A DNA stretch of 64,000 nucleotides from Candidatus Latescibacterota bacterium (lineage in GTDB: Bacteria > Latescibacterota > UBA2968 > UBA8231). Position 1 is the stretch's first letter. Every line of letters begins with the position of its first letter. Both the position numbers and the translations under genes were made by a program. Below the pieces are notes generated by a model. The model was not told the DNA's origin. It worked only from the letters and a program-made list of their open reading frames with translations, and made no database searches. Positions 1-64,000 of this stretch are shown one piece after another. The stretch spans positions 3,104,001 to 3,168,000 of the forward strand of contig OZ252098.1 in NCBI GenBank assembly GCA_965248355.1, given 5' to 3'.

Positions 1-1337
1 CGCCAGAAGACCCCGTCCGGGGCGGAGAAGCGGGCCTGCTCGGCCCCGCTGGCGGTCTCCAGCAGCACGAGGTGGCAGCGCCGGTCCGGTCCGAACTCGA
101 TGGCGGCGACGCGCGCCCCATCGGGAGAAGGAGCCGGGGCGAACAACTTGGCCTTGTGGGTGAGCTGGCGCATTCGGCCGCTGTCGATGTCCAGCACCAT
201 CACATCGGAGTAGTCGCGAAAGCCCCAGCGCCGGTCCGGGGTGGAGCGGTTCCAGGCAACCTTGCCGCCGGCCGCGCGGACGCCGCCGAGCGATTGGTAG
301 AAGCGCAGGCGCTCCTCGCGGCCGTCGGGGTGCAGCCGCACCAGGGTCGCCGGGTCGGCCAGGCCGCTCTTGCTCGCCAGCACGCTGCCGTCGGCCAGCC
401 GGTGCGGGTATCCGTAGTTGGTCCAGACGCCCGACCCGCTCTGCCCGGCGAGGACTCGCAGCGGCGTCGTGACAAGGCCCTCCTGCTGCGTCTGCCACAG
501 CGTGGCCAGCTCGTCCATCGTCCGCTCGTAGGTCCGGGCGGCGCTGGCCCCGGTGTGCTGCCTGAGGGCGAAGCTGAAGGAGAAGGGGAGGGTGACGGGG
601 AGGAACAGCCCCCACCTCGTGGTGCTGCCCAGGACCTTGTCCCACGTCTCGGCACCATGGTGTCGCTTGACGTAGGTGGTCAGGTAATACCCCAGCGGGT
701 AGTGGCCGGGGTACCAATCGCGGTACGAGCGGTGGTGGGCCTTGTAGTAGGAGTAGCGCCGCCCCGCCAGGAGCAGGGAACGGATGTGGAGGCCGAACCG
801 GGGCATGCGTCCGCGCCCGGTCTCGCTCAGCGCCGTCTCGACCCCTACCGCGTCCCCCTCCCAGAACCAGGGCGGCACCAGCAGACCGCTCATCAGGCCC
901 TGGCCCTGTTGGCCCAGAAAGAGCCACCCCAGGCGTACGATACCCCGGCGCATGCGGTCGAACTGCACCACGTGGCGCATCTCGTGGACGGCCAGCAACT
1001 GGTACCACTCGCCGCTGAGCCGCCCCGCGTCCTGGGGCGGGGTGCTGAACCACACGCTGCGGCGCGGCGCCAGGGCGACGAAACCGTTGGTCTGAGCCGT
1101 CTGGTTGACCAGCACCACGTCCAGCGGCTCTCTCGGCCCCCGCAGCGTCCTGGAGACCGGGCCGTAGATGTGTTCCAGCGTGTTGGCTACCCGCTGGGCC
1201 TCGGCGGTGATCGCCGCGGGGAAGATGACCTTGAACCGCTCCGTCCGGATCTGCCGCCAGTCCAGGCCCGGCGGACTCTGCTGCGCGAACGACGGGCCGA
1301 GCATCAGCGCCGACAGTGCGGCGACCCATTTCAGCAT
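1..1337 (-). CDS. Secreted protein with HExxH zincin/peptidase-MA-like domain followed by TolB/PD40-like propeller (runs off left edge; absent from ORF track)
   Basis: Manual translation from ATG 1337 with SD AAAGGAG: MLKWVAALSALMLGPSFAQQ signal peptide, DWRQIRTERFKVIFP, LLAVHEMRHVVQ, PWFWEGDAVGVET, LFAPAPSPDG; frame open to the window edge. Confidence 0.8.
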   Translation of the reverse strand, partial: MLKWVAALSALMLGPSFAQQSPPGLDWRQIRTERFKVIFPAAITAEAQRVANTLEHIYGPVSRTLRGPREPLDVVLVNQTAQTNGFVALAPRRSVWFSTPPQDAGRLSGEWYQLLAVHEMRHVVQFDRMRRGIVRLGWLFLGQQGQGLMSGLLVPPWFWEGDAVGVETALSETGRGRMPRFGLHIRSLLLAGRRYSYYKAHHRSYRDWYPGHYPLGYYLTTYVKRHHGAETWDKVLGSTTRWGLFLPVTLPFSFSFALRQHTGASAARTYERTMDELATLWQTQQEGLVTTPLRVLAGQSGSGVWTNYGYPHRLADGSVLASKSGLADPATLVRLHPDGREERLRFYQSLGGVRAAGGKVAWNRSTPDRRWGFRDYSDVMVLDIDSGRMRQLTHKAKLFAPAPSPDGARVAAIEFGPDRRCHLVLLETASGAEQARFSAPDGVFW

Positions 1338-1351
1338 TCCGACCGCTCCTT

Positions 1352-2140
1352 TCAGGCCGAGGCCCCGGAGTAACGCCGCAGACCCGCCCGCCAGAACAGG
1401 CGCGACAGGACCAGCAGCACAACGGCCATGGCCACGGTGCCCGCCAGCCACTCCCCCGGAAGGCGGCCCACCAGGGCCCCGGCGGGCACGGTGACGGCGA
1501 AGGCCACGGGCACGACGAAGGTGAGCACCATCCGCATCCACCCCGGGTAGATGGTCACCGGCCACCGGGCCGCCCGGTACAGGCTGCGGAAGACCATCAG
1601 GATGTTGCCGACACGGACGAACCAGAAGGAGACCGTCGACAGCATGAGCCAGAAGCTGTAGATGATGGCGGCCCCCGAGCACATGGTGAGGGCGAAGGCC
1701 GCCGCCTCGTGGAGGCCCGTCCGCCGCCCCAGGTAGACCAGGGCCCCGCCGATCACGGCGGCGCCGACGGCCACGTCCACCAGCCGCCAGACGCGCACCT
1801 GGCCGATGCTGACCAGCACCTGGGCCTCCACCGGCTTGGTGAGGGCGAAGTCCAGGGTGCCCTCGCGCACGTCCTCCACGAGGCGCTCCATGCTCGGCTG
1901 GACGACCAGGCCCACCAGGCCCGACATGAGAGTCCACACCCCCAGGAGGGCGATCAGCTCGGCCGCTTGCCAGCCGTTCAGCCGGTCCGTATGGCCGTAG
2001 ACGACGTACACGGCGAACAGGCCGGCGCCCAGGTCGATCCCCGTGCCCCCGAGCTGCAGCCAGAAGTGGGTGCGGTACTGCAGCTCGTTCATCGCCCCGA
2101 GGCGGAAGAACGTGGCCAGCAGGCGCAGGAGGGTGCCCAC
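1352..2140 (-). CDS. ABC-2 type transporter permease
   Basis: ELQYRTHF, VREGTLDFALTKPV and AARWPVTIYP motifs, about 6 TM; GTG start just after the upstream stop. Confidence 0.9.
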   Translation of the reverse strand: MGTLLRLLATFFRLGAMNELQYRTHFWLQLGGTGIDLGAGLFAVYVVYGHTDRLNGWQAAELIALLGVWTLMSGLVGLVVQPSMERLVEDVREGTLDFALTKPVEAQVLVSIGQVRVWRLVDVAVGAAVIGGALVYLGRRTGLHEAAAFALTMCSGAAIIYSFWLMLSTVSFWFVRVGNILMVFRSLYRAARWPVTIYPGWMRMVLTFVVPVAFAVTVPAGALVGRLPGEWLAGTVAMAVVLLVLSRLFWRAGLRRYSGASA

Positions 2141-2142
2141 CC

Positions 2143-2949
2143 TCAGGCCCCCACGGCGCCGTAGCGGGCCGAGGCCCGGCTCCATCCGAAGTGGAGGACG
2201 GCAACGCCGGCGGCCAGCCACAGCCCCTGGGCCAGGACCCCGTCCAGCGCCTGGTCCGGCGTCAGCCGGCCCAGGATCAGCTCCACCGGGAAGGCGAGCA
2301 TCCAGCGGAAGGGCGTGTACGAGGCCGCCGCCTCCACCCAGTCGGGCAGCAGGGCCAGGGGGGCGAGGCCGCCCATGAGCACCATGCCGAGTCCCCAGTA
2401 CAGGGCGGTCAGGCCCGAGGTGTCCGTGATCCAGAAGGCCAGCAGCCCCAGGGCCCACTCGAAGAGGAAGCGCAGCAGGAAGGCCAGGGCCAGGACCGGC
2501 ACGAAGGCCAGCGCCGCCCACAGGGGCGGGTCGAGGCGGGGCTCGAAGTACCAGGCCAGCAGCGCCACCGCGGGCGCCACCACGGCGAGGGTGAGCACCT
2601 TGTAGGCCGCGTTCTGCAGCACGTCCCGGTGCCAGGGGTGCAGGGGCTGCACGAGGATGGAGTTGTAGAACCCGGAACGCACCCGCCAGCCCATCTCGAA
2701 CATGTGCCAGGTGAAGGTGACGTGGTTGACGAACATGACGGCCAGGAAGTAGGCGGCCAGGGCGCCTGAGTCGAAGTCGCCCACGCGGCCCCCCTTCGAG
2801 GCGGCCACCGTGAGCCAGACGACGAGATGGATGAGGGGCTGCAGCATCAGGCCCAGGAGCCAGATGACCATGGCGGCGCGGTACTGGAACAGCTCCGCCA
2901 GCTCGAGGCTGAAGAGGGTCCGGTAGACCCCGGCCAGGCCGGCGATCAA
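2143..2949 (-). CDS. ABC-2 type transporter permease
   Basis: ELFQYRAAM, GGLAPLALLP, YTPFRWMLAFPVE; TTG start overlaps the ATPase stop. Confidence 0.9.
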   Translation of the reverse strand: MIAGLAGVYRTLFSLELAELFQYRAAMVIWLLGLMLQPLIHLVVWLTVAASKGGRVGDFDSGALAAYFLAVMFVNHVTFTWHMFEMGWRVRSGFYNSILVQPLHPWHRDVLQNAAYKVLTLAVVAPAVALLAWYFEPRLDPPLWAALAFVPVLALAFLLRFLFEWALGLLAFWITDTSGLTALYWGLGMVLMGGLAPLALLPDWVEAAASYTPFRWMLAFPVELILGRLTPDQALDGVLAQGLWLAAGVAVLHFGWSRASARYGAVGA

Positions 2950-3938
2950 GGGCCCGGCCCCGGCGCGTCCGCCCGCTGGCGGAAGACCTGCTCGATCACC
3001 TCCTCGATGGGGGGCTCGGCCACCGTCAGGTCGGCCACGGGCAGCTCCGCCAGGAGCCGCGCCGTCACCTGGGCCGCCTCCGCCTTGGGCACGGAGAGCG
3101 TCGCCCGGCTGCCGTCGACGCGCACGGCGTCGCCGAAGGCCGCCAGGCCCGGGTGCTCGCGCTCCAGGTCGACGACGATCGTCTTGTGGGGCGAGAACCG
3201 GCGCACCAGCTCCGAGAGGGCGCCGTCGAAGAGCAGCCGCCCTTGGTGGATGACGACGACGCGCTCGCACAGGGCCTCCACGTCGGCCATGTAGTGGCTG
3301 GTGAGCAGCACCGTGGCCCCCGAGGCGCGGTTGTGCCCGGCCACGAAGGCGCGGATGCGGCGCTGCATGGTCACGTCGAGGCCGAGGGTGGGCTCGTCGA
3401 GAAAGAGGATCCGCGGCCGGTGCAGCAGGGCCACGGCGATCTCGCACTTCATGCGCTCGCCGAGCGACAGGTTGCGCACCGGCTTGCGCAGCAGCTCCCC
3501 CAGCTCGAGCAGCTCGGTGAGCTCGTCCACCGTCCGGCGGTAGTCGCCGGCGTCCAGCCGGTAGATGGCGCGGTTGCGCTCGAAGGAGTCGGCCACCGGC
3601 AGGTCCCACACCAGCTGGTTGCGGTGGCCCATGACCAGGGTGATCTGGCGCAGGAACTCGCGCTGCCGTCGGAAGGGCTCGAAGCCGAGGACCCGCGCCC
3701 GGCCCGAGGTCGGGTTCAGCAGGCCGGAGAGCATCTTCAGGGCCGTCGTCTTGCCGGCGCCGTTGGGCCCCAGGAAGCCGACGATCTCCCCCGGCTCGAC
3801 GGAGAAGGAGACCTCGCGCACCGCCTCGACCTCGCGGTGGCGCCGGCGCACCAGGCTGCGCGCCGCGTTCCACAGGCCGGGGTCGCGTTCGGGCACGCGA
3901 TAGGTCTTGGAGAGGGACTCGCAGGAGAGGGCCGGCAT
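2946..3938 (-). CDS. ABC transporter ATP-binding protein
   Basis: Walker A GPNGAGKTT, signature LSLGE, Walker B LFLDEP. Confidence 0.95.
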   Translation of the reverse strand: MPALSCESLSKTYRVPERDPGLWNAARSLVRRRHREVEAVREVSFSVEPGEIVGFLGPNGAGKTTALKMLSGLLNPTSGRARVLGFEPFRRQREFLRQITLVMGHRNQLVWDLPVADSFERNRAIYRLDAGDYRRTVDELTELLELGELLRKPVRNLSLGERMKCEIAVALLHRPRILFLDEPTLGLDVTMQRRIRAFVAGHNRASGATVLLTSHYMADVEALCERVVVIHQGRLLFDGALSELVRRFSPHKTIVVDLEREHPGLAAFGDAVRVDGSRATLSVPKAEAAQVTARLLAELPVADLTVAEPPIEEVIEQVFRQRADAPGPGP

Positions 3939-3970
3939 GCCGCTACCCTAGGCGGAGACCGGCGGGGCCG

Positions 3971-5554
3971 TCAATCGAGACCCAGGTCGGCGGCGATCAC
4001 CTGCCAGGCGTTGTACCCCGGCAGGCCGGTGATGTTGCCCGAGGGATGGCAGGAGGAGCCGCACAGGTAGAGGCCGTCCAGGTATCCCCGGTAGTGCCCG
4101 GCGCCGGGGAAAGGCCGGTCGTACCCGGTCTGGCCGTGGCCGAGGGAGCCCACCAGCAGGTCGCCGTCGCGCATGTTCGGCAGCCGCCGGGGAATCTCGT
4201 GGACGGGCCGGATCATGGACCCGCGCACCACGTCCGGCAGGTTCGGCGCGAAGCCGGACCAGGCCTCGAGCAGGCGGCGGCCGTGGGCCTCGGCCTCCGT
4301 CTCCCAGTTGGCGGCGCTGCCGCGCAGGCGGAAGGGCGCCTTCTGCCACATGAAGGCGGTGTGGGCGCCGTCCGGGGCCTGGGCGGGATCGAACCGGCTC
4401 GGGCAGGACCCCCAGGTCACCATCGGCGGCAGGCGGCCGTGCTCGTGGGCGGCGACCATGTCGTCGAAGTCGGCCACCGAGCGCAGGCCGAGGATGACCA
4501 TGAAGGCGTCGGCCAGCTCCGGCTGCGTCCGGGCGGCCGCGTAGGCCGGGGCCTCGTCGAGGTTGAGGTAGAGGCCGAAGAGGGGGGCCAGCAGGTTGTA
4601 GCGGAAGGCGGCGGCCCGGTCGCGCCAGGAGGCGGGCAGATGGGCGGGATCGATCAGGTCGAGGAAGGTCTGCTGCGGGTTGAGGCTGGAGGCGACGAAG
4701 TGGCGGGCGCCGATGCGCTCGCCGGCGGCGGTGGCGACGCCGGCGGCCTTCCCGGGGCCGCCCCCGGCGGCGGGCTCCACCAGGATCCGCGCCGGCTCGA
4801 CGCCGGTGCGCACCTCGCCGCCGGCCTCGGTGACCGCCCGCACCAGGGCCTCGGCCAGCCGGGCCGAGCCGCCGGCGCACATCTGCGCCTTGCCGCGGGA
4901 GGCGAGCAGCGCCGGGATGTGGTGGCCGAAGCCCCGGGCCCCCGGGTCGACCTCGCGCAGGCCGTTGAAGAACAGGAGCCCGGCCTGCACCACCGGGCTC
5001 TCGAACTCGCGCAGGACGAACTCCCGCGGCGAGAGGGCGCTCGTCTCCAGCAGCAGGCGGCCCTCGGCGGTGGCCTCCAGGCGGCGCCGGCGCTCCCGGG
5101 CCGGCCGGGGCGGCGCCTGCGCCTCGGGCTCCAGGATGCGGGTCACCACCGGCCGGAAGGCGTCGCGCCAGCGGCGCAGGTTGTCGGCGTCGCGGCGGCT
5201 GAAGCGGGCGAAGGACCCGGCGGTGCGCTCGAAGTCCGTCCACCAGGTGAGGGACCGCCCCTCGGGCAGCAGCAGGGCCACGTTCAGCTCGGGCTCCAGG
5301 TAGCGGGCGCCGTGGCGCTCCAGCTCGAGGCCGGCGTACCACGGCATCCGGGTGATGCCCCGGTGGTAGAAGGAGTGGGTGTTGTGCAGGAACCCGGAGC
5401 CCGCCGGCCACTCCTCGGTGCGCAGGCCGCCGCCGGCCACGGAGTCCCGCTCCAGGCTGATCACGTGCAGGCCGGCGCGGCAGAGGTGGGCCTGCAGGAT
5501 CAGGCCGTTGTGGCCGGCCCCGAGGATGATGCCGTCGTACGTGGCGTCCGCCAT
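3971..5554 (-). CDS. Phytoene dehydrogenase-like FAD-dependent oxidoreductase
   Basis: GAGHNGL FAD motif, GGSARLAEAL, LYLCGSSCHPSGNITGLPGYNA. Confidence 0.88.
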   Translation of the reverse strand: MADATYDGIILGAGHNGLILQAHLCRAGLHVISLERDSVAGGGLRTEEWPAGSGFLHNTHSFYHRGITRMPWYAGLELERHGARYLEPELNVALLLPEGRSLTWWTDFERTAGSFARFSRRDADNLRRWRDAFRPVVTRILEPEAQAPPRPARERRRRLEATAEGRLLLETSALSPREFVLREFESPVVQAGLLFFNGLREVDPGARGFGHHIPALLASRGKAQMCAGGSARLAEALVRAVTEAGGEVRTGVEPARILVEPAAGGGPGKAAGVATAAGERIGARHFVASSLNPQQTFLDLIDPAHLPASWRDRAAAFRYNLLAPLFGLYLNLDEAPAYAAARTQPELADAFMVILGLRSVADFDDMVAAHEHGRLPPMVTWGSCPSRFDPAQAPDGAHTAFMWQKAPFRLRGSAANWETEAEAHGRRLLEAWSGFAPNLPDVVRGSMIRPVHEIPRRLPNMRDGDLLVGSLGHGQTGYDRPFPGAGHYRGYLDGLYLCGSSCHPSGNITGLPGYNAWQVIAADLGLD

Positions 5555-5566
5555 GCCCGGCAACCG

Positions 5567-6745
5567 CTATCCAGGCTCCTGGAGAACCGCGGCCATCTCC
5601 CGCAGGCCGATCGCCTCCACGTCCTCTGACAGCGGGTAGCGCTCGTCCCCCGAATAGACGATGAAGGACCGCTCCGGTCCGATATCCTCGCGGGCATGGT
5701 GGAAGCCGCGGCTCGGACGGGGGGTCAGGCCGAGCTTGATCTCGATGGCCCAGGGCTGGCGCCCGCCCGGCCGTTCGAGCACCAGATCGACCTCGGCTCC
5801 GGCCTGGGTGCGATAGAAGCTGGCCGCCGTTCCGGGCGGAGCCGCGGCCAGCAGGTTCTCGATCACGAACCCTTCCCAACTGGCGCCGGCCACGGGATGG
5901 CCGGCGAGGGCGTTGTGGTTCTCGAGGCCGAGCAGGGCGTGGACCAGACCGCTGTCCCGGACGTAGACCTTGGGGGACTTGACCAGCCGCTTGCGGATGT
6001 TGGCGTGGAAGGGCCGCAGGCGCCGCACCAGCAACAGGTCGACGAGCAGATCGATGTACCCGGTCACCGTCGGACTGCTCACCCCCAGGCTGGCTGCCAG
6101 CTTCGACGCGTTCAGGAGGGCACCCTGGCCGTGGGCCAGCATCGTCCACAATCGCTCCAGCGTCTCGGCCGGTATCCGCCGCTGCGTGAACTCGGAAACG
6201 TCGCGCTGCAGGTAGGTGAGGATGAAATCGCGGCGGAAAGCGAGGCTGTCGGTATCGCTGGCCGCGAGCAGGCTGTCGGGAAACCCGCCGCGCACCCAGA
6301 GCGCGGCCATCGGCGCCGCCGCCGCGGTGACGTCGAGCACGTCGAGCGGGTTGAGCGCTACGTACTCGATGCGTCCGGCCAGGCTCTCCCCCGACTGCCT
6401 GAGAAGGTCCACGGATGCCGATCCCAGGATCAGAAAGCGGCCCGTGCCCTTGCCCAGCCGCCGGCCCCGGTCGATGAGGCCGCGCAACTCCTGAAACAAC
6501 TCGGGCGCGCGGTGGATCTCGTCGAGAACGACGAGGCGATCCTCGTACTCGGCGAGGAACAGGGCCGGATCGGCGAGCTTGGCCTGGTCGGCGCCGGCTT
6601 CCAGGTCGAGGTAAAGGGCACCCGTCTGCTCGGCGATCGCGTGGGCGAGGGTCGTCTTGCCGACTTGACGCGGCCCGATCAGCGCAACCGCCGCCTGGCG
6701 CTTCAAGGCGGTCCTGGTCAATTGATTTGCTCGGCGAGGTACCAT
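5567..6745 (-). CDS. AAA+ ATPase (AAA_14 plus DUF4143)
   Basis: GPRQVGKTT, VLDEIH, FLILGSAS, RGGFP, KSPKVYVRDSG, EVDLV...IEIK. Confidence 0.92.
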   Translation of the reverse strand: MVPRRANQLTRTALKRQAAVALIGPRQVGKTTLAHAIAEQTGALYLDLEAGADQAKLADPALFLAEYEDRLVVLDEIHRAPELFQELRGLIDRGRRLGKGTGRFLILGSASVDLLRQSGESLAGRIEYVALNPLDVLDVTAAAAPMAALWVRGGFPDSLLAASDTDSLAFRRDFILTYLQRDVSEFTQRRIPAETLERLWTMLAHGQGALLNASKLAASLGVSSPTVTGYIDLLVDLLLVRRLRPFHANIRKRLVKSPKVYVRDSGLVHALLGLENHNALAGHPVAGASWEGFVIENLLAAAPPGTAASFYRTQAGAEVDLVLERPGGRQPWAIEIKLGLTPRPSRGFHHAREDIGPERSFIVYSGDERYPLSEDVEAIGLREMAAVLQEPG

Positions 6746-6838
6746 TATCCTTGTAAATCTAAAGCGAGAGTTGCAAAAAGCAAGGATACGACAACAACGG
6801 CTTGCTCGACGCCGGTCCGTGGGCGACTCTATCGGGCC

Positions 6839-8065
6839 ATGAGCCGCTCCGTCGACGCCTCCTGGGCCCTCTACGACCGCGCCGCCGAGGTCATCCCCCT
6901 GGGGACGCAGACCCACAGCAAGGCGCCGCGGGAGGCGCTGCGCGGCGTCGAGCCCTGCTTCATCGCCCGCGGCTCCGGCTGCCGCGTCTGGGACGTGGAC
7001 GGCAACGAGTACATCGACTTCCGCTGCGGCCTCGGGCCCATCAGCCTCGGGTACGCCCACCCGGCCGTGGTCGAGGCCGTGCGGCGCCAGATCGGCGATG
7101 GCAGCGTCTTCAGCTATGCCCACCCCCTGGAGGTGGAGGTCGCCGAGCGCCTGGTGGAGGTCGTCCCCTGCGCCGAGAGCGTCCGCTTCCTCAAGACGGG
7201 GGGCGAGGCGATGGCCGCCGCCCACCGCCTGGCGCGGGCCTGCACCGGCCGCGACCTGATCCTCGCCTGCGGCTACCACGGCTGGATCAACTCCATGGGC
7301 CGGGCCGGGGTGCCCGCGGCCATGGGCGGCCTCTACCGCGACCTGCCCTGGGGGAACGCCCCCGCCTTCGAGGCCGCCTTCGACGAGCTCGGCGGGGATC
7401 GCGTCGCCGCCGTGAGCGTGGCCTGCGGGTACGCCGACATCGAGGCCGGCCGCGACTTCCTGCCGGCCCTGAGAGCGCTCACAGAGCGCCACGGCGCGCT
7501 CCTCATCTTCGACGAGATCGTCACCGGCTTCCGCCTGCGCCGCGCCGGAGCCCAGGAGTACTTCGGCGTCACCCCCGACCTGGCGGTCTTCGCCAAGGGC
7601 CTCTCCAACGGCGTGCCCCTCTCCTGCTACCTCGGCCGCCGGGAGCTGATGGAGAGCGTCGCCGACGTGGTCGTCTCCTCCACCTTCGGCGGCGACACCC
7701 TCGGCCTGGCGGCGGCGCTCGCCGTCCTCGACGTGTACGAGCAGCAGGACGTGATCGGCGTCCTGTGGGAGCGGGGCCGGCAGCTGCACGAAGGCCTGGA
7801 GGGGATCGCCGCCCGGCTGGGAGTGGCCGCCGGCTTCCGCGGCCTGCCGCCGGCCGGGCACCTCGACCTGCCGTCGCCGGAGGCGAGGCTGGCCTTCGAG
7901 GGGGAGTGCCTGCGCCGGGGCGTCATCCCCTACACCCTGTTCTACACCAGCTTCTCCCACGGCGTCGCCGACGTGGAGGAGGCGCTGGGCGCGGTGGAAG
8001 AGGCCCTTGCGGTCGTCAGGGACCGAGGGCTTCTCGCGACAGCGCCGGAGCACACCCTGCGATGA
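6839..8065 (+). CDS. Class III PLP aminotransferase (glutamate-1-semialdehyde aminomutase-like)
   Basis: WDVDGNEYID, FLKTGGEA, YHGW, IFDEIVTGFR, FAKGLSNG, SSTFGG. Confidence 0.9.
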   Translation: MSRSVDASWALYDRAAEVIPLGTQTHSKAPREALRGVEPCFIARGSGCRVWDVDGNEYIDFRCGLGPISLGYAHPAVVEAVRRQIGDGSVFSYAHPLEVEVAERLVEVVPCAESVRFLKTGGEAMAAAHRLARACTGRDLILACGYHGWINSMGRAGVPAAMGGLYRDLPWGNAPAFEAAFDELGGDRVAAVSVACGYADIEAGRDFLPALRALTERHGALLIFDEIVTGFRLRRAGAQEYFGVTPDLAVFAKGLSNGVPLSCYLGRRELMESVADVVVSSTFGGDTLGLAAALAVLDVYEQQDVIGVLWERGRQLHEGLEGIAARLGVAAGFRGLPPAGHLDLPSPEARLAFEGECLRRGVIPYTLFYTSFSHGVADVEEALGAVEEALAVVRDRGLLATAPEHTLR

Positions 8066-8150
8066 GCCCGCGGCGCTCCCTCTGCGGACACTCCCCGTGA
8101 CCGCCTCGTCCTCGAAGGGCGTGTCCACGTTGGGCGCGTCCGAGGGGTGC

Positions 8151-9107
8151 ATGGCGTCTCCCCGCGTCCTGGTCCTCGGCGGCATCAACATGGGGCTGAT
8201 CACCCGCGCCGGGACCCTCCCGGCCCCCGGCCAGACCCTGCGCGGCGAGCGCTTCTACAGCTCCCCCGGCGGCAAGGGGGCGACCCAGGCGGTGGCCGCG
8301 TCCCGCCAGGGTGGGCGCGTCAAGATGGTGGGACGCGTCGGCGGCGACCTCTTCGGCCCCGCCCTCCTGGAATCCCTGCGCTCGCACGGGGTCGACACCT
8401 CGGACGTCGCCGTCGATGCGGAGGCCGCGTCCGGGGTGGGCGTGATCCTCGTCGACGGCAGCGGCCAGAACCGGGTCCTGGCGACCTACGGGGCCAACCT
8501 GCGCTGCGGCGGCGAGCAACTGCGGTCGGTGGAGGCCGCGCTCCCGGAGACCGACGTCCTGCTGTTGCAGATGGAGATTCCCTTCGACGTGTCGCTGCGG
8601 GCGGCGAGGGCCGCCAGGGACCGCAAGGTCCGCGTCATCCTCGACCCGGCCCCGGCGGCCCACGTCCCCGCCGAAGCCTTCACGGCCTTCGACATCATCG
8701 CGCCGAACCAGACCGAAGCGGAGTACCTGGTGGGCGTCGCCGTGGTTGACGTGGAGTCCGCCTCCCGAGCCGCCGGACTGCTTCTCGAACGCGGGGCGCC
8801 GGCGGCGGTGATCAAGATGGCGGAGCTCGGCGCCTGTTACAGAACCGCCGACGAGGAGGGGTACGTCCCTGCCTTCGCCGTCGAGGCGGTCGACACCACC
8901 TCCGCGGGAGACGCCTTCCACGGCGCCCTCGCCGTCGCCCTGGCCGAGGGCCGGAGCCTGCGCGACGCCGTCAGCTTCGCCGCCGCCGCCGGGGCCCTGG
9001 CCGTGACCCGGCCCGGGGTGCAGGACTCGATGCCGGGACGCGCCGCGGTCGAGGAGCTTCTCACACGGGCCGGCGGCCCCCTCGCCACAGCACGAGGATC
9101 CGCATGA
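8151..9107 (+). CDS. rbsK: Ribokinase-like PfkB sugar kinase
   Basis: PGGKGATQAVA, DPAPA, PNQTEA, VDTTSAGDAF. Confidence 0.8.
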   Translation: MASPRVLVLGGINMGLITRAGTLPAPGQTLRGERFYSSPGGKGATQAVAASRQGGRVKMVGRVGGDLFGPALLESLRSHGVDTSDVAVDAEAASGVGVILVDGSGQNRVLATYGANLRCGGEQLRSVEAALPETDVLLLQMEIPFDVSLRAARAARDRKVRVILDPAPAAHVPAEAFTAFDIIAPNQTEAEYLVGVAVVDVESASRAAGLLLERGAPAAVIKMAELGACYRTADEEGYVPAFAVEAVDTTSAGDAFHGALAVALAEGRSLRDAVSFAAAAGALAVTRPGVQDSMPGRAAVEELLTRAGGPLATARGSA

Positions 9108-9877
9108 AGATCGCCACCTGGAACGTGAACTCGATCAAGGTGCGCCTGCCGCAGCTGCTCCAGTGGCTGGAGGCCGAGGCGCCCGACCTGGTGGGTCTGC
9201 AGGAGACCAAGGTCGTGGACGAGGTCTTTCCCGCGGCCGAGATCGAGGAGGCCGGGTACCACACCGCCTTCAGCGGCCAGAAGGCCTACAACGGCGTCGC
9301 GCTTCTGAGCCGCGAGCCGGCCGCCGACGTGGTCACCGACCTGCCCGGGATGGACGACCCCCAGCGGCGGGTGCTCGGCGCCACGGTGGGCGGCCTGCGC
9401 TTCCTCAACCTGTACGTGCCCAACGGCCAGAGCGTCGGCTCCGACAAGTACGCCTACAAGCTGGAGTGGCTGGGCCGCTGCCGGGAGTACGTGGAGGACC
9501 AGCTGGGCCGGCACGAACGTCTCGTGGTGGTGGGCGACTTCAACGTCGCCCCCGAGGACCGGGACGTGCACGACCCCGCCCTGTGGGCCGACTCGGTGCT
9601 GTTCTCCGAGGCCGAGCGCGAGGCCTTCGCGCGCCTGCTGGCCGCCGGCCTGACCGACGCCTTCCGGCTGTTCCCGCAGGAGGAGGGGACCTTCTCCTGG
9701 TGGGACTACCGCATGGGCGCCTTCCGCCGCAACCGCGGCCTGCGCATCGACCACATCCTGCTCTCCGGGGCTCTGCGCCCCGGCTGCACCGCCTGCCGCA
9801 TCGACCGCGGGCCCCGCGCCTGGACCAAGCCCTCCGACCACGCCCCGGTGGTGGCGGAGGTTTCGGTCGGCTCCTGA
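9104..9877 (+). CDS. xth: Exodeoxyribonuclease III
   Basis: MKIATWNVNS, LQETK, GDFNVAP, SWWDYR, LRIDH, SDHAPV. Confidence 0.95.
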   Translation: MKIATWNVNSIKVRLPQLLQWLEAEAPDLVGLQETKVVDEVFPAAEIEEAGYHTAFSGQKAYNGVALLSREPAADVVTDLPGMDDPQRRVLGATVGGLRFLNLYVPNGQSVGSDKYAYKLEWLGRCREYVEDQLGRHERLVVVGDFNVAPEDRDVHDPALWADSVLFSEAEREAFARLLAAGLTDAFRLFPQEEGTFSWWDYRMGAFRRNRGLRIDHILLSGALRPGCTACRIDRGPRAWTKPSDHAPVVAEVSVGS

Positions 9878-9906
9878 CGGGCCCGCCCCACTTCTCCTCT
9901 TACTGT

Positions 9907-12438
9907 CTACTCCACATGCAGGGTGTAAGGGCCGGTCTCGTCCTGGCCTACGCCTTCGACCCGGATATAGAGAGTGTCGGCCTCAGCCTCGTGCGATATG
10001 CGGAAGTTGAGACCCTGTCCCCCATCATCATTCCTGGCGAGCACCGTGCCTGCATCATCCTCGATGTAGCCAAAGGTATCGAGACCGCCGGTCGTATAGG
10101 CGACCAAGGTTCGCGCCTGGCTGACCTCGACCCGGAAGTAGTCGACATCATTCGGCTCCAAAGCGCTCTGGGTTGCACTCCCCACGTTCACCAAAGTCGC
10201 CGCCGACCGGCTGTCGCCGTGCGCATCCACAACCACATGCAGGGTGTAGGGGCCGGTCTGGGAATCAGCATATCCCTGGACTCGGATGTAGTAGGTGCCG
10301 GCATCCACCACGGCCGTCACTCGGAAGTTGGCACCTTCTCCCCCGTCGTCGTTGCTCGCGAGGACGGTGCCCGTACTGTCCTCGATGTAGCCGTAGGTGT
10401 CCCGATCGCTGGTCGCAAAGGCGGCCAGGATCCCCGCTTGACGGACCTCCACGCGAAAGTAGTCGACGTCATCGGGATCCAACTCGCCTTGCGTCGAACT
10501 CCCCAGAGCCACCAGGGTCGCCGACGAGCGGCTGTCGCCGTGATCTGAGACAGGCGCGGGCGTGTCCAGGGCAATCCAGACAGGCCCCTCCAGTCCGGTG
10601 GCGACGAGGTCTTCCACCTGCGAGCCGTCGAGGTTGGCCCGCTGGATCTTGTCGGTGCCGAAGTCGCTCCAGTACATCTGGCCCCCGGCCAGGTCCAGGG
10701 CCAGCCCCGTGGGACTGGTCAGCCCGGAGACGAGATCCTCGACCTGCGAGCCGTCGAGGTTGGCCCGCTGGATCTTGTCGGTGCCGAAGTCGCTCCAGTA
10801 GAGCTTGCCCCGAGACAGGTCCAGGGCCAGCCCGTTGGGGGTGCGCAAGCCGGCGGTGATCAGGTCTTCGACCTGCGAGCCGTCGAGGTTGGCCCGTTGG
10901 ATCTTGTCGGTCCCCTGATCGGTCCAGTACATCTGGTCCCGGCCAACATCCAGGGCCAGTCCTCCAGGGGTGGTCAGTCCGGTGGTGATCAGGTCTTCGA
11001 CCTGCGACCCGTCCAGGTTGGAACGCTGGATCTTGTTGGTGCCGTAGTCCGTCCAATACACCTTGCCGCCGGCCTTGTCCAGAGCCACCCCATAGGGATT
11101 GTCCAGGCCGGTGGCGACCAGGTCTTCGACGCCGGTGCCGTCCCGATTGGCCCGTTGAATCTTGTTCGCGTTCCAGTCGGACCAGTACATCTTGGACCTG
11201 GTCCCGCCCAGGGCGATTCCGCGTGGGTTGTCCAGTCCGTCGGTAACCAGGTCTTCGAGATCGGAGCCGTCGAGGTTGGCCCGTTGGATCTTGTCGGTGC
11301 CATCATCGGACCAGTACATCTTTCCCCCGGCTACGTCCAAGGCCAGGCTCCAGGGAGAGCTCACCCCGGTGACGAGGTCTTCGACCTGGGAGCCGTCCAG
11401 ATTGGAACGTTGAATCTTGCCCGAGCCCCAATCCGTCCAGTAGATCTTGCCCCCGGCTGCGTTCAAGGCCAGTCCAACGGGATCGCCCAACCCGGTGACC
11501 AGATCTTCGACCTGGGAGCCGTTCAGCTTGGAACGCCGGATCTTGTCCGTGTCCCCCTCCGTCCAGTAGATCCTGCCCCCGGCCAGGTCCAGGGCCAGCA
11601 CAGCGGGATTGCCCAACCCGGTGACCAGGTCTTCGACTTGCGAGCCGTCCAGATTGGAACGCCGGATCTTGTCCGTGTCCCACTCCGTCCAGTAGATCTT
11701 GCCCCCGGCTACGTCCAGGGCCAGCCCATAGGGATCGCCCAACCCGGTGATCAGGTCTTCGACCTGGGAGCCGTCCAGATTGGAACGCCGGATCTTGTCC
11801 GTGTCCCCCTCCGTCCAGTAGATCCTGCCCCCGGCCAGGTCCAGGGCCAGTACAGCGGGATCGCCCAACCCGGTGACCAGATCTTCGACTTGCGAGCCGT
11901 CCAGATTGGAACGCTGGATCTTGTCCGTGCCTCGATCCATCCAGTAGATCTTCGTCGGCCTGCTGACCGACACCGGGCCCACCGGCGCCCCGATCCCGGC
12001 CGGCAGCCGCGGATCGGACGGGTTGATGCCATAGCTGGCAATGAGCCAGGCGTCGGTGACGTCCACCCGGCCGTCCGCATTGACGTCGCCCAGGGCGATG
12101 TCCCCGTCGTTCGGCATGACGGTGGAGGGATCGACGCTGTACAGAAGCACCAGCAGGGCGTCGGCCATGTTGACCCGGCCGTTGCTGTCCACGTCCCCCA
12201 ACAGCCGCCTGCTCTCCGTCGAGGCCGCCTTCGCCCGAGGGGCGTTCTTCGAGGCTTGGACCACCACGTTGACCGGCCCCGCGGCGCGTGCCGCCGAGAA
12301 GGCCGGGTCGACGTAGGGGACCAGCCCGCGCCCCGAGACGGTCAGGCCGTAGACCGGGGACCCGTCCCCTCCTGTGAAGCCGCCCCTCGGCTCGCCCGAG
12401 GGCGCCGGAACGCCGGCCTGTCCGTCGACGAGCACCAT
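9907..12438 (-). CDS. Surface-type protein: dockerin-like domain, 11 YWTD/LDLR-B propeller repeats, 2 PPC-like domains; probably 5'-truncated
   Basis: GDVDSNGRVNMADA/GDVNADGRVDVTDA; 11 YW(T/S/M)(D/E) repeats; two HGDSRS..AT domains; no signal peptide or SD, and the in-frame upstream VYLYRL remnant lacks a start codon. Confidence 0.8.
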   Translation of the reverse strand: MVLVDGQAGVPAPSGEPRGGFTGGDGSPVYGLTVSGRGLVPYVDPAFSAARAAGPVNVVVQASKNAPRAKAASTESRRLLGDVDSNGRVNMADALLVLLYSVDPSTVMPNDGDIALGDVNADGRVDVTDAWLIASYGINPSDPRLPAGIGAPVGPVSVSRPTKIYWMDRGTDKIQRSNLDGSQVEDLVTGLGDPAVLALDLAGGRIYWTEGDTDKIRRSNLDGSQVEDLITGLGDPYGLALDVAGGKIYWTEWDTDKIRRSNLDGSQVEDLVTGLGNPAVLALDLAGGRIYWTEGDTDKIRRSKLNGSQVEDLVTGLGDPVGLALNAAGGKIYWTDWGSGKIQRSNLDGSQVEDLVTGVSSPWSLALDVAGGKMYWSDDGTDKIQRANLDGSDLEDLVTDGLDNPRGIALGGTRSKMYWSDWNANKIQRANRDGTGVEDLVATGLDNPYGVALDKAGGKVYWTDYGTNKIQRSNLDGSQVEDLITTGLTTPGGLALDVGRDQMYWTDQGTDKIQRANLDGSQVEDLITAGLRTPNGLALDLSRGKLYWSDFGTDKIQRANLDGSQVEDLVSGLTSPTGLALDLAGGQMYWSDFGTDKIQRANLDGSQVEDLVATGLEGPVWIALDTPAPVSDHGDSRSSATLVALGSSTQGELDPDDVDYFRVEVRQAGILAAFATSDRDTYGYIEDSTGTVLASNDDGGEGANFRVTAVVDAGTYYIRVQGYADSQTGPYTLHVVVDAHGDSRSAATLVNVGSATQSALEPNDVDYFRVEVSQARTLVAYTTGGLDTFGYIEDDAGTVLARNDDGGQGLNFRISHEAEADTLYIRVEGVGQDETGPYTLHVE
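10600..11950 (-). repeat. Intragenic ~126-129 bp tandem repeats encoding YWTD blades
   Basis: Near-identical TTCGAC(C/T)TG(G/C)GAGCCGT copies recur at 126-bp spacing from about 11381 to 11885. Confidence 0.9.
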
Positions 12439-12534
12439 GCGCTCCGTCAGGCTGACACCGCCGCCTCGCAGCCGGTAGAGATAGACGGGCTCAGGCGCGG
12501 AGAAGGGACTCGATCCCTTCGCGCGGATTGCGAG

Positions 12535-13338
12535 TCAGCGGGCGCCGACTGGGTCGATCTGGTATTCCGCCGCCACCGGATTCCGCAGCACGCCGATTCC
12601 CTCGATCTCGATCTCCACCACGTCGCCGGGGTGCACCTCGCCGACGCCGGAGGGAGTGCCGGTCATGATGACGTCGCCGGGGAGCAGGGTGACGGCGGCG
12701 CTGAGGTACTCGATCAGCTCGGCCACCGTGAAGATCAGGTCCGCTGTCGAGGTGGACTGCACGACGCGGCCGTTGAGGCGGGTCGTCAGCGGCAGGTCCG
12801 AGGGGTCGAGGCCGGTGGCGATCCAGGGACCCAGGGGCTTGAAGGTGTCGAAGCCCTTGCCGATGAGCAGGCAGCCGTTGGCCATCTCCGCCTTCTGGAT
12901 GACGCGCTCGCTCACGTCGTTGCCGATGGTGTAGCCGAAGACGTGGTCGAGGGCCCGCTCTGCGGAGACGCGCCGGGCGGGGGTGCCGATGACGACGGCC
13001 AGCTCGCCCTCGTAGTGGACGACGCGGCCCTGCCTGGGGTAGACGATGTCGTCGCCGGGGTTGCAGACCGCCGTCGACGGCAGGTGGAAGAGCATCGGCT
13101 GCTCGGGCTCGGGGAGGCCGCTCTCGGCGGCGTGCTCGGCGTAGTTCAGGCCCACGCCGATCAGGCGCGGGTCGGCCACCGGCGCCAGCAGGCGCACCTC
13201 GGCGAGGGGGATGCGGCTCTGCGTGCGGCGCAGCCCATCGAACCCGGGGTCCTCGAGGAGGTCCAGCGTGTCGTCGCCGGCGAAGACTCCGTAGCCCTCG
13301 CGGCCGTCGTGCTCGAAGCGGGCGATCCGCTCAGTCAT
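12535..13338 (-). CDS. Fumarylacetoacetate hydrolase family protein
   Basis: GLNYAEHA, HYEGEL, GNDVSER, GKGFDTFKPLGP, TGTPSGVG. Confidence 0.93.
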   Translation of the reverse strand: MTERIARFEHDGREGYGVFAGDDTLDLLEDPGFDGLRRTQSRIPLAEVRLLAPVADPRLIGVGLNYAEHAAESGLPEPEQPMLFHLPSTAVCNPGDDIVYPRQGRVVHYEGELAVVIGTPARRVSAERALDHVFGYTIGNDVSERVIQKAEMANGCLLIGKGFDTFKPLGPWIATGLDPSDLPLTTRLNGRVVQSTSTADLIFTVAELIEYLSAAVTLLPGDVIMTGTPSGVGEVHPGDVVEIEIEGIGVLRNPVAAEYQIDPVGAR

Positions 13339-14260
13339 CTTCCTCCACCTCCTCTTCCATTCGCCGGTGGTGTCCCGGCAGGTCGGCGGCCTCGGCCCCG
13401 CCGTCGTGGACGACCAGGCGCAGGCCACATGCGAATTCGGCGCCGCGCTTCACGGCCACGGCCGCGGCGGCGAAGGGGTTCACCGTCATGGTGCCCCAGT
13501 CGGTGACGTACCAGGGGTGGCCGGCGGTGTCGCCGTGGGGCATGAGGGCCACGCCGGCGGTCCGTCCCCCGCCGGCCGGGCCGGAGCAGTCCACCCAGTC
13601 GGAACGGGTACCCGAGACGGCTTCCGGGCCCTGGCGGCCCTGCGAGTCCGTCACCTGGCCTCCGTGGCTCGGACGCAGGCTCTCGGCCAGGCGCACGCCG
13701 AACCAGGCGTGGCGCGTGGGGCCGATCTGCAGGTCCCACTCCGTGGGCGACAGGCGCGAGCGCAGGTCGATGACGTTGGCCTCGTCGAGGGGGCGCACGT
13801 CGATGACGCGCTCCTCGGCCGCTACGACCCGCCCCTCGGGCGCCCCCCACTCCCGGGGTCCGCGCCACTGCAGCCGCTGGGTGAGCCGCAGCCGCCCCTC
13901 GCCGCGCTCCTCGTGCTCCAGGCCGACGGCCTCGATGCGCCCCGGGGCCCGCCCCTGGAAGGTGTCGTTCACGTAGAAGTTGTAGGTCCCCGGCTCGCTG
14001 TCGCCGCCGGCGAAGGGCAGCTCCGCCGTGACGCGGTCGGCGGCGATCCACACCGAGTTGTGATGGGGGTGGTCGACGGGGCTCTCGGAGGTGACGGGCA
14101 CGCCGGAGGGGGTGTACACGGGAAAGAGGTAGGCTCGGAAGGGACCCTGGCTCAGGGAGAAGAGGTGCCGGCCGCAAGAACGGACGTCGGTGCGGCGGCT
14201 GTGGGCGGAGGCCCCGGAAGGCAGGGCCACCGCCTCGTCGCCCACCGAGAACGAACTCAT
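13331..14260 (-). CDS. PmoA-like/DUF6807 family protein
   Basis: AYLFPVYTPSG, SPVDHPHHNSVW, FGVRLA, WVDCSG. Confidence 0.8.
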   Translation of the reverse strand: MSSFSVGDEAVALPSGASAHSRRTDVRSCGRHLFSLSQGPFRAYLFPVYTPSGVPVTSESPVDHPHHNSVWIAADRVTAELPFAGGDSEPGTYNFYVNDTFQGRAPGRIEAVGLEHEERGEGRLRLTQRLQWRGPREWGAPEGRVVAAEERVIDVRPLDEANVIDLRSRLSPTEWDLQIGPTRHAWFGVRLAESLRPSHGGQVTDSQGRQGPEAVSGTRSDWVDCSGPAGGGRTAGVALMPHGDTAGHPWYVTDWGTMTVNPFAAAAVAVKRGAEFACGLRLVVHDGGAEAADLPGHHRRMEEEVEEDD

Positions 14261-15099
14261 CCCCGCTCCACGCCGGCCTCGCGGAAGGCCCGGGTCATCG
14301 AGTCGTAGCTGATCCTGGCCGCCTCTTCCACGTCGTAGTCGTCGCGGCCCCAGATGCGGCCGCTCACCTCCAGGGTGAGGAAGCCCTCCCATCCGCCCGC
14401 GGCCATGGCCTTCACGTAGGCCGCGGCGTCGAGATCCCCCTGTCCGAGGAGCAGCAGGTCGAAGCTGCCGTCGTCGTGGCGGCGGGCGTCGGTGACGTGG
14501 GTGTGGCCGGTGATCGGCAGCAGGCGCTCCACGGCCTCGGTCTCGTCCTCCCCCGCCAGGTAGAAGTGGACGATGTCGAAGTGCAGGCGCACCGCCGGGC
14601 TGGCGACGCTCTCGATCACCCACAGGGCGCGCTCCGAGCGGTCCACGGCGGCGCGGCAATGGGCCTCCGCGGCCACGAGGAACCCCTCCTGCCGGGCCAG
14701 CCGCCCGTAGTCCCCGAGGTGGTCGACGATGCGGCCCTTCAGCTGCTCCCACTGGTCCTTGCGGCCGCCGATGCCGAGGGCCACCACGGGGGGCTCGGGG
14801 CCCAGGTCCCGGGCGAGTCCGGCGCAGCGTTTCACGTGCTCCTGGGTGCGCCGGTGCCCGTCCTCGTCCTCGGCCAGGGCGTGGGCGAGGGTGAACACCG
14901 CCGGGACGCCCAGGCCCAGCCGCCCGAGCAACTCGCGCAGCCGCCGGCGCCGGCCGGCGTCCATCTCCTCCGGCATCGAGGCGGCGTGACCGGGGCTGAC
15001 GCAGATCTCGACCCCGTCGTAGCCGATCTCCGCCAGCAGCGGCGCCGCCTGCTCCAGGGGCAGGTCCGGCATGGCGTAGGTGCCGTAGGCGATGCGCAA
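14257..15099 (-). CDS. Sugar phosphate isomerase/epimerase (TIM barrel)
   Basis: GYDGVEI, AEAH, FDIVHF, HTHVTD, LTLEV. Confidence 0.88.
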   Translation of the reverse strand: MRIAYGTYAMPDLPLEQAAPLLAEIGYDGVEICVSPGHAASMPEEMDAGRRRRLRELLGRLGLGVPAVFTLAHALAEDEDGHRRTQEHVKRCAGLARDLGPEPPVVALGIGGRKDQWEQLKGRIVDHLGDYGRLARQEGFLVAAEAHCRAAVDRSERALWVIESVASPAVRLHFDIVHFYLAGEDETEAVERLLPITGHTHVTDARRHDDGSFDLLLLGQGDLDAAAYVKAMAAGGWEGFLTLEVSGRIWGRDDYDVEEAARISYDSMTRAFREAGVERG

Positions 15100-15101
15100 C
15101 G

Positions 15102-15608
15102 CTACTCGAAGACGCCGCAGCGGAGCATGGCGGCCCCGTAGTAGGGGTTCATGATCTCGCCCTCGGGCTGGATCCAGCGTCCGCCCTCGTTGGCGAAGGC
15201 CATGGGGCAGAAGGCCACCTGCAGCCCCTCGGGCAGGGGGGACTCGATCAGCTTCGCCGACAGGTCCCGGAAGGCGAGGCGGGCGCCGGCCAGGTCCGCG
15301 GCCTGCGCCGCGGATTCGGCCAGGGGGCGCAGGTCGTCCTGGGCGTGCCCGGCCAGGGCGGCCAGGGCGGCGGCGGCCTCCTCGAAGCGGTCGTGGGCCA
15401 GGGCGTCCTGGGCCCGCAGGTAGGCGCGCACCACGCCGGGGGGGCGGTCCTCGAAGCGGCCCGGGTCGTACGCCGCGGCCGGCTCGGCGGCGGGTGCCTC
15501 GGCGGCGGGCGGGTCCTCCACAGGCTCGGAGGCGCAGGCGGCCAGCAGGGCGCCCGCCGCGATGGCGGCGACGAAGGTGCTCGGAAGGGTCGGGGGTATG
15601 CGCCGCAT
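15102..15608 (-). CDS. DUF3347-like lipoprotein
   Basis: Lipobox LAAC; FCPMA...W.Q...IMNPYYGAAMLRCG. Confidence 0.85.
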   Translation of the reverse strand: MRRIPPTLPSTFVAAIAAGALLAACASEPVEDPPAAEAPAAEPAAAYDPGRFEDRPPGVVRAYLRAQDALAHDRFEEAAAALAALAGHAQDDLRPLAESAAQAADLAGARLAFRDLSAKLIESPLPEGLQVAFCPMAFANEGGRWIQPEGEIMNPYYGAAMLRCGVFE

Positions 15609-15619
15609 GATTCGCTCCT

Positions 15620-16348
15620 TCAGGCGTGGGCCAGGGGGAAGGTGCCCAGGTAGCCCCGGGGCCGCGACACGAACCAGACGCCCTCGTGCATGGGCGTCAC
15701 CTGGTAGTGGCAGACCACGTTGGAGCGCTCCATGTCGTCGCGCTCCTTGGCGCCCTGGTGGGGGATGTGGCTCAGAAAGACGACGCAGTCGCCCGCCTTC
15801 GGGTAGAGAACGACGTGCTCCTGCGCCTCGCACCAGGCCTCGAACCTGGGCCGGTCCATGGGCTCCAGGTGGGGCGGCTCGGAGAGGTGGCCGTCCTTGA
15901 TGAACTTCAGGTGCCCCTCGCCCGGGCCGTTGTCCTGGAAGTAGAAGGTGGTGTTCATGCCCGCCGCCGGCACCGCCAGACGCGCGCCGTCGAGGCGCCG
16001 CCTCTCCCGCCAGTACCCGTAGAAGTCCATGTGCCACTCCTGCACGTAGGCCCCGGGATTGATGTGGGCGCGGAAGCTGCGCAGCTGGCACTGGGGTCCC
16101 ATCATGCCCTGCAGGACGGGGCGCACGCCGGGGTGCGCCACCAGGGGGGCGAAGGTCTCCGGCTCGCGGTCGAGGAGGCTGTCGAACCACATGTTGCCCA
16201 CCTCGTTCAGGCCCTCCTCCCAGCCCTGCCCGCGGGCGTGGTCGATGCGCCGCCGCACGTGGTCCGTCTCCTCGGGGGCGAGGACGCCCTCCAGCAGGAG
16301 GAATCCGTCGCGCTCCAGCTGGTCCAGCCGCTGATCCAGCCCTTCCAC
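15620..16348 (-). CDS. Phytanoyl-CoA dioxygenase family (Fe/2OG)
   Basis: LERDGFLLL, WHMD, KAGDCVVFLSHIPH; SD AGGAG before GTG. Confidence 0.85.
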   Translation of the reverse strand: MEGLDQRLDQLERDGFLLLEGVLAPEETDHVRRRIDHARGQGWEEGLNEVGNMWFDSLLDREPETFAPLVAHPGVRPVLQGMMGPQCQLRSFRAHINPGAYVQEWHMDFYGYWRERRRLDGARLAVPAAGMNTTFYFQDNGPGEGHLKFIKDGHLSEPPHLEPMDRPRFEAWCEAQEHVVLYPKAGDCVVFLSHIPHQGAKERDDMERSNVVCHYQVTPMHEGVWFVSRPRGYLGTFPLAHA

Positions 16349-16498
16349 GGCTCGACTCCTGTTCGTGGGTTGGTGCATCCGTGCATGCATCGCGGGGCGG
16401 GGGAATATAGCCGAAGGCGGTATGCGCCGTCACCGGCCGGCGAGGGTGCTGACGGGGCGGCTGCTCCACCTCGAGCGGCGAACGGCTCGGGGCTGAAA

Positions 16499-17338
16499 TC
16501 ACCCCCGGGCGGGCTCGGCCGTCTCCTCCCGCGCCCTGGCGGCCAGCCCGGCGAGGTGGCCGTCGTTGGCGCGCACCTGCTCCAGGTGCACCATGCGGCG
16601 CTTGCCGGCGGTCTCCATCATCGTGTCGCCGTAGACGCGGTCGATCCAGAACCGGGCGTGGACGGCGATGTACTCGCGCAGCGCCGGCAGCTCCTCCTCC
16701 GGGAACCGCTGCGAGCAGTTGATGGTGAACATGCGGCGGCGGGCCGAGCCGCCGAAGGCGGCGTGCTTCAGGTTGTGGTTGAAGACCAGCACGTCGCCGG
16801 GCTTCGTCTCCAGGGGCAGGCACGGCAGGTCGCGCGCTTCCATCCCCCAGGTCTCCGGGATCTCGCGGATGTGCTCCTGCACGGTGCCCGCGAACCCGTC
16901 CTCCAGGTGGTGGCTGCCGGGGATCACCCGCAGGCAGCCGCTGTCGCGGGTCAGGGGGTCGAGGTAGAGGGCGACCTTGACGAAGCGCAGGCGGCGGCCC
17001 CAGCCGTCGGAGTGCCAGCGGGTGTCGCCGGCGTAGTAGTTGCCGTCGGAGCCGACGTAGTTGAAGTCGGGGCCGATCAGGCTGGACAGCAGGCCCTCGA
17101 TGCGGGCGTCGTCGAGCAAGGCGCACAGCCGCGGGTGCTGGTCGATGAAGGGCACGATGCAGGAGCGCTGCTCGCCGTCGTGAGGGGCGCCGTGATGACC
17201 GCCGCCGCGCCCGGCCCACACGGCCTCGAAGGCCTCGAGGATCTCGTCGATGCAGTCTCCGAGCAGGCCGGGGAATGCGAGGAAGCCGAAGGTCTCGAAG
17301 AAGCGCAGTTGTTCGGGCGTGAGTCTGCGATCGGTCAT
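16499..17338 (-). CDS. Phytanoyl-CoA dioxygenase family (Fe/2OG)
   Basis: FFETFGFL, WHSD, GCLRVIPGSH, PGDVLVFNHNLKHA. Confidence 0.9.
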   Translation of the reverse strand: MTDRRLTPEQLRFFETFGFLAFPGLLGDCIDEILEAFEAVWAGRGGGHHGAPHDGEQRSCIVPFIDQHPRLCALLDDARIEGLLSSLIGPDFNYVGSDGNYYAGDTRWHSDGWGRRLRFVKVALYLDPLTRDSGCLRVIPGSHHLEDGFAGTVQEHIREIPETWGMEARDLPCLPLETKPGDVLVFNHNLKHAAFGGSARRRMFTINCSQRFPEEELPALREYIAVHARFWIDRVYGDTMMETAGKRRMVHLEQVRANDGHLAGLAARAREETAEPARG

Positions 17339-17811
17339 GGCGGCACCGGGAGTCAGGAGGGCAGGGAGCGCAGGGGAGCCTGCCAAATAAAGGCTCGTCG
17401 CGCATTTCGGAGTAGGGCCATGGGCCGAGGCTCCCCTGCCGGGCCCCGGACAACGGGTTCCGTATCCACCCATTTCTCCAGAGGAATTGTAGATCTGTCG
17501 ATTTTTGAAGATTTGTCATGGTCGTCAAAAAGGGAGGGTATCCGGGTCCCTCAGGGCGGCTTTGAAGGCGTATTGGCAGCAGCCCTGGCGCCGCTGAGAG
17601 CCATGTCATTCCGACCTTTGAGAGGCATCGTGGTTCCAGCGCCGACAAGGGCCGGGGCTTCTGCAGCCTGCCCTGGATGGAGCATCCCCGCGAGCTGCTT
17701 CCGGAGTTGGAACGGATCGCCCTCCTCCAAGGTCAATAGTACCGAGACCGATGCCTTGTCAGACGGGGTCATCGACCAATCTGGCATCAGGCCGACCAAG
17801 GAAGAGCGAAA

Positions 17812-17988
17812 AGCGTGCAAACGCTGGCACGCTCACGACCCCGAGGTCGGAGGGGGAGTCGAAAGGCGGCCACAGGCCGACACGATCTGCAAACGATGGC
17901 ACGGGTATCCTTTCAAGGGGCGGACGAGGGACGGCAAGACGATGCCGGAGCATCTACCAACAGCACATACGACCTGCAAACGATGGCA
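17812..17988. promoter_or_regulatory. Three LacI-type operator-like sites TGCAAACG(A/C)TGGCA
   Basis: Copies at 17816-17829, 17888-17901 and 17975-17988; CG-centred pseudo-palindrome; upstream of a LacI gene. Confidence 0.7.
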
Positions 17989-18178
17989 AGCGATCTCTGC
18001 CCGGAGGGGCGGGGTGTTTGATACCACAAGAACCGACGGACATGCCCTCCTCAGGCTGGGACTTCAGTTCCTTGACAGCATTGTCGAGGCCTTTCCTCTT
18101 TCCCTGGAGTCTGACATGAGCTCCTACGGTCTCGCACGCAGAAGGCCCGGGTTTCGCGGATTGCCGGGCCAGGTAGAA

Positions 18179-19222
18179 ATGAAGCAAGTTACAATCAAGG
18201 ATATCGCACGGGAGTCGGGGATCTCATACTCGACCGTGTCACGGGCCCTCTCTCAGGATCCGAAGGTGTCCGCACTGGTGGCTGCCGGGACCAGGAAACT
18301 GGTCCAGAGAGTAGCCGCTGAGATGGACTACAATCCCAATCTGATGGCCCAGGGGATTGTCATGGGCAAGACAAGCACCCTGGGTCTGCTGACCTACGAG
18401 ATCTCCCACGAGCTATTCGGCACTCAAGCGGATCATATTCTGAGAGCGGCCGACAAGCACAAGTACCAGATCCTGATAGCCATGCGTGTTCACCGGCGGC
18501 CCGGGATTCTGGATGAGGAGGTTCGGCAGATCAGGCAGCTGCTCTCCCGGCGGGTGGACGGACTGTTCATTCATACAAGGGGCGACTCGGGAGAGTCGGA
18601 GCGCATTCGAGGGGCGGTGCGGGGACGAGTGCCGGTGGTGACCTTTTGCCACCCCACGCCGGACCTGAGTGGTGTCGTGGTGGACGAGAGGGCGGGCTTC
18701 TTGGAGGCCACGGAACACTTGATCCAGTTGGGCCACGAGCGGATTGGATTCATCGGAACAAGGTGGGACAGGAACATCCTGGGCTCGGCCAAGGCCAAGG
18801 GGTACATGCTGGCCATGCGCAAGCATGGTCTGACCCCCCAACGCATACCTGGCAAGACCTTTCCCGCAATGCCCATGAATCGTCTGGGGGAATGGCTCGG
18901 CGACCGGTTCACGGCCCTTGTGTGCCGAAACGACTATACGGCCCTTTGCGCTTGCCGAGGGCTGCGGGAGGCGGGGTATCGCATTCCCGAGAATGTAGCC
19001 GTGATAGGGAGCGGTGATATCGGCGCGGGGGCCTATCTCACACCGGCGCTGACGACCATCGAGATCCCCCATGAGGAGCTGGCCCGGGCGGCGATGGAGC
19101 TGATGCTGGAACAACTCCGGGGCCAGGACGACCGCCGTCAGGCAACCCTGAAGTCGCGTCTGGTCGTGCGCGAATCCTGCGGCGCGAATACGGACAAGCT
19201 GCCCCCGGCCTCGGCATCCTGA
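18179..19222 (+). CDS. LacI family transcriptional regulator
   Basis: TIKDIARESGISYSTVSRAL HTH, YNPN hinge, GHERIGFI, PALTTI, LVVRES. Confidence 0.95.
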   Translation: MKQVTIKDIARESGISYSTVSRALSQDPKVSALVAAGTRKLVQRVAAEMDYNPNLMAQGIVMGKTSTLGLLTYEISHELFGTQADHILRAADKHKYQILIAMRVHRRPGILDEEVRQIRQLLSRRVDGLFIHTRGDSGESERIRGAVRGRVPVVTFCHPTPDLSGVVVDERAGFLEATEHLIQLGHERIGFIGTRWDRNILGSAKAKGYMLAMRKHGLTPQRIPGKTFPAMPMNRLGEWLGDRFTALVCRNDYTALCACRGLREAGYRIPENVAVIGSGDIGAGAYLTPALTTIEIPHEELARAAMELMLEQLRGQDDRRQATLKSRLVVRESCGANTDKLPPASAS

Positions 19223-19295
19223 CCTCCAGCGGTCCGGGAGTTGTCCGATCGGGCCAGGGCACCTATCTCTTCGGGAACCGAAGGGATGATGCCTG

Positions 19296-20402
19296 ATGGA
19301 CACCCTCTCCCCGGCCGCGCCCGCCGAGGCCGGCCTCTCCGCCGCCACCCTCGACCGGGCCGCGGGCCTGCTCTCCGACACCGCCGCCGCCGGCCGCGTC
19401 ACCGCCGCCAGCCTCACCGTGGCCCGCCGCGGCCGGCTGGTGCTGTCCCGGGGCTTCGGCTCCCTGCGCCCGGAGCCGGGCGGCCCGGCGGTGGAGGCCG
19501 ACTCCACCTTCCTGCTGGCCTCGATCACCAAGCCGGTCACGGCGTGCGCCGTGATGCTCCTCGTCGACCGGGGGCTCGTCTCCCTCGACGACCCGGTGCA
19601 GCTCCACGTCCCCGAGTTCCACGGCTGGGACAAGTCCCGGATCCGGGTGCGCGACGTCCTCTCCCACATCTCCGGCCTGCCCGACATGCTGCCGCAGAAC
19701 GTGCTCCTGCGCCGGCGCCACGCGACCATGGCCGAGTTCGTGGACGGCGCCGTCCACGCCCGGCTGCTCTTCCGGCCGCGCACCGGTTTCCGCTACCAGA
19801 GCAAGGGCATCCTGCTGGCCGCCGAGATCGTCGAGCGCGTCACCGGCCGGCGCCTGCGCGACTTCGAGAGAGAGGAGATCTTCGAGCCCCTGGGCATGGG
19901 GCGCAGCTGCCTGGGCCTGGGGGGCTACGCCATCGAGGAGACGGTCTGGTGCGGCACCTCCATGGAGCTGGACGCCGACGGCCGCCGCTTCGGCCCCAAC
20001 TCGCCGTACTGGCGCGACTTCGGCTGCCCCTGGGGCGGCATGCACTCCACCGGGCCCGACCTGGCCGTCCTGCTGCAGTGCATGCTCGACGGCGGGGCGT
20101 ACGGGGGCGTCCGCGTCTTCAGCCGCGCCGCGGCCGCGGCCATGGTCCGCGACCACAACCCGCCGCGCCTCGAAGCCCCCTGGGGCCTCGGCTGGGCCCT
20201 GCGCGACTCGACGGCGTGGGCCTTCTTCGGCGAGCAGGTCTCGGCGGGAACCTTCGGCCACGTGGGCGCCACCGGCACCGTGGCCTGGGCCGACCCGGCC
20301 TCGGGGCTGATCTGTGTCTGCCTGACCAACGAGAAGATCGACGGCGGCGCCCTGCTGCGCCGGGTCTCCAACGTGGTCGCCGCCTCCGTCGAGGAGGACT
20401 GA
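19296..20402 (+). CDS. Serine hydrolase, beta-lactamase family
   Basis: LASITK (SxxK), LSHISGL, FRYQS, FGHVGATG. Confidence 0.9.
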   Translation: MDTLSPAAPAEAGLSAATLDRAAGLLSDTAAAGRVTAASLTVARRGRLVLSRGFGSLRPEPGGPAVEADSTFLLASITKPVTACAVMLLVDRGLVSLDDPVQLHVPEFHGWDKSRIRVRDVLSHISGLPDMLPQNVLLRRRHATMAEFVDGAVHARLLFRPRTGFRYQSKGILLAAEIVERVTGRRLRDFEREEIFEPLGMGRSCLGLGGYAIEETVWCGTSMELDADGRRFGPNSPYWRDFGCPWGGMHSTGPDLAVLLQCMLDGGAYGGVRVFSRAAAAAMVRDHNPPRLEAPWGLGWALRDSTAWAFFGEQVSAGTFGHVGATGTVAWADPASGLICVCLTNEKIDGGALLRRVSNVVAASVEED

Positions 20403-20406
20403 ACCC

Positions 20407-21369
20407 CTGCTGGACCGGAAGACCCTGGGCCGCACCGGCACCGAGGTCTCCAGCCTCGGCGTGGGCGGCTTCCTCGGCCTGCTCCTGGACCCGGAGGCGA
20501 CACCCGCCCGGTGCGAGGAGGCCGGCGTCGAGGCCGTGGGCCGCGCCGTCGAGTTGGGCGTGCGCTACTTCGACACCTCGCCGGCCTACGGCAACGGCCT
20601 CTCCGAGCGCCATCTCGCCGCCGGGTTGAGGGCCCTCGACCCGGGGGTGCGGGCGGGCCTCACGGTGTCCACCAAGGTGGGCACCCACCCCGAGCGCCGC
20701 TACGCGTACGGGGCCGACGACGTGCGCTGGTGCTTCGACCGCAGCCGCGAGCTGCTCGGCGCCATCGACGTGGTCCTGGTCCACGACCCCGCCAGCGACG
20801 AGCACCTCGACACGATCCTGGGTCCGGGCGGCGCCTTCGACGCCCTGGAGGAGCTGAAGGCCGGGGGCCGGATCCGCGCCATCGGCCTGGGGGTGCGCAG
20901 CCACCGCTTCCTGCGGCGAGCCCTCGAGTCCGGCCGCGCCGACGTGATCCTGCCATCCTACGACTACCACCTGGTGCGGAGGTCCGCGGCGGCGCTTCTG
21001 GCCGAGGCCGCCGCAGCCGGCGTCGGTGTGATCAACGGTTCCCCCTACCAGGCCGGCCTGCTCGCCGGCATCGACCTCGACGAGGAGGCGCGCCGGTGGA
21101 GGCCGGGGAACGCCGACCTGGCGAGGGCCCGTCGGATCGCCGCCTGGTGCGGGGAGAGGGGGGTCGACGTGGGCGCCGTGGCCGTGCAGTTCAGCCTGCG
21201 GGAGCCCCGCATCGACGCCACGCTGGTGGGACCGCGGACCACGGCGGAGGTGGAATCCTGCCTGGACCACGCCACCGCCGAGCTGCCCGAGGGGATCTGG
21301 GAGGAGCTGGAGGACTGCCTCGCCGGCCTGCAGCCGCCCCCGGAGCCGGGGGGCGAGGCCTCGCGCTGA
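20407..21369 (+). CDS. Aldo/keto reductase (probable CTG start)
   Basis: LLDRKTLGRTGTEVSSLGVGG, YFDTSPAYGNGLSE, STKVG, LVHDP. Confidence 0.85.
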   Translation: MLDRKTLGRTGTEVSSLGVGGFLGLLLDPEATPARCEEAGVEAVGRAVELGVRYFDTSPAYGNGLSERHLAAGLRALDPGVRAGLTVSTKVGTHPERRYAYGADDVRWCFDRSRELLGAIDVVLVHDPASDEHLDTILGPGGAFDALEELKAGGRIRAIGLGVRSHRFLRRALESGRADVILPSYDYHLVRRSAAALLAEAAAAGVGVINGSPYQAGLLAGIDLDEEARRWRPGNADLARARRIAAWCGERGVDVGAVAVQFSLREPRIDATLVGPRTTAEVESCLDHATAELPEGIWEELEDCLAGLQPPPEPGGEASR

Positions 21370-21376
21370 GGGGGCC

Positions 21377-22288
21377 TCAGGCCGGACCGAGCCCGGCTCG
21401 CACCTCGGAGAGGGTCTGATGCAGGGCGTCGTGGATCAGCTCGTCGTACCCGTCCCAGGGGTGCTCGCCCACGCGGGTGCGCGGACCGATGGGCAGGCCC
21501 CGGCGGGCCAGGTAGCGCTTGGCCGACTGCGGGTACTTCAGCTTCACCACCGAGTCCATCAGGGTGAGACGTCGCTGGACCCAGTCCGCCATCTCGTGGC
21601 CGGGGTGGGCGCAGAGCCAGGCGAACAGATCGGGGTAGACGTTGGCGGCCACGGGCGACAGGCCGGCGGCGCCGAGCCGCAGCGACGGCAGGGCCGAGGC
21701 GGCGGCGGCGTTGAACATGGCGAATCCCGGGTCGGCGGAGGCGGCCTCGGCCTTGGGACCGAAGAGGGCGGGGTCCCGCGAGGTGTCCTTCATGTAGCGG
21801 AAGCGGCCGGTGGCCGCCGCCCGGGCCACGAACCCCGCCGAGGTCACCCGGTGGTAGGGCTCGGGGCACTCGTACAGGCCGAGAGGGACCGGGTCGGTGG
21901 CCTCCACCAGCTGCTCCAGCGCCGCCAGCAGCACCGGCTCGCCGGCCTCCCGGCCGCAGAGCTGGTTGGTCAGCACGACCACGGCGTCGACCCCGGTGTC
22001 GGCCATGCGGCGCACGAATCCGGCCTGCTCGGCCACGGGTCCGCCGAAGGTGCCGGTGGCCGCCACGGGCACCCGGCCGGAGGCGCGCGCCACGACGCGC
22101 GAGGCGAGGGCCAGCCGCTCGTCGTCGGAGAGGTGGTACATCTCGCTCGACTGGCAGACGGCGAAGAGGCCCTTCGAGCCGCCGTCGATGTAGAAGTCGA
22201 CGAGAGCATCGACCCCCTCATCGTCGACGGACCCGTCGTCGCGGAAGGCGGTGAGCATCACCGGCCACAGCCCCTCGAAGCGGGCCAT
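21377..22288 (-). CDS. Dihydrodipicolinate synthase family lyase
   Basis: WPVMLTAF, VCQSSEM, LYECP, YMKDTS (Schiff-base Lys). Confidence 0.9.
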   Translation of the reverse strand: MARFEGLWPVMLTAFRDDGSVDDEGVDALVDFYIDGGSKGLFAVCQSSEMYHLSDDERLALASRVVARASGRVPVAATGTFGGPVAEQAGFVRRMADTGVDAVVVLTNQLCGREAGEPVLLAALEQLVEATDPVPLGLYECPEPYHRVTSAGFVARAAATGRFRYMKDTSRDPALFGPKAEAASADPGFAMFNAAAASALPSLRLGAAGLSPVAANVYPDLFAWLCAHPGHEMADWVQRRLTLMDSVVKLKYPQSAKRYLARRGLPIGPRTRVGEHPWDGYDELIHDALHQTLSEVRAGLGPA

Positions 22289-23157
22289 CAGACGACCTCC
22301 ACGCCGGCGCCCACGCCTTCCTCCAGCTCGGCGACGCTGGCGAAGGCGACGAGGACGCAGGTCACGGCGGGGTTCTCCTGGACCCAGCGGATGGCGCGGT
22401 TCGTGGGCGGCACCACCTCGCCCGGCTCGCACAGCTCCTGCCAGGGCCCGTTGACGATGGGGTAGATCAGGTCGAGGTCGCTGCGCGTCGGTTCCCCCCG
22501 CGGCGCCAGGCGGATCACGTCCTCGGGCCCGGCGGCGGACCAGTCGGTGCGCACCTGAGCCTCCCAGGGCAGCCACTGGCCGCCCAGGGCCTTCATGACC
22601 AGCACCCCCTTGCCCGCCTGGCGGGAGCGCGCCAAGCCGGGCTCCTGGGTGCGGCGGACGTAGTTGTAGATCACCAGGTCGCCCTCGGCCTCCGGCTCGG
22701 GCCCGCGCCCGGCGTAGGCCTCCTGGTCGGCCTCGTGGTGGCGGATCAGGCAGAGGGCCCGCACCTTGCCCGCCTGCCTCAGGGCGGCGGCGGCCTCGCG
22801 CACGGCGGGGTCCGTCATCCAGGAGCGGTGGTGGACGCGCAGGATGTCGATCGCCTCGCGCTGCACGTTGGCCAGGTGGCCCTCCACGACCTGGGCCAGG
22901 GTCGCCGGGTCGGGGTCGCCCACCTTGAGGGAGAAGTAGTGGCCGCCGCCGGGGCCCTTCAGCTCGTCGGGGATGTGGACCTCGTCGCCGTAGCCCATGT
23001 CGAAGAGGTTGACCCCCAACTCGGCGGCGCGCAGGTAGATGGCGCGCTTCTCCTCCGGCGGCGGGGTGCCCTCGGCGCCCTCGAAGCGGGCCAGCAGCCC
23101 GCCGAGACCCATCACGCTCAGCTCCAGATCGGTGCTTCCGAATCGCCTCCGTTCCAT
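22288..23157 (-). CDS. Aldo/keto reductase-like protein (divergent)
   Basis: MERRRFGSTDLELSVMGLGG, GVNLFDMGY, VMKALGG. Confidence 0.75.
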   Translation of the reverse strand: MERRRFGSTDLELSVMGLGGLLARFEGAEGTPPPEEKRAIYLRAAELGVNLFDMGYGDEVHIPDELKGPGGGHYFSLKVGDPDPATLAQVVEGHLANVQREAIDILRVHHRSWMTDPAVREAAAALRQAGKVRALCLIRHHEADQEAYAGRGPEPEAEGDLVIYNYVRRTQEPGLARSRQAGKGVLVMKALGGQWLPWEAQVRTDWSAAGPEDVIRLAPRGEPTRSDLDLIYPIVNGPWQELCEPGEVVPPTNRAIRWVQENPAVTCVLVAFASVAELEEGVGAGVEVV

Positions 23158-23209
23158 CCCTCCGCTACCTTTCCGCCATGATTGAATCGAAGCCGGAAAC
23201 ATACTCGCC

Positions 23210-24613
23210 ATGACCGACCGCCCCAACATCCTCCTGTTCTTCACCGACGACCAGCGCTTCGACACGATCGGCGCCCTGGGCCCTCCCGTGATCACCCCCA
23301 ACCTCGACCGTCTCTGCGCCTCGGGCACGGCCTTCACCGACGCCTACATCATGGGCGGCTCCCGCCAGGCCGTGTGCATGCCCAGCCGCGCCATGCTGCA
23401 CACGGGGCGGTCCCTCTACCGCCTCCAGGGCCAGGGCCAGACGATCCCCTCCGATCACGCCATGCTCGGCGAGACCCTGCGGCGGGCGGGGTACGACACC
23501 TTCGGGACCGGGAAGTGGCACAACTCGACGGAGCCCTTCGTGCGCTCCTTCTCCCACGGGGCCGAGATCTACTTCGGCGGCATGGGCGATCACTGGAACG
23601 TGCCGGTCTGCGACTTCGATCCCTCCGGCCGCTACGAGGGGCGCATCCCCCAGACCACCGACTTCCGCGCCCAGTCCGTCTCTTGGCGCCGGGGGGACCA
23701 CATGCGCCCCGGCGTGCATTCCACCGAGGTCTTCGCCGACGCCGTCATCCACTTCCTCCGCGGCCGGCGTCCCGGGGACGCCCCGTTCTTCGCCTACCTC
23801 TCCTTCCTGGCGCCCCACGACCCGCGCACCATGCCCCCCGAGTTCCTCGAGATGTACCCGCCCGCCGAGGTCGAGCTGCCGCCGAGCTTCCGGCCGGAGC
23901 ACCCCTTCGACAACGGCGAGCTGCGCGTCCGCGACGAGCTGCTGGCCGGGTTCCCGCGCGGCGAGGACGAGGTCCGCGAGCACCTGGCCGCCTACTACGC
24001 CATGATCAGCCACGTCGACGCCCACACGGGCCGCGTCCTCCATCAGCTCGAGCGCGCCGGCCTGGCCGAGGATACCCTGGTCGTCTTCGCCGGCGACAAC
24101 GGCCTGGCCGTGGGCCGCCACGGGCTCCTGGGCAAGCAGAGCCTCTACGAGCACTCGGTGCGCGTGCCCCTGATCTTCGCCGGCCCCGGCGTTCCCGCGG
24201 GGGAGCGGCGCCAGGCCCTGGCCTGCCTGACCGACATCTTCCCGACCCTGTGCGAGCTGACCGGGGTCGAGAGGCCGGACTCGGTGGAGGCCCCCAGCCT
24301 GGCGCCCTGTCTGGCCGACGGGAGCGCGGCCGTGCGCGACCACGCCCTGTTCGCCTACCGCCACTTCATGCGGGGCGTCCGCGACACGGCCGGGAACAAG
24401 CTCATCGAGACCGCCGCCGCGGGGCAGCGGCACACGCAGCTCTTCGATCTGGCGGACGATCCCTTCGAGGTCCGGGACCTGTCCGGCGATCCGGCCCGGG
24501 CGGACACGTTGTCCAGCCTGCGGCGGGAGCTGACCGCGTGGCCCCGCGACCTCGGCGACGACCAGGAGGGCCAGGGCGGCGAGTTCTGGGAGCGCATGGA
24601 GTGGGCCCGCTGA
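23210..24613 (+). CDS. Formylglycine-dependent sulfatase
   Basis: PNILLFFTDD, CMPSRAMLHTG (CxPxR), GKWH, GDNG, GKQSLYE. Confidence 0.95.
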   Translation: MTDRPNILLFFTDDQRFDTIGALGPPVITPNLDRLCASGTAFTDAYIMGGSRQAVCMPSRAMLHTGRSLYRLQGQGQTIPSDHAMLGETLRRAGYDTFGTGKWHNSTEPFVRSFSHGAEIYFGGMGDHWNVPVCDFDPSGRYEGRIPQTTDFRAQSVSWRRGDHMRPGVHSTEVFADAVIHFLRGRRPGDAPFFAYLSFLAPHDPRTMPPEFLEMYPPAEVELPPSFRPEHPFDNGELRVRDELLAGFPRGEDEVREHLAAYYAMISHVDAHTGRVLHQLERAGLAEDTLVVFAGDNGLAVGRHGLLGKQSLYEHSVRVPLIFAGPGVPAGERRQALACLTDIFPTLCELTGVERPDSVEAPSLAPCLADGSAAVRDHALFAYRHFMRGVRDTAGNKLIETAAAGQRHTQLFDLADDPFEVRDLSGDPARADTLSSLRRELTAWPRDLGDDQEGQGGEFWERMEWAR

Positions 24614-24680
24614 GGCCGGGACAGGGCGCCGCTGAGTCACCCGTCTCTCGGGCTCGCGGCCTCCGGCAAGGAGCAAGATC

Positions 24681-24740
24681 ATGGCAGCTTCCGTGGCCGA
24701 CCGGCTGCGCGGACCCGTCGTCCCGCTGAACGTCTGCTTC
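24681..24740 (+). pseudogene. DHDPS-family gene, 5' fragment
   Basis: SD AAGGAG then MAASVADRLRGPVVPLNVCF; abrupt switch to AT-rich DNA at 24741. Confidence 0.7.
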
Positions 24741-24775
24741 TGTCGAAAATGGTTTTATGTGAGTAGGTAGGCACG

Positions 24776-24813
24776 AAAAAGGACGGCACTCGATGAGAGA
24801 GTACCGTCCTTTT
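24776..24813 (-). terminator. Intrinsic terminator (possibly bidirectional)
   Basis: AAAAA-GGACGGCACTC...GAGTACCGTCC-TTTT; the single mismatch is a G-U pair on the minus strand. Confidence 0.8.
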
Positions 24814-24928
24814 GCTTTGGCTGGCTGCCTGGTGAGGCTGCTACTTCGTACCCGTAAGAATGTCTACGCCAAGGTCCAAGGCTCCCCTTCCTTGTGGGAC
24901 ATTCGTATTTTCATCTCTTGCACTTCCA

Positions 24929-25405
24929 CTACTCGATTACTTCAACTTCTCCCATGACTTCGGTAGCATGGGCAAGGGCTTGCTTCCGGCTGATCCAACC
25001 GTTGCCTTCGTTGGCTGGCTCGCCGTTGATGTTCAAGTACCATTTCTTTTCGAGGCGGAACAGTTCGGCGGTAGAATCGCCTTCGCTGGCTTGGAGCATT
25101 TGCCGATCAGGGAGAGGTTGCCGCCCGCGCTTCTTCGTGGCTGCTTTCTTCTTCGCTGCTTTCTTCTTCCTCCGTCCATTCTTCGGAGCAGGTTCTGAAG
25201 CCGTTGTAGCCGCCTCTGCCGCCTCCTGAGCCTCATGGGTGTCCTGAGTCGCCTTCCGCCGTGCTCGCTTCTTAGGGGCAGCCAGAGGCGCAGCAAGCGG
25301 AGCGATTGTCGTTGACGCTCCTACACCGGGGCGAACTATGATCTGCGGTTCTTCACCGGGAGCGGCATAGACTTCTATGACGAGTTGCGGAGTTCCTTCG
25401 GGCAT
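24929..25405 (-). CDS. Hypothetical Lys/Ala-rich basic protein
   Basis: SD AAGGA; PKKRARRK and GRRKKKAAKKKAATKKRGRQP; followed by a terminator. Confidence 0.65.
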   Translation of the reverse strand: MPEGTPQLVIEVYAAPGEEPQIIVRPGVGASTTIAPLAAPLAAPKKRARRKATQDTHEAQEAAEAATTASEPAPKNGRRKKKAAKKKAATKKRGRQPLPDRQMLQASEGDSTAELFRLEKKWYLNINGEPANEGNGWISRKQALAHATEVMGEVEVIE

Positions 25406-25486
25406 GGGATGGTTTTCCTTGGATAAGGGTGAGTGGGTGAAAAGGGATAGGAGAGAAAAGGGTGTCATTCTAATGGGGAGACAAAA

Positions 25487-25611
25487 TCACTGATTCTGAA
25501 TTGATCTCATGGCATCCTCTTGTGTCAAATTTCTAAGGATATCTAAGGTGCGAAGGGAAGTCCGTCCGGGGTTTTCCACCTCACCGGAAAGGACCTCAGC
25601 CCACAGTTTTT
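25487..25611 (-). pseudogene. DUF2806-like gene fragment
   Basis: KLWAEVLSGEVENPGRTSLRTLDILRNLTQEDA matches the recalled family motif. Confidence 0.55.
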
Positions 25612-26525
25612 GCAGCGATGCTCTGATTGGCATTGGGCGTTGACTCTCGTAAGCAATTGTAAAATATCGACTTTCTCGAATAGGGAAACGGTGAAGATTT
25701 GCAGGATTTCGGCCAGACGGCGGTCGACGTGTAGCTGCTTCTTGACGATGGCCACGAACGTAAGTGCTGATAGCGATCCAGATCTGGGTCTTGACCGCGT
25801 TCTCGGAGGTGCCGAAGAACGCTTTGATTTGCAGATGTTGTTTGCGGCATTTGTACAACCGCGGGATGGTCAAGGCGGGAAGGAAACAGGGGATATTGCC
25901 GCGTAGATCCATCAACGTGTGGAGCTTGATGGCGGCTTTGCGCTGACGGAATCGGGCCCACGGAAACAGCGAAAGACACAGATCGATGGTGCTGGAATCG
26001 AAGACATACGCGGTCTCTTCGAGTTGGACTCCGAAGTCGTCTTGGCTGTATAGCTTGCGGGCGTGGCCAATGAGCACCTGAGCGAGGTCGGCGTAGATGC
26101 GCCCGTCCCGGTTCTCGTTGGCATCGGCCAGGGTGCTCCTGGAAACCGGGTATCGAAGGCCGGCATGATACAGCTTGGGCTGCATCGCCCGCAAGCAGGT
26201 CTCGATGTCCCGTAGGCTTTCTCGACCGGTGAGTTGCGCAAAGGCCATGCACAGAAACTGATCGCGACACTTGAAGTGCCGTGTCCTGTATTTGCCATGG
26301 TACCGACGTACGCATCTGTTGAACTCGTGCCTGGGTAGGAAATCCATGAGCTGTGAAAATACAATCCGTCCCGTATGCATCGGCCATTCCCTCCCTCGCT
26401 AAAGGCAGCGCTGAATGGCCCAAATCTACGATCGATTTCAAATCGACAACGGTCATTTATTCGCACAACTCATTGTAGATACGTTACTTACACGATCCTT
26501 CAAAGCGCTCAACCGGACAGTAGTG
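25612..26525 (-). mobile_element. IS4-family (DUF4372-type) element remnant: left end intact, transposase internally deleted, right end lost
   Basis: MHTGRIVFSQL...AQLTGRESLRDI...DSSTIDL...KAFFGTSENAVKTQIWIA; terminal CACTACTGTCCGGTTGA ending at 26525. Confidence 0.85.
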
Positions 26526-26737
26526 AGGAGACACGGCAAATAGGTCTTCTCCCCTTTGTCATTGAGTTCTCCGAGGGGATGCCCATACAGGAACCGTCAT
26601 CTGAAGACACTCCTAGGGCGGCAACCGAACTTAGAAAGCGGGGAGGCATCAAGGCCCTGTTGACACTCCTCTTTGAGAAATAGAGCAAGGAATAGAGCAA
26701 GCGGAATATAGGTGCTCAAAATTGACATTGCCAAAGT

Positions 26738-27214
26738 ATCGGCCCCGGTACCCGGCAGGCGGAGCTGCTGCGCGCCTATTTCGACGAGGCCAACGACGAC
26801 CACCCCTTCTACGACTACTACGACCTGTGCCGGGCCACGAAGGACGAGGACTTCGCCGTGCTCAGCGGCGGCCAGATGCGCAACTTCGTCCTCGGCCACC
26901 AGCTCGGCTCCAGCGGCTACCTGTGCACCACCGCCCCCTTCCGGCCGGACGTGGCCCTGGCCTTCCACGGCACCCTCACCCGGGGCGACTACGACGGCGC
27001 CTGGCGGGCCGTGGCCCGCTGGGAGGACCGCTGGCTGGCCGCGGCCGTGGAGATCGGCTGGCTGCGGGCCATCAAGACGGCCCTCTTCCTCCACGGCCTG
27101 CAGCCCTCGGACCGCCTCGGCGGCACCTGGACCGAGGCCACCCGGGACGAGCGCGAGGCGGTGGGGCGAGTGCTGACGGAAGTCTTCGGACCGATCGAGA
27201 GGGTGGGGTTGTGA
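26738..27214 (+). pseudogene. DHDPS-family gene, 3' fragment with internal deletions
   Basis: IGPGTRQA/ELLRAYFDEA/NDDHPFYDYYDL...FAVLSGGQMRNF...GSSGYL...AIKTAL; high GC resumes; catalytic Lys not present. Confidence 0.65.
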
Positions 27215-27245
27215 GTGAGCGCGTGCCGTAGCAGACTGCCCCGTT

Positions 27246-27453
27246 TCAAGGGACAGTGATGCTCTCCCGGATGGCATCTGGCGGGACGGCTCGCAGGCCC
27301 TCCTCGCGACGATCCTGAAGGATGAGGGCTATGGCCTCGGCGCAGGTTCGCGCGTACTTCGTCCCTGGTTCGGCCCTGACCGTTGGCCCCGGGGATCTCC
27401 GGGCACCAGGCGATGTACCATTCCCCGTCCTGCTCGATGATCGCCGTGAACTC
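27246..27453 (-). pseudogene. HicB-like antitoxin remnant
   Basis: EFTAIIEQDGEWYIAWCPEIPGANGQGRTRDEVRANL, a +1 frameshift, then AEAIALILQDRREEGLRAVP; no start codon. Confidence 0.8.
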
Positions 27454-27463
27454 AGAAGAGTAC

Positions 27464-27488
27464 CAACACCCGGACGGCGCCGTTCGTC
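27464..27488 (+). promoter_or_regulatory. ECF-type promoter (CAAC...CGTC), copy 1
   Basis: CAACACCCGGACGGCGCCGTTCGTC directly upstream of an ECF sigma gene; identical to 53694-53718. Confidence 0.6.
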
Positions 27489-27515
27489 ATGGAGGTATGA
27501 GAGCAGACGTGCCGG

Positions 27516-27986
27516 ATGACGATCGAGGACCTCTACGAGGAGCACGAGGAGAGCCTGCAACGGCTGGCATTCCGTCTGGCGCGGGACACGGACGCCGCCC
27601 AGGACCTCGTGCAGGAGACCTTCGTCCGGGCCCTGGGGCACGCGCTGCTGCTGGCGCAGCTCAACCGCCACCAGCAGCGCGCCTGGCTGGGGCGGACCTT
27701 GAGGCGGCTGTTCCTGGACCGGCGCGCGGAGCGGCTCCGGCAGGCGGCGCTGCTGGAGCTCTACGGGCGGGAAGCACCGACGGCGGTGGACGCCGATGAG
27801 GACGCCGGGTTCGATCCCTTCGACCTGGCGCCCGCCGAGGATCGGGAGCTCCTGGAGATGCGCTATCGTCAGGGACTCTCCAGCGCCGAGATCGCGGCCG
27901 AGTTGGACCTGCCTCCCGGCACCGTTCGCTGGCGCCTGCACCGGGCGGTGAGCCGTCTGCGGGCCCACAAGCACCGCTTCCTCTGA
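27516..27986 (+). CDS. ECF RNA polymerase sigma factor
   Basis: AQDLVQETFVRA (region 2), GLSSAEIAAELDLPPGTVRWRLHRA (region 4). Confidence 0.92.
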   Translation: MTIEDLYEEHEESLQRLAFRLARDTDAAQDLVQETFVRALGHALLLAQLNRHQQRAWLGRTLRRLFLDRRAERLRQAALLELYGREAPTAVDADEDAGFDPFDLAPAEDRELLEMRYRQGLSSAEIAAELDLPPGTVRWRLHRAVSRLRAHKHRFL

Positions 27987-28018
27987 GGGATGACAAGCGC
28001 AAAGGGGAGAAGAGAACC

Positions 28019-29281
28019 ATGAGCGAACAGAGCACGAGCTCCGAACAGCCCCCGGCGGGCCGGTCCATCGGCAACGTCGGCATCCTGGACATACGCCAGG
28101 CAACGGAGGAAACCCTCGCCGGGATCCGCAGCATCGGCAACGTGGGCATGATCTTCTACTCGCCGGAGACGGCCGGGTGGGTCACGCGGTTCACCGCGGG
28201 CAATGTGGGGTCGACCGTCAAGGCGCCAGCCACCGCACGCGTCCTGACGGGCGAGGAGACCTGGAGCCGGACCTCCCTCGATGGGAAGGAGCCCCTCAAC
28301 CTGGTCGTCGTCGGCAAGCTCGTCCTGCATCCGGACGTCCCCCGCGATGCCCTCGAGCAAGGTCTCGAAAGCCTCGTCGTCGTCGGCACGGTCGCCTGCC
28401 CCGACCATCTGGCCGGCGTCCTGCGGGCCAAGGCGCACGAGGTCATGGGAAAGCTGACCACCTATCCCTGGGTTGAGGGGGGCCGCTTCCTGACGGACAA
28501 GGTGACGCTGGACGGCGCCTTCCTGGAGTCCCTCGCAGAAGGCTCCCACGTCGTCGCCCTGGCCGACGTCGGCGCCCCCGAGGTGCTCGACGACGACCTG
28601 CTGCGGCGCAAGGTGTCGTCCCTCTACATCGGCGGCCGGCTCCACTGCCGCGAGGAGAACCTGGCGGCGCTGCGCTCGCGGCTGCACGACCGCAGCCCGT
28701 CGCCGAGGACCAGTGCGGTGCCCGCCGGGTTCGAGGCCGTGGAGGGGCGGCTGCGTCTGGACATGAGGACCGTGGAGTCGCTGCCGGGACGCTCGCTGTA
28801 CTGCACCGGGCTGGTCGAGGTCGATGCCGAGGTCGAGGCGGCGGCGCTGGAGGAAGCGATCGACTCGCTTCAGGTGACCCGGCTGCTCATCGCCCCGGCC
28901 CACCTCGAGGGCGCGCTGGCCGCGCGCTGCGACCTGCTGCAGACGAAAGCCGTCTTCTACGAAGGGGAGCTGTGGCACATCGAGGACAAGGCCGATCTGC
29001 TCGCCTCCCGCTTCGAGTGGCTGGAGGGCAAGGCCACGCTGCTGGTGCGCGGGGACCTCAGGATCGCCGCCGACATCGACCCCCGGGTCCTTGCCGACCG
29101 CCTGCACAAGGTCCACAATCTGGACCGGATCGTCTGCACACCCGAACAGATGGGCGCCCTGCAGGCGCGCATGGGCATGAACGAAGGGCAGTTGAAGGCC
29201 AGGGCCGGCGGCAAGCCGTCGGGCGGGAAGCCGGCCGGCGGGAAGCCCGACAGCGGCAACGTCGGCTACTTGCGTCTGTGA
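28019..29281 (+). CDS. Hypothetical soluble protein with GNVG repeats, ECF-associated
   Basis: High-GC codon bias; GNVG three times at the N-terminus and once at the C-terminus; no TM segment. Confidence 0.8.
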   Translation: MSEQSTSSEQPPAGRSIGNVGILDIRQATEETLAGIRSIGNVGMIFYSPETAGWVTRFTAGNVGSTVKAPATARVLTGEETWSRTSLDGKEPLNLVVVGKLVLHPDVPRDALEQGLESLVVVGTVACPDHLAGVLRAKAHEVMGKLTTYPWVEGGRFLTDKVTLDGAFLESLAEGSHVVALADVGAPEVLDDDLLRRKVSSLYIGGRLHCREENLAALRSRLHDRSPSPRTSAVPAGFEAVEGRLRLDMRTVESLPGRSLYCTGLVEVDAEVEAAALEEAIDSLQVTRLLIAPAHLEGALAARCDLLQTKAVFYEGELWHIEDKADLLASRFEWLEGKATLLVRGDLRIAADIDPRVLADRLHKVHNLDRIVCTPEQMGALQARMGMNEGQLKARAGGKPSGGKPAGGKPDSGNVGYLRL

Positions 29282-29286
29282 GCGTC

Positions 29287-30180
29287 ATGACCGGCTGGCA
29301 CGAAGTCCTCACCCTCGACGCCTCCCGCCGCGTCACCGGCGGCAGCCCGGACCGCCTGGCCGACGCCGTGCGGCGCGGCGCCGATCTGCGCATCCTCACC
29401 GAGTTCCGCCACGACGAGCACATCGACGTGGACTCGGACTGCTCGGAGCTGGTGCGCGAGGCCGCCGAGTTCGCCGTCACCTGTCTCGTGGACGACCGCT
29501 GGTGCGCCGGCATCATGAGCCTGCGCCAGCCCGTGGACCTGCCCGTCGGCTTCGGGCCGCGGCCGTCCATGTCCTACTTCCTCTACAATCAGGACGGCAC
29601 CCAGGCCATCGCGCGGCTCCATCTCGACGGGCAGGCCGCCGCCGAAGCGCCCGGTCCTTCTTCCCCCGAGGGGCCGGAGATGCCCAAGTACCACGGCGCC
29701 GAGTTCTGGGACGGCGACACCAACGCTCCGAGCCACAACTTCGTGTACGACTTCGACTGCTTCCGCTACTGCGTGAACGACCGCTGGCAGGAGGTGCTCG
29801 CCCACGGCGCCGACGGCGAGATCCGCTCCGGGTCGGTGGCCGCCCTCGGACAGGCTTTCGCCGAAGGGCGCGCCGTCAAGGTCGGCGTCGCCGGGCTGTG
29901 CGCCGATCTGCCCCCGGCCGGCCCCGGCCACGAGCTGTTCGTGCAGACGGGATCCGGGTACCACTACACCGAGCGGGACCTGTTCATCGCCGGCTCCCAC
30001 CCCGTGATCCGCGCGGCCCCGGCGATCCCCATGGTCTACCGCAGCCGCGGCTGGGACTCGGGGTGGCTGGTGCTGCGCACCGATGGCCTCGTCGTCTACC
30101 GCCGCTGCGATCCCTACACCCTCGCCTTCGAGGACCGCCGCTACCGCTGCCCCATCCGCTGGTTCGTCAGCCGGGACTGA
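29287..30180 (+). CDS. Hypothetical protein with two-fold internal repeat
   Basis: WHEVLTLD...GGSPDRLADAVRRGADL resembles WQEVLAHG...SGSVAALGQAFAEGRAV; typical codon bias. Confidence 0.75.
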   Translation: MTGWHEVLTLDASRRVTGGSPDRLADAVRRGADLRILTEFRHDEHIDVDSDCSELVREAAEFAVTCLVDDRWCAGIMSLRQPVDLPVGFGPRPSMSYFLYNQDGTQAIARLHLDGQAAAEAPGPSSPEGPEMPKYHGAEFWDGDTNAPSHNFVYDFDCFRYCVNDRWQEVLAHGADGEIRSGSVAALGQAFAEGRAVKVGVAGLCADLPPAGPGHELFVQTGSGYHYTERDLFIAGSHPVIRAAPAIPMVYRSRGWDSGWLVLRTDGLVVYRRCDPYTLAFEDRRYRCPIRWFVSRD

Positions 30181-30218
30181 GCCTTCAGGGGGCCAGCACG
30201 CGGGCGCCGGCGCCGCAC

Positions 30219-30327
30219 CTGTGGCCTGGGGCACACAGCCGACACCGGCGCTGTGGTCCGGGGCACACATCCGTCGCCGGGCCTCCCGGATCCCTCCCCG
30301 GGGCCCGCCCCGGGCACGGGGCTTGCA
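30219..30327 (+). promoter_or_regulatory. Sigma54-like promoter with two tandem upstream TGT-N10-ACA sites
   Basis: GGGCACGGGGCTTGCA at 30312-30327 (GG-N10-GC); repeats at 30219-30237 and 30251-30269. Confidence 0.55.
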
Positions 30328-30340
30328 GCCTCCGGCGGCT

Positions 30341-31882
30341 GTGACCGCCACCGTCCTGTCCGCCGCCACCGTCGGCGTCGACGCCCGCCTCGTCCACGTC
30401 GAGGTCGACACCGACCGCAAGCTGCCCTCCTTCATCCTCGTGGGCCTGCCGGACTCGGCCGTGCGGGAGAGCCGCGAGCGGGTCATGGCGGCGGTGCGCA
30501 ACGCCGGGTTCCAGTGGCCCCGGCGGCGGGTCACCGTGAACCTGGCGCCGGCCGACCTGCGCAAGGAGGGCTCGGCCTTCGACCTGGCCATCGCCGCCGG
30601 CGTCCTGGTCGCCTCCGAACAGGTGAAGGCCGACACCCTGGAGGACTTCGCCCTCCTCGGCGAGTTGTCTCTCGACGGCTCGGTACGCCCGGTGCGGGGC
30701 CTGCTGTCCATGGCCACCGGCCTCGGGGAGCGCGGCGTCTACGCCGCCATCGTGCCGCAGGCGAACGCCCGCGAGGCGGCCATGGCCGACGGCCCCGTCA
30801 TCTTCCCGGTGCGCAGCCTCTCGGAGGCGGTCGAGATCCTGGAGGGCAGCGTGCGCATCCGGCCCTGCGTGGTCGACGCCGAGGGGGCCCTGCGGCAGGA
30901 GGAGGCCCCCGACGAGCACGACTTCGCCGACGTGCGCGGCCAGGAGCACGCCAAGCGCGCCCTCGAGGTCGCCGCCGCCGGGGGGCACAACGTCGTCCTC
31001 ATCGGGCCGCCCGGCTCGGGCAAGACCATGCTCGCCCGGCGCATGCCCTCGATCCTGTCGGCCCCGACGGTGCAGGAGGCCCGGGCCGTGACCCGCATCC
31101 ACTCCGTGGCCGGAGTGCTGGCGCCGGGCCAGGCCCTGGTGACGCGCCGGCCCTTCCGGGCGCCGCACCACACGATCAGCGACGCCGGCCTCATCGGCGG
31201 CGGATCGTCGCCGCGGCCGGGCGAGGTCTCCCTCTCCCACCACGGGGTGCTGTTCCTCGACGAGCTGCCGGAGTTCCAGCGCCGGGCGGTGGAGGCCCTG
31301 CGCCAGCCCATGGAGGAGTGCCGGGTCACCATCGGCCGCGCCGCCGCCACCCTCACCTTCCCGGCGCGGTTCATGCTGGTGGCCTCCATGAACCCCTGTC
31401 CCTGCGGCTACCTGGGCCACCCCCGCCAGGACTGCCTCTGCCCGCCCCGGACCGTGGAGCGCTACCGGACGCGGCTGTCGGGGCCGCTGCTGGACCGCAT
31501 CGACCTGCACGTGGAGGTGCCCGCCGTCGGCTTCGACGACCTGTCCGAGGGGCCGCCGGGCGAGCCCTCGGCCCAGGTGCGGAGCCGCGTCGAGGCGGCG
31601 CGGCAGGTCCAGCAGGAGCGCTTCGGCGGCGAGAGCGGCGTGTTCTGCAACGCCCACATGGACGCCCGCCACGTGCGCCGCTACTGCCGGCCCCTGCCCC
31701 GCGAGGCGGCCGGGCTCCTGCGCGCCGCCCTGGAGCGCCTCGGCCTGTCGGCCCGGGCCCACGACCGCATCCTCAAGGTGGCGCGAACCATCGCCGACCT
31801 GGCGGGGGCGGAGCAGATCGAGGCCGCCCACGTGGCCGAGGCGGTGCAGTACCGGGGGCTGGACCGGCCGGTGCCGGCCTGA
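30341..31882 (+). CDS. comM: YifB/ComM Mg-chelatase-like AAA+ ATPase
   Basis: VGLPDSAVRES, NLAPADLRKEG, GPPGSGKTM, RPFRAPHH, FLDELPEF, NPCPCG, LSARAHDRILKVARTIADL. Confidence 0.93.
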   Translation: MTATVLSAATVGVDARLVHVEVDTDRKLPSFILVGLPDSAVRESRERVMAAVRNAGFQWPRRRVTVNLAPADLRKEGSAFDLAIAAGVLVASEQVKADTLEDFALLGELSLDGSVRPVRGLLSMATGLGERGVYAAIVPQANAREAAMADGPVIFPVRSLSEAVEILEGSVRIRPCVVDAEGALRQEEAPDEHDFADVRGQEHAKRALEVAAAGGHNVVLIGPPGSGKTMLARRMPSILSAPTVQEARAVTRIHSVAGVLAPGQALVTRRPFRAPHHTISDAGLIGGGSSPRPGEVSLSHHGVLFLDELPEFQRRAVEALRQPMEECRVTIGRAAATLTFPARFMLVASMNPCPCGYLGHPRQDCLCPPRTVERYRTRLSGPLLDRIDLHVEVPAVGFDDLSEGPPGEPSAQVRSRVEAARQVQQERFGGESGVFCNAHMDARHVRRYCRPLPREAAGLLRAALERLGLSARAHDRILKVARTIADLAGAEQIEAAHVAEAVQYRGLDRPVPA

Positions 31883-31982
31883 GGCGGGCGGCCCGCCCGA
31901 CGAGGCGCGCCCCGACCGCCGCTTGACCCCCGGGAGCGGGGGGTCTATCTACGTCCCGCACCCGCTTCCCGGAATGACACCG

Positions 31983-32123
31983 ATGACCAACGGCAGGGTC
32001 GTATCCTGCTGCTCCTGGGCCTTCGACGCTCCGGTGAACGAGACCTTGGTCCGGCGGGCCGAGATCGGACTGGCCGCCGTCGACCTGCGTCCCTCCACCC
32101 TGCGCGCCGAGGCCGGGCCTCTG
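31983..32123 (+). pseudogene. Diverged 5' fragment of the isomerase gene at 33190
   Basis: MTNGRVVSCCSWAFDAPVNETLVRRAEIGLAAVDLRPSTL versus MKKDGTISCCTWALEGPVTESMVRLAEIGLGAVDVRPSTL. Confidence 0.8.
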
Positions 32124-32153
32124 AGCTGCAATCCTTCTCTGAGCTGCAATCCT
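32119..32153. repeat. 17-bp direct repeat (period 18) at the insertion junction
   Basis: CTCTGAGCTGCAATCCT at 32119-32135 and 32137-32153. Confidence 0.9.
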
Positions 32154-32187
32154 AGGGACACCTTCTCTCGCGAGCGGGAATGGCAAG

Positions 32188-33045
32188 ATGACAACCCTCT
32201 ATCAAAAGAGTGACCATCAGTTGGAGCGCCTGCGTGACAGGCTGACCATGCCCGCGGAGTCGAACAGAAACAGCTCCGACACGATAGAGGCCGAGGCGGC
32301 CGAAGTCGTCGAGAACGAACGTCGATCGATGTCGGAGCTTGCCCCGCCGGCCTCTCGTTCGGGAGCCCAGTTGATTACAGAGACGCGGCGTTTGGTCACG
32401 GAGGAACTAGCCAACCGCGTGGATGATCAGAGACTGGCAGCGGTCCTCCAACGGAAGATAGACGCGGAGTACAAAAAGCCACCGAAGAAACGTGCGGCTA
32501 TCGTCAGTCCTTACCATGTCTCGACTTGGCCCGGCGATGCCAAGGTCTGGATGGAAGTCGCGGTGGGGCTTGATCAAGCCAGTCGGGCACCCGACTCAAG
32601 CCTACGTGACCACTGCAAAAGCAATGTCGCGCATGTGGCCACTGGATTTGCATTCGAGCTGGCATATAAATGTCTGCTTGTGGGGGAGTTCGAGCCATTC
32701 GTGCAGACGCACAGTTGCCAACTCCTTCACGACCGTCTTGCTCCCGACACGCAAGCGCGGCTGGAGACAATTATGGCGGAGCAAGGCTGGTCACGCGCAA
32801 CCGCATGCGTCAAGTATCTGGACGAGCGAATGAGCAACAAAGACCGCAAGTACTGGATGGTGACTCCCGACCGGACCAGGGAGACGGGACGCTCCAAAGG
32901 AACAGGATTCATTGTTGCAGACAGCCCGATGGCGATCGGTCGACTCGGTCAAGTCTTGCTTGGTATACTGCCGCTCGTGACATGCAAGTTGAGTCAAGCT
33001 CGACGAGCTTGGGACTACCGGCATCGGTCACAGGATGTAGAGTGA
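32188..33045 (+). CDS. Hypothetical protein with HEPN-like motif, AT-richer than the backbone
   Basis: GFAFELAYKCLL...QTHSCQLLHDRL resembles the HEPN ExxxK...H pattern. Confidence 0.55.
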   Translation: MTTLYQKSDHQLERLRDRLTMPAESNRNSSDTIEAEAAEVVENERRSMSELAPPASRSGAQLITETRRLVTEELANRVDDQRLAAVLQRKIDAEYKKPPKKRAAIVSPYHVSTWPGDAKVWMEVAVGLDQASRAPDSSLRDHCKSNVAHVATGFAFELAYKCLLVGEFEPFVQTHSCQLLHDRLAPDTQARLETIMAEQGWSRATACVKYLDERMSNKDRKYWMVTPDRTRETGRSKGTGFIVADSPMAIGRLGQVLLGILPLVTCKLSQARRAWDYRHRSQDVE

Positions 33046-33189
33046 TGGCAATTGCCAGACACTCGCCCCTGCTTGGGTTTGAGGTCGCGCGGCCTGGATC
33101 GGCCCGTGCCAAGCCCCACCGCCGCTTGCCCCCCCGGGGGCGAGGGCTCTATCTACGGGGCCCACCCACTTGCCGGCGGTTGATAGCGG

Positions 33190-33975
33190 ATGAAGAAGGA
33201 CGGCACGATCTCCTGCTGCACCTGGGCCCTCGAAGGGCCCGTGACCGAGTCCATGGTCCGGCTGGCGGAGATCGGCCTGGGCGCCGTCGACGTGCGGCCG
33301 TCCACCCTGGGCGGCGCCGAGGCCCGGGCCCTGGTGCGGAACCTCGGGCTGGAGGTCGGCTGCGTGGCCCTGTCCCACGAGATGCCTGAAGGGGCGGCCC
33401 TCGACTCGGTGGAAGCCGGGACCGTGGAGGCCGCCATGGCGCACCTGCTGGGGGGCCTGGACCAGGCGGTCACGCTGGGCGCCTCTCATGCCTATGTGGT
33501 GCCTGAGGCGCCACTGGACGGGGACTCCCTGACCCGCTACGCCGAGGTCCTGCCCGGCCTCGCCGACTACGCCCGCGCCGCCGGCGCCGGCCTCTGCATC
33601 GAGCACTTTCCCGGCACCGCCCTCCCCACCGTGGCCGCGACCCTGGACTTCCTGGAGGGCCTCGGTCACGACAACCTCTACCTGCTCTTCGACATCGGCC
33701 ACGCCCAGATGTCGGGCGAGGATCCGGCCGAGATCCTGCCGGCGGCAGGACCGCGTCTCGGCTACGTCCATCTCGACGACAACGACGGCGCCGGCGACCT
33801 GCACCTGGCCCTGACCGACGGCGTGCAGACCCGCGAGTCCCTGGCCTCGCTCTTCGAGACCCTGGAGGAGATCGGCTATGACGGTCCCGTGAGCCTGGAG
33901 ATGAACAGCAACCTGCCCGACGTGCCCGGCGCCATCCGGCGCAGCTTCGACCTCGTCGCCGGTCTGCGCTCCTGA
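33190..33975 (+). CDS. Sugar phosphate isomerase/epimerase
   Basis: CIEHFP, FDIGHAQM, YVHLDDNDG...DLHL, GYDGPVSLEM. Confidence 0.88.
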   Translation: MKKDGTISCCTWALEGPVTESMVRLAEIGLGAVDVRPSTLGGAEARALVRNLGLEVGCVALSHEMPEGAALDSVEAGTVEAAMAHLLGGLDQAVTLGASHAYVVPEAPLDGDSLTRYAEVLPGLADYARAAGAGLCIEHFPGTALPTVAATLDFLEGLGHDNLYLLFDIGHAQMSGEDPAEILPAAGPRLGYVHLDDNDGAGDLHLALTDGVQTRESLASLFETLEEIGYDGPVSLEMNSNLPDVPGAIRRSFDLVAGLRS

Positions 33976-35309
33976 TGCGGCTCAGCGAACGCCACCAGCG
34001 CCTCCTGAAGCGCACCTTCCTCGACTACCAGCACCACGACGCCTTCGCCGAGAACCCCCTGATCGTGTCCCGGGCCGAGGGCCTGCACTACTGGGACGTG
34101 GAGGGCCGGCGCTACTTCGACGGCATCGCCGGGGTCTACGCCGCCACCCTCGGCCACGGGCACCCGCGCGTCGTCGAGGCGGTCACGCGGCAGCTCGAGC
34201 GGCTCCCCTTCGCCCCGCCCATGCACGGCACCGCCGACATCACCCTCGACTTCGTCGAGCGCATGGGCTCGGTGACCCCCGGGAGCCTCGACTTCGTCAA
34301 GTCCTTCTCCGGGGGCTCCGAGTCGATGGAGGCGGCCTTCAAGTTCGCCCGCCAGTACTTCCGCCAGACCGGCCGCCCCGGGAAGTACAAGTTCATCAGC
34401 CGCTACCACGGCTATCACGGCGCCACCATGGGGGCCATGGCCGCCAGCGGCACCGGCCCCCGCAAGTCGCCCTTCGAGCCGGGCCCCGCCGGCTTCCTCA
34501 AGGTCTTCCCGCCCACCCACTACCGCGGCCAGTTCGACAGCTGGGAGGAGTGCAACCGCTTCGCCGCGCGCCAGGTGGAGGACGTCATCGTCCACGAGGA
34601 CCCGGAGACGGTGGCCGGGGTGATCCTCGAGCCGGTGAGCAACACCGGGGGCGTGATCACGCCGACGCGGGAGTACTTCCAGATCCTGCGCCAGACCTGC
34701 GACCGTCATGACGTGCTGCTCATCTTCGACGAGATCATCACCGCCTGCGGGCGCACGGGATCGATGTTCGCCGCCCAGACCTACGGCGTCACGCCCGACA
34801 TCATCTGCGGCGGCAAGGGTCTGTCGAGCGGCGCCGTTCCCCTCGGGGCCATGATGGCCCGCCTGGACATGGCCGACGCCTTCCAGAGGCCCGGGTCCGC
34901 CAACTTCGCCCACGGCCACACCTACGCCGGCCATCCCGTGGCCTGCGCCGCGGGCATCGCCGTCATCGACGAGATCGTCGAGCAGGGGCTGGACCGCCGC
35001 GCCGGGGAGCTGGGGGACCGCCTGGCGGCCGGGCTGGAGGGGCTCCGGCGGCACGGGGTCGTGCGCGAGGTGCGGGGCAAGGGTCTGCTGCGGGGCGTGG
35101 AGCTGGTGCGGGAGGAGGGCTCGGCCGAACCGTTCCCGGAGCTCGGCGCCGCGCTCAAGAGGACGGCCCTGGCCAACGGCCTGATCCTGCGCGTGGATCC
35201 GTCCTGGTTCGCCCTGGGGCCGGCCCTGACCATCGACGAGGCCGGGGTGGACGAGCTGTGCGACCTGGTCGACCGCAGCCTGGCCGACGCTCTCGCCGGC
35301 CTGCGTTGA
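33975..35309 (+). CDS. Class III PLP aminotransferase (omega-amino acid/DAPA-like)
   Basis: SGGSESME, YHGAT, FDEIITACGRTG, GKGLSSG, HGHTYAGHP. Confidence 0.92.
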   Translation: MRLSERHQRLLKRTFLDYQHHDAFAENPLIVSRAEGLHYWDVEGRRYFDGIAGVYAATLGHGHPRVVEAVTRQLERLPFAPPMHGTADITLDFVERMGSVTPGSLDFVKSFSGGSESMEAAFKFARQYFRQTGRPGKYKFISRYHGYHGATMGAMAASGTGPRKSPFEPGPAGFLKVFPPTHYRGQFDSWEECNRFAARQVEDVIVHEDPETVAGVILEPVSNTGGVITPTREYFQILRQTCDRHDVLLIFDEIITACGRTGSMFAAQTYGVTPDIICGGKGLSSGAVPLGAMMARLDMADAFQRPGSANFAHGHTYAGHPVACAAGIAVIDEIVEQGLDRRAGELGDRLAAGLEGLRRHGVVREVRGKGLLRGVELVREEGSAEPFPELGAALKRTALANGLILRVDPSWFALGPALTIDEAGVDELCDLVDRSLADALAGLR

Positions 35310-35321
35310 CGGCCAACAGAG

Positions 35322-36176
35322 TTGGCGGCCCTCTACCTGATCGACGGCAGCTTCGAGCTGTTCCGCTGCTACTACGGGTCGCCGCGGGCCCGCCTCGACG
35401 ACGGCCGCGAGGTAGGCGCCGTGCGGGGCTTGTTCCAGACCCTGGCCTCGCTGCTGCGCGAGGAGGACCTGGCCTACACGGCCATGGCCTTCGACGACGT
35501 GGACGCCCTGCAGGCCCGGGAGCCCGGGGACACGGAGAACATCCACGCCCAGTACCCCCTCGCCGTCGAGACCGGGCAGGCCCTCGGCATCGATACCTGG
35601 GTCATGTCCGGGTACTCGGCCGACGACGCCATCGCCTCGGCGGCCCACCACTTCGGCCCGGCGCCGGAGCTGAGCCGCATCGTCATCTGCTCCACCGACA
35701 ACGACTTCGCCCAGTGCGTCCGCGGCGAGCGCGTGATCCTGCTGGACCGCATCCGCAAGGTGCGCGCCGGCGAGGCGGAGGTGGCGGCGAAGTTCGGGGT
35801 CCCGCCGCGGCGCATCCCCGAGTACCTGGCCCTGGTGGGGGACAAGTCCGACGGCATCCCGGGGATTCCGGGGTTCGGGCCGCGCTCGGCGGCGGCCGTC
35901 ATCCGGCGCTTCGGCGCCATGGAGGAGATCCCGATGGACGCGGCCGAGTGGGACGTTGAGGTGCGCGGCCGGAAGCGGCTGGCCGCCACCTTCCGGGAGC
36001 GCCGGGCCGAGGCGATCGGCTACCGGGACGCCTCGATCAAGCGCCTCGACGCGCCCCTGCCCGGCTCCCTGGAGGAGCTGCGCTACCACGGCGCCCACCG
36101 CCCCGGCGTCGAGGCCCTGGCCGCCGCCGTCGAGGCCCCCGGCCTGCTGCACCGGACCGTGCGCTATCTCGACTGA
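35322..36176 (+). CDS. Stand-alone 5'-3' exonuclease/flap endonuclease
   Basis: YLIDGS, ADDAIAS, ALVGDKSDGIPGIPGFGPRSA (H3TH). Confidence 0.88.
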   Translation: MAALYLIDGSFELFRCYYGSPRARLDDGREVGAVRGLFQTLASLLREEDLAYTAMAFDDVDALQAREPGDTENIHAQYPLAVETGQALGIDTWVMSGYSADDAIASAAHHFGPAPELSRIVICSTDNDFAQCVRGERVILLDRIRKVRAGEAEVAAKFGVPPRRIPEYLALVGDKSDGIPGIPGFGPRSAAAVIRRFGAMEEIPMDAAEWDVEVRGRKRLAATFRERRAEAIGYRDASIKRLDAPLPGSLEELRYHGAHRPGVEALAAAVEAPGLLHRTVRYLD

Positions 36177-36194
36177 GCGCGGGTCCGGCGTCTT

Positions 36195-36662
36195 TCAGTC
36201 GTAGATCCCGAGCAGCTCCACCTCGAAGACCAGCACCGCGCAGGGAGGGATGGTGCCCCTCGAGCCCTTGCCCCCGTACGCGAGTCCGGGCGGGATGGTC
36301 AGCTTCGCCTTGCCGCCGCCGCGCAGCCGCTGCAGCCCTTCCGTCCAGCCGGGGATCACTTCCGACAGCTTGAACTCCTCCGGCCAGCCGCGCGCGTACG
36401 AGCTGTCGAAGACGGTGCCGTCCGGCAGCCGCCCCTCGTAGTGGACCTGCACCCGGTTGCCGGCCTTCGGCTGCGGTCCGTACCCGGCCTCCAGCTCGCG
36501 GTAGACGAGGCCCGACTCGGTGCGCACCGCCCCCTCCTCGGCGGCGGCGGCGTCGAGGACCTCCCGGTTCTCCGGAGTGTCGCAGGGATCGCCGCAGGCG
36601 CCGGCGAGCAGGGCCGCCAGGGCCAGGGCGGGCAGCGGCAGGAGACGGGTCGGCATGAACAT
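36195..36662 (-). CDS. FKBP-type peptidyl-prolyl isomerase, lipoprotein
   Basis: Lipobox LAGAC; VHYEG...FDSS, VIPGWTEG, LAYG, IPP..LVFEVEL. Confidence 0.93.
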   Translation of the reverse strand: MFMPTRLLPLPALALAALLAGACGDPCDTPENREVLDAAAAEEGAVRTESGLVYRELEAGYGPQPKAGNRVQVHYEGRLPDGTVFDSSYARGWPEEFKLSEVIPGWTEGLQRLRGGGKAKLTIPPGLAYGGKGSRGTIPPCAVLVFEVELLGIYD

Positions 36663-36738
36663 GGGGGATCACCTCCCGGTTGGGCTGTGACGATGGGGAC
36701 CTCGGCGACCGGCGGGGCAGAGAGGACGCTCTCCTCAG

Positions 36739-37773
36739 TCAGCCGAGGACGCTGCGCAGGGTGAGGGCGAAGTCATCCACGTCCTCCTCGGTGGTGTCCC
36801 ACGAGGCCATCCAGCGCACCTCGCCGGACTCCTCGTCCCAGACGGCGAACCGCGCCAGGCGCCGCAGGGCCTCCAGCCGGTCGAGGGGCACGAGGGCGAA
36901 GACGGCGCTGGCCTGCGTCGGCCGCGAGATGCGCAGGCCGGGGATGTCGCGGACGGCGTCGTGCAGGCGCCGGGCCATGGCGTTGGCGTGGGCGGCGATG
37001 CGCAGCCACAGGTCGTCCTCCAGCAGGGCGAGGAACTGGGCGCTGAGGAAGCGCATCTTCGAGGCCAGCTGCAGCCCCTGCTTGTGGACGTAGGCCAGGC
37101 GGTCGGCCAGGGACGGGTCGAAGTAGACGACGGCCTCGCCGATCATGAGACCGCACTTGGTGCCCCCGAAGCTGAGCAGGTCGACGCCGGCGCCGGCCGT
37201 GATCTCGCGCAGGCTCACGCCCAGGGCGGCGGCGGCGTTGGCCAGGCGAGCCCCGTCCATGTGCAGCAGCCAGCCGCGCTCGTGGACGGCGTCGGCCAGG
37301 GCCCGCACCTCGCCGGGGGTGTAGACGGTGCCCAGCTCGGTGGCCTGCGTGATCGACAGCAGGCGCGGCTTCGACTGGTGCGGCTCGCCGTGGCCCGCGG
37401 GCACCTGCTCCAGGCAGGACGGGTCGAGCTTGCCGTCCACCGAATCCACCACCAGCACGCGGCAGCCGGCGAAGCGCTCGATGGCGCCGCACTCGTCGAT
37501 GTGGATGTGGGAAGTGCGGGCGCTGACCACGGCCTGGTAGGCCTCGACGGCCCCGGCGGCGGCCACGACGTTGGCGGCGGTTCCGTTGAACACGAGGTGG
37601 GTCACCGTCTCCGGGCCGAAGACCTCCCGGAACCGGTCGCGCACGGCGGCGGTGAGGGGATCGCTGCCGTACGAGGGGACGTGCCCCCGGTTGGCGGCGG
37701 CGATGGCCTCGAAGATGCGCGGGTGGATGCCGGCCTCGTTGTCGCTGCAGAACTGCCGCTTGTCGTCGGTCAT
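36739..37773 (-). CDS. ltaE: Low-specificity L-threonine aldolase
   Basis: FCSDN, NGTAAN, HMDGARLANA, SFGGTK, QLASKMRF. Confidence 0.9.
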   Translation of the reverse strand: MTDDKRQFCSDNEAGIHPRIFEAIAAANRGHVPSYGSDPLTAAVRDRFREVFGPETVTHLVFNGTAANVVAAAGAVEAYQAVVSARTSHIHIDECGAIERFAGCRVLVVDSVDGKLDPSCLEQVPAGHGEPHQSKPRLLSITQATELGTVYTPGEVRALADAVHERGWLLHMDGARLANAAAALGVSLREITAGAGVDLLSFGGTKCGLMIGEAVVYFDPSLADRLAYVHKQGLQLASKMRFLSAQFLALLEDDLWLRIAAHANAMARRLHDAVRDIPGLRISRPTQASAVFALVPLDRLEALRRLARFAVWDEESGEVRWMASWDTTEEDVDDFALTLRSVLG

Positions 37774-37859
37774 GGGGCACATGTTCCTCAACCGGATGGC
37801 GCCGCGCAAGAGGCGAGTACCCGCCGGAGGGCGCCGCTCCGGCCGCTGTCCGCAAGGGC

Positions 37860-37875
37860 TGGCACGGCCGTTGCA
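37860..37875 (+). promoter_or_regulatory. Sigma54 (-24/-12) promoter
   Basis: TGGCACGGCCGTTGCA is an exact match to TGGCACG-N4-TTGCA, in intergenic DNA. Confidence 0.75.
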
Positions 37876-38079
37876 TGATCCACGTCCGAAGGAGCCGCGT
37901 CAGGCGGAGGGAGCCACGGCCGGCTCGAAGCCGCGCAAAGATTGCCATGGCCCCCATCGGGTTACGGCAGAAATTGCACCGCAGAGCCTCCGTGAACCGC
38001 CGCCCGCACCGGCGATCGGCTTCGCTGTCAAATTCACCGGCGGCCCTCGGGCCGCCACAGACGCAAGGAGCGTTGGAAG

Positions 38080-38172
38080 ATGCGACGGGAGCTTGTGAAT
38101 CAGGCCCTGGTGTACGGTTTGGTCGGCTTTCTCGTCATCCTCGTCTTCCCCGTCTTCGGCCGCCTCTCCTGA
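38080..38172 (+). CDS. Small 30-aa single-TM peptide (unannotated)
   Basis: SD AAGGAG at 38065-38070; MRRELVNQALVYGLVGFLVILVFPVFGRLS. Confidence 0.55.
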   Translation: MRRELVNQALVYGLVGFLVILVFPVFGRLS

Positions 38173-38248
38173 GGCGCCCGGCCGGGGAGTGGAGGGTGGC
38201 GGAAGAGCCGCCGTCGAAAGCGCACACGCAGACTCGAAGGAGAGCGAC

Positions 38249-38392
38249 ATGCATTTCAGCCATTCGGGCATCCGCCCCTCTCGGCGCGTCGCCGAGAGCG
38301 TGCAGCGCGTGCTCTGGTGGATGCTCGCCCTGACGGCGGCGTATTCCGTGGCCAGCGATCCCGGAATCCTGCTGGCCGTCGTCACCAACTGA
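38249..38392 (+). CDS. Small 47-aa membrane-associated peptide
   Basis: SD AAGGAG; MHFSHSGIRPSRRVAESVQRVLWWMLALTAAYSVASDPGILLAVVTN. Confidence 0.55.
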   Translation: MHFSHSGIRPSRRVAESVQRVLWWMLALTAAYSVASDPGILLAVVTN

Positions 38393-38411
38393 CCGCCGGC
38401 AGGAGCCCCCG

Positions 38412-39425
38412 GTGAACGATACCCGGATCGAGGAGCTGCTCGACGCCGTGCCCGCCCTGGCGGTGCTGGCCGGGCTGCGCCTCGATCTGTTCAGCCACGT
38501 GGCCAGCACGCCGAGGACCGCCGCCGAGCTGGCCGGCCGGGTGGGGGGAGACGAGCGCCGCCTGGAGGCCCTCCTCCACGCGCTGGCCGCCCTCGACCTG
38601 CTCGAGGTGAGGACCGCCGCCGGCGGAGGGCCTCCGCGGTTCCTCTGCCGGCCGGCGGCGGCCCGCCGGCTGGTCTCCGGCGGCGAGGACTACGCCGGCC
38701 ACGGCAGCGAGCTGGCCGCCCGCCTGTGGACCGCCGGCCTCACCGTGGCCGATTCCATCCGAAGGGGCGCGGCCACGGCGCCCGGCACCGCCGGCGGGGA
38801 CTCCGACGAGGAGACCGGCGCATTCCTGCGGGCCCTGCATCCCGGGGCCGTCAGGACCGGCCGGGAGATGGCCCGCCGCGGCTGGTTCGCCGGCTGCCGC
38901 CGCATCGTCGACGCCGGCGGCGGCTCCGGCGGTGTGGCCGCGGCCCTGCACCGGGACCTGCCCGAAGTCGAGGTCTCCGTGGTCGAGCGCGAGTCGGCGG
39001 CTCCCTGGACGCGGCGCTTCCTCGAGGAGGAGGGCGCCTCGGCCGTCCGTGTGGTCGTGGGGGACTTGGTGGACGCCGGCGCCGGTCTGGAGGACCAGCT
39101 CGACCTGCCCTGCGACGGGGTGGTCTGCCTGTCCGTCTTGCAGGTCTTGGCACCGGAGGAAGCGGCGCGGGTAGTGGCCCGGATCGCCGGCTGGCTGCAG
39201 CCGGGAGGCCGTCTCGTGATCGCCGGCATGGGGGTGCTGGCCGACGACCGGCTCTCCCCCCGCGACTCGGCGGTCCACAACATCCTGCTCGGGGCCCTCT
39301 ACGAGAGCGGCCGCGGCTACACCCTCTCCGAGTACACGCGCTGGCTCGAGGCCGCCGGCTGCACCGCCGTCGAGTGGGACGAGCTGGCCGACGGCCGCGG
39401 CGCCATCCGCGCCGTCAGAACATGA
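38412..39425 (+). CDS. SAM-dependent O-methyltransferase (family 2, with dimerisation domain)
   Basis: LRLDLF dimerisation helix, VDAGGGSG motif I, LQPGGRLVI. Confidence 0.88.
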   Translation: MNDTRIEELLDAVPALAVLAGLRLDLFSHVASTPRTAAELAGRVGGDERRLEALLHALAALDLLEVRTAAGGGPPRFLCRPAAARRLVSGGEDYAGHGSELAARLWTAGLTVADSIRRGAATAPGTAGGDSDEETGAFLRALHPGAVRTGREMARRGWFAGCRRIVDAGGGSGGVAAALHRDLPEVEVSVVERESAAPWTRRFLEEEGASAVRVVVGDLVDAGAGLEDQLDLPCDGVVCLSVLQVLAPEEAARVVARIAGWLQPGGRLVIAGMGVLADDRLSPRDSAVHNILLGALYESGRGYTLSEYTRWLEAAGCTAVEWDELADGRGAIRAVRT

Positions 39426-40473
39426 AGCTGGTGTTGCGGTAGTCCTCGGGCAGGTCGGGGATGCCGTCGCCGAACCCGATCCGCCGACCCAGCTCGCAGC
39501 TGCGGTAGAAGGCCAGGCCCAGACCCACGTTCTCCAGGCCGTTGGGCCCCGAGTTCTCCGGCTCCTCCACCTCGCCGTGGACCGCGGCCAGCAGATCGGC
39601 CAGCTCCAGGACGTAGGCGTTCTCCCCGTCCTCGGGCGGCACCTCCTCGGGCTCGTCGGCGCCGGACCGGAAGAGCCGCACGGGCCCGCCCCAGACGTCG
39701 AACCGCAGCCCGCCCTCGGTGCCGCCGATCCAGTGCCCCCGCGCCGGCAGGCCCACGGTGGAGCCGGTGCGGGCCGTGACCAGCGCCCCCGACTCGAATC
39801 GCACCAGGCCGAGCACGATCTGCGGGCTCATCCAGTCGCCGTGGGGCTGGTTGCCGGCGATGTCGGCGCTCACCGCCGCCACGGGCCCGAAGACGGCGCG
39901 GGAGCAGTCCAGCTCGTGGATGAAGGACTCCAGCACCCGGCCCCCGGAGTCGGCGGGGCTCTCCCGCCAGTGCCCGGTCCGGGGGGCGGCCTCCTCGACG
40001 GAGCGCTTCGGGGACTTGCCCATGCGGTCGAAGCTGCCCGTCACGGGAGTGCCGATGGCGCCCTCGGCCACCAGGCGGCGGACGGTGCGGAAGGTGCCGA
40101 AGAAGCGGATCGTGTGGCCGATGGCCAGCTTCACGCCGGCCCGCTCGCAGGCCTCGGTCATGCGCCGGCAGGACCCCAGGTCCAGGGCCATGGGCTTCTC
40201 GCAGAGCACGTGCTTGCCGGCCTCCGCCGCGCGCGCCACCAGCTCCGGATGGCTCGGCGTGGGGGTGCCGATGACGACCACGTCCACGTCGGAAGCCAGC
40301 AGGTCCTCGAGGCGGGTCACGGCCCGCGCCCCGGCCTCCTCGGCGCGTGTCCGGGCCGCCTCCGGGTCCAGGTCGAAGGTGAGGGTCAGGTCGCAGTCCG
40401 GATGCTCGCCCACGGCCTTGACCCAGGCGCGGGCGATGTTGCCGCAGCCGATCAGCCCGATGCGGTGTCTCAT
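39415..40473 (-). CDS. Gfo/Idh/MocA oxidoreductase
   Basis: IGLIGCGNIA, GKHVLCEKPMA. Confidence 0.92.
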   Translation of the reverse strand: MRHRIGLIGCGNIARAWVKAVGEHPDCDLTLTFDLDPEAARTRAEEAGARAVTRLEDLLASDVDVVVIGTPTPSHPELVARAAEAGKHVLCEKPMALDLGSCRRMTEACERAGVKLAIGHTIRFFGTFRTVRRLVAEGAIGTPVTGSFDRMGKSPKRSVEEAAPRTGHWRESPADSGGRVLESFIHELDCSRAVFGPVAAVSADIAGNQPHGDWMSPQIVLGLVRFESGALVTARTGSTVGLPARGHWIGGTEGGLRFDVWGGPVRLFRSGADEPEEVPPEDGENAYVLELADLLAAVHGEVEEPENSGPNGLENVGLGLAFYRSCELGRRIGFGDGIPDLPEDYRNTSFMF

Positions 40474-40566
40474 CTGTGTGATCCCGTCGTGATTGACTAT
40501 CGTTGTCGCGTGGCGAACGAGTCTATCCCATACCCGCCGCCGGTTCCACCCCGCCGGTAGATCCCC

Positions 40567-42516
40567 GTGCCCTCCGACCTCGAAGAGGGCCTCGTCGAGG
40601 CCCAGGCCAACCTCGGGGAGGTCTTCGCCCGCTACGACGAAGCCGCCGTCGAGCTGATCCGAATCGCCCGCCTCGACGGCCACTTCGCCGGCCGCGCCGA
40701 GGCCGACCTGGAGTGGCCGGCCTACCGGCCCGATCAGGACCCTCCCATCGACCCGTCCGGCCTCGAGCGCCGCGCCGCCCTCATCGCCGAGATCTTCGCC
40801 GGCATCCCGCCGCGCCGCGAGCACCGGCTGTCCGACGCCTACGAGCGCTACCAGAAGGCGAGGCCGGCGTACCTGCGCAGCGTGCGCCGCTTCCTGCAGG
40901 TGCAGCGCCAGTTCGTCGTCCACGGCGCCGGGGACGAGCGCGACTTCGGGGAGCTGTACGGGGCCGTCTACATCGACGCCCTCGGCCGCGAGGACCCGGT
41001 CCCCCTCGACGAGGGCGAGGCCGCCCTGGTGGAGTTCAAGGTCGCCCGCGCCCCCCTGGCTCACGCCGCCGCCGTGGTGGAGAAGCTCCGCCCCGCCCCG
41101 GCCGCCGACGACCCCCGCTGGAACGCCGGCTACGAATGGGCGATCGACGGCGAGCGCGGCCAGGGCCCCCTGCGCGACCTGCTCACCGGGATCGCCGCCG
41201 ACGTGGTCGACTACCTGGCCGCCGGCGAGCACCTGGCGATCCGCTACAACACCTTCTCCAACTTCATCTGGTTCGGCATCTCCGTGTGGAAGACGGTCTC
41301 CGAGCTGGAGTTGCTCGCCGCTCGGCTGCGGGACCGGGCGCCGAAGCGCTGGCTCGACCGCCTGGAGCAGCATGTGCGCCTCGCCCAGGCCCTGCTGCTG
41401 CGCTTCCTCCAGGCCCACCTGGAGGACCCGGCGCAGATCCGTCCGAGGGACTATTGGTACGGCCAGCGCTACAGCTACCTCACCCGCGACATGATCGACC
41501 TGACCCGCGGCCTGGTGCGCAAGGCCGAGCGCCTGCGCGCCCGCCACGGCGCCGAGCTGCCCGCCGTGGGGCTGCCGCCCCTGCTGGACGGGACCTCCTC
41601 CGGACGGTGGCACGAGTACGGCCACGTGGGCCGCCAGGGAGAGTTCTCGCCCCTGGCGCGGGCCCGGCGCCTCGTGAAATGGGTGCGCCTCTTCCGCCGC
41701 ACGGCCCGCGAGAAGAAGCGCCTCGACCGCTCGAACCTCTCCGACGCCGAGCGCTACGCTGCCGCCTGGGAGGCCAACCTCGCCTGGGGCCGCGCGACCC
41801 TGGAGAACTTCGGGATCACGGTCTCGGTGATCATCGACCCCGACTTCGCCGACATGGCCCTCGAGCTCGACCTGAAGCCGAAGGGCCGCAAGGTCGTGTT
41901 CTTCCCCACCCACCAGACCCTGCTCGACCACCCGGTGATGTACCGGGCCCTGGAGTCGGAGGAGCTGCTGGCGGCCATGGGCTGGTCGGCGCCCGTGCCC
42001 TGCTGCCTGCTGTCGCGGGGCCGGCTGCTGTCGCAGACGGCGGTGAAGGTGGGGCGGCGGGGGTTCTCCCTCATCGGCGTGAGCCCCGCGGAGACCGACC
42101 GCCTCGCCGAGGAGGTGGACGGCTACGTGGTGCTCTCCCGGGACGAAGGAGGCTCGCCCACGAGGCGCTTCGCCCGCGTCATCGAGGACCGGCCCGGCGT
42201 CGTCTACGGCGGCGGCACGACCTCGGCCTTCGACCTGCAGGTGCTGCCCATGCAGCACGCCTTGTTCGCCCACCTGCCCCAGGACGTGGTCTTCGTGCCC
42301 GTCGCCTTCCGCGGCATCCACGCCCTGTGGCCGAAGTGCCCCCGGGGCAACGTCCAGCTGCGGCCCGGGCACGTGGAGGTCTACGTCTCCCCGCCGGTGC
42401 CCGGAGAGACGACGCTGCTGCCGCGCCGGCGCGCCCTGCGCACGCAGCTGGAGCCGGCCACCCTGTTCCAGGCGATCCACATCGCCACCCTGCTCGATCC
42501 CGGAGAGGAGGACTAG
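40567..42516 (+). CDS. Large protein: unknown helical N-terminus plus C-terminal PlsC-like acyltransferase domain
   Basis: FFPTHQTLLD (HxxxxD), VVYGGGT in place of FPEGT, FVPVAFRG. Confidence 0.7.
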   Translation: MPSDLEEGLVEAQANLGEVFARYDEAAVELIRIARLDGHFAGRAEADLEWPAYRPDQDPPIDPSGLERRAALIAEIFAGIPPRREHRLSDAYERYQKARPAYLRSVRRFLQVQRQFVVHGAGDERDFGELYGAVYIDALGREDPVPLDEGEAALVEFKVARAPLAHAAAVVEKLRPAPAADDPRWNAGYEWAIDGERGQGPLRDLLTGIAADVVDYLAAGEHLAIRYNTFSNFIWFGISVWKTVSELELLAARLRDRAPKRWLDRLEQHVRLAQALLLRFLQAHLEDPAQIRPRDYWYGQRYSYLTRDMIDLTRGLVRKAERLRARHGAELPAVGLPPLLDGTSSGRWHEYGHVGRQGEFSPLARARRLVKWVRLFRRTAREKKRLDRSNLSDAERYAAAWEANLAWGRATLENFGITVSVIIDPDFADMALELDLKPKGRKVVFFPTHQTLLDHPVMYRALESEELLAAMGWSAPVPCCLLSRGRLLSQTAVKVGRRGFSLIGVSPAETDRLAEEVDGYVVLSRDEGGSPTRRFARVIEDRPGVVYGGGTTSAFDLQVLPMQHALFAHLPQDVVFVPVAFRGIHALWPKCPRGNVQLRPGHVEVYVSPPVPGETTLLPRRRALRTQLEPATLFQAIHIATLLDPGEED

Positions 42517-42861
42517 ATGTCCCTCACCTTCTACCTGTGGCTGCACCTGGCGGGCCTGGGCCTGCTGCTGCTGGCCCTCGGCGGCATGGCCCGGCTCGCG
42601 GGGGAGCGGAACCGCATGCTGGCCGCGGCCCACGGCCTGGGCCTGCTCCTGTCCTTTGTCAGCGGTTTCGGCCTGCTGGCCAAGGCCGGGATCCCCTGGC
42701 CGTGGCCGGGGTGGGTCTTCGGCAAGATCCTGCTGTGGCTCGTGCTTGGAGCCGCCCCGGCCGTGATGCGGCGGATGCAGGGGCGGGCCGCGGCCCTCTT
42801 CTGGGGCCTCTGGGCGCTGTTCCTGCTGACCGCCTGGCTGGCCGTGCTCAAGCCCTTCTGA
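42517..42861 (+). CDS. Small 4-TM membrane protein
   Basis: Hydrophobic; WLH, AAHGLGL, KILLWL, LKPF; start abuts the upstream stop. Confidence 0.8.
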   Translation: MSLTFYLWLHLAGLGLLLLALGGMARLAGERNRMLAAAHGLGLLLSFVSGFGLLAKAGIPWPWPGWVFGKILLWLVLGAAPAVMRRMQGRAAALFWGLWALFLLTAWLAVLKPF

Positions 42862-42876
42862 GCGGGGGACCGCTCC

Positions 42877-43914
42877 TCACACGGGCAGCTCGACCCCGAA
42901 GCCGGGGCCGCCCGTCCAGCGCGCGCGGCCGTCGCGCAACTCCCGCCCGCCGACCCACTCCATCCACGGGCGCCCGCTCTCGGCCAGGGGCTCCGGGTCG
43001 AGGGCGGCGATGGCGTGCAGCCCCCAGACCTCGGAGCCGCGGTGCGGGCAGACGCGCACGCCGTGGTCCCGCGCCAGCCGGTAGATCTCCACGAGCTGGG
43101 TCAGCCCCCCGCACCAGCAGACGTCGGGCTGGTAGATCCGGTGGCAGCCGCGGTCCATCAACTCGGCGAAGGCGCGGGCCGTGAACTCGTGCTCGCCGCC
43201 GGCGATCGGCACCGGCGAGCGCTGAGCCAGCCAGGCGTAGCCGTCGAGATCGTCGGAGGGCAGCGGCTCCTCCAGCCACACCAGACCCAGATCGGCCACC
43301 TCCTCGCACAGGGCCAGCACGCGGGCGGGGTCGGTCCAGCCCATGCCCGCGTCGGCCATGAGCTGCACGCCGCCGCCGGCCCGCTCCCGGGCGCGCCTCA
43401 GGAGGTCGGCGGCGCCGTCGTCCGGGGAGCCTGGATCGTAGCGGCCCAGGCCGCCGAGCTTCACCGCGCCGAAGCCCGCGTCAAGAGCCTCGGTGATACC
43501 CTGCAGGCCGTCCGCCCCGTCGAGGCCGGTCGTGCTGTAGGCGGGGACCTCGGCGGCCGGGGACTCGGCCAGCAGGCCGGCCACCGGCTTTCCCGCGGCC
43601 TTGGCTCGCAGGTCCCACAGGGCGAGGTCGACGCCGCTGATGGCCATGAGGGCCAGGCCCTTGCGCCCGTAGGCCAGGGTCGCCCGGTACATGGCCTCCC
43701 AGAGGCCCTCCAGGTCACTCGCGTCGGCGCCGGTCAGCAGGGGCCGCAGCTCCCGCTCGATCACGTGGATCCCGGCCGCGCCTCCGGCGCCCATGCCGTA
43801 GCCTACCAAGCCGCCGGCCTCGACCGCCACCGACAGCTGTCCCAGAAAGCCGCGCCAGTCCCGGGGCGCGCTGTCCGCCTCCGGTTGCGCGGCGCGCACG
43901 TCCGTGATTTTCAT
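42877..43914 (-). CDS. Mandelate racemase/enolase-superfamily dehydratase
   Basis: SGVDLALWDL, LMADA, WLEEP, GGEHE, QPD, CPH. Confidence 0.9.
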   Translation of the reverse strand: MKITDVRAAQPEADSAPRDWRGFLGQLSVAVEAGGLVGYGMGAGGAAGIHVIERELRPLLTGADASDLEGLWEAMYRATLAYGRKGLALMAISGVDLALWDLRAKAAGKPVAGLLAESPAAEVPAYSTTGLDGADGLQGITEALDAGFGAVKLGGLGRYDPGSPDDGAADLLRRARERAGGGVQLMADAGMGWTDPARVLALCEEVADLGLVWLEEPLPSDDLDGYAWLAQRSPVPIAGGEHEFTARAFAELMDRGCHRIYQPDVCWCGGLTQLVEIYRLARDHGVRVCPHRGSEVWGLHAIAALDPEPLAESGRPWMEWVGGRELRDGRARWTGGPGFGVELPV

Positions 43915-43928
43915 CCCCTCTCCTTCCA

Positions 43929-44750
43929 ATGACGATCGACGTCCTACTCCTCGGCGGCCGGGGCAGGATCGGCTCCGGCCTGCGCATGTACCTGCCGCGC
44001 CTCGACCCCGCGTACCGGTTCACCTCCGTCGACCTGCCGGGGTGCGAGGACCAGGCCACGGAGCCGGTGCCCCAGCGCGACTTCGTCGGCCTCGACATCG
44101 CCGCCGAGCCCGGCCGCGTGCGCGAGCTGATGGCCGGCCGCGACCTGGTCGTCTACCTGGCGCGCCGGGGCTCCCTGGCCGAGATGAACGCCATGACCGA
44201 CCTCGTCTTCAAGGCGGTCCTGGCCCAGGAGCCGGTGCCCATGGTCATCGGCGCCAGCTCGGTCCACGCCTGCGACGGCGCCTACAGCGTCGACGAGGGC
44301 CCCTGGTCGATCTGGGCCGAGCGCCGCTTCGACGAGCTGGACCCGGCGCCGGAGCGCGTCTCGAGCCTCATCGAGGCCTGTCCCACCAACGACTACGGCC
44401 GCGAGAAGGCCCACGTGGAGCAATGGTGCGAACGGCTGGCCGCCCTCGGCCACGGCGCCGTGGCCGCCCGCTGGGGCGGCATCAACCCGGCCAACGCCAT
44501 GACCGCGGAGAAAGGCTACTTCGCTCTCTGGTGCCACCAGGAGGACGCGGCCCGGTTCGTCCATGCATGCTGCACGGCGCACCGCAACGGAACCCTGCGC
44601 AGCGGCGCCCACTACTTCGTGGTCTCGGACAACACCCGCAACATCTTCGACATCGACCTCGCCCGCCGCGAGATCGGCTATCGGCCCGTGCACGATGCCG
44701 AGCAATTCTACTCTACGCCGGGGGGTGAGGGGCGGAAACCGCCCCATTGA
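43929..44750 (+). CDS. NAD-dependent epimerase/dehydrogenase (extended SDR, uronate dehydrogenase-like)
   Basis: GGRGRIG, ASSVHA, YGREK (YxxxK), IGYRP. Confidence 0.85.
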   Translation: MTIDVLLLGGRGRIGSGLRMYLPRLDPAYRFTSVDLPGCEDQATEPVPQRDFVGLDIAAEPGRVRELMAGRDLVVYLARRGSLAEMNAMTDLVFKAVLAQEPVPMVIGASSVHACDGAYSVDEGPWSIWAERRFDELDPAPERVSSLIEACPTNDYGREKAHVEQWCERLAALGHGAVAARWGGINPANAMTAEKGYFALWCHQEDAARFVHACCTAHRNGTLRSGAHYFVVSDNTRNIFDIDLARREIGYRPVHDAEQFYSTPGGEGRKPPH

Positions 44751-44775
44751 CGATTTCGGGATCCCTCCTTATACT
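44747..44775 (+). promoter_or_regulatory. Sigma70 promoter
   Basis: TTGACG (44747-44752), 17-bp spacer, TATACT (44770-44775). Confidence 0.85.
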
Positions 44776-44785
44776 CTCAACTCTC

Positions 44786-44848
44786 ATGAACAACAATCCA
44801 ACCAAAACTGGCGATAATAATCCGCCCGACCTATTGCGCGTGTTCTGA
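44786..44848 (+). CDS. Putative Asn/Asp-rich attenuator leader peptide
   Basis: MNNNPTKTGDNNPPDLLRVF; 5 Asn and 2 Asp in 20 codons; lies between promoter and terminator. Confidence 0.75.
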   Translation: MNNNPTKTGDNNPPDLLRVF

Positions 44849-44880
44849 ACGACTGACTCCAACTGTATCCTTAGATCCAA

Positions 44881-44913
44881 CCCGTCGCGGGCACGCATCG
44901 CGGCGGGTTTTTT
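44881..44913 (+). terminator. Intrinsic terminator of the putative attenuator
   Basis: Stem CCCGTCGCG/CGCGGCGGG, 9-nt loop, then TTTTTT. Confidence 0.85.
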
Positions 44914-44928
44914 CATGCCTCATGGGGC

Positions 44929-45812
44929 GTGCCGAGCCGGCTCTACCCCGGCCGCTTCTACGCGCTGCCCCAGTCGCCGCAGCAGTTCAAGCAGCTGCTG
45001 ATGGTCTCCGGCTTCGATCGCTACTTCCAGATCGCCCCCTGCTTCCGCGACGAGGATGCCCGAGCCGACCGCTCTCCCGGGGAACACTACCAGTGCGATA
45101 TCGAGATGCCCTTCGTCGAGCAGGAGGACGTCTTCGCCGTCGTGGAGGAACTCTTCTCCGGTCTGTTTCACGAGTTCACCGACTGGCAAGTGAGCGGCCC
45201 TCCCTTTCCCCGTCTCTCCCACGCCGAGGCCATGCTGCGTTTCGGCACGGACAAGCCGGACCTGCGCTTCGGGCTGGAGATCCGGGACCTGTCCCACATT
45301 TTCGCAGGCTCCTCGTTCAGGCTGTTCCGGGAGATCGTCGCCGAAGGTGGGGTGGTCCGCGCATTGTGCGTTCCCAAACTCGAGGCCCAGCCGCGCTCGT
45401 TCTTCGACGGCCTCGGGGCGTTCGTGAAAGAATCGGGCGGCCAGGGGCTGGCCTGGCTCATCAACGGGGCCCAGGCCACAGGATCGATCGCCGCGGCCCT
45501 CGAACAGAGCACGATCAGCAGCATCACCGAGGCGTGCTCAGCCGATCCGGGGTCGGCGGTCCTCCTCATCGCCGGATCGCCGGGTGAGGCGGCGCACCTG
45601 GCGGGACGGTTGCGCCTGCCTCTTGCATGCCGCAGGGTGGGATGGATGCCCTGGAGAGGCGACCGCCGCTGGAGATCAAGGCGTATCAGTACGACATCGT
45701 CTGCAACGGCCTGGAGCTGTCGAGCGGCGCCATCCGCAACCACCGGCCGGACATCATTTACAAGGCCTTCGAGATCGCCGGGTACCCGCGCCGGGAGGTG
45801 GAGCGCCGGTTT
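44929..45812 (+). pseudogene. aspS: Aspartyl-tRNA synthetase remnant (5'-, internally and 3'-deleted)
   Basis: FYALPQSPQQFKQLLM, FQIAPCFRDEDARADRSPGE, RFGTDKPDLR; after a jump at ~45619, [20 protein letters not shown]. Confidence 0.92.
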
Positions 45813-47053
45813 GTGCCCGGGCTGCCGCTCTCGTTTCTCGACCACAACCTGGGTCGAGGAATTCACTACTGACACTCCCGAGGAACAGATTGTGCTTTCC
45901 TTCCTCGATGCTGATGCTCTGATCGGTAGAGCGGCAAAACCTCTGGCGAGGCTTGCCAATATCAACGATGCGTCGTTGCCGGATATCGAGGCCGCCCGCG
46001 AGGCGGCGCGAGAAGCCCGGGAGGCGATCCGCAGCACCGAAGTGCTTTGCGATCTGATCGCAGCACAGCCGCTTTCCGAAGACTCCAGGGTCACTCACTT
46101 CCCTTTCGAGGTCTGGAGGCAGCATCGGCAACCCGCCGTGGCAGGAAGCGACCATAGAGGAACATGCATTCTGGGCGCGTCACTTTCCGGGCCTGCGGGC
46201 TCTTTCCCAGCGCCAGCAGGAAGCGGAGAAAGCCAAGCGGCAGAAGGAGAGGCCCGACTTGGTGTCGCTCTATGAGAGCGAGGTAGCCGAGACCGAGAGG
46301 ATGCGCAAGGCACTGGTTGGTGGTGCCTTCCCCGGGATGGGAACTGGAGACCCCGATCTCTACAAGGCGTCTTGTTGGCGGTTCTGGAGGTTGACCGGCG
46401 AAGACGGCGGACGCATTGGCGTCGTGTTGCCACGTAGTGCGCTCGCAGCCAAGGGTACGACCGACTTCCGTCATACGGTATTCGGTGAATCGGAACAGGT
46501 CGAAGTCACCATGCTGCTCAACCGGGCGGGGTGGGTGTTTGACGAGGCGGAGCACCGCTACACTATAGGTCTCGAGCCGTCGGCTCGGCCCACGGGGGGT
46601 CTTCGACGCGGCGGCCATGGGTGGGGGCGGATCTCTCGGGGACAGTGCTGCAGCCAGACCGTGCGGCCGCAGACGCGGACGTCCCGCCAGCGCCGGGGCT
46701 TCATGGTCCGTACGATCTGGCCTCGCCGGCCACATTGCGGACATCGACACCCCGTCTTGTGCGGCTTCACGGCGACCACGAGGTCGCGTCCTCCCGGGCC
46801 TTCGAACCACGAGTCCGCCGCGCGGAACCCCTTGAATTTCAACAGCTTGGAGACTATCTTCCCTGCGGTCATAGGTCGGGTCTCCCTCTCTCCCGCCGGA
46901 GAGTGCTTGATGTGGTGGTAGCACCAAGCTCAGGAGTCGACCTATGACCTTGTCATGTACTCACGTTTCAGCGTTGAAGAATAAGGCTGGGACTACCAAG
47001 CGAGGCTGGACGGCGTGCGCAGCCATTTCCTGGCGTGGAGGAGTCGTCGATGA
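45813..47053 (+). pseudogene. Type IIG RM / N6-adenine methyltransferase remnants, interrupted by an ISL3 fragment
   Basis: [21 protein letters not shown] (motif IV, 46124-46147); GDPDLYK...GVVLPRS; C-terminal GWDYQARLDGVRSHFLAWRSRR whose stop overlaps the next ATG. Confidence 0.75.
46572..46949 (-). mobile_element. ISL3-family transposase 5' fragment
   Basis: MTAGKIVSKLLKFKGF...CRCPQCGR...RRWRD...then a frameshift to PTHGRRVEDPPWAEP (zf-ISL3 pattern). Confidence 0.75.
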
Positions 47054-48198
47054 CCCTGCGTGTCGATGTGAGACCGGAGCTGTTCCGCTGGGCGCGCGAG
47101 CGGGCGGGAGTCGAGCTGGAGGCATTGGTGAAGCGGTTTCCCAAGTACCGGGAGTGGGAGAGCGGGGAGAAACAGCCGACGTTCAAGCAACTTGAGCAGC
47201 TTGCCAACGTCACCCATGCTCCGGTCGGCTCCTTCTTCCTATCTCAGCCACTCCAGGAACCAGTCCCGATACCCGACCTGCGCACCGTCGGCAATCGCTT
47301 TGTCGGCCGACCCAGCGTCGACCTGCTGGACACCGTTTATCTGTGTCAGCAACGGCAGGACTGGTACCGCGAATACGCCCGCATGGAAGGCGAGGATCCG
47401 CTCCTCTTCGTCGGCGCCGCCACACCGGCGAGCGATGTCGAATCCACCGCATCGAGAATAAGAGCGGCTCTCGGCTTCGGCCTCGACGAACGCCGCACAC
47501 TGCGCACCTGGACCGATGCCCTGCGGGGCTTCATCGAGCAAGTCGACTCCCTCGGCGTCCTGGTGATGGTAAACGGCGTAGTCGGCAACAACACCCGCCG
47601 CAAGCTCGACCCGGAGGAGTTCCGAGGCTTTGCCCTCGCCGACGACCTCGCGCCCCTCATCTTCATCAACGGCGCCGACACCAAGGCAGCGCAGATGTTC
47701 ACCCTGGCGCACGAACTGGCCCACATCTGGCTCGGGGAATCGGCCCTGTCCGACGTCGAGCCGGCCTCGATACCCTCTCATCAAATAGAGATGTGGTGCA
47801 ACCGCGTGGCGGCGGAGCTCCTCGTTCCCCAAGGGACGCTACGTGAAGCCTATCGAGGGTGGGAGGACCTGGCGACCCAGCTAAGCCGCTTGGCCCGCCA
47901 TTTCAAGGTGAGCACCCTCGTCGTTCTTCGCCGCATCTTCGACATCGGCGCAATCGACCGCGGCGAGTTCGATCTGGCCTACCGGCGAGAGCTGGATCGC
48001 TTACTGTCCATGGCAACGGCAAGCGGCGGCAACTTCCATCCAACTCTGAAGACGCGGGTCGGACAGAGGTTCGGCCGCGCGCTGGTCGCCTGCACGTTGG
48101 GAGGCAGAACTTCGTTCTCCGAGTCCTTCCGCCTGCTCGGCATCAAGAAGCCAGCGACCCTGCGCGAGTTCGCGGCAAGCCTGGAAGTGGGTTCGTAG
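47050..48198 (+). CDS. XRE-HTH plus ImmA/IrrE metallopeptidase
   Basis: LFRWARERAG...WESGEKQPTFKQL; EFRGFAL; FTLAHELAHIW (HExxH); CNRVAAELL. Confidence 0.92.
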   Translation: MTLRVDVRPELFRWARERAGVELEALVKRFPKYREWESGEKQPTFKQLEQLANVTHAPVGSFFLSQPLQEPVPIPDLRTVGNRFVGRPSVDLLDTVYLCQQRQDWYREYARMEGEDPLLFVGAATPASDVESTASRIRAALGFGLDERRTLRTWTDALRGFIEQVDSLGVLVMVNGVVGNNTRRKLDPEEFRGFALADDLAPLIFINGADTKAAQMFTLAHELAHIWLGESALSDVEPASIPSHQIEMWCNRVAAELLVPQGTLREAYRGWEDLATQLSRLARHFKVSTLVVLRRIFDIGAIDRGEFDLAYRRELDRLLSMATASGGNFHPTLKTRVGQRFGRALVACTLGGRTSFSESFRLLGIKKPATLREFAASLEVGS

Positions 48199-48693
48199 AT
48201 GGCGTATCTCCTCGACGCCGATGTCTTCATACGCGCAAAGAACCTGCACTACGGCTTCGACTTCTGTCCCGGATTCTGGGAGTGGCTGATTCAGGCCAAC
48301 GCCCAGGGACGAGTCTTCAGCATTGAGAAGGTCGGGGACGAGATCAAGGCGGGAGACGACAAACTCGCCAAGTGGGGAAAGAAGCGCGGCGAGGGTTTCT
48401 TTCTCGCGCCAACGCCCGCGGTGCTCGAAGCACTTGGAAGAGTGGCGGATTGGGCGAACAGCCAGGACTACCAGCCTACGGCCATCGACACGTTCCTTCA
48501 GGTAGCCGACTACTACCTGATTGCCCACGCCCTGGCCTGCGGCTATGAGGTAGTTACCCACGAAATCCCATCCTCGTCCAGGAACAGGATCAAGATTCCC
48601 AACGTCTGCATCGGTCTTTTCGTCAAGTGTCTGACACCGTATGAGATGCTGCGCCGGGAACGGGTGCGGTTGGTATTGGGGGCCGCTGCATGA
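48199..48693 (+). CDS. DUF4411 PIN-domain protein
   Basis: YLLDADVFI, YGFDFCPGFWEWL, ADYYLIAHA, VVTHE, KIPNVC. Confidence 0.9.
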   Translation: MAYLLDADVFIRAKNLHYGFDFCPGFWEWLIQANAQGRVFSIEKVGDEIKAGDDKLAKWGKKRGEGFFLAPTPAVLEALGRVADWANSQDYQPTAIDTFLQVADYYLIAHALACGYEVVTHEIPSSSRNRIKIPNVCIGLFVKCLTPYEMLRRERVRLVLGAAA

Positions 48694-51579
48694 CCCGCGC
48701 ACCCTCGTTCATTGACAACCGGAACGGCAACACCTTGGCACAGGCCCTGGGTACCCTACTGGGTGTTGGGCCGGCCGCCGCAATGGGGGCGCCGTCAGAT
48801 AAGCCCGATCAGGTCAGCATCGCCACGGCCTTTTTCAGCCCCACTGGTTTCGCACATGTCGCCGATCAACTGGAGGAGGTTCCAGAGGTTCGCCTGCTGC
48901 TTGGAGCGGACCTGGCCGCTGGGGCGGTGGAGCACCGCAAGCCTCTTGACGAGACACCGGAGAGCTTTGAACGAAGGCGGATCGAGGTGGGCCTGAGGAG
49001 TATGGCCGAAGGGCTGGAGCGAGACCGCGATCACCTGCCCTTCAATCGCACGAGCGGCGCGGCCTTGGGCAAGCTGATCGCGGCGCTTCGGGCCGGCAAC
49101 ATGGAAGTACGGCGCTACAAGAAGGCGTTCCTGCACGCCAAAGCGTACATCTTCACTTCCGGATCTGACGGAAGCGCGGGACCTGAAGGGATCATCGCCG
49201 GCTCTTCCAACCTGACGGGCGCAGGTTTGACCACGAACCTGGAGCTCAACCTCGGCCGCTTTGATCGACCTGTGGTCGAGGCGGCCAATCATTGGTTCAA
49301 CGAACTGTGGGAGGAAGCCGAGCCCTACGATCTGGCACGACTCTTCGCGGTGGCATTCGAGGCCGGTCACCCTGGGATATCTTCATCCGGGTCCTGTGGC
49401 AGCTCTACGGGGAGGAGGTCCAGGAGGACGCGCAGACGGATGCAAACCTGCCACTGACGAGCTTTCAGAAACACGGCGTTGCCAGAGCGTTGCGGCTGAT
49501 GCGCGATACCGGCGGTGTGATCGTCGCCGATGAGGTGGGACTCGGGAAGACCTTCATCGCCGGTGAGATCCTTCGCCTCTACCGAGAAAGTCGACAGCGG
49601 GCGCTCCTGATCTGTCCGGCGGCGCTGCGGGACGGTATGTGGAGGACATTTCTGAGTGAGTTTCAGCTCTATGTGGAATACCTGTCCTTCGAGCAACTGG
49701 CGAACGACAGACAACTTCGGGACCGGCAGCGCCCGAATGCGGACCAAGCTCATCTTCAGCGATCCCTTGACGAATATCAGCTCGTCATCGTCGACGAGGC
49801 GCACAATTACAGCAACCCTGACGCGCCCACGCGGGCCGCTGCGCTGCGCCGGCTTCTCTTCGGACGAAGGCGGGATCTTCTTCTGCTCACCGCCACGCCG
49901 GTGAACAACTCGCTTTGGGATCTCTACCACCTGATCCGCTTCTTCCTGCGCCAAGACGCCCACCTTGCCGGCCGCGGCATCCTCTCGATCCGCGAACGCT
50001 TCGAACACGCCATGCGGGTGGACCCGTCCAGATGGCGCAGGAGCACGACACCTTTCTGGAGGCGCTGGACGTCGGTTCCGTCGTCACGACGGCCTTCCTT
50101 CAGGAGATTTCGGGTGACGACGAGACCGTCTTCGAGGATTTTCTGAGAGCGTCGGATGACCGCTCTGAAGCGGCACTCTACGATGTCCCCCGGTTGCGCG
50201 CCGCGGTAGAGCAGGATCGCGATCTACTCCGTGGTCTCGCGGACGAGGCGCGGTCGATCACTGCCGACCAGGACCCCAAGCTGAAAGCCTTGTCCGATGC
50301 GCTGGCGGAAATCGCTCAACAGGCGGAAGGGGAAGCGATCGACAGTGCGGACGAAGGGCAGAAGCGGAAGGTGCTGGTCTTTTCCTTCTTCGAGGACACC
50401 GTCGAGTGGATCCGGGATTTCCTGCGACGAGAGGTCGCCGGACGACCCGAGCTCGCCGGCTACCGGGATCGCATGGTCGCGGTCAGCGGCTCGGGGGATC
50501 TGGACGAGCCTTCACGCCAGCGGGCGGTCCAGGGTTTCGCGCCAGTGTCCATGCAGGCACCGGCCGGACAGGATGCGGATCTCTACGACCTCATGATCGC
50601 CACGGATGTGCTCGCCGAGGGGGTGAACCTTCAGCAGGGCCGGCACATCATCAATTTCGACCTGCCCTGGAACCCGATGCGGCTCGTGCAGCGCCACGGC
50701 CGGATCGACCGGATCGGCAGTCCTCACAGCCAGGTATTCCTTCGGACCATCTTTCCCGCCGATCGCCTCGACTGCCTGCTGAACCTGGAACAACGGATCC
50801 TGGGGAAGCTGGAAGGATGCGTCACTCTACGAGCGCGGGGGCAGCGCGGGGGAAGCGCGGGCGCCGCCCAGACCGGGGAAGAGTATCGGCAGACCCTGCG
50901 CAAGGCGCTCGATGTGAACCGGGAGCGCATCACCGGGACGCCGTGGAAGGTCGGCTCGGGCATGGTCAAGGGCAGGCATCGGGGGGTGTTCTTCTGTGCG
51001 GTAGTGGGCGCCGAGACCGAGTTTGAACGAACCTATCTGCGCTTCATTCCCGCCGGTGAGGATTGGGCGCCCGCCACAGGCAGCGGCATGGAGCGCGAGC
51101 TTGGCACCTGTCTCCGGCTCATTGAGTGCGGTGAGGAGACGCCGCCTTGGTATCCTCGTTTCCTGCGAGAGAGGGCATACGACTTCTGGGAAGTAGCCCA
51201 GCACGACATCTGGACCGGCTGGATGCGCGAGACCGACCCGGCGAATCTGCAGCCCCCGGTCCACCCTCTGAACCACCGCGTGGCGGAGTTCATCCGTAGC
51301 CATCCGCCGCTGAATGTGTCCGAGGACCGCGTGAACCGGGCACTCGATATCCTCGAGTCGCCCTGGCCCCGGCGCGACGAGATCATGCTGCGGAACTGGT
51401 TCGGGTCCAGAGAATCCCAGGGCTCGGGGCTCGCGGGGTTTCTGATCGACCAAATCCTCGAGACCGGTCTCGAAGCAACCATGCCGCCTCCGCCACTGCC
51501 CCCGATCGAACAAGAGGAGGTCGAGCTTCTCTGCTGGATGGGGATAGAACGCGAAGACGGCGCGGAAGAGTTGCAATGA
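48690..51579 (+). pseudogene. PLD-nuclease-SNF2 helicase fusion, frameshifted and internally deleted
   Basis: HAKAYI/GSSNLT (PLD); frameshift at ~49362; DEVGLGKT, DEAH, TATPVNN; jump at ~50030; EGVNLQ, DLPWNPMRLVQRHGRIDRIGS. Confidence 0.85.
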
Positions 51580-51911
51580 CCAGCGTCACCGACACACTCA
51601 TCCACCAGATGGTCCATGCAATCGTCGAGGAGGTCGATCCCGAAAGGGTGATCCTCTTCGGGTCCCGCGCCCGAGGCGAAGAGCAACAGGGATCGGACGT
51701 CGATCTGGTGGTCGTGGAAGCCGAGCCGTTCGGTCCGAAGCGAAGCCGCCACAAAGAGATGGTCAGGCTCTACAAGGTCCTGGCGGACTTTCCCGTGTCG
51801 GCCGACGTCCTGGTCTATTCCCATGATGAGGTCGATTACTGGCGCGACTCCCTCAACCACGTTCTGGCGCGGGCGCTGCGGGAAGGGAAAGTGCTCTATG
51901 AGCGACCCTAA
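51576..51911 (+). CDS. Minimal nucleotidyltransferase (MNT antitoxin)
   Basis: VILFGSRARG...SDVDLVVV; ALREGKVLYE. Confidence 0.9.
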   Translation: MTSVTDTLIHQMVHAIVEEVDPERVILFGSRARGEEQQGSDVDLVVVEAEPFGPKRSRHKEMVRLYKVLADFPVSADVLVYSHDEVDYWRDSLNHVLARALREGKVLYERP

Positions 51912-53208
51912 GGCACTGCGCAGAAATAAACGCTGTTCTTTCTGATAGAAAGGTGTTATCCTTGACGGGTGGACACGGAAAGCACCCTGCGGGCGAAATA
52001 CGAAGCCTTGACGCCGGTGTTGAACGAGCGCACGCGACGCTTGTGGGCCGCGTCGGAGGCGCAAGCCCTGGGACATGGCGGCATTGCGGTGGTGGCCCGT
52101 GCGACGGGCCTGTCGCGGACCCGGATCGCTCGCGGCCTGCAGGAACTGCGGTCGGACGCCCCGTTGGACTCCGGCCGTGTGCGTCGGCCGGGCGGCGGCC
52201 GCAAGCGGCGCGTCGACACCGACGTGACGCTGTTGTCGGACCTCAACGCCCTGCTCGAGCCGGTCACCGCCGGGGCGCCGGACGACAGCCCCTTGCGATG
52301 GACGTCGAAGAGCGTCCGCAAGTTGGCGGTCGAGTTGCAGGCCCTGGGCCATTCGGTGAGTCCTGGCCTCGTCCACGGACTGTTGCACGAGCTCGGCTAC
52401 ACGCTGCAGGCGAATCGCAAGACGAAAGAAGGCACGCAACACCCGGATCGGGACGCCCCGTTTCACTACCTCCACGACCAGGTCCGAAGGGCCCAGGCCC
52501 AAGGCCAGCCGGTCATTTCGGTGGACACCAAGAAGAAGGAGCTGATCGGCGACTTCAAGAACGTGGGTCGCCAATGGCGTCCGAAGGGCGAGCCGGAGCG
52601 CGTGAAGGTCCACGACTTCATCATCCCGGCCCAGGGCCAGGCGATTCCCTACGGGGTCTACGACCTGGGCCGCAACGAGGGCTGGGTCAGCGTCGGCGTC
52701 GACCACGACACCGCCCACTTCGCGGTGAACGCCATCCGCAGCTGGTGGAAACGCATGGGTCGTCCGGCCTACCCGGCGGCCTCGCACCTGTGGATCACGG
52801 CCGATGCGGGGGGCCGCAACGGTCCGAGACTGCGGCTGTGGAAATGGGAATGGCAGCGCTTGGCCGATCGCACGGGCCTGACGATCACGGTCTGCCACTA
52901 TCCTCCGGGCACGAGCAAGTGGAACCGCATCGAGCATCGCCTGTTCTCCTATATCGCCATGAACTGGCGAGGCCAACCTCTGGTCAGTCTGGCCACGGTG
53001 GTCAACCTGATCGGCCGGACGACAACGAAGAAAGGGCTTCGCGTGCGCGCCGAGATCGACAAGCGAGCGTATCCCAAGGCCGTGGTCGTCAAGGACGAGC
53101 AAATGGAGCGGATCCATCTCTCGCCCCATGCGTTCCACGGGGATTGGAACTACACGATCCGGCCGGCCACTGAGGGTTGAAGTGAATCATCTGTTTCGGG
53201 ACAAAGCC
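51912..53208 (+). mobile_element. ISAzo13-family insertion sequence with TAA target duplication
   Basis: Ends GGCACT.../...AAAGCC; TAA at 51909-51911 and 53209-53211; excision restores the HEPN frame. Confidence 0.88.
51969..53180 (+). CDS. ISAzo13 (Rhodopirellula-type) transposase
   Basis: NERTRRLWAA, LRWTSKS, ISVDTKKKE, ADAGG, HYPPGTSKWNRIEHRLFS, WNYTI. Confidence 0.92.
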   Translation: MDTESTLRAKYEALTPVLNERTRRLWAASEAQALGHGGIAVVARATGLSRTRIARGLQELRSDAPLDSGRVRRPGGGRKRRVDTDVTLLSDLNALLEPVTAGAPDDSPLRWTSKSVRKLAVELQALGHSVSPGLVHGLLHELGYTLQANRKTKEGTQHPDRDAPFHYLHDQVRRAQAQGQPVISVDTKKKELIGDFKNVGRQWRPKGEPERVKVHDFIIPAQGQAIPYGVYDLGRNEGWVSVGVDHDTAHFAVNAIRSWWKRMGRPAYPAASHLWITADAGGRNGPRLRLWKWEWQRLADRTGLTITVCHYPPGTSKWNRIEHRLFSYIAMNWRGQPLVSLATVVNLIGRTTTKKGLRVRAEIDKRAYPKAVVVKDEQMERIHLSPHAFHGDWNYTIRPATEG

Positions 53209-53620
53209 TAAGTGCGCCCGGATGCTGCTCGGCGCGGCCGAACGCGATGTCCTCACGCTCAGGAACATGACGTCCGGGGTGCCGGACGAATCGTATGGAT
53301 TCCACCTGCAGCAGGCAGCGGAAGAGTCCTTCAAGGCTTGGCTCGCACTGCTGGGCGAGACGTATCCGCTTACCCACAATCTCGAGGCGTTGGTGAATAT
53401 CCTCGCTTCGCGCGCTCTCGACATGATGGCTTTTCGGAAGCTGGTCGTGTATACCCCATACGCCGTCGAGTTCCGATATGGGGGTGTCGATTCGGGTACC
53501 GAGCCGATCGACCGTATGAGCGCGCTGGCCCTCGTCGAGGCGTTGCTCGAGCAGGTCCGGCGCGAGTTGGAAACGGTGGAGAGGAATGATGACCAGCGGG
53601 GGGCCTGCCCCCCCGACTGA
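53209..53620 (+). pseudogene. HEPN toxin separated from its first codons (ATG 51898) by the IS; possible restart at ATG 53222
   Basis: GFHLQQAAEESFKAWL...YPLTHNL...YAVEFRY; reconstructed N-terminus MSDPKCARML. Confidence 0.85.
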
Positions 53621-53693
53621 GCACCGGCAGCCTCTCAGCGAAACAGCCTCAGGGCTCCGCGTTCTCTTCCGTTCAAGCCCCCGAAGAAAGTCT

Positions 53694-53718
53694 CAACACC
53701 CGGACGGCGCCGTTCGTC
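53694..53718 (+). promoter_or_regulatory. ECF-type promoter, copy 2
   Basis: 25/25 identical to 27464-27488. Confidence 0.6.
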
Positions 53719-53776
53719 GTCAGGTAGGAGAGCCGGCGCCCCGGATGGGCGATCGCCAGGGCCCCGGCCGCACTCT

Positions 53777-53795
53777 CCAGCGTTTGCATGCAAAC
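53777..53795. promoter_or_regulatory. Operator-like palindrome overlapping a LacI-like site
   Basis: Perfect palindrome GTTTGCATGCAAAC (53782-53795); reverse complement of 53777-53788 is TGCAAACGCTGG; TTGACA at 53810. Confidence 0.5.
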
Positions 53796-53886
53796 AGCCC
53801 CGGAGTGCCTTGACACTGTTCCAGGGCCTCGGACAGCTTCGATCCGTCCTTTGCCCACACCCTCATCCTCAACCTGCAGGACGGCG

Positions 53887-56409
53887 ATGCACCGATTCAC
53901 CGCGGTGCTGGCCGCCGCGCTCCTCTTCGCAGGAGCCGCCGGCGCCGGCGCCGATGAACAGTCCTCCCAGGCCGACACCAGCGATGCGCGCATGGAGCGC
54001 TGGATGGCCCATCCCCAGCGGACCGCCCACGCCCGGCGCGCGGAGACGCCGCCGCGCCTCGACGGGATCCTCGACGAGGAGATCTGGCTGCGCGCCCCGG
54101 TGCACGAGGGGTTCACCCAGAGCGACCCGGACAACGGCGAGCCGGCGTCGCTGCGCACCACCTTCCAGGTGGCCTACGACGACGACGCCCTGTACATCGC
54201 CGGCGTCTGCTACGACGACCCCGACAGCGTCACGGCGCGTCTGGCGCGGCGCGACGAGTGGCGCGAGCGCGACTTCTTCGAGGTCAGCCTCGACCCCCAC
54301 CACGACCATCAGACGGGGGTCTGGTTCACCGTGGGCCCTTCGGGCTGGTTCAGCGACGGGATCCTCTACAACGACGAGGACTGGGACGACGGCTGGGACA
54401 GCGTCGCCGAGGTGGCGACGGCGAGGCGCGCCGACGGCTGGAGTCTGGAGCTGAAGATCCCCTACCACGTCCTGCGCTTCGGCGAGAAGGAGACCTACAC
54501 CTGGGGGTTCAACGTCTACCGCAGGATCTCCCGCCGCGCCGAGTGGACGGCGTGGAGCTTCACGCCCCGGGGGGTCAGCGGCTACGCCTCGCGCTTCGGG
54601 CATCTGGAGGGGATCGAGGGCATCCGGCCGCAGCGCAGCCTCGAGGTCCTGCCCTTCGCCCTGGGCCGCGGCACCCTGTCGCCGGGAGACGCGGACGGCG
54701 GCAACGACCTGTTCTCCTCGGCCGGCGTCGACCTGCGCTACGGCCTGTCGTCGAACATCTCCCTCAACGCCACCGTCAACCCGGACTTCGGCCAGGTCGA
54801 GGGCGACCCGGCGGTGCTCAATCTGGGGGTCTTCGAGACCTTTCTCCGGGAGCGCCGGCCCTTCTTTCTGGAGGGCATCCAGATCTTCGAGTCGCCCGGG
54901 CCCTTCATCGCCGGCATCAGCCGGCCCTCCACCCTGTTCCATTCGCGGCGCATCGGCCGGCCGCCCTCCCGCTTCGACCTGCCCGACGGCAGCGAAGAGA
55001 TGGACCGTCCCCACAACACCACGATCCTCGGCGCCGCCAAGATCTCGGGCAAGACCGCCGGACGCACCGCCTTCGGCCTGCTCAACGCGGTCACCGGCCG
55101 CGAGCGGGCCCTCATCGACCAGCGCGTCACCAGCGCCGAGACGGGTCTCGCCGACACGGTGCGCCGCCAAGTCGAGGTGGAGCCGCTCACCAACTACTTC
55201 ATCGGCCGCGTGCAGCAGGACCTGCTCACCAACTCCACCGCCGGGGCCCAGCTCACCGCGGTCAACGGCGGCGGCTTCGAGCCGGCCTACGTCGGCGCCG
55301 GGGACGTGCACGTGAAGTGGGGGGACAACGACTACCGGTTCTACAGCCGCCTCGCCGCCAGCCGAGCCGGGCAGCAGGAGGAGCGCGGCACCGGCTGGGA
55401 GGGGGCGCTTTACCTCCAGAAGTCGGGGGGCGCCTTCGGCGGCCAGGCCTACATGGACGCGCAATCGCCCGGCTTCGAGGCCAACGACCTGGGCTACATG
55501 CGGCGCAACGACCGCGTCCAGGCAGGCGCCCACGTCTATCACGAGAAGCTCGACCCCTGGTGGTTCGCCCGCAGGTCCGGGTTCAACCTCAACGTCTGGA
55601 GCCACTGGAACTTCGCCGGCGAGCGCCTGGCCCGGGGGGTCAACGTCAATTCCTGGAACAACCTGCACAACTACTGGGGATTCTGGATGGGCGTCAGCCG
55701 CGGCCTGGAGGCCTTCGACGACCTCGCCACCCGCGGGGGGCCGCTGATGCTCTCACCTGCCAGCACCTGGATCGGCATGAACCTGTGGACCGACGACCGC
55801 AAGCCGGTCAGCGGCGGGCTCCGCGGGAACCTCAGCTGGAGCCGGGGGGGCGACAACCTGGGCTCGTGGGTGGGGGTCGAGCTCGAGATGCGCCCCCTGT
55901 CCCGCCTGGCGCTGGAGATCGAGCCGGGATACAACTACAGCCGCAGCTTCGCCCAGTGGGTGGAGAACGCGGACGCGGACGGCGACGGCGAGGACGACCG
56001 CTTCATCTTCGGCGAGCTGGAGAGCCGGGTCTTCGAGGTCGGCCTGCGCGGCGACTGGGCCTTCACGCCGGGCCTGAGCCTGCAGCTCTTCGTGCAGCCC
56101 TTCGCGACCACCGGCGACTACGGGGCCATCAAGGAGCTGGCGCGCCCGCGCTCGTACGAGTTCCGCCCCTACGCCGGCCTCGAGGACAACCCCGACTTCC
56201 ACCGCCGCGCGCTGCGCTCCAACCTGGTGCTGCGCTGGGAATACAGGCCCGGCAGCACCTTCTTCGCCGTCTGGCAGCAGAGCCGGGACCGGGACTTCGA
56301 CGAGGCCCGGGACCCCGCCTTCCGGCCCGCCGGCGACCTGACCCGCGCCTTTGCCGACGACGGCGACGATATCTTCCTGATCAAGTTCAACCGCTGGTTC
56401 GGGCTGTAG
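53887..56409 (+). CDS. CBM9-like plus DUF5916 outer-membrane protein
   Basis: Signal peptide; PRLDGILDE..W, YDDDALY, ELKIP, ATVNPDFGQVE, ERRPFFLEG, NLVLRWEYRPGS. Confidence 0.88.
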   Translation: MHRFTAVLAAALLFAGAAGAGADEQSSQADTSDARMERWMAHPQRTAHARRAETPPRLDGILDEEIWLRAPVHEGFTQSDPDNGEPASLRTTFQVAYDDDALYIAGVCYDDPDSVTARLARRDEWRERDFFEVSLDPHHDHQTGVWFTVGPSGWFSDGILYNDEDWDDGWDSVAEVATARRADGWSLELKIPYHVLRFGEKETYTWGFNVYRRISRRAEWTAWSFTPRGVSGYASRFGHLEGIEGIRPQRSLEVLPFALGRGTLSPGDADGGNDLFSSAGVDLRYGLSSNISLNATVNPDFGQVEGDPAVLNLGVFETFLRERRPFFLEGIQIFESPGPFIAGISRPSTLFHSRRIGRPPSRFDLPDGSEEMDRPHNTTILGAAKISGKTAGRTAFGLLNAVTGRERALIDQRVTSAETGLADTVRRQVEVEPLTNYFIGRVQQDLLTNSTAGAQLTAVNGGGFEPAYVGAGDVHVKWGDNDYRFYSRLAASRAGQQEERGTGWEGALYLQKSGGAFGGQAYMDAQSPGFEANDLGYMRRNDRVQAGAHVYHEKLDPWWFARRSGFNLNVWSHWNFAGERLARGVNVNSWNNLHNYWGFWMGVSRGLEAFDDLATRGGPLMLSPASTWIGMNLWTDDRKPVSGGLRGNLSWSRGGDNLGSWVGVELEMRPLSRLALEIEPGYNYSRSFAQWVENADADGDGEDDRFIFGELESRVFEVGLRGDWAFTPGLSLQLFVQPFATTGDYGAIKELARPRSYEFRPYAGLEDNPDFHRRALRSNLVLRWEYRPGSTFFAVWQQSRDRDFDEARDPAFRPAGDLTRAFADDGDDIFLIKFNRWFGL

Positions 56410-56430
56410 AGGTGGCGAGCGGGCGCCGCG

Positions 56431-57936
56431 TCAGTCCTCGAACCAGATGGGACTGCTCCAGGCCATCTGGCCGTTCTCCTGGGTGACGCGCAGATAGCAG
56501 CAGGACGGCGTCTCGCCCTGGTCGATGAAGTGACCCTCCAGGGAGTAGAGCGCCTGGGGCAGGGCCCGATGAGCAACGATCCAGGTGGGCAGCCCGTCCA
56601 CCCGCCAGCCCCGGCGCCCCTGCAACAGCTCGCCGATGGTGAAGCCGGCTTGTGAACCGCCGAGCTGGCCGGTGAGGGTGAAGTCGGTGGCCGTGGCCAG
56701 CAGGCTCTTGCTGGTGCGGCAGTCGAAGTCGAGCCGGACCCGCGTCTCTTCCGTGCCCTCCACCTCCACGCACAGGGCGTCGTTGGCCCTGGGCGCCGTG
56801 GAGCCGTTGCGGGTGGTGAAGATCGAGCCGCGCGAGGTGTGGGACTGCCAGGCGCAGCTCGCCTCGTCCCGTTCGAGGACGCGCTTGCGCCGGACCTCGT
56901 CGAAGGGATCGGAGCTGAAGCAGGGCACGACCCGCGACAGCCGTCCGCCGTCGACCTGCAGCCGTCCCTGCCAGTCGTAGACCTGGTATCCCTTCATCGG
57001 CCCCCAGCCCCACTCGAAGCGCAGCCGGTAGGTCTGTGGTCCCGCAGCCGGCGCGCCGTAGTCGGGTGTCTCCAGGTGTACTGGAATGTTGTCGCGCACC
57101 ACTTCCACGCTCTTGAGCGTGTCCCAGCCCTCGACCCGGTAGTCGAGCCGGCGCTCCGCGGATCCGCTCACGGCCTCGCCCATCCAGGCCTCCCCGGCGC
57201 GGCAGAGCACCTCGATGCGGTCGCCGGTGACCGCCGTGGTCCGCCGCTTCCGCAAGGCGTCGAAGAGGGCGGCGCGGCTGTTCTCCGCCGCCCAGATCCC
57301 CGTCAGCCCCAGGCCGTAGCCGCCGGGGTAGCCGTCGTGGTTGTCGGTGCCGGCCACGAAGCCGAAGCGCTTGCCCAGGGCCAGTCCGTGCTGCACGGTG
57401 AACTGGTATCCGGCCGGCCCGCCGCTGTGGCCCAGCATGGGATGGAGGCCGGTGTCGCGCTCCGAGGAGCCGTGCTCGGAGAAGATCTCCACCACCGGCG
57501 ACAGGGACTCGTCGAAGCCCTCCCAGTCGACGCCGCGCTCGTAGGCGGTGTGATGGGGAACCAGGATCGCCTGCCGGACCCTGAAGTGGTCCTGCAGATC
57601 GGCCAGACTCCGCGCGCAGTACATGGACTCCATGTCATCGCAGGCGATCACGTGGAGGTGGCCCCAGGCCGAGGAGTGCCACTCGTAGGCGGGGAGGCAG
57701 GTGAACTCGCCGGGCCGGTCGTTCTCCCGGGCGGCCCGGCGGATCCGCTCCCAGTTGGCGACCACCACCGGGTAGCCGTCCGGGACGCCGCCGTCGGCGT
57801 GCAGCCCGTGGGGGGTGAAGGCGTAGAAGTCGAGGTGGGAACGGGCGATCTCGTAGCTGCGCTCGAGGCTTCCCTGGGCATAGCCCAGCTCGTTGTGGTT
57901 GTGCAGCTCGCCCCAGTACAGGTTCAGATCGGGCAT
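56431..57936 (-). CDS. DUF3604/PHP-like metallohydrolase
   Basis: YWGELHNH, EIFSEHG, GFVAGTDNHDG, RRTTAVTG, YLRVTQENGQMAWSSPIW. Confidence 0.8.
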   Translation of the reverse strand: MPDLNLYWGELHNHNELGYAQGSLERSYEIARSHLDFYAFTPHGLHADGGVPDGYPVVVANWERIRRAARENDRPGEFTCLPAYEWHSSAWGHLHVIACDDMESMYCARSLADLQDHFRVRQAILVPHHTAYERGVDWEGFDESLSPVVEIFSEHGSSERDTGLHPMLGHSGGPAGYQFTVQHGLALGKRFGFVAGTDNHDGYPGGYGLGLTGIWAAENSRAALFDALRKRRTTAVTGDRIEVLCRAGEAWMGEAVSGSAERRLDYRVEGWDTLKSVEVVRDNIPVHLETPDYGAPAAGPQTYRLRFEWGWGPMKGYQVYDWQGRLQVDGGRLSRVVPCFSSDPFDEVRRKRVLERDEASCAWQSHTSRGSIFTTRNGSTAPRANDALCVEVEGTEETRVRLDFDCRTSKSLLATATDFTLTGQLGGSQAGFTIGELLQGRRGWRVDGLPTWIVAHRALPQALYSLEGHFIDQGETPSCCYLRVTQENGQMAWSSPIWFED

Positions 57937-58025
57937 GTCGGTCTCCTCTTGACGGTTCCGGGCCACCGGGCGACGTTCTGCGCCCGCCCCGGCGAATATG
58001 CGGTAAACCTGAAGTGGTGAGGGAC

Positions 58026-60971
58026 ATGGTCTTTCTCGCTGGCTGCCTGTTCTTCCTCTCCGGCGCCGCCGCCCTGGCGTACGAGGTCGTGTGGGTGAAG
58101 CTCCTCACCCTCCAGTTCGGCAGCGCCGCGTGGTCGATCTCGACGGTGGTGGCCAGCTTCATGGCGGGTCTGGGGGCCGGAGGCGCATGGGCCGGCCGCC
58201 GCGCCGACCGCATCCGCAGGCCCCTGCGAGCGTATGCCCTTCTGGAACTGGGCATCGCCCTCTTCGGCGTCGTCTCGGTGCCCCTCCTGCGGAACATGGC
58301 GGGCATCCTCGATCCGCTCTACGGCCTCACCGACGGGTACTTCGCCCTCTACCTGCTGCTGCAGTTCCTCCTCTCCTTCGCCATGATGGCGGTGCCGACC
58401 TTCCTCATGGGCGCCTCCCTGCCCCTGCTCATCGTGGCGGTCACGGAGGAGGCGGCCTTCCGCCGGAGCGTCGCCCTCCTCTACGGAATCAACACCCTCG
58501 GGGCGGCGGTCGGAACCCTCGTGGCGGGACTCGTCCTGCTGCCCGTTCTCGGGATCTCCGACACGGTGTGGGTCGCCGTCGCCGCGGGCGTCCTGGTGGC
58601 CGCCGGGGGGTATCTCCTCGATCTCCGCATGGGCCCCCGGGAGGCGGCGGAGGAGGATCCCGGGCCGGTGGCCGGGGCGGCCGGGACCCCCCGGCTGCTG
58701 CTTGGCGCCGTGGCCATGGCCGGATGCCTGGGGCTGTTCTACCAGATCGCCTGGACGCGCCTGCTCATCCCGGTGGTGGGATCCTCGGTCTACGCCTTCA
58801 CCATCATCCTCACGACGGTCCTCCTCGGCATCGGCGCCGGCTCCCTGCTGGCCGCCGTCCCCTCCTTCCGGGAGAGCTCCTGCTGGCGGGCGGTGGCCGT
58901 CACCCTGGGGGTCGGCTCGTGCTCGGTCCTGGCGGGGCTGTTCGCGGTGAACGAGCTGCCGGCGATGTTCACGGCCATGGCCCAGGGCACGGGCGACCGC
59001 ACCTGGCTCCTCTTGCTCTCCCAAGGCGCCCTGGCGGCCTCCATCGTCCTCGTCCCCGCCTGCGCCATGGGGGCCGCGCTGCCGCTGGGCATCGCCGCGT
59101 GGCGGAACGAGGTGGGATCGAGAGGCTGGGCGGTGGGGGGCATGTACGCCGCCAACACCATCGGAGCCATCGTCGGCTCCGTGCTGGCGGGCTTCGTCCT
59201 GCTGCCGTGGCTCGGAGCGACGGAATTGATCCGCCTCGGAGCCGTCCTGGGCATGGTGGTCACCGTCGTCCTCCTCATGCTGGACCGCGCCAGCTCTCAA
59301 CGACAGCGGCTCGGCTGGGCGGGCCTCTTCGCCGCCATGGTCGCGGCCTTCGCCTTCACCCTGCCCCAGACCGACATAGTGAACCTCCAGCGGGGCGTCT
59401 TCCGCAGGCTCCAGGCCGGCGAGGAGCGCGCGCCGACAGGGAGCTTCCTGCTCTACGCGCGGGAGGGGACCAACGCCACGGTCACCGTCTTCCGCACGCC
59501 CAACTCCACCGTCCTCAAGGTCAACGGCAAGGCGGATGCCTCGACCGGCGGGGACATGGACTCCCAGTACCTGCTCGGGCACCTGCCGATGTTTCTCCAT
59601 CCAGAGCCGCGGGAGATCTGCATCATCGGCTACGGCAGCGGCGCCACGGTGTACGCCACCGCAACGCATCCGAACGTGACGGCCGTCGACGTGGTCGAGA
59701 TCGAGCAGGCGGTGCTCGATGCATCCGAATACTTCGACTCGATCAACCACGACATCCTCGAAGACGACCGGGTGAGACTCTACACGGAGGACGGGCGCAA
59801 CTTCCTCCGCCACCAACGGAAGACGTACGACGTCATCCTCTCCCAGCCTTCCAACCCCTGGATCGCGGGTATCAGTTCCCTCTTCACCTCCGAGTACTAC
59901 CGGGCCGCGTCGGAGCGGCTCAAGGCGGGTGGCCTCTTCTGTCAGTGGATGCAGGCGTACGAGACCTCCGCGGAGACGGTGGGCGTAGTCCTCCACACCC
60001 TGGCATCGGAGTTCCCCTACGTGGCGGTCTTCAAGGTCAACGACGACCTCATCTGCGTCGCTTCCCACTCGCCCATCGAAGGCTCCGCGCGGCGTTACGC
60101 GGAGCGCTTCTCCTTGCCGGCGGTGCGAAGCTCGCTGCGGCGAATCCGGATCGAGACCCCCTCCGACCTCTTTGCCACCGCCTTCCTGCGATTCCCGGAG
60201 AACGCGGACGCCTTCAGCTCGCCGATCACGAACACGGACGACAACCTCTGGCTGGAGTATCGGGCGCCCATCGAGATGTACCGGGGGACGCAAGAGAGCG
60301 TCGTGTCCATTACGGGCACCGATTACCTGCTCATGCTCCAACACCTGTTTCCCGAGCTGGACCTCCGGCAGATCGTCCTCGGAGTCGCCCGGAGCATCAC
60401 AACCAGACACTCTGTTCTGTGGTATGTCATACCGGCTTGGCAGGGGATGTTTGCGGAGGATGAGTCGTTGGCCCAGAGGCTCGCGGAACTCTCCGCCATG
60501 GCCGATTCGAGAAAGCGCGCCCTCGACGGCAACGAGGCACGGGAGAAGGCGGCGCTGCGCCTGATCAAGACGAAGCGCTACGCCGAGGCGATTCCCGTCT
60601 TCGAGGGCGTGCTCGCCATCGAGCCCCGGAAGGTCTCCGCCCATCGCATGCTCGCCTGGGCCCTGTCGAACACCGGCGACAAGAAGAGGGCGTGGCGGCA
60701 CTACGTAATGGCCGTCCAGCTCAATCCCGACGATTTCGAGGCCCTCACGAACATGGGGGCCATGGCCCTGTCGAGCGGTGTGGCCGAGGGGACGGAGATG
60801 CTGGACCGGGCGCTGGAGGCCAACCCGCACCACTTCACCGCCTGGCGGGTCTACGTCGAGTACCTGGTCGACCAGAAGCGGTACGAGCGGGCCCGGGAGC
60901 TGCTGCGCCGGGCCGGGGAGTCGATCGACGGGGACAGGCTGGCGGCCCTCAGGAGCAGGATCCCCGGCTGA
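58026..60971 (+). CDS. Fused MFS-like membrane/spermidine-synthase domain protein with C-terminal TPR
   Basis: SGAAALAYEVVW, LYGINTLGA, NGKADAS, IGYGSG, EDGRNFL, PSNPW, TDDNLWLE, then TPR helices. Confidence 0.9.
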   Translation: MVFLAGCLFFLSGAAALAYEVVWVKLLTLQFGSAAWSISTVVASFMAGLGAGGAWAGRRADRIRRPLRAYALLELGIALFGVVSVPLLRNMAGILDPLYGLTDGYFALYLLLQFLLSFAMMAVPTFLMGASLPLLIVAVTEEAAFRRSVALLYGINTLGAAVGTLVAGLVLLPVLGISDTVWVAVAAGVLVAAGGYLLDLRMGPREAAEEDPGPVAGAAGTPRLLLGAVAMAGCLGLFYQIAWTRLLIPVVGSSVYAFTIILTTVLLGIGAGSLLAAVPSFRESSCWRAVAVTLGVGSCSVLAGLFAVNELPAMFTAMAQGTGDRTWLLLLSQGALAASIVLVPACAMGAALPLGIAAWRNEVGSRGWAVGGMYAANTIGAIVGSVLAGFVLLPWLGATELIRLGAVLGMVVTVVLLMLDRASSQRQRLGWAGLFAAMVAAFAFTLPQTDIVNLQRGVFRRLQAGEERAPTGSFLLYAREGTNATVTVFRTPNSTVLKVNGKADASTGGDMDSQYLLGHLPMFLHPEPREICIIGYGSGATVYATATHPNVTAVDVVEIEQAVLDASEYFDSINHDILEDDRVRLYTEDGRNFLRHQRKTYDVILSQPSNPWIAGISSLFTSEYYRAASERLKAGGLFCQWMQAYETSAETVGVVLHTLASEFPYVAVFKVNDDLICVASHSPIEGSARRYAERFSLPAVRSSLRRIRIETPSDLFATAFLRFPENADAFSSPITNTDDNLWLEYRAPIEMYRGTQESVVSITGTDYLLMLQHLFPELDLRQIVLGVARSITTRHSVLWYVIPAWQGMFAEDESLAQRLAELSAMADSRKRALDGNEAREKAALRLIKTKRYAEAIPVFEGVLAIEPRKVSAHRMLAWALSNTGDKKRAWRHYVMAVQLNPDDFEALTNMGAMALSSGVAEGTEMLDRALEANPHHFTAWRVYVEYLVDQKRYERARELLRRAGESIDGDRLAALRSRIPG

Positions 60972-60989
60972 GGCCCCGCTTCGGTTGGT

Positions 60990-62159
60990 TCAGTTGTCCT
61001 CCACCGAGCCGTCCTCGTAGCGCAGCTCCGGACGCAGCATCGGCACGTAGGGGTGGGCGCGGGCCACCTCCTCGTTCAGCTCGAGTCCGAGGCCGGGGGT
61101 GTCGGGCAGCGTCACGAAGCCCTCCTCCACCTGGAACCTGTGCCCGAAGAACAGGTCGTCCCGCCAGTCGGTCTTCTCTCGGGAGGGATCGGCCTCGTAG
61201 CCCGCCATCTCCTGGATGACGCTGTTCGGGCAGTTCAGGCCCATGTGGATCTCGGCGGTGACTCCGACCCTGCTGTAGGTGATGTGGGGGGAGACCTGGA
61301 TGTACTGGGCCTCGGCCATGGCGGCGATCTTCTTGAACTCCGAGATGCCGCCGCAGTGGACGATGTCGGGGTTGAGGTAGCTCACCAGGCGTCTGGCGAT
61401 GATGTCCTGGAAGCCCCACTTGGTGAAGTTGCGCTCGCCCATGCACAGGGGCACGGTGGTGCGCTGGCTCAGCCATTCGAGGGCGTCGTTCGACCCCTCC
61501 ACCTGCATCGGTTCCTCGACCCAGAACGGGCGGTACGGCTCGATCGCCTTGCAGTACTCCAGGGCCATGGCCGGCGTCAAGCGGCCGTGGGCGTCGATGA
61601 GGATGTCGAAGTCCTCGCCCCCTTCGACCCGCATCTCCTCGACCAGGGCGACGGCCCGCTTCAGGTCCCAGGGCATGGGCACGGTGAGCGGGTCGCCGGC
61701 CCTGGTGACGGGCGGCCCCGTCTTGACGGCGTTGCACCCCATGCCGCGGGCGCGCTGCACCCCCGCCTTGCCGCCGCCGCCGGCGTAGATGCGGACCTTC
61801 TCCCGCGCGGCGCCCCCGAGGAGCTTGTAGATCGGCAGGCCCGCCACCTTGCCGAGGATGTCCCACAGGGCGATGTCGATGGCGCTCAGCGCGGTGCTGA
61901 AGAGGACCCCCACGTGCCAGCGGTTCCAGCGGTAGAGCCCCTGCCAGAGAAACTCGATGTCCGTGGGGTCCTTGCCGATGAGGTGGCCCTCGAGGTCGCG
62001 GATGCACTGGGCGATGGTGCCGGCCTTGTTGTCGCTGATCGAGCCTTCGCCAAGGCCGGTGATCCCCTCGTTGGTGTGGATCTTCACGAAGCAGCAGTTG
62101 CCTTCCACGAGGAAGGTCTCCACCGCCGTGATCCTTAGGCCCGGATACTTCGCGCTCAT
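60990..62159 (-). CDS. Galactonate dehydratase-like enolase-superfamily enzyme
   Basis: GITGLGE, SAIDIALWDILGK, IDAHGR, WVEEP, GER, PGLGLELNE. Confidence 0.9.
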   Translation of the reverse strand: MSAKYPGLRITAVETFLVEGNCCFVKIHTNEGITGLGEGSISDNKAGTIAQCIRDLEGHLIGKDPTDIEFLWQGLYRWNRWHVGVLFSTALSAIDIALWDILGKVAGLPIYKLLGGAAREKVRIYAGGGGKAGVQRARGMGCNAVKTGPPVTRAGDPLTVPMPWDLKRAVALVEEMRVEGGEDFDILIDAHGRLTPAMALEYCKAIEPYRPFWVEEPMQVEGSNDALEWLSQRTTVPLCMGERNFTKWGFQDIIARRLVSYLNPDIVHCGGISEFKKIAAMAEAQYIQVSPHITYSRVGVTAEIHMGLNCPNSVIQEMAGYEADPSREKTDWRDDLFFGHRFQVEEGFVTLPDTPGLGLELNEEVARAHPYVPMLRPELRYEDGSVEDN

Positions 62160-63226
62160 GTCACCCTCTCCTCCCGCCCCGACAGGGACGAACGGTACGC
62201 CGCGTCGAGGACCTCGACGCCGCGCATGGCCGCCTCCCCCGGAGCGTGGTTGACGTCGGTCCGGCCGGAGACGAGATCCACGAAGTTGGCCGGCGGCCCG
62301 GAGCACTCGTAGGCGCCTTCGCCGGGATCGAGGTCGAGGGACTCCCCCTCGCCGTCCTGGCGCGCCAGCTCCATGCGGGCGCGCTCGCAGTCGAGGAGCA
62401 GCATGCCCTCGTCGCCGAAGATGCGCAGGTCGACCTGGAAGCCGTGACCCGGGGGCACGTTGCCGGCCCCGGAGAGGCTGCCCACGGCCCCTCCCTCGAA
62501 GCGCACGGTCATGGCGTCGTAGAGCTCGACCTCGGCGCCGGGCCCGGACATGACCGCGAAGACCGAGGCCGCCCGCAGGCCGGTGAGCCAGAACAGCAGG
62601 CCCGAGGAGTGCGAGATCTGGGCGTGGCCGTAACCTCCCTCGGCGCGCGCCGGGTCGGCCCAGGTCGACGGGTCCGGGCCGAAGAGGCCGGACTCGGACC
62701 CGCCGCTCTCCTCGTCCAGGTCGGCCTTCTCGCCGGAGAGGAGCTGGCGGATGGGCGAGGCCATGTGGCAGAGGACGTACTCCACGGTGCCAACCCCGCC
62801 GCCATCCATCAGCTCCCGGGCCCGCTGCACGAAGGGCTTGTAGTGCCACCCGTAGGGGACCAGCAGGTGGAGGCCCTTCTCCCGGGCGCGCTCGACGAGC
62901 TGGCGGGCGTGGGCGGCGCGGGTCGTCATCGGCTTCTCGCACATCACGTGCAGGCCGGCGTCGAGGGCGGCCAAGGCGTGCTCGTGGTGCAAGGTGTGGG
63001 GAGAGGCCACGATCACCCCGTCCAGCTCGCAGTTGGCGAGCAGGTCGCGGTAGTCCTCGGTGGCGTAGGCGAAGCCGAAACGCTCCTGCACCTGCCCCAG
63101 CTCACGGGCCCCGAGGCGGCAGACGCCGGCCAACTCCACGTCGTCCCGGGCCGCCAGGATCGGCATGTGGTTGCTTGTGGCCCACCAGCCGGCGCCGATG
63201 AAGCCGAGTCTCACTTTCTCCGTCAT
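62156..63226 (-). CDS. Gfo/Idh/MocA oxidoreductase
   Basis: GFIGAGWWA, HVMCEKPM. Confidence 0.92.
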   Translation of the reverse strand: MTEKVRLGFIGAGWWATSNHMPILAARDDVELAGVCRLGARELGQVQERFGFAYATEDYRDLLANCELDGVIVASPHTLHHEHALAALDAGLHVMCEKPMTTRAAHARQLVERAREKGLHLLVPYGWHYKPFVQRARELMDGGGVGTVEYVLCHMASPIRQLLSGEKADLDEESGGSESGLFGPDPSTWADPARAEGGYGHAQISHSSGLLFWLTGLRAASVFAVMSGPGAEVELYDAMTVRFEGGAVGSLSGAGNVPPGHGFQVDLRIFGDEGMLLLDCERARMELARQDGEGESLDLDPGEGAYECSGPPANFVDLVSGRTDVNHAPGEAAMRGVEVLDAAYRSSLSGREERVT

Positions 63227-63390
63227 GGGTCCCTCCTGTTCGGGCCAGGCGACAATCTATCCCGCACCGGGACCCGGTCCAGTCGGGAGGCCCGGCCCTT
63301 GCCTGTGCTGGGTGGGGAGGACAGCTTTGGCCGCGCCCGTCGTCGCGGAGCCGTCCCCAACTGCAGAGTCGTCGAGAAGGAGGTATCCCC

Positions 63391-64000
63391 GTGAAGGCCA
63401 CGGTCAAGCTGGACATCGATCGCCGTGCCGGCGAGATCGACCGCCGCATCTTCGGCGGATTCCTGGAGCATCTCGGGCGCGCGGTCTACGGCGGCGTCTA
63501 CGACCCCGACAGCCCCCTGAGCGACGCCGACGGGTTCCGCACCGACGTGGCCGAGTCGCTGCGGGCGCTGGACATGCCGTGCGTCCGCTATCCGGGCGGC
63601 AACTTCGTGAGCAACTACGACTGGCGCGACGGCGTGGGGCCGCGGGAGGGGCGCCCCTCGCGGCCCGACTTCGCCTGGAAGAGCATCGAGCCGAACACCT
63701 TCGGCGTCGACGAGTTCGTGCGCTGGTGCCGGCGGATCGGCACCGAGCCGATGATGGCCGTCAACCTCGGGACCCTGGGACCCCGCGAGGCCGCCGACTT
63801 GGTGGAGTACTGCAACCTGGAAGGCGGCACCCACTGGTCCGACGCGAGGCGGGCCAACGGCAGCGCCGATCCGCACGCGGTGAGACTCTGGTGCCTGGGC
63901 AACGAGATGGACGGTCCCTGGCAGGCGGGGCACTGCCCGGCGCCCGAGTACGCCCGCAAGGCGCGCCAGACGGCCCGGCTCATGCGCGGGATCGACCCCT
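63391..64000 (+). CDS. abfA: Alpha-L-arabinofuranosidase GH51 (runs off right edge)
   Basis: SD AAGGAGGT; IFGGFLEHLGRAVYGG, RYPGGNF, WCLGNEMDGPWQ. Confidence 0.92.
   Translation, partial: MKATVKLDIDRRAGEIDRRIFGGFLEHLGRAVYGGVYDPDSPLSDADGFRTDVAESLRALDMPCVRYPGGNFVSNYDWRDGVGPREGRPSRPDFAWKSIEPNTFGVDEFVRWCRRIGTEPMMAVNLGTLGPREAADLVEYCNLEGGTHWSDARRANGSADPHAVRLWCLGNEMDGPWQAGHCPAPEYARKARQTARLMRGIDP

Follow-up and report, generated by a model that had tools for sequence, protein, structure and literature searches.

The window, the whole 64,000-nucleotide stretch of DNA analysed here, carries on its forward strand a leader element followed by what remains of a gene for aspartyl-tRNA synthetase (AspRS). 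The element opens with a sigma-70-type promoter at 44747-44775 (-35 hexamer TTGACG at 44747-44752, -10 hexamer TATACT at 44770-44775, 17-nt spacer), which matches the consensus at 10 of 12 positions and is the sole promoter-like site across positions 43500-47000, where shuffled sequences predict 0.2; the TTGAC of the -35 hexamer is invariant across the six-sequence alignment A1. From the position of this promoter, transcription would start just upstream of the AUG of a truncated leader open reading frame (ORF) at 44787-44849, comprising 20 codons plus a TGA stop (44847-44849) and encoding the peptide MNNNPTKTGDNNPPDLLRVF. Its ATG lies 11 nt past the -10 hexamer and a Shine-Dalgarno sequence is absent; Asn codons occupy 44790-44798 and 44817-44822, and Asp codons 44814-44816 and 44829-44831. 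The ORF ends within region 2 (GCGTGTTCTGAACGAC, 44838-44853), which takes in the end of the leader's coding sequence, its stop codon and 4 nt more, and for which two alternative pairing partners, region 1 and region 3, are recognized. Region 3 (CGTCGCGGGCACGC, 44883-44896), the antiterminator partner of region 2, consists of the inner half of the 5' arm and the loop of an intrinsic terminator at 44879-44913, in which a 12-pair stem-loop (44879-44909) runs into a T6 tract (44908-44913). Two pairings can be drawn in the window, namely GCGTGTTC at 44838-44845 with GGGCACGC at 44889-44896 (8 pairs, 2 of them G-U), and AATCCGCC at 44819-44826 with GGCGGGTT at 44902-44909 in the 3' arm of the terminator. 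An earlier note made from the letters of this DNA had described the promoter, the near-leaderless Asn-rich ORF, the GC stem with its T6 tract and both pairings, and each was found where it had been placed.

Homology to the AspRS gene, with the intact aspS2 of the relative G006 as reference, begins at 44928, 15 nt beyond the T-run, and stops at 45813. The first pseudogene fragment (44928-45626) represents roughly codons 180-412 of an intact copy, covers the motif 2 region of the catalytic core and the GAD domain, is 89% identical to G006 aspS2 at the DNA level, and matches TIGR00459 positions 179-413 with 215.8 bits, under the cut-off. The second fragment (45626-45813) continues in another reading frame, is 94% identical to G006 and matches tRNA-synt_2 positions 216-264; the Pfam domains found in the remnant are tRNA-synt_2 and GAD. 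Between the terminator and 44928, 570 bp are missing, and with them the N-terminal region whose loss the earlier note had already remarked, about 180 codons by comparison with G006. About 117 bp have also gone from the interior, between the two fragments, with a shift of the frame, and the final 215 bp or so of the gene have disappeared.

The leader has suffered as well. Relatives have leaders of 21-30 codons, and the window's version can be aligned to the 3' two-thirds of these; it has lost the 5' part that carries region 1 (CGTCAGAA), and its ATG stands where relatives read ACG. Region 2 contains one additional A (TGAACGAC versus TGACGAC), and region 3 reads GGGCAC in the window versus GAACAC in relatives, by which two pairs become G-U. 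The promoter-to-terminator relic shows 83% identity to G006, where the pieces of dead aspS2 reach 89-94% and the gene upstream 90%. This lower conservation, together with the lost 5' part, looks like neutral decay. Judged by its sequence, the window copy is a fossil, in that 44747-44913 has no functional gene left to control. The window thus contributes only the fossil copy, the intact forms being found in relatives, and the loci of the family form a natural decay series running from intact genes through a gene with a stop codon and N-truncated versions to fragments.

The surroundings of the element include an ISL3 remnant and DUF4411/IrrE genes. A repeat or mobile-element end was considered and rejected, since the genome holds one full copy of the element and elsewhere only terminator-like matches of 18-20 nt; a tRNA or tmRNA remnant as the source of the AT-rich patch was likewise rejected, since the window has no tRNA gene. 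The 133-nt window element folds no better than shuffled sequence (z = -1.0, 41 of 200 shuffles equally stable). Seven short frames in the 5.5-Mb genome have a run of at least three N/D codons including at least three Asn, and a T-run follows the window leader only; it is by this context, and by its conservation in relatives, that the element stands out from chance.

Asparagine-rich leaders upstream of aspS2 in relatives

A DNA search with the element gave matches in 5 of 40 relatives, and a covariance model of it (R1) gave matches in 33 of the 76 genomes of the family, including that of the window (G000). Downstream of the match, the start of an aspS gene (MH.YRTHTCGEL...) is present in 28 of 30 fetched loci, the exceptions being the window and one locus truncated where its contig stops; every intact downstream gene is a second, accessory aspS of bacterial type (aspS2). 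The earlier note was therefore right about the gene family, but the gene is the accessory paralogue and not the housekeeping copy. The N-rich ORF terminates at a conserved position in 29 of the 30 loci, the ORF of L039 being interrupted. Immediately 5' of aspS, relatives with the intact gene keep an N/D-rich ORF together with a terminator and the potential for alternative pairings, which supports the attenuator reading proposed for the window.

At least three unrelated leader types exist, each combining an N run with a terminator and a following aspS2. Type 1 is represented by ...QNNNNPLAPLRVF and type 2, found in 17 of 30 loci, by ...SHNNDDNNPAIRARWRWP; type 3, from genus g13, takes the form ...ANNNQDHNRTSTGGTAPAG or has this tract appended to the C-terminus of the lysyl-tRNA synthetase (LysRS), and loci L040, L041 and L056 show divergent forms. 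Tandem attenuators occur in 17 of 30 loci, with NNNN first and NNDDNN second, and the N/D runs observed overall are NNNN, NNN, DNN, NNDDNN and NNNQGNNN. Of the codons in 28 first leaders 21.7% specify Asn, and of those in 16 second leaders 14.4%; the corresponding figures for 29 aspS2 coding sequences and for 949 long ORFs of G000 are 1.6% and 2.1%. AAT has a share of 0.60 in first and 0.43 in second leaders, against backgrounds of 0.30 and 0.09. Asp reaches 4.5% in leader 1, against a background of 5.4-5.9%, and is confined to the N/D runs. These profiles suggest that the leaders sense mainly Asn, with Asp lacking overall enrichment, so that of the joint Asn/Asp sensing first proposed the Asn part stands and the Asp part shrinks to the codons inside the runs.

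The leaders bear signs of translation. Leader-to-leader indels of 21, 24 and 27 nt all preserve the frame, and the type-2 run varies over 12 unique sequences by N<->D and synonymous changes only, except for two Ser codons in one of them. The peptide stretch from the run to region 2 varies freely (PLAP, PLVP, PLLP, PLTP, PPAP), and region 2, at columns 113-126 of alignment A4, is the most conserved part of the leader. The second leader has AGGAG 7-8 nt ahead of its ATG, and both it and aspS2 are preceded by AGGAG/GGAGG. The first leader lacks a Shine-Dalgarno sequence, and 8-11 nt separate its ATG from the -10 hexamer, so that a leaderless or near-leaderless start must be assumed for its translation.

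The same observations bear on the idea that the promoter-to-terminator unit is a small RNA or Asn-rich small-protein gene in its own right, adjacent to aspS2 by accident and surviving in the window through its own function. That the window still has a promoter close to consensus, an uninterrupted frame of 20 codons and an undamaged terminator beside a dead aspS2 would fit such a gene, and rnTrpL with peTrpL of Sinorhizobium provide a precedent for an attenuator RNA and peptide acting in trans. However, the relic has diverged further from G006 than its neighbours and has lost its 5' part; the three unrelated leaders have nothing in common beyond their N run, terminator and place before aspS2, the residues linking the run to region 2 are free to vary, and each genome has a single copy. 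We consider an independent gene very improbable.

A ribosome-independent switch, in which the A-rich tract serves as an RNA motif rather than as codons and is recognized by a protein (e.g. AspRS on a tRNA-like fold) or by uncharged tRNA in the manner of a T-box, appears, if anything, still harder to credit. Autoregulation and T-boxes are frequent on aminoacyl-tRNA synthetase genes: ThrRS autoregulates by binding a tRNA-like fold, and a clostridial Asn T-box offers a precedent. Against this, searches of Rfam, T-box RF00230 included, gave no match on the element: no family was recovered on the window element at E up to 10, and no T-box or other element on loci L012, L025, L017, L056 and L047 at E up to 1, the weak matches seen (D12-methyl, snoRNA-like, RT-7) lying away from the element and far under the gathering scores. 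Moreover, the tract is always in frame with the start and with the stop codon in region 2, its other two frames read Ile codons or TAA stops, and it changes only between AAT and AAC or between N and D, with frame-preserving indels.

Upstream of aspS in loci of other phyla (80 fetched, 10 left out as too short; identity at most 62%), no N/D run was present in any frame in 59 of the 63 scanned, and a run occurs somewhere in the remaining four (L076, L083, L084, L129).

Alternative structures and the proposed mechanism

Region 2 lies over the leader stop codon and has alternative partners in region 1 and in the 5' arm and loop of the terminator; the predicted structures have the classical 1:2 / 2:3 / 3:4 layout. 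In relatives, region 1 (CGUCAGAA...CACGC) pairs with region 2, a helix for which the window copy lacks the partner; it comprises 13 pairs, 89-92% paired, and RNAalifold recovered it in relatives along with the terminator. The terminator helix has 11 pairs with 99.1% of cells paired over 31 sequences, a T-run after it, and two pairs changed on both sides; the terminated state as a whole has 94.7% of 720 cells paired. The main antiterminator joins GCGUGUUC-U-GACG to CGUC-GCG-AACACGC, including the middle of the terminator 5' arm. Its 12 pairs are formed in 96.0% of 371 cells over 31 sequences, against 10-54% for slid controls, and it is the minimum-free-energy fold once region 1 is masked. Compensatory double changes are found in three cells of the antiterminator, at two pairs; double-change cells number just three per structure and the observed covariation score is equalled by 6 of 500 shuffles, a thinness explained by the close relationship of the sequences. 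The pairing of region 2 with the terminator loop put forward in the earlier note is thus retained, although the predicted helix is longer. Its second pairing is a genuine complementarity that overlaps Asn codons; a ribosome stalled on these would mask AATCCGCC, so that the pairing could be relevant only in other states and does not have the role assigned to it in the stalled state.

Taken together, these features indicate that 44747-44913 is probably a decayed ribosome-mediated leader-peptide transcription attenuator, of which the intact counterparts in relatives would control aspS2. We infer leader translation, ribosome stalling and terminator read-through as its operating steps. From the promoter, a transcript starting almost at the leader AUG would be made, and an intact leader would present 21-30 codons with an Asn run (NNNN, NNN or DNN), its last codons, stop and a few further bases forming region 2, free to choose between region 1 and region 3. 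When Asn-tRNA(Asn) is ample, the ribosome would reach the stop codon and cover region 2, the terminator would form, and aspS2 would stay off; an untranslated leader should also terminate and leave aspS2 off, because region 1 keeps region 2 paired. When Asn-tRNA(Asn) is scarce, the ribosome would halt on the N/D run, with region 1 occupied or parted from region 2; the freed region 2 would pair with region 3, the terminator could not close, and polymerase would read into aspS2. In many relatives a second, Shine-Dalgarno-dependent attenuator (NNDDNN), whose leader is followed by a second terminator of its own, would act in series with the first, and there scarcity of Asp-tRNA(Asp) would be expected to stall the ribosome as well. 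Where the tract is fused to LysRS, the sensing would fall to ribosomes completing a full-length essential protein. Induction of aspS2 would in turn provide more Asp-tRNA(Asn) for the amidotransferase GatCAB and so for tRNA-dependent Asn synthesis, closing a feedback loop.

The predicted switch was followed in fold profiles in which only RNA 3' of the ribosome was folded (A site plus 12 nt covered), at equilibrium and with kinetics ignored; footprint masking with pairs allowed across the ribosome was dropped, as helix 1:2 then closes around the ribosome, which was judged sterically unrealistic. For the second leader, all 15 loci profiled show a terminator probability, P(terminator), of at most 0.04 somewhere in the run and at least 0.96 at the stop codon; in G073 the switch comes directly past N20, the final codon of the run. 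For the first leader, P(terminator) falls below 0.5 in the run at 16 of 27 loci and is at least 0.97 at the stop codon at 27 of 27, a count that leaves out L039-L041, with L040 and L041 profiled separately. The other 11 of the 27, including the window, G048, G047 and G067, show no antitermination under the equilibrium fold model. In the window, the minimum in the longest run is 0.74, with lower values solely at codons 6-7, and in the divergent L056 the values are 0.01-0.05 over codons 5-18 and 0.99 from N21. The three type-3 leaders keep P(terminator) at or above 0.79 at every position in this equilibrium model, so that none of the three fits the stalling scheme.

AspRS2, asparagine supply and known attenuators

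The gene aspS2 is accessory and patchy: it occurs in about 33 of the 76 genomes, and a further six have fragments of it. It is restricted to one family within the phylum and its product is about 43-48% identical to that of aspS1. Its closest relatives outside the family, at 52-62% identity, belong to other phyla, Alphaproteobacteria included, suggesting horizontal acquisition. In the one genomic context viewed it is monocistronic and unlinked to gatCAB, and in G006 it adjoins a HEPN/nucleotidyltransferase pair.

Over the 76 genomes, matches above the cut-off were obtained for asnS in 66, gatB in 73, the asnB family in 36 and asnA in none. The expectation that these genomes would lack asnS and possess gatCAB was accordingly borne out for gatB and failed for asnS. 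An asnB-family match is present in 7 of 32 genomes with full-length aspS2; put the other way, the family is missing in 25 of 32 aspS2 carriers versus 15 of 44 other genomes, an anticorrelation that is not strict and is drawn from genomes that are kin rather than independent. Five of five genomes checked have glnS. The window's genome has gatB, asnS and glnS, has no asnA, and gives no asnB-family match at E<=1e-40; its tRNA-Asn(GTT) carries U1 and A72, and its tRNA-Asp G1-C72, as called by ARAGORN. According to PMC4206432, U1-A72 in tRNA-Asn is required for the GatCAB route. The control Caulobacter has gatB and is devoid of asnS and glnS, which, with Alphaproteobacteria among the nearest outside relatives of aspS2, is at most suggestive of tRNA-Asn charging by AspRS2. 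The co-occurrence of AsnRS, GlnRS and GatB with U1-A72, the absence of asnA and the prevalent absence of asnB make it plausible that aspS2 feeds tRNA-dependent Asn synthesis. On this evidence the most likely effect of the additional AspRS is a larger supply of Asp-tRNA(Asn) to GatCAB, which would entail charging of tRNA-Asn by AspRS2; scores against the discriminating 1EFW and 1C0A and the non-discriminating 4WJ3 and 4RMF do not separate AspRS1 from AspRS2. As gatB is retained in genomes devoid of aspS2, AspRS1 may already serve the same pathway.

This last point also favours a different role for the same attenuator, in which AspRS2 is an auxiliary, inhibitor-resistant or back-up enzyme induced when AspRS1 is poisoned, e.g. 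by microcin C-type aspartyl-adenylate mimics, or overloaded. If AspRS1 supplies Asp-tRNA(Asn), its loss would lower Asp- and Asn-tRNA alike. The scattered distribution of aspS2 in a single family with its nearest kin in other phyla, and its placement beside mobile or defence-type genes in G006 and the window, are in keeping with such a function, and the inducible indolmycin-resistant TrpRS of Streptomyces with its Trp leader is a precedent. The regulatory codons, however, are overwhelmingly Asn, although the most direct sensor of AspRS inhibition would be Asp codons; the distribution of asnB fits a role in Asn supply, and no microcin-like or adenylyltransferase genes lie beside aspS2 in the one genomic context. 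A back-up role of this kind therefore appears unlikely to us, if less so than the two alternatives weighed above. The leader itself was also considered as a microcin-C-like precursor and rejected, its peptides lacking the terminal Asn known from MccA and no adenylyltransferase being a neighbour in the one genomic context.

On the Asn-supply reading, the mismatch between the amino acid sensed, Asn, and that used by the enzyme, Asp, makes sense only if the AspRS feeds the GatCAB route, so that the element would mark the AspRS copy devoted to Asn synthesis in uncultured bacteria. We lean towards the view that one bacterial family governs its Asn supply by leader-peptide attenuators with Asn codons, a class not described before, placed on an accessory, horizontally acquired AspRS, with a leaderless first sensor, a Shine-Dalgarno-dependent N/D second sensor and, in one genus, a C-terminal fusion to LysRS. 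An N-run leader with a terminator would then provide a cheap genomic marker for the tRNA-dependent Asn pathway.

Leader-peptide attenuation is textbook knowledge for Trp, His, Leu, Thr, Ile/Val and Phe, and we know of no leader-peptide attenuator described from the host phylum. In agreement with the earlier note, full-text searches of the literature found no Asn leader-peptide attenuator and none on aspS. Streptomyces coelicolor reportedly has an auxiliary TrpRS that is resistant to antibiotic and controlled by an attenuator with Trp codons (Vecchione and Sello 2010). That system shares with aspS2 a patchy second synthetase switched on by stalling at cognate codons when charged tRNA falls; aspS2 differs in its mainly Asn codons and in showing no sign of an inhibitor or of resistance. 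In Clostridium acetobutylicum, an aspS2-gatCAB-asnB operon is preceded by an Asn T-box, which likewise ties a second AspRS for Asn synthesis to the charging of tRNA-Asn. The clostridial element is a tRNA-binding riboswitch that operates without a reading ribosome, whereas the present one has no T-box match and its aspS2 is unlinked to gatCAB.

Synthetase genes under leader-peptide attenuators include E. coli pheST (pheM leader), Streptomyces trpS2 and leuS, and Bacillus hisS paralogues (PMC1262725, PMC2965389). These resemble the aspS2 leaders in a short ORF rich in cognate codons, an intrinsic terminator, mutually exclusive 1:2 / 2:3 / 3:4 pairings, and a regulated synthetase gene that is often a second copy. 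Unlike them, the aspS2 leaders read Asn (plus Asp) while the enzyme is an AspRS, the signal would be the product of a two-step AspRS and GatCAB route and not simply the amino acid of the enzyme, the first leader appears leaderless or nearly so, and two units often stand in series. Deinococcus radiodurans and Thermus thermophilus make Asn with AspRS2 and GatCAB, and Bdellovibrio with a lone non-discriminating AspRS (PMC4206432). These three share with the family AsnRS, GlnRS and GatCAB, the lack of AsnA and, for most of the family, of AsnB, and the U1-A72 pair, and the first two also share the presence of a second AspRS. Theirs is archaeal-type, in contrast to the bacterial-type aspS2 product with its GAD domain, and many members of the window's family keep GatB without aspS2.

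The aspS2 loci enlarge the set of tandem attenuators and provide cases in which a full-length gene carries a sensor tract at its end. The Salmonella mgtCBR leader also has two short ORFs in series, mgtM and mgtP, each coupled to alternative stem-loops (PMC3641672). The mgt ORFs sense ATP or Mg2+, and proline, and operate through Rho-dependent or other termination, whereas both aspS2 units are predicted to sense Asn/Asp-tRNA, each with its own intrinsic terminator.

The probable attenuator element and the decayed aspS2 of the window

The only promoter-like site recovered by a consensus scan of 43500-47000, where 0.2 were expected, is TTGACG-N17-TATACT at 44747-44775 on the forward strand. It is followed on the same strand by a leader ORF, read directly from the sequence, which encodes the peptide MNNNPTKTGDNNPPDLLRVF (ATG at 44787 to TGA at 44847-44849), and by a terminator found by sequence scan, namely a 12-pair hairpin (44879-44909) succeeded by T6. 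The promoter, leader ORF and terminator claimed in the earlier note are hence all present, and direct reading also locates, at the bases named, both of the pairings that it drew between leader and terminator. The patch has a G+C content of about 51%, as against 65-77% in the surrounding region; no tRNA genes were found over it, and no Rfam family matched the element at E-values up to 10. The 133-nt element folds no better than shuffled sequence (z = -1.0), and because of this the case for an attenuator cannot rest on the window copy alone.

The reading frame starting at 44929 contains the tRNA-synt_2 and GAD domains of an aspartyl-tRNA synthetase. An intact aspS lies elsewhere in the same genome (C1:994243-995982, 723 bits to TIGR00459), and shares only 48% identity with this remnant of the accessory gene, aspS2. 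The decay was mapped by BLAST of the window against the orthologous locus of a relative, G006. The upstream neighbour, an epimerase-family gene by Pfam (43930-44738), is syntenic and 90% identical, the 3' part of the leader with the terminator (44790-44919) is 83% identical, and aspS2 survives as two forward-strand fragments at 44928-45626 (89%) and 45626-45813 (94%). Relative to G006, 570 bp (the 5' UTR plus about 180 codons) are gone after the terminator, bearing out the N-terminal loss noted earlier; about 117 bp are lost between the fragments, with a frame change, and the last ~215 bp of the 3' end are absent. The lower identity of the leader and terminator relic than of the sequence on either side suggests relaxed constraint. 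The window element is a fossil adjoining a dead gene, and the interesting biology sits in the relatives.

About 750 bp downstream of the remnant is a fragment of an ISL3-family transposase (Zn_ribbon_ISL3; 46561-46872, reverse strand), which may have brought about the deletion of the aspS2 3' end. Adjacent genes at 47035-48690 (forward strand) encode a 387-aa Peptidase_M78 protein of IrrE/ImmA type and a DUF4411 protein of 164 aa; the stop of the former abuts the start of the latter, and the two form a defence-like or toxin-antitoxin-like pair. The very long overlapping opposed ORFs on both strands of 39415-43184 (1072, 893 and 649 aa) are typical of DNA of ~75% G+C, and most are probably not genes.

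Conservation of the element and phyletic distribution of aspS2

A DNA search matched the element in 5 of 40 relatives. Their aligned leaders are longer than that of the window (e.g. MIMMTRQNACTHNNPANPGDNNPPAPLRVF), and the terminator is followed by ATG CAC CGC TAT CGC..., which encodes the AspRS N-terminus MHRYRTHTCGELR. A covariance model built on six sequences gave matches in 33 of the 76 family genomes, including the window's own. Of 30 fetched loci, 29 have an N-rich ORF terminating at the conserved position, that of L039 being interrupted, and an aspS start lies downstream in 28, the exceptions being the window and a contig end. Where the element has an intact gene behind it, this gene is always aspS2, and the N/D-rich upstream ORF and terminator, whose presence in relatives with an intact aspS had been proposed as a check, are conserved there.

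In a TIGR00459 census all 76 genomes have one high-scoring housekeeping gene, aspS1, whereas 32 also have a full-length second gene, aspS2 (577-625 bits), and one more has a TAG-bearing copy. Fragments occur in six genomes, namely that of the window and G021 (C25:7352-8566), G013 (C474), G072 (C1:4024651-4025205), G009 (C2:14963-15550) and G023 (C1:750277-750642), and therefore aspS2 was lost repeatedly. The N-terminal truncation in G021 nearly matches that of the window (profile position 177 versus 179), which may reflect independent decay or a shared breakpoint. A survey of 168 genomes from the phylum found proteins with 61% identity or more to AspRS2 in this family alone; all others are 42-46% identical to it. 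Seven loci (L050-L056) encode the only further relatives with at least 70% identity in a species-representative collection, and each has an N-run ORF and a T-run upstream of aspS; the leader of L056, (V)INQVISTLNNNTANGDANRNAHLSVP, is unrelated in sequence except in region 2, the segment containing the stop codon. Among the more distant aspS loci scanned, 63 in all, an N/D run is absent from every upstream frame in 59 and present in four.

Codons, leader types and alternative RNA structures

Codon content provides evidence that the codons are a selected feature of the leaders. The Asn share is 21.7% in first leaders (n = 28) and 14.4% in second leaders (n = 16), against 1.6% in 29 aspS2 coding sequences and 2.1% in 949 long ORFs of the window's genome; Asp shows no overall enrichment in the leaders. 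The rarer Asn codon, AAT, rises from a share of 0.09 genome-wide to 0.60 in first and 0.43 in second leaders. Indels between leaders are of 21, 24 and 27 nt, and among 12 unique sequences of the second leader its six-codon run changes only by N<->D, AAT<->AAC and GAT<->GAC, save for two Ser codons in one sequence. Only seven short frames with such an N/D run exist in the window's genome, and that of the window alone is followed by a T-run.

In 17 of the 30 loci the first terminator is separated from aspS2 by a second unit, with AGGAG, ATG, a peptide such as MTFQHKHTARAFSHNNDDNNPAIRARWRWP and its own terminator (CCCGCCGT...ACGGCGGG-T5); in L025 (genome G073) this attenuator, with an NNDDNN leader, stands in series at about 1650-1835. 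It is missing in some species of the same genus (L021, L022, L026, L029, L031 and L033), and its distribution is that of a module open to gain or loss. A third leader type is found in genus g13, where G088 has a free 24-codon leader, MTQIRANNNQDHNRTSTGGTAPAG, downstream of asd. In G089 and G087 this tract instead forms a 45-residue C-terminal extension, carrying DNNGDNNNQGNNN, on a full-length LysRS (L047 460-2064 and L048 247-1875); in L047, where it was checked, the TIGR00499 match covers residues 14-489 of 534. With the sequence ...VDNNGDNNNQGNNNRTSAGGTATAG, the tail runs straight into the terminator, then aspS2, so that ribosomes finishing lysS would do the sensing. Three features, and nothing else, are common to all leader types: the Asn(/Asp) run, a stop codon that lies within or just upstream of a segment able to base-pair with the terminator, and a following aspS2 gene.

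RNAalifold on six sequences recovered the terminator and a helix of regions 1 and 2 within the leader, CGUCAGAA...CACGC with GCGUG-UUCUGACG. In a 31-sequence alignment (A4) the terminated structure has 24 pairs, with 94.7% of 720 cells paired (22-62% in slid controls) and both-side changes in three pairs. The antiterminator, GCGUGUUC / GACG with CGUC / GAACACGC, has 12 pairs, with 96.0% of 371 cells paired (slid controls 10-54%) and three double-change cells, its covariation score being reached by 6 of 500 shuffles; compensatory cases include G017 (leader GCGUGCUC, loop GAGCAUGC) and G079. As variation among the sequences is small, the covariation supports both structures without proving them. 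The antiterminator occupies the inner 5' arm and nearly the whole loop of the terminator, and we infer that the two are mutually exclusive, because a single nucleotide would be left to bridge an 8-pair helix. The G073 tandem leader folds more stably than its shuffled versions (z = -2.1; 3 of 100).

Masking the ribosome footprint while allowing pairs across it let the 1:2 helix close around the ribosome, which was judged unrealistic; we used a model in which folding is restricted to RNA 3' of the ribosome, whose footprint spans the A-site codon and a further 12 nt, and took as readout the probability of terminator formation, P(terminator). For the second leader of G073 this is 0.00 at codons 4-20 (N20 being the last of the run) and 0.84-1.00 from codon 21. 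For G006 it is 0.00-0.48 over codons 3-21, codon 6 (0.98) excepted, and 0.99 from N22; in L056 it is 0.01-0.05 at codons 5-18 and 0.99 from N21. Over loci L012-L038 the free RNA favours the terminator (P at least 0.87) in 39 of 42 units. The ribosome-position switch put forward in the earlier note holds in this model for second leaders (15/15, at most 0.04 within the run and at least 0.96 at the stop) and for 16 of 27 first leaders (<0.5 within the run), with at least 0.97 at the stop in 27/27. The model does not yield it for the three type-3 leaders, where P(terminator) is never <0.79 (0/3), or for the window relic, where P(terminator) falls only to 0.74 in the longest run and to 0.05-0.07 at codons 6-7. 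The equilibrium model is conservative, since it lets the full terminator compete in every case; even so, these modelled misses are to be counted as real.

Asparagine codons before an aspartyl enzyme

The check on asnS absence and gatCAB presence came out divided: asnS is above cut-off in 66 of 76 family genomes, and gatB in 73. No genome of the 76 has asnA. The asnB family is above cut-off in 36, that is, in 7 of the 32 with full-length aspS2 against 29 of the 44 others, a tendency and no test given that the genomes are related. All five genomes checked have glnS. The window's genome keeps gatB, asnS and glnS, and lacks an intact aspS2, asnA and any asnB-family match at E<=1e-40; its tRNA-Asn is U1-A72 and its tRNA-Asp G1-C72. 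Either its AspRS1 does not discriminate, or the organism relies on asparagine from outside. Exactly the same gene and tRNA-Asn signature is described in PMC4206432 for Deinococcus, Thermus and Bdellovibrio (AsnRS, GlnRS and GatCAB, no AsnA/AsnB, tRNA-Asn U1-A72, and in two of these cases a second AspRS), where it denotes tRNA-dependent synthesis of asparagine.

Control of aspS2 by an Asn-codon attenuator would close a feedback loop: low Asn-tRNA(Asn) would raise AspRS2, whose putative activity on tRNA-Asn would yield more Asp-tRNA(Asn), to be converted to Asn-tRNA(Asn) by GatCAB. Since GatB persists in genomes without aspS2, the window's included, AspRS1 may already be non-discriminating and aspS2 an inducible booster.

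Leader-peptide attenuators precede synthetase genes such as pheST, and a study cited in PMC4787780 reportedly places an auxiliary TrpRS under such control. Others precede Streptomyces trpS2 and leuS and Bacillus hisS paralogues, according to PMC1262725 and PMC2965389 respectively. The mechanism is common to these and the present element, whereas the specificity (Asn) and target (aspS2) are new; a full-text search of open-access articles returned no Asn leader peptide and no attenuation of aspS or gatCAB, in line with the earlier note, which knew of no described Asn-leader attenuator for aspS. The Asn/Asp-sensing attenuator proposed upstream of aspS is upheld in its essentials by the conservation in relatives, the codons and the pairing, and classical attenuation with a new specificity and a new target is the supported reading. 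In the one context read, that of G006, aspS2 is monocistronic; a HEPN/nucleotidyltransferase pair (Pfam; L044 10750-11485), not present in the window, is inserted there, flanked by the syntenic epimerase gene and the promoter of aspS2.
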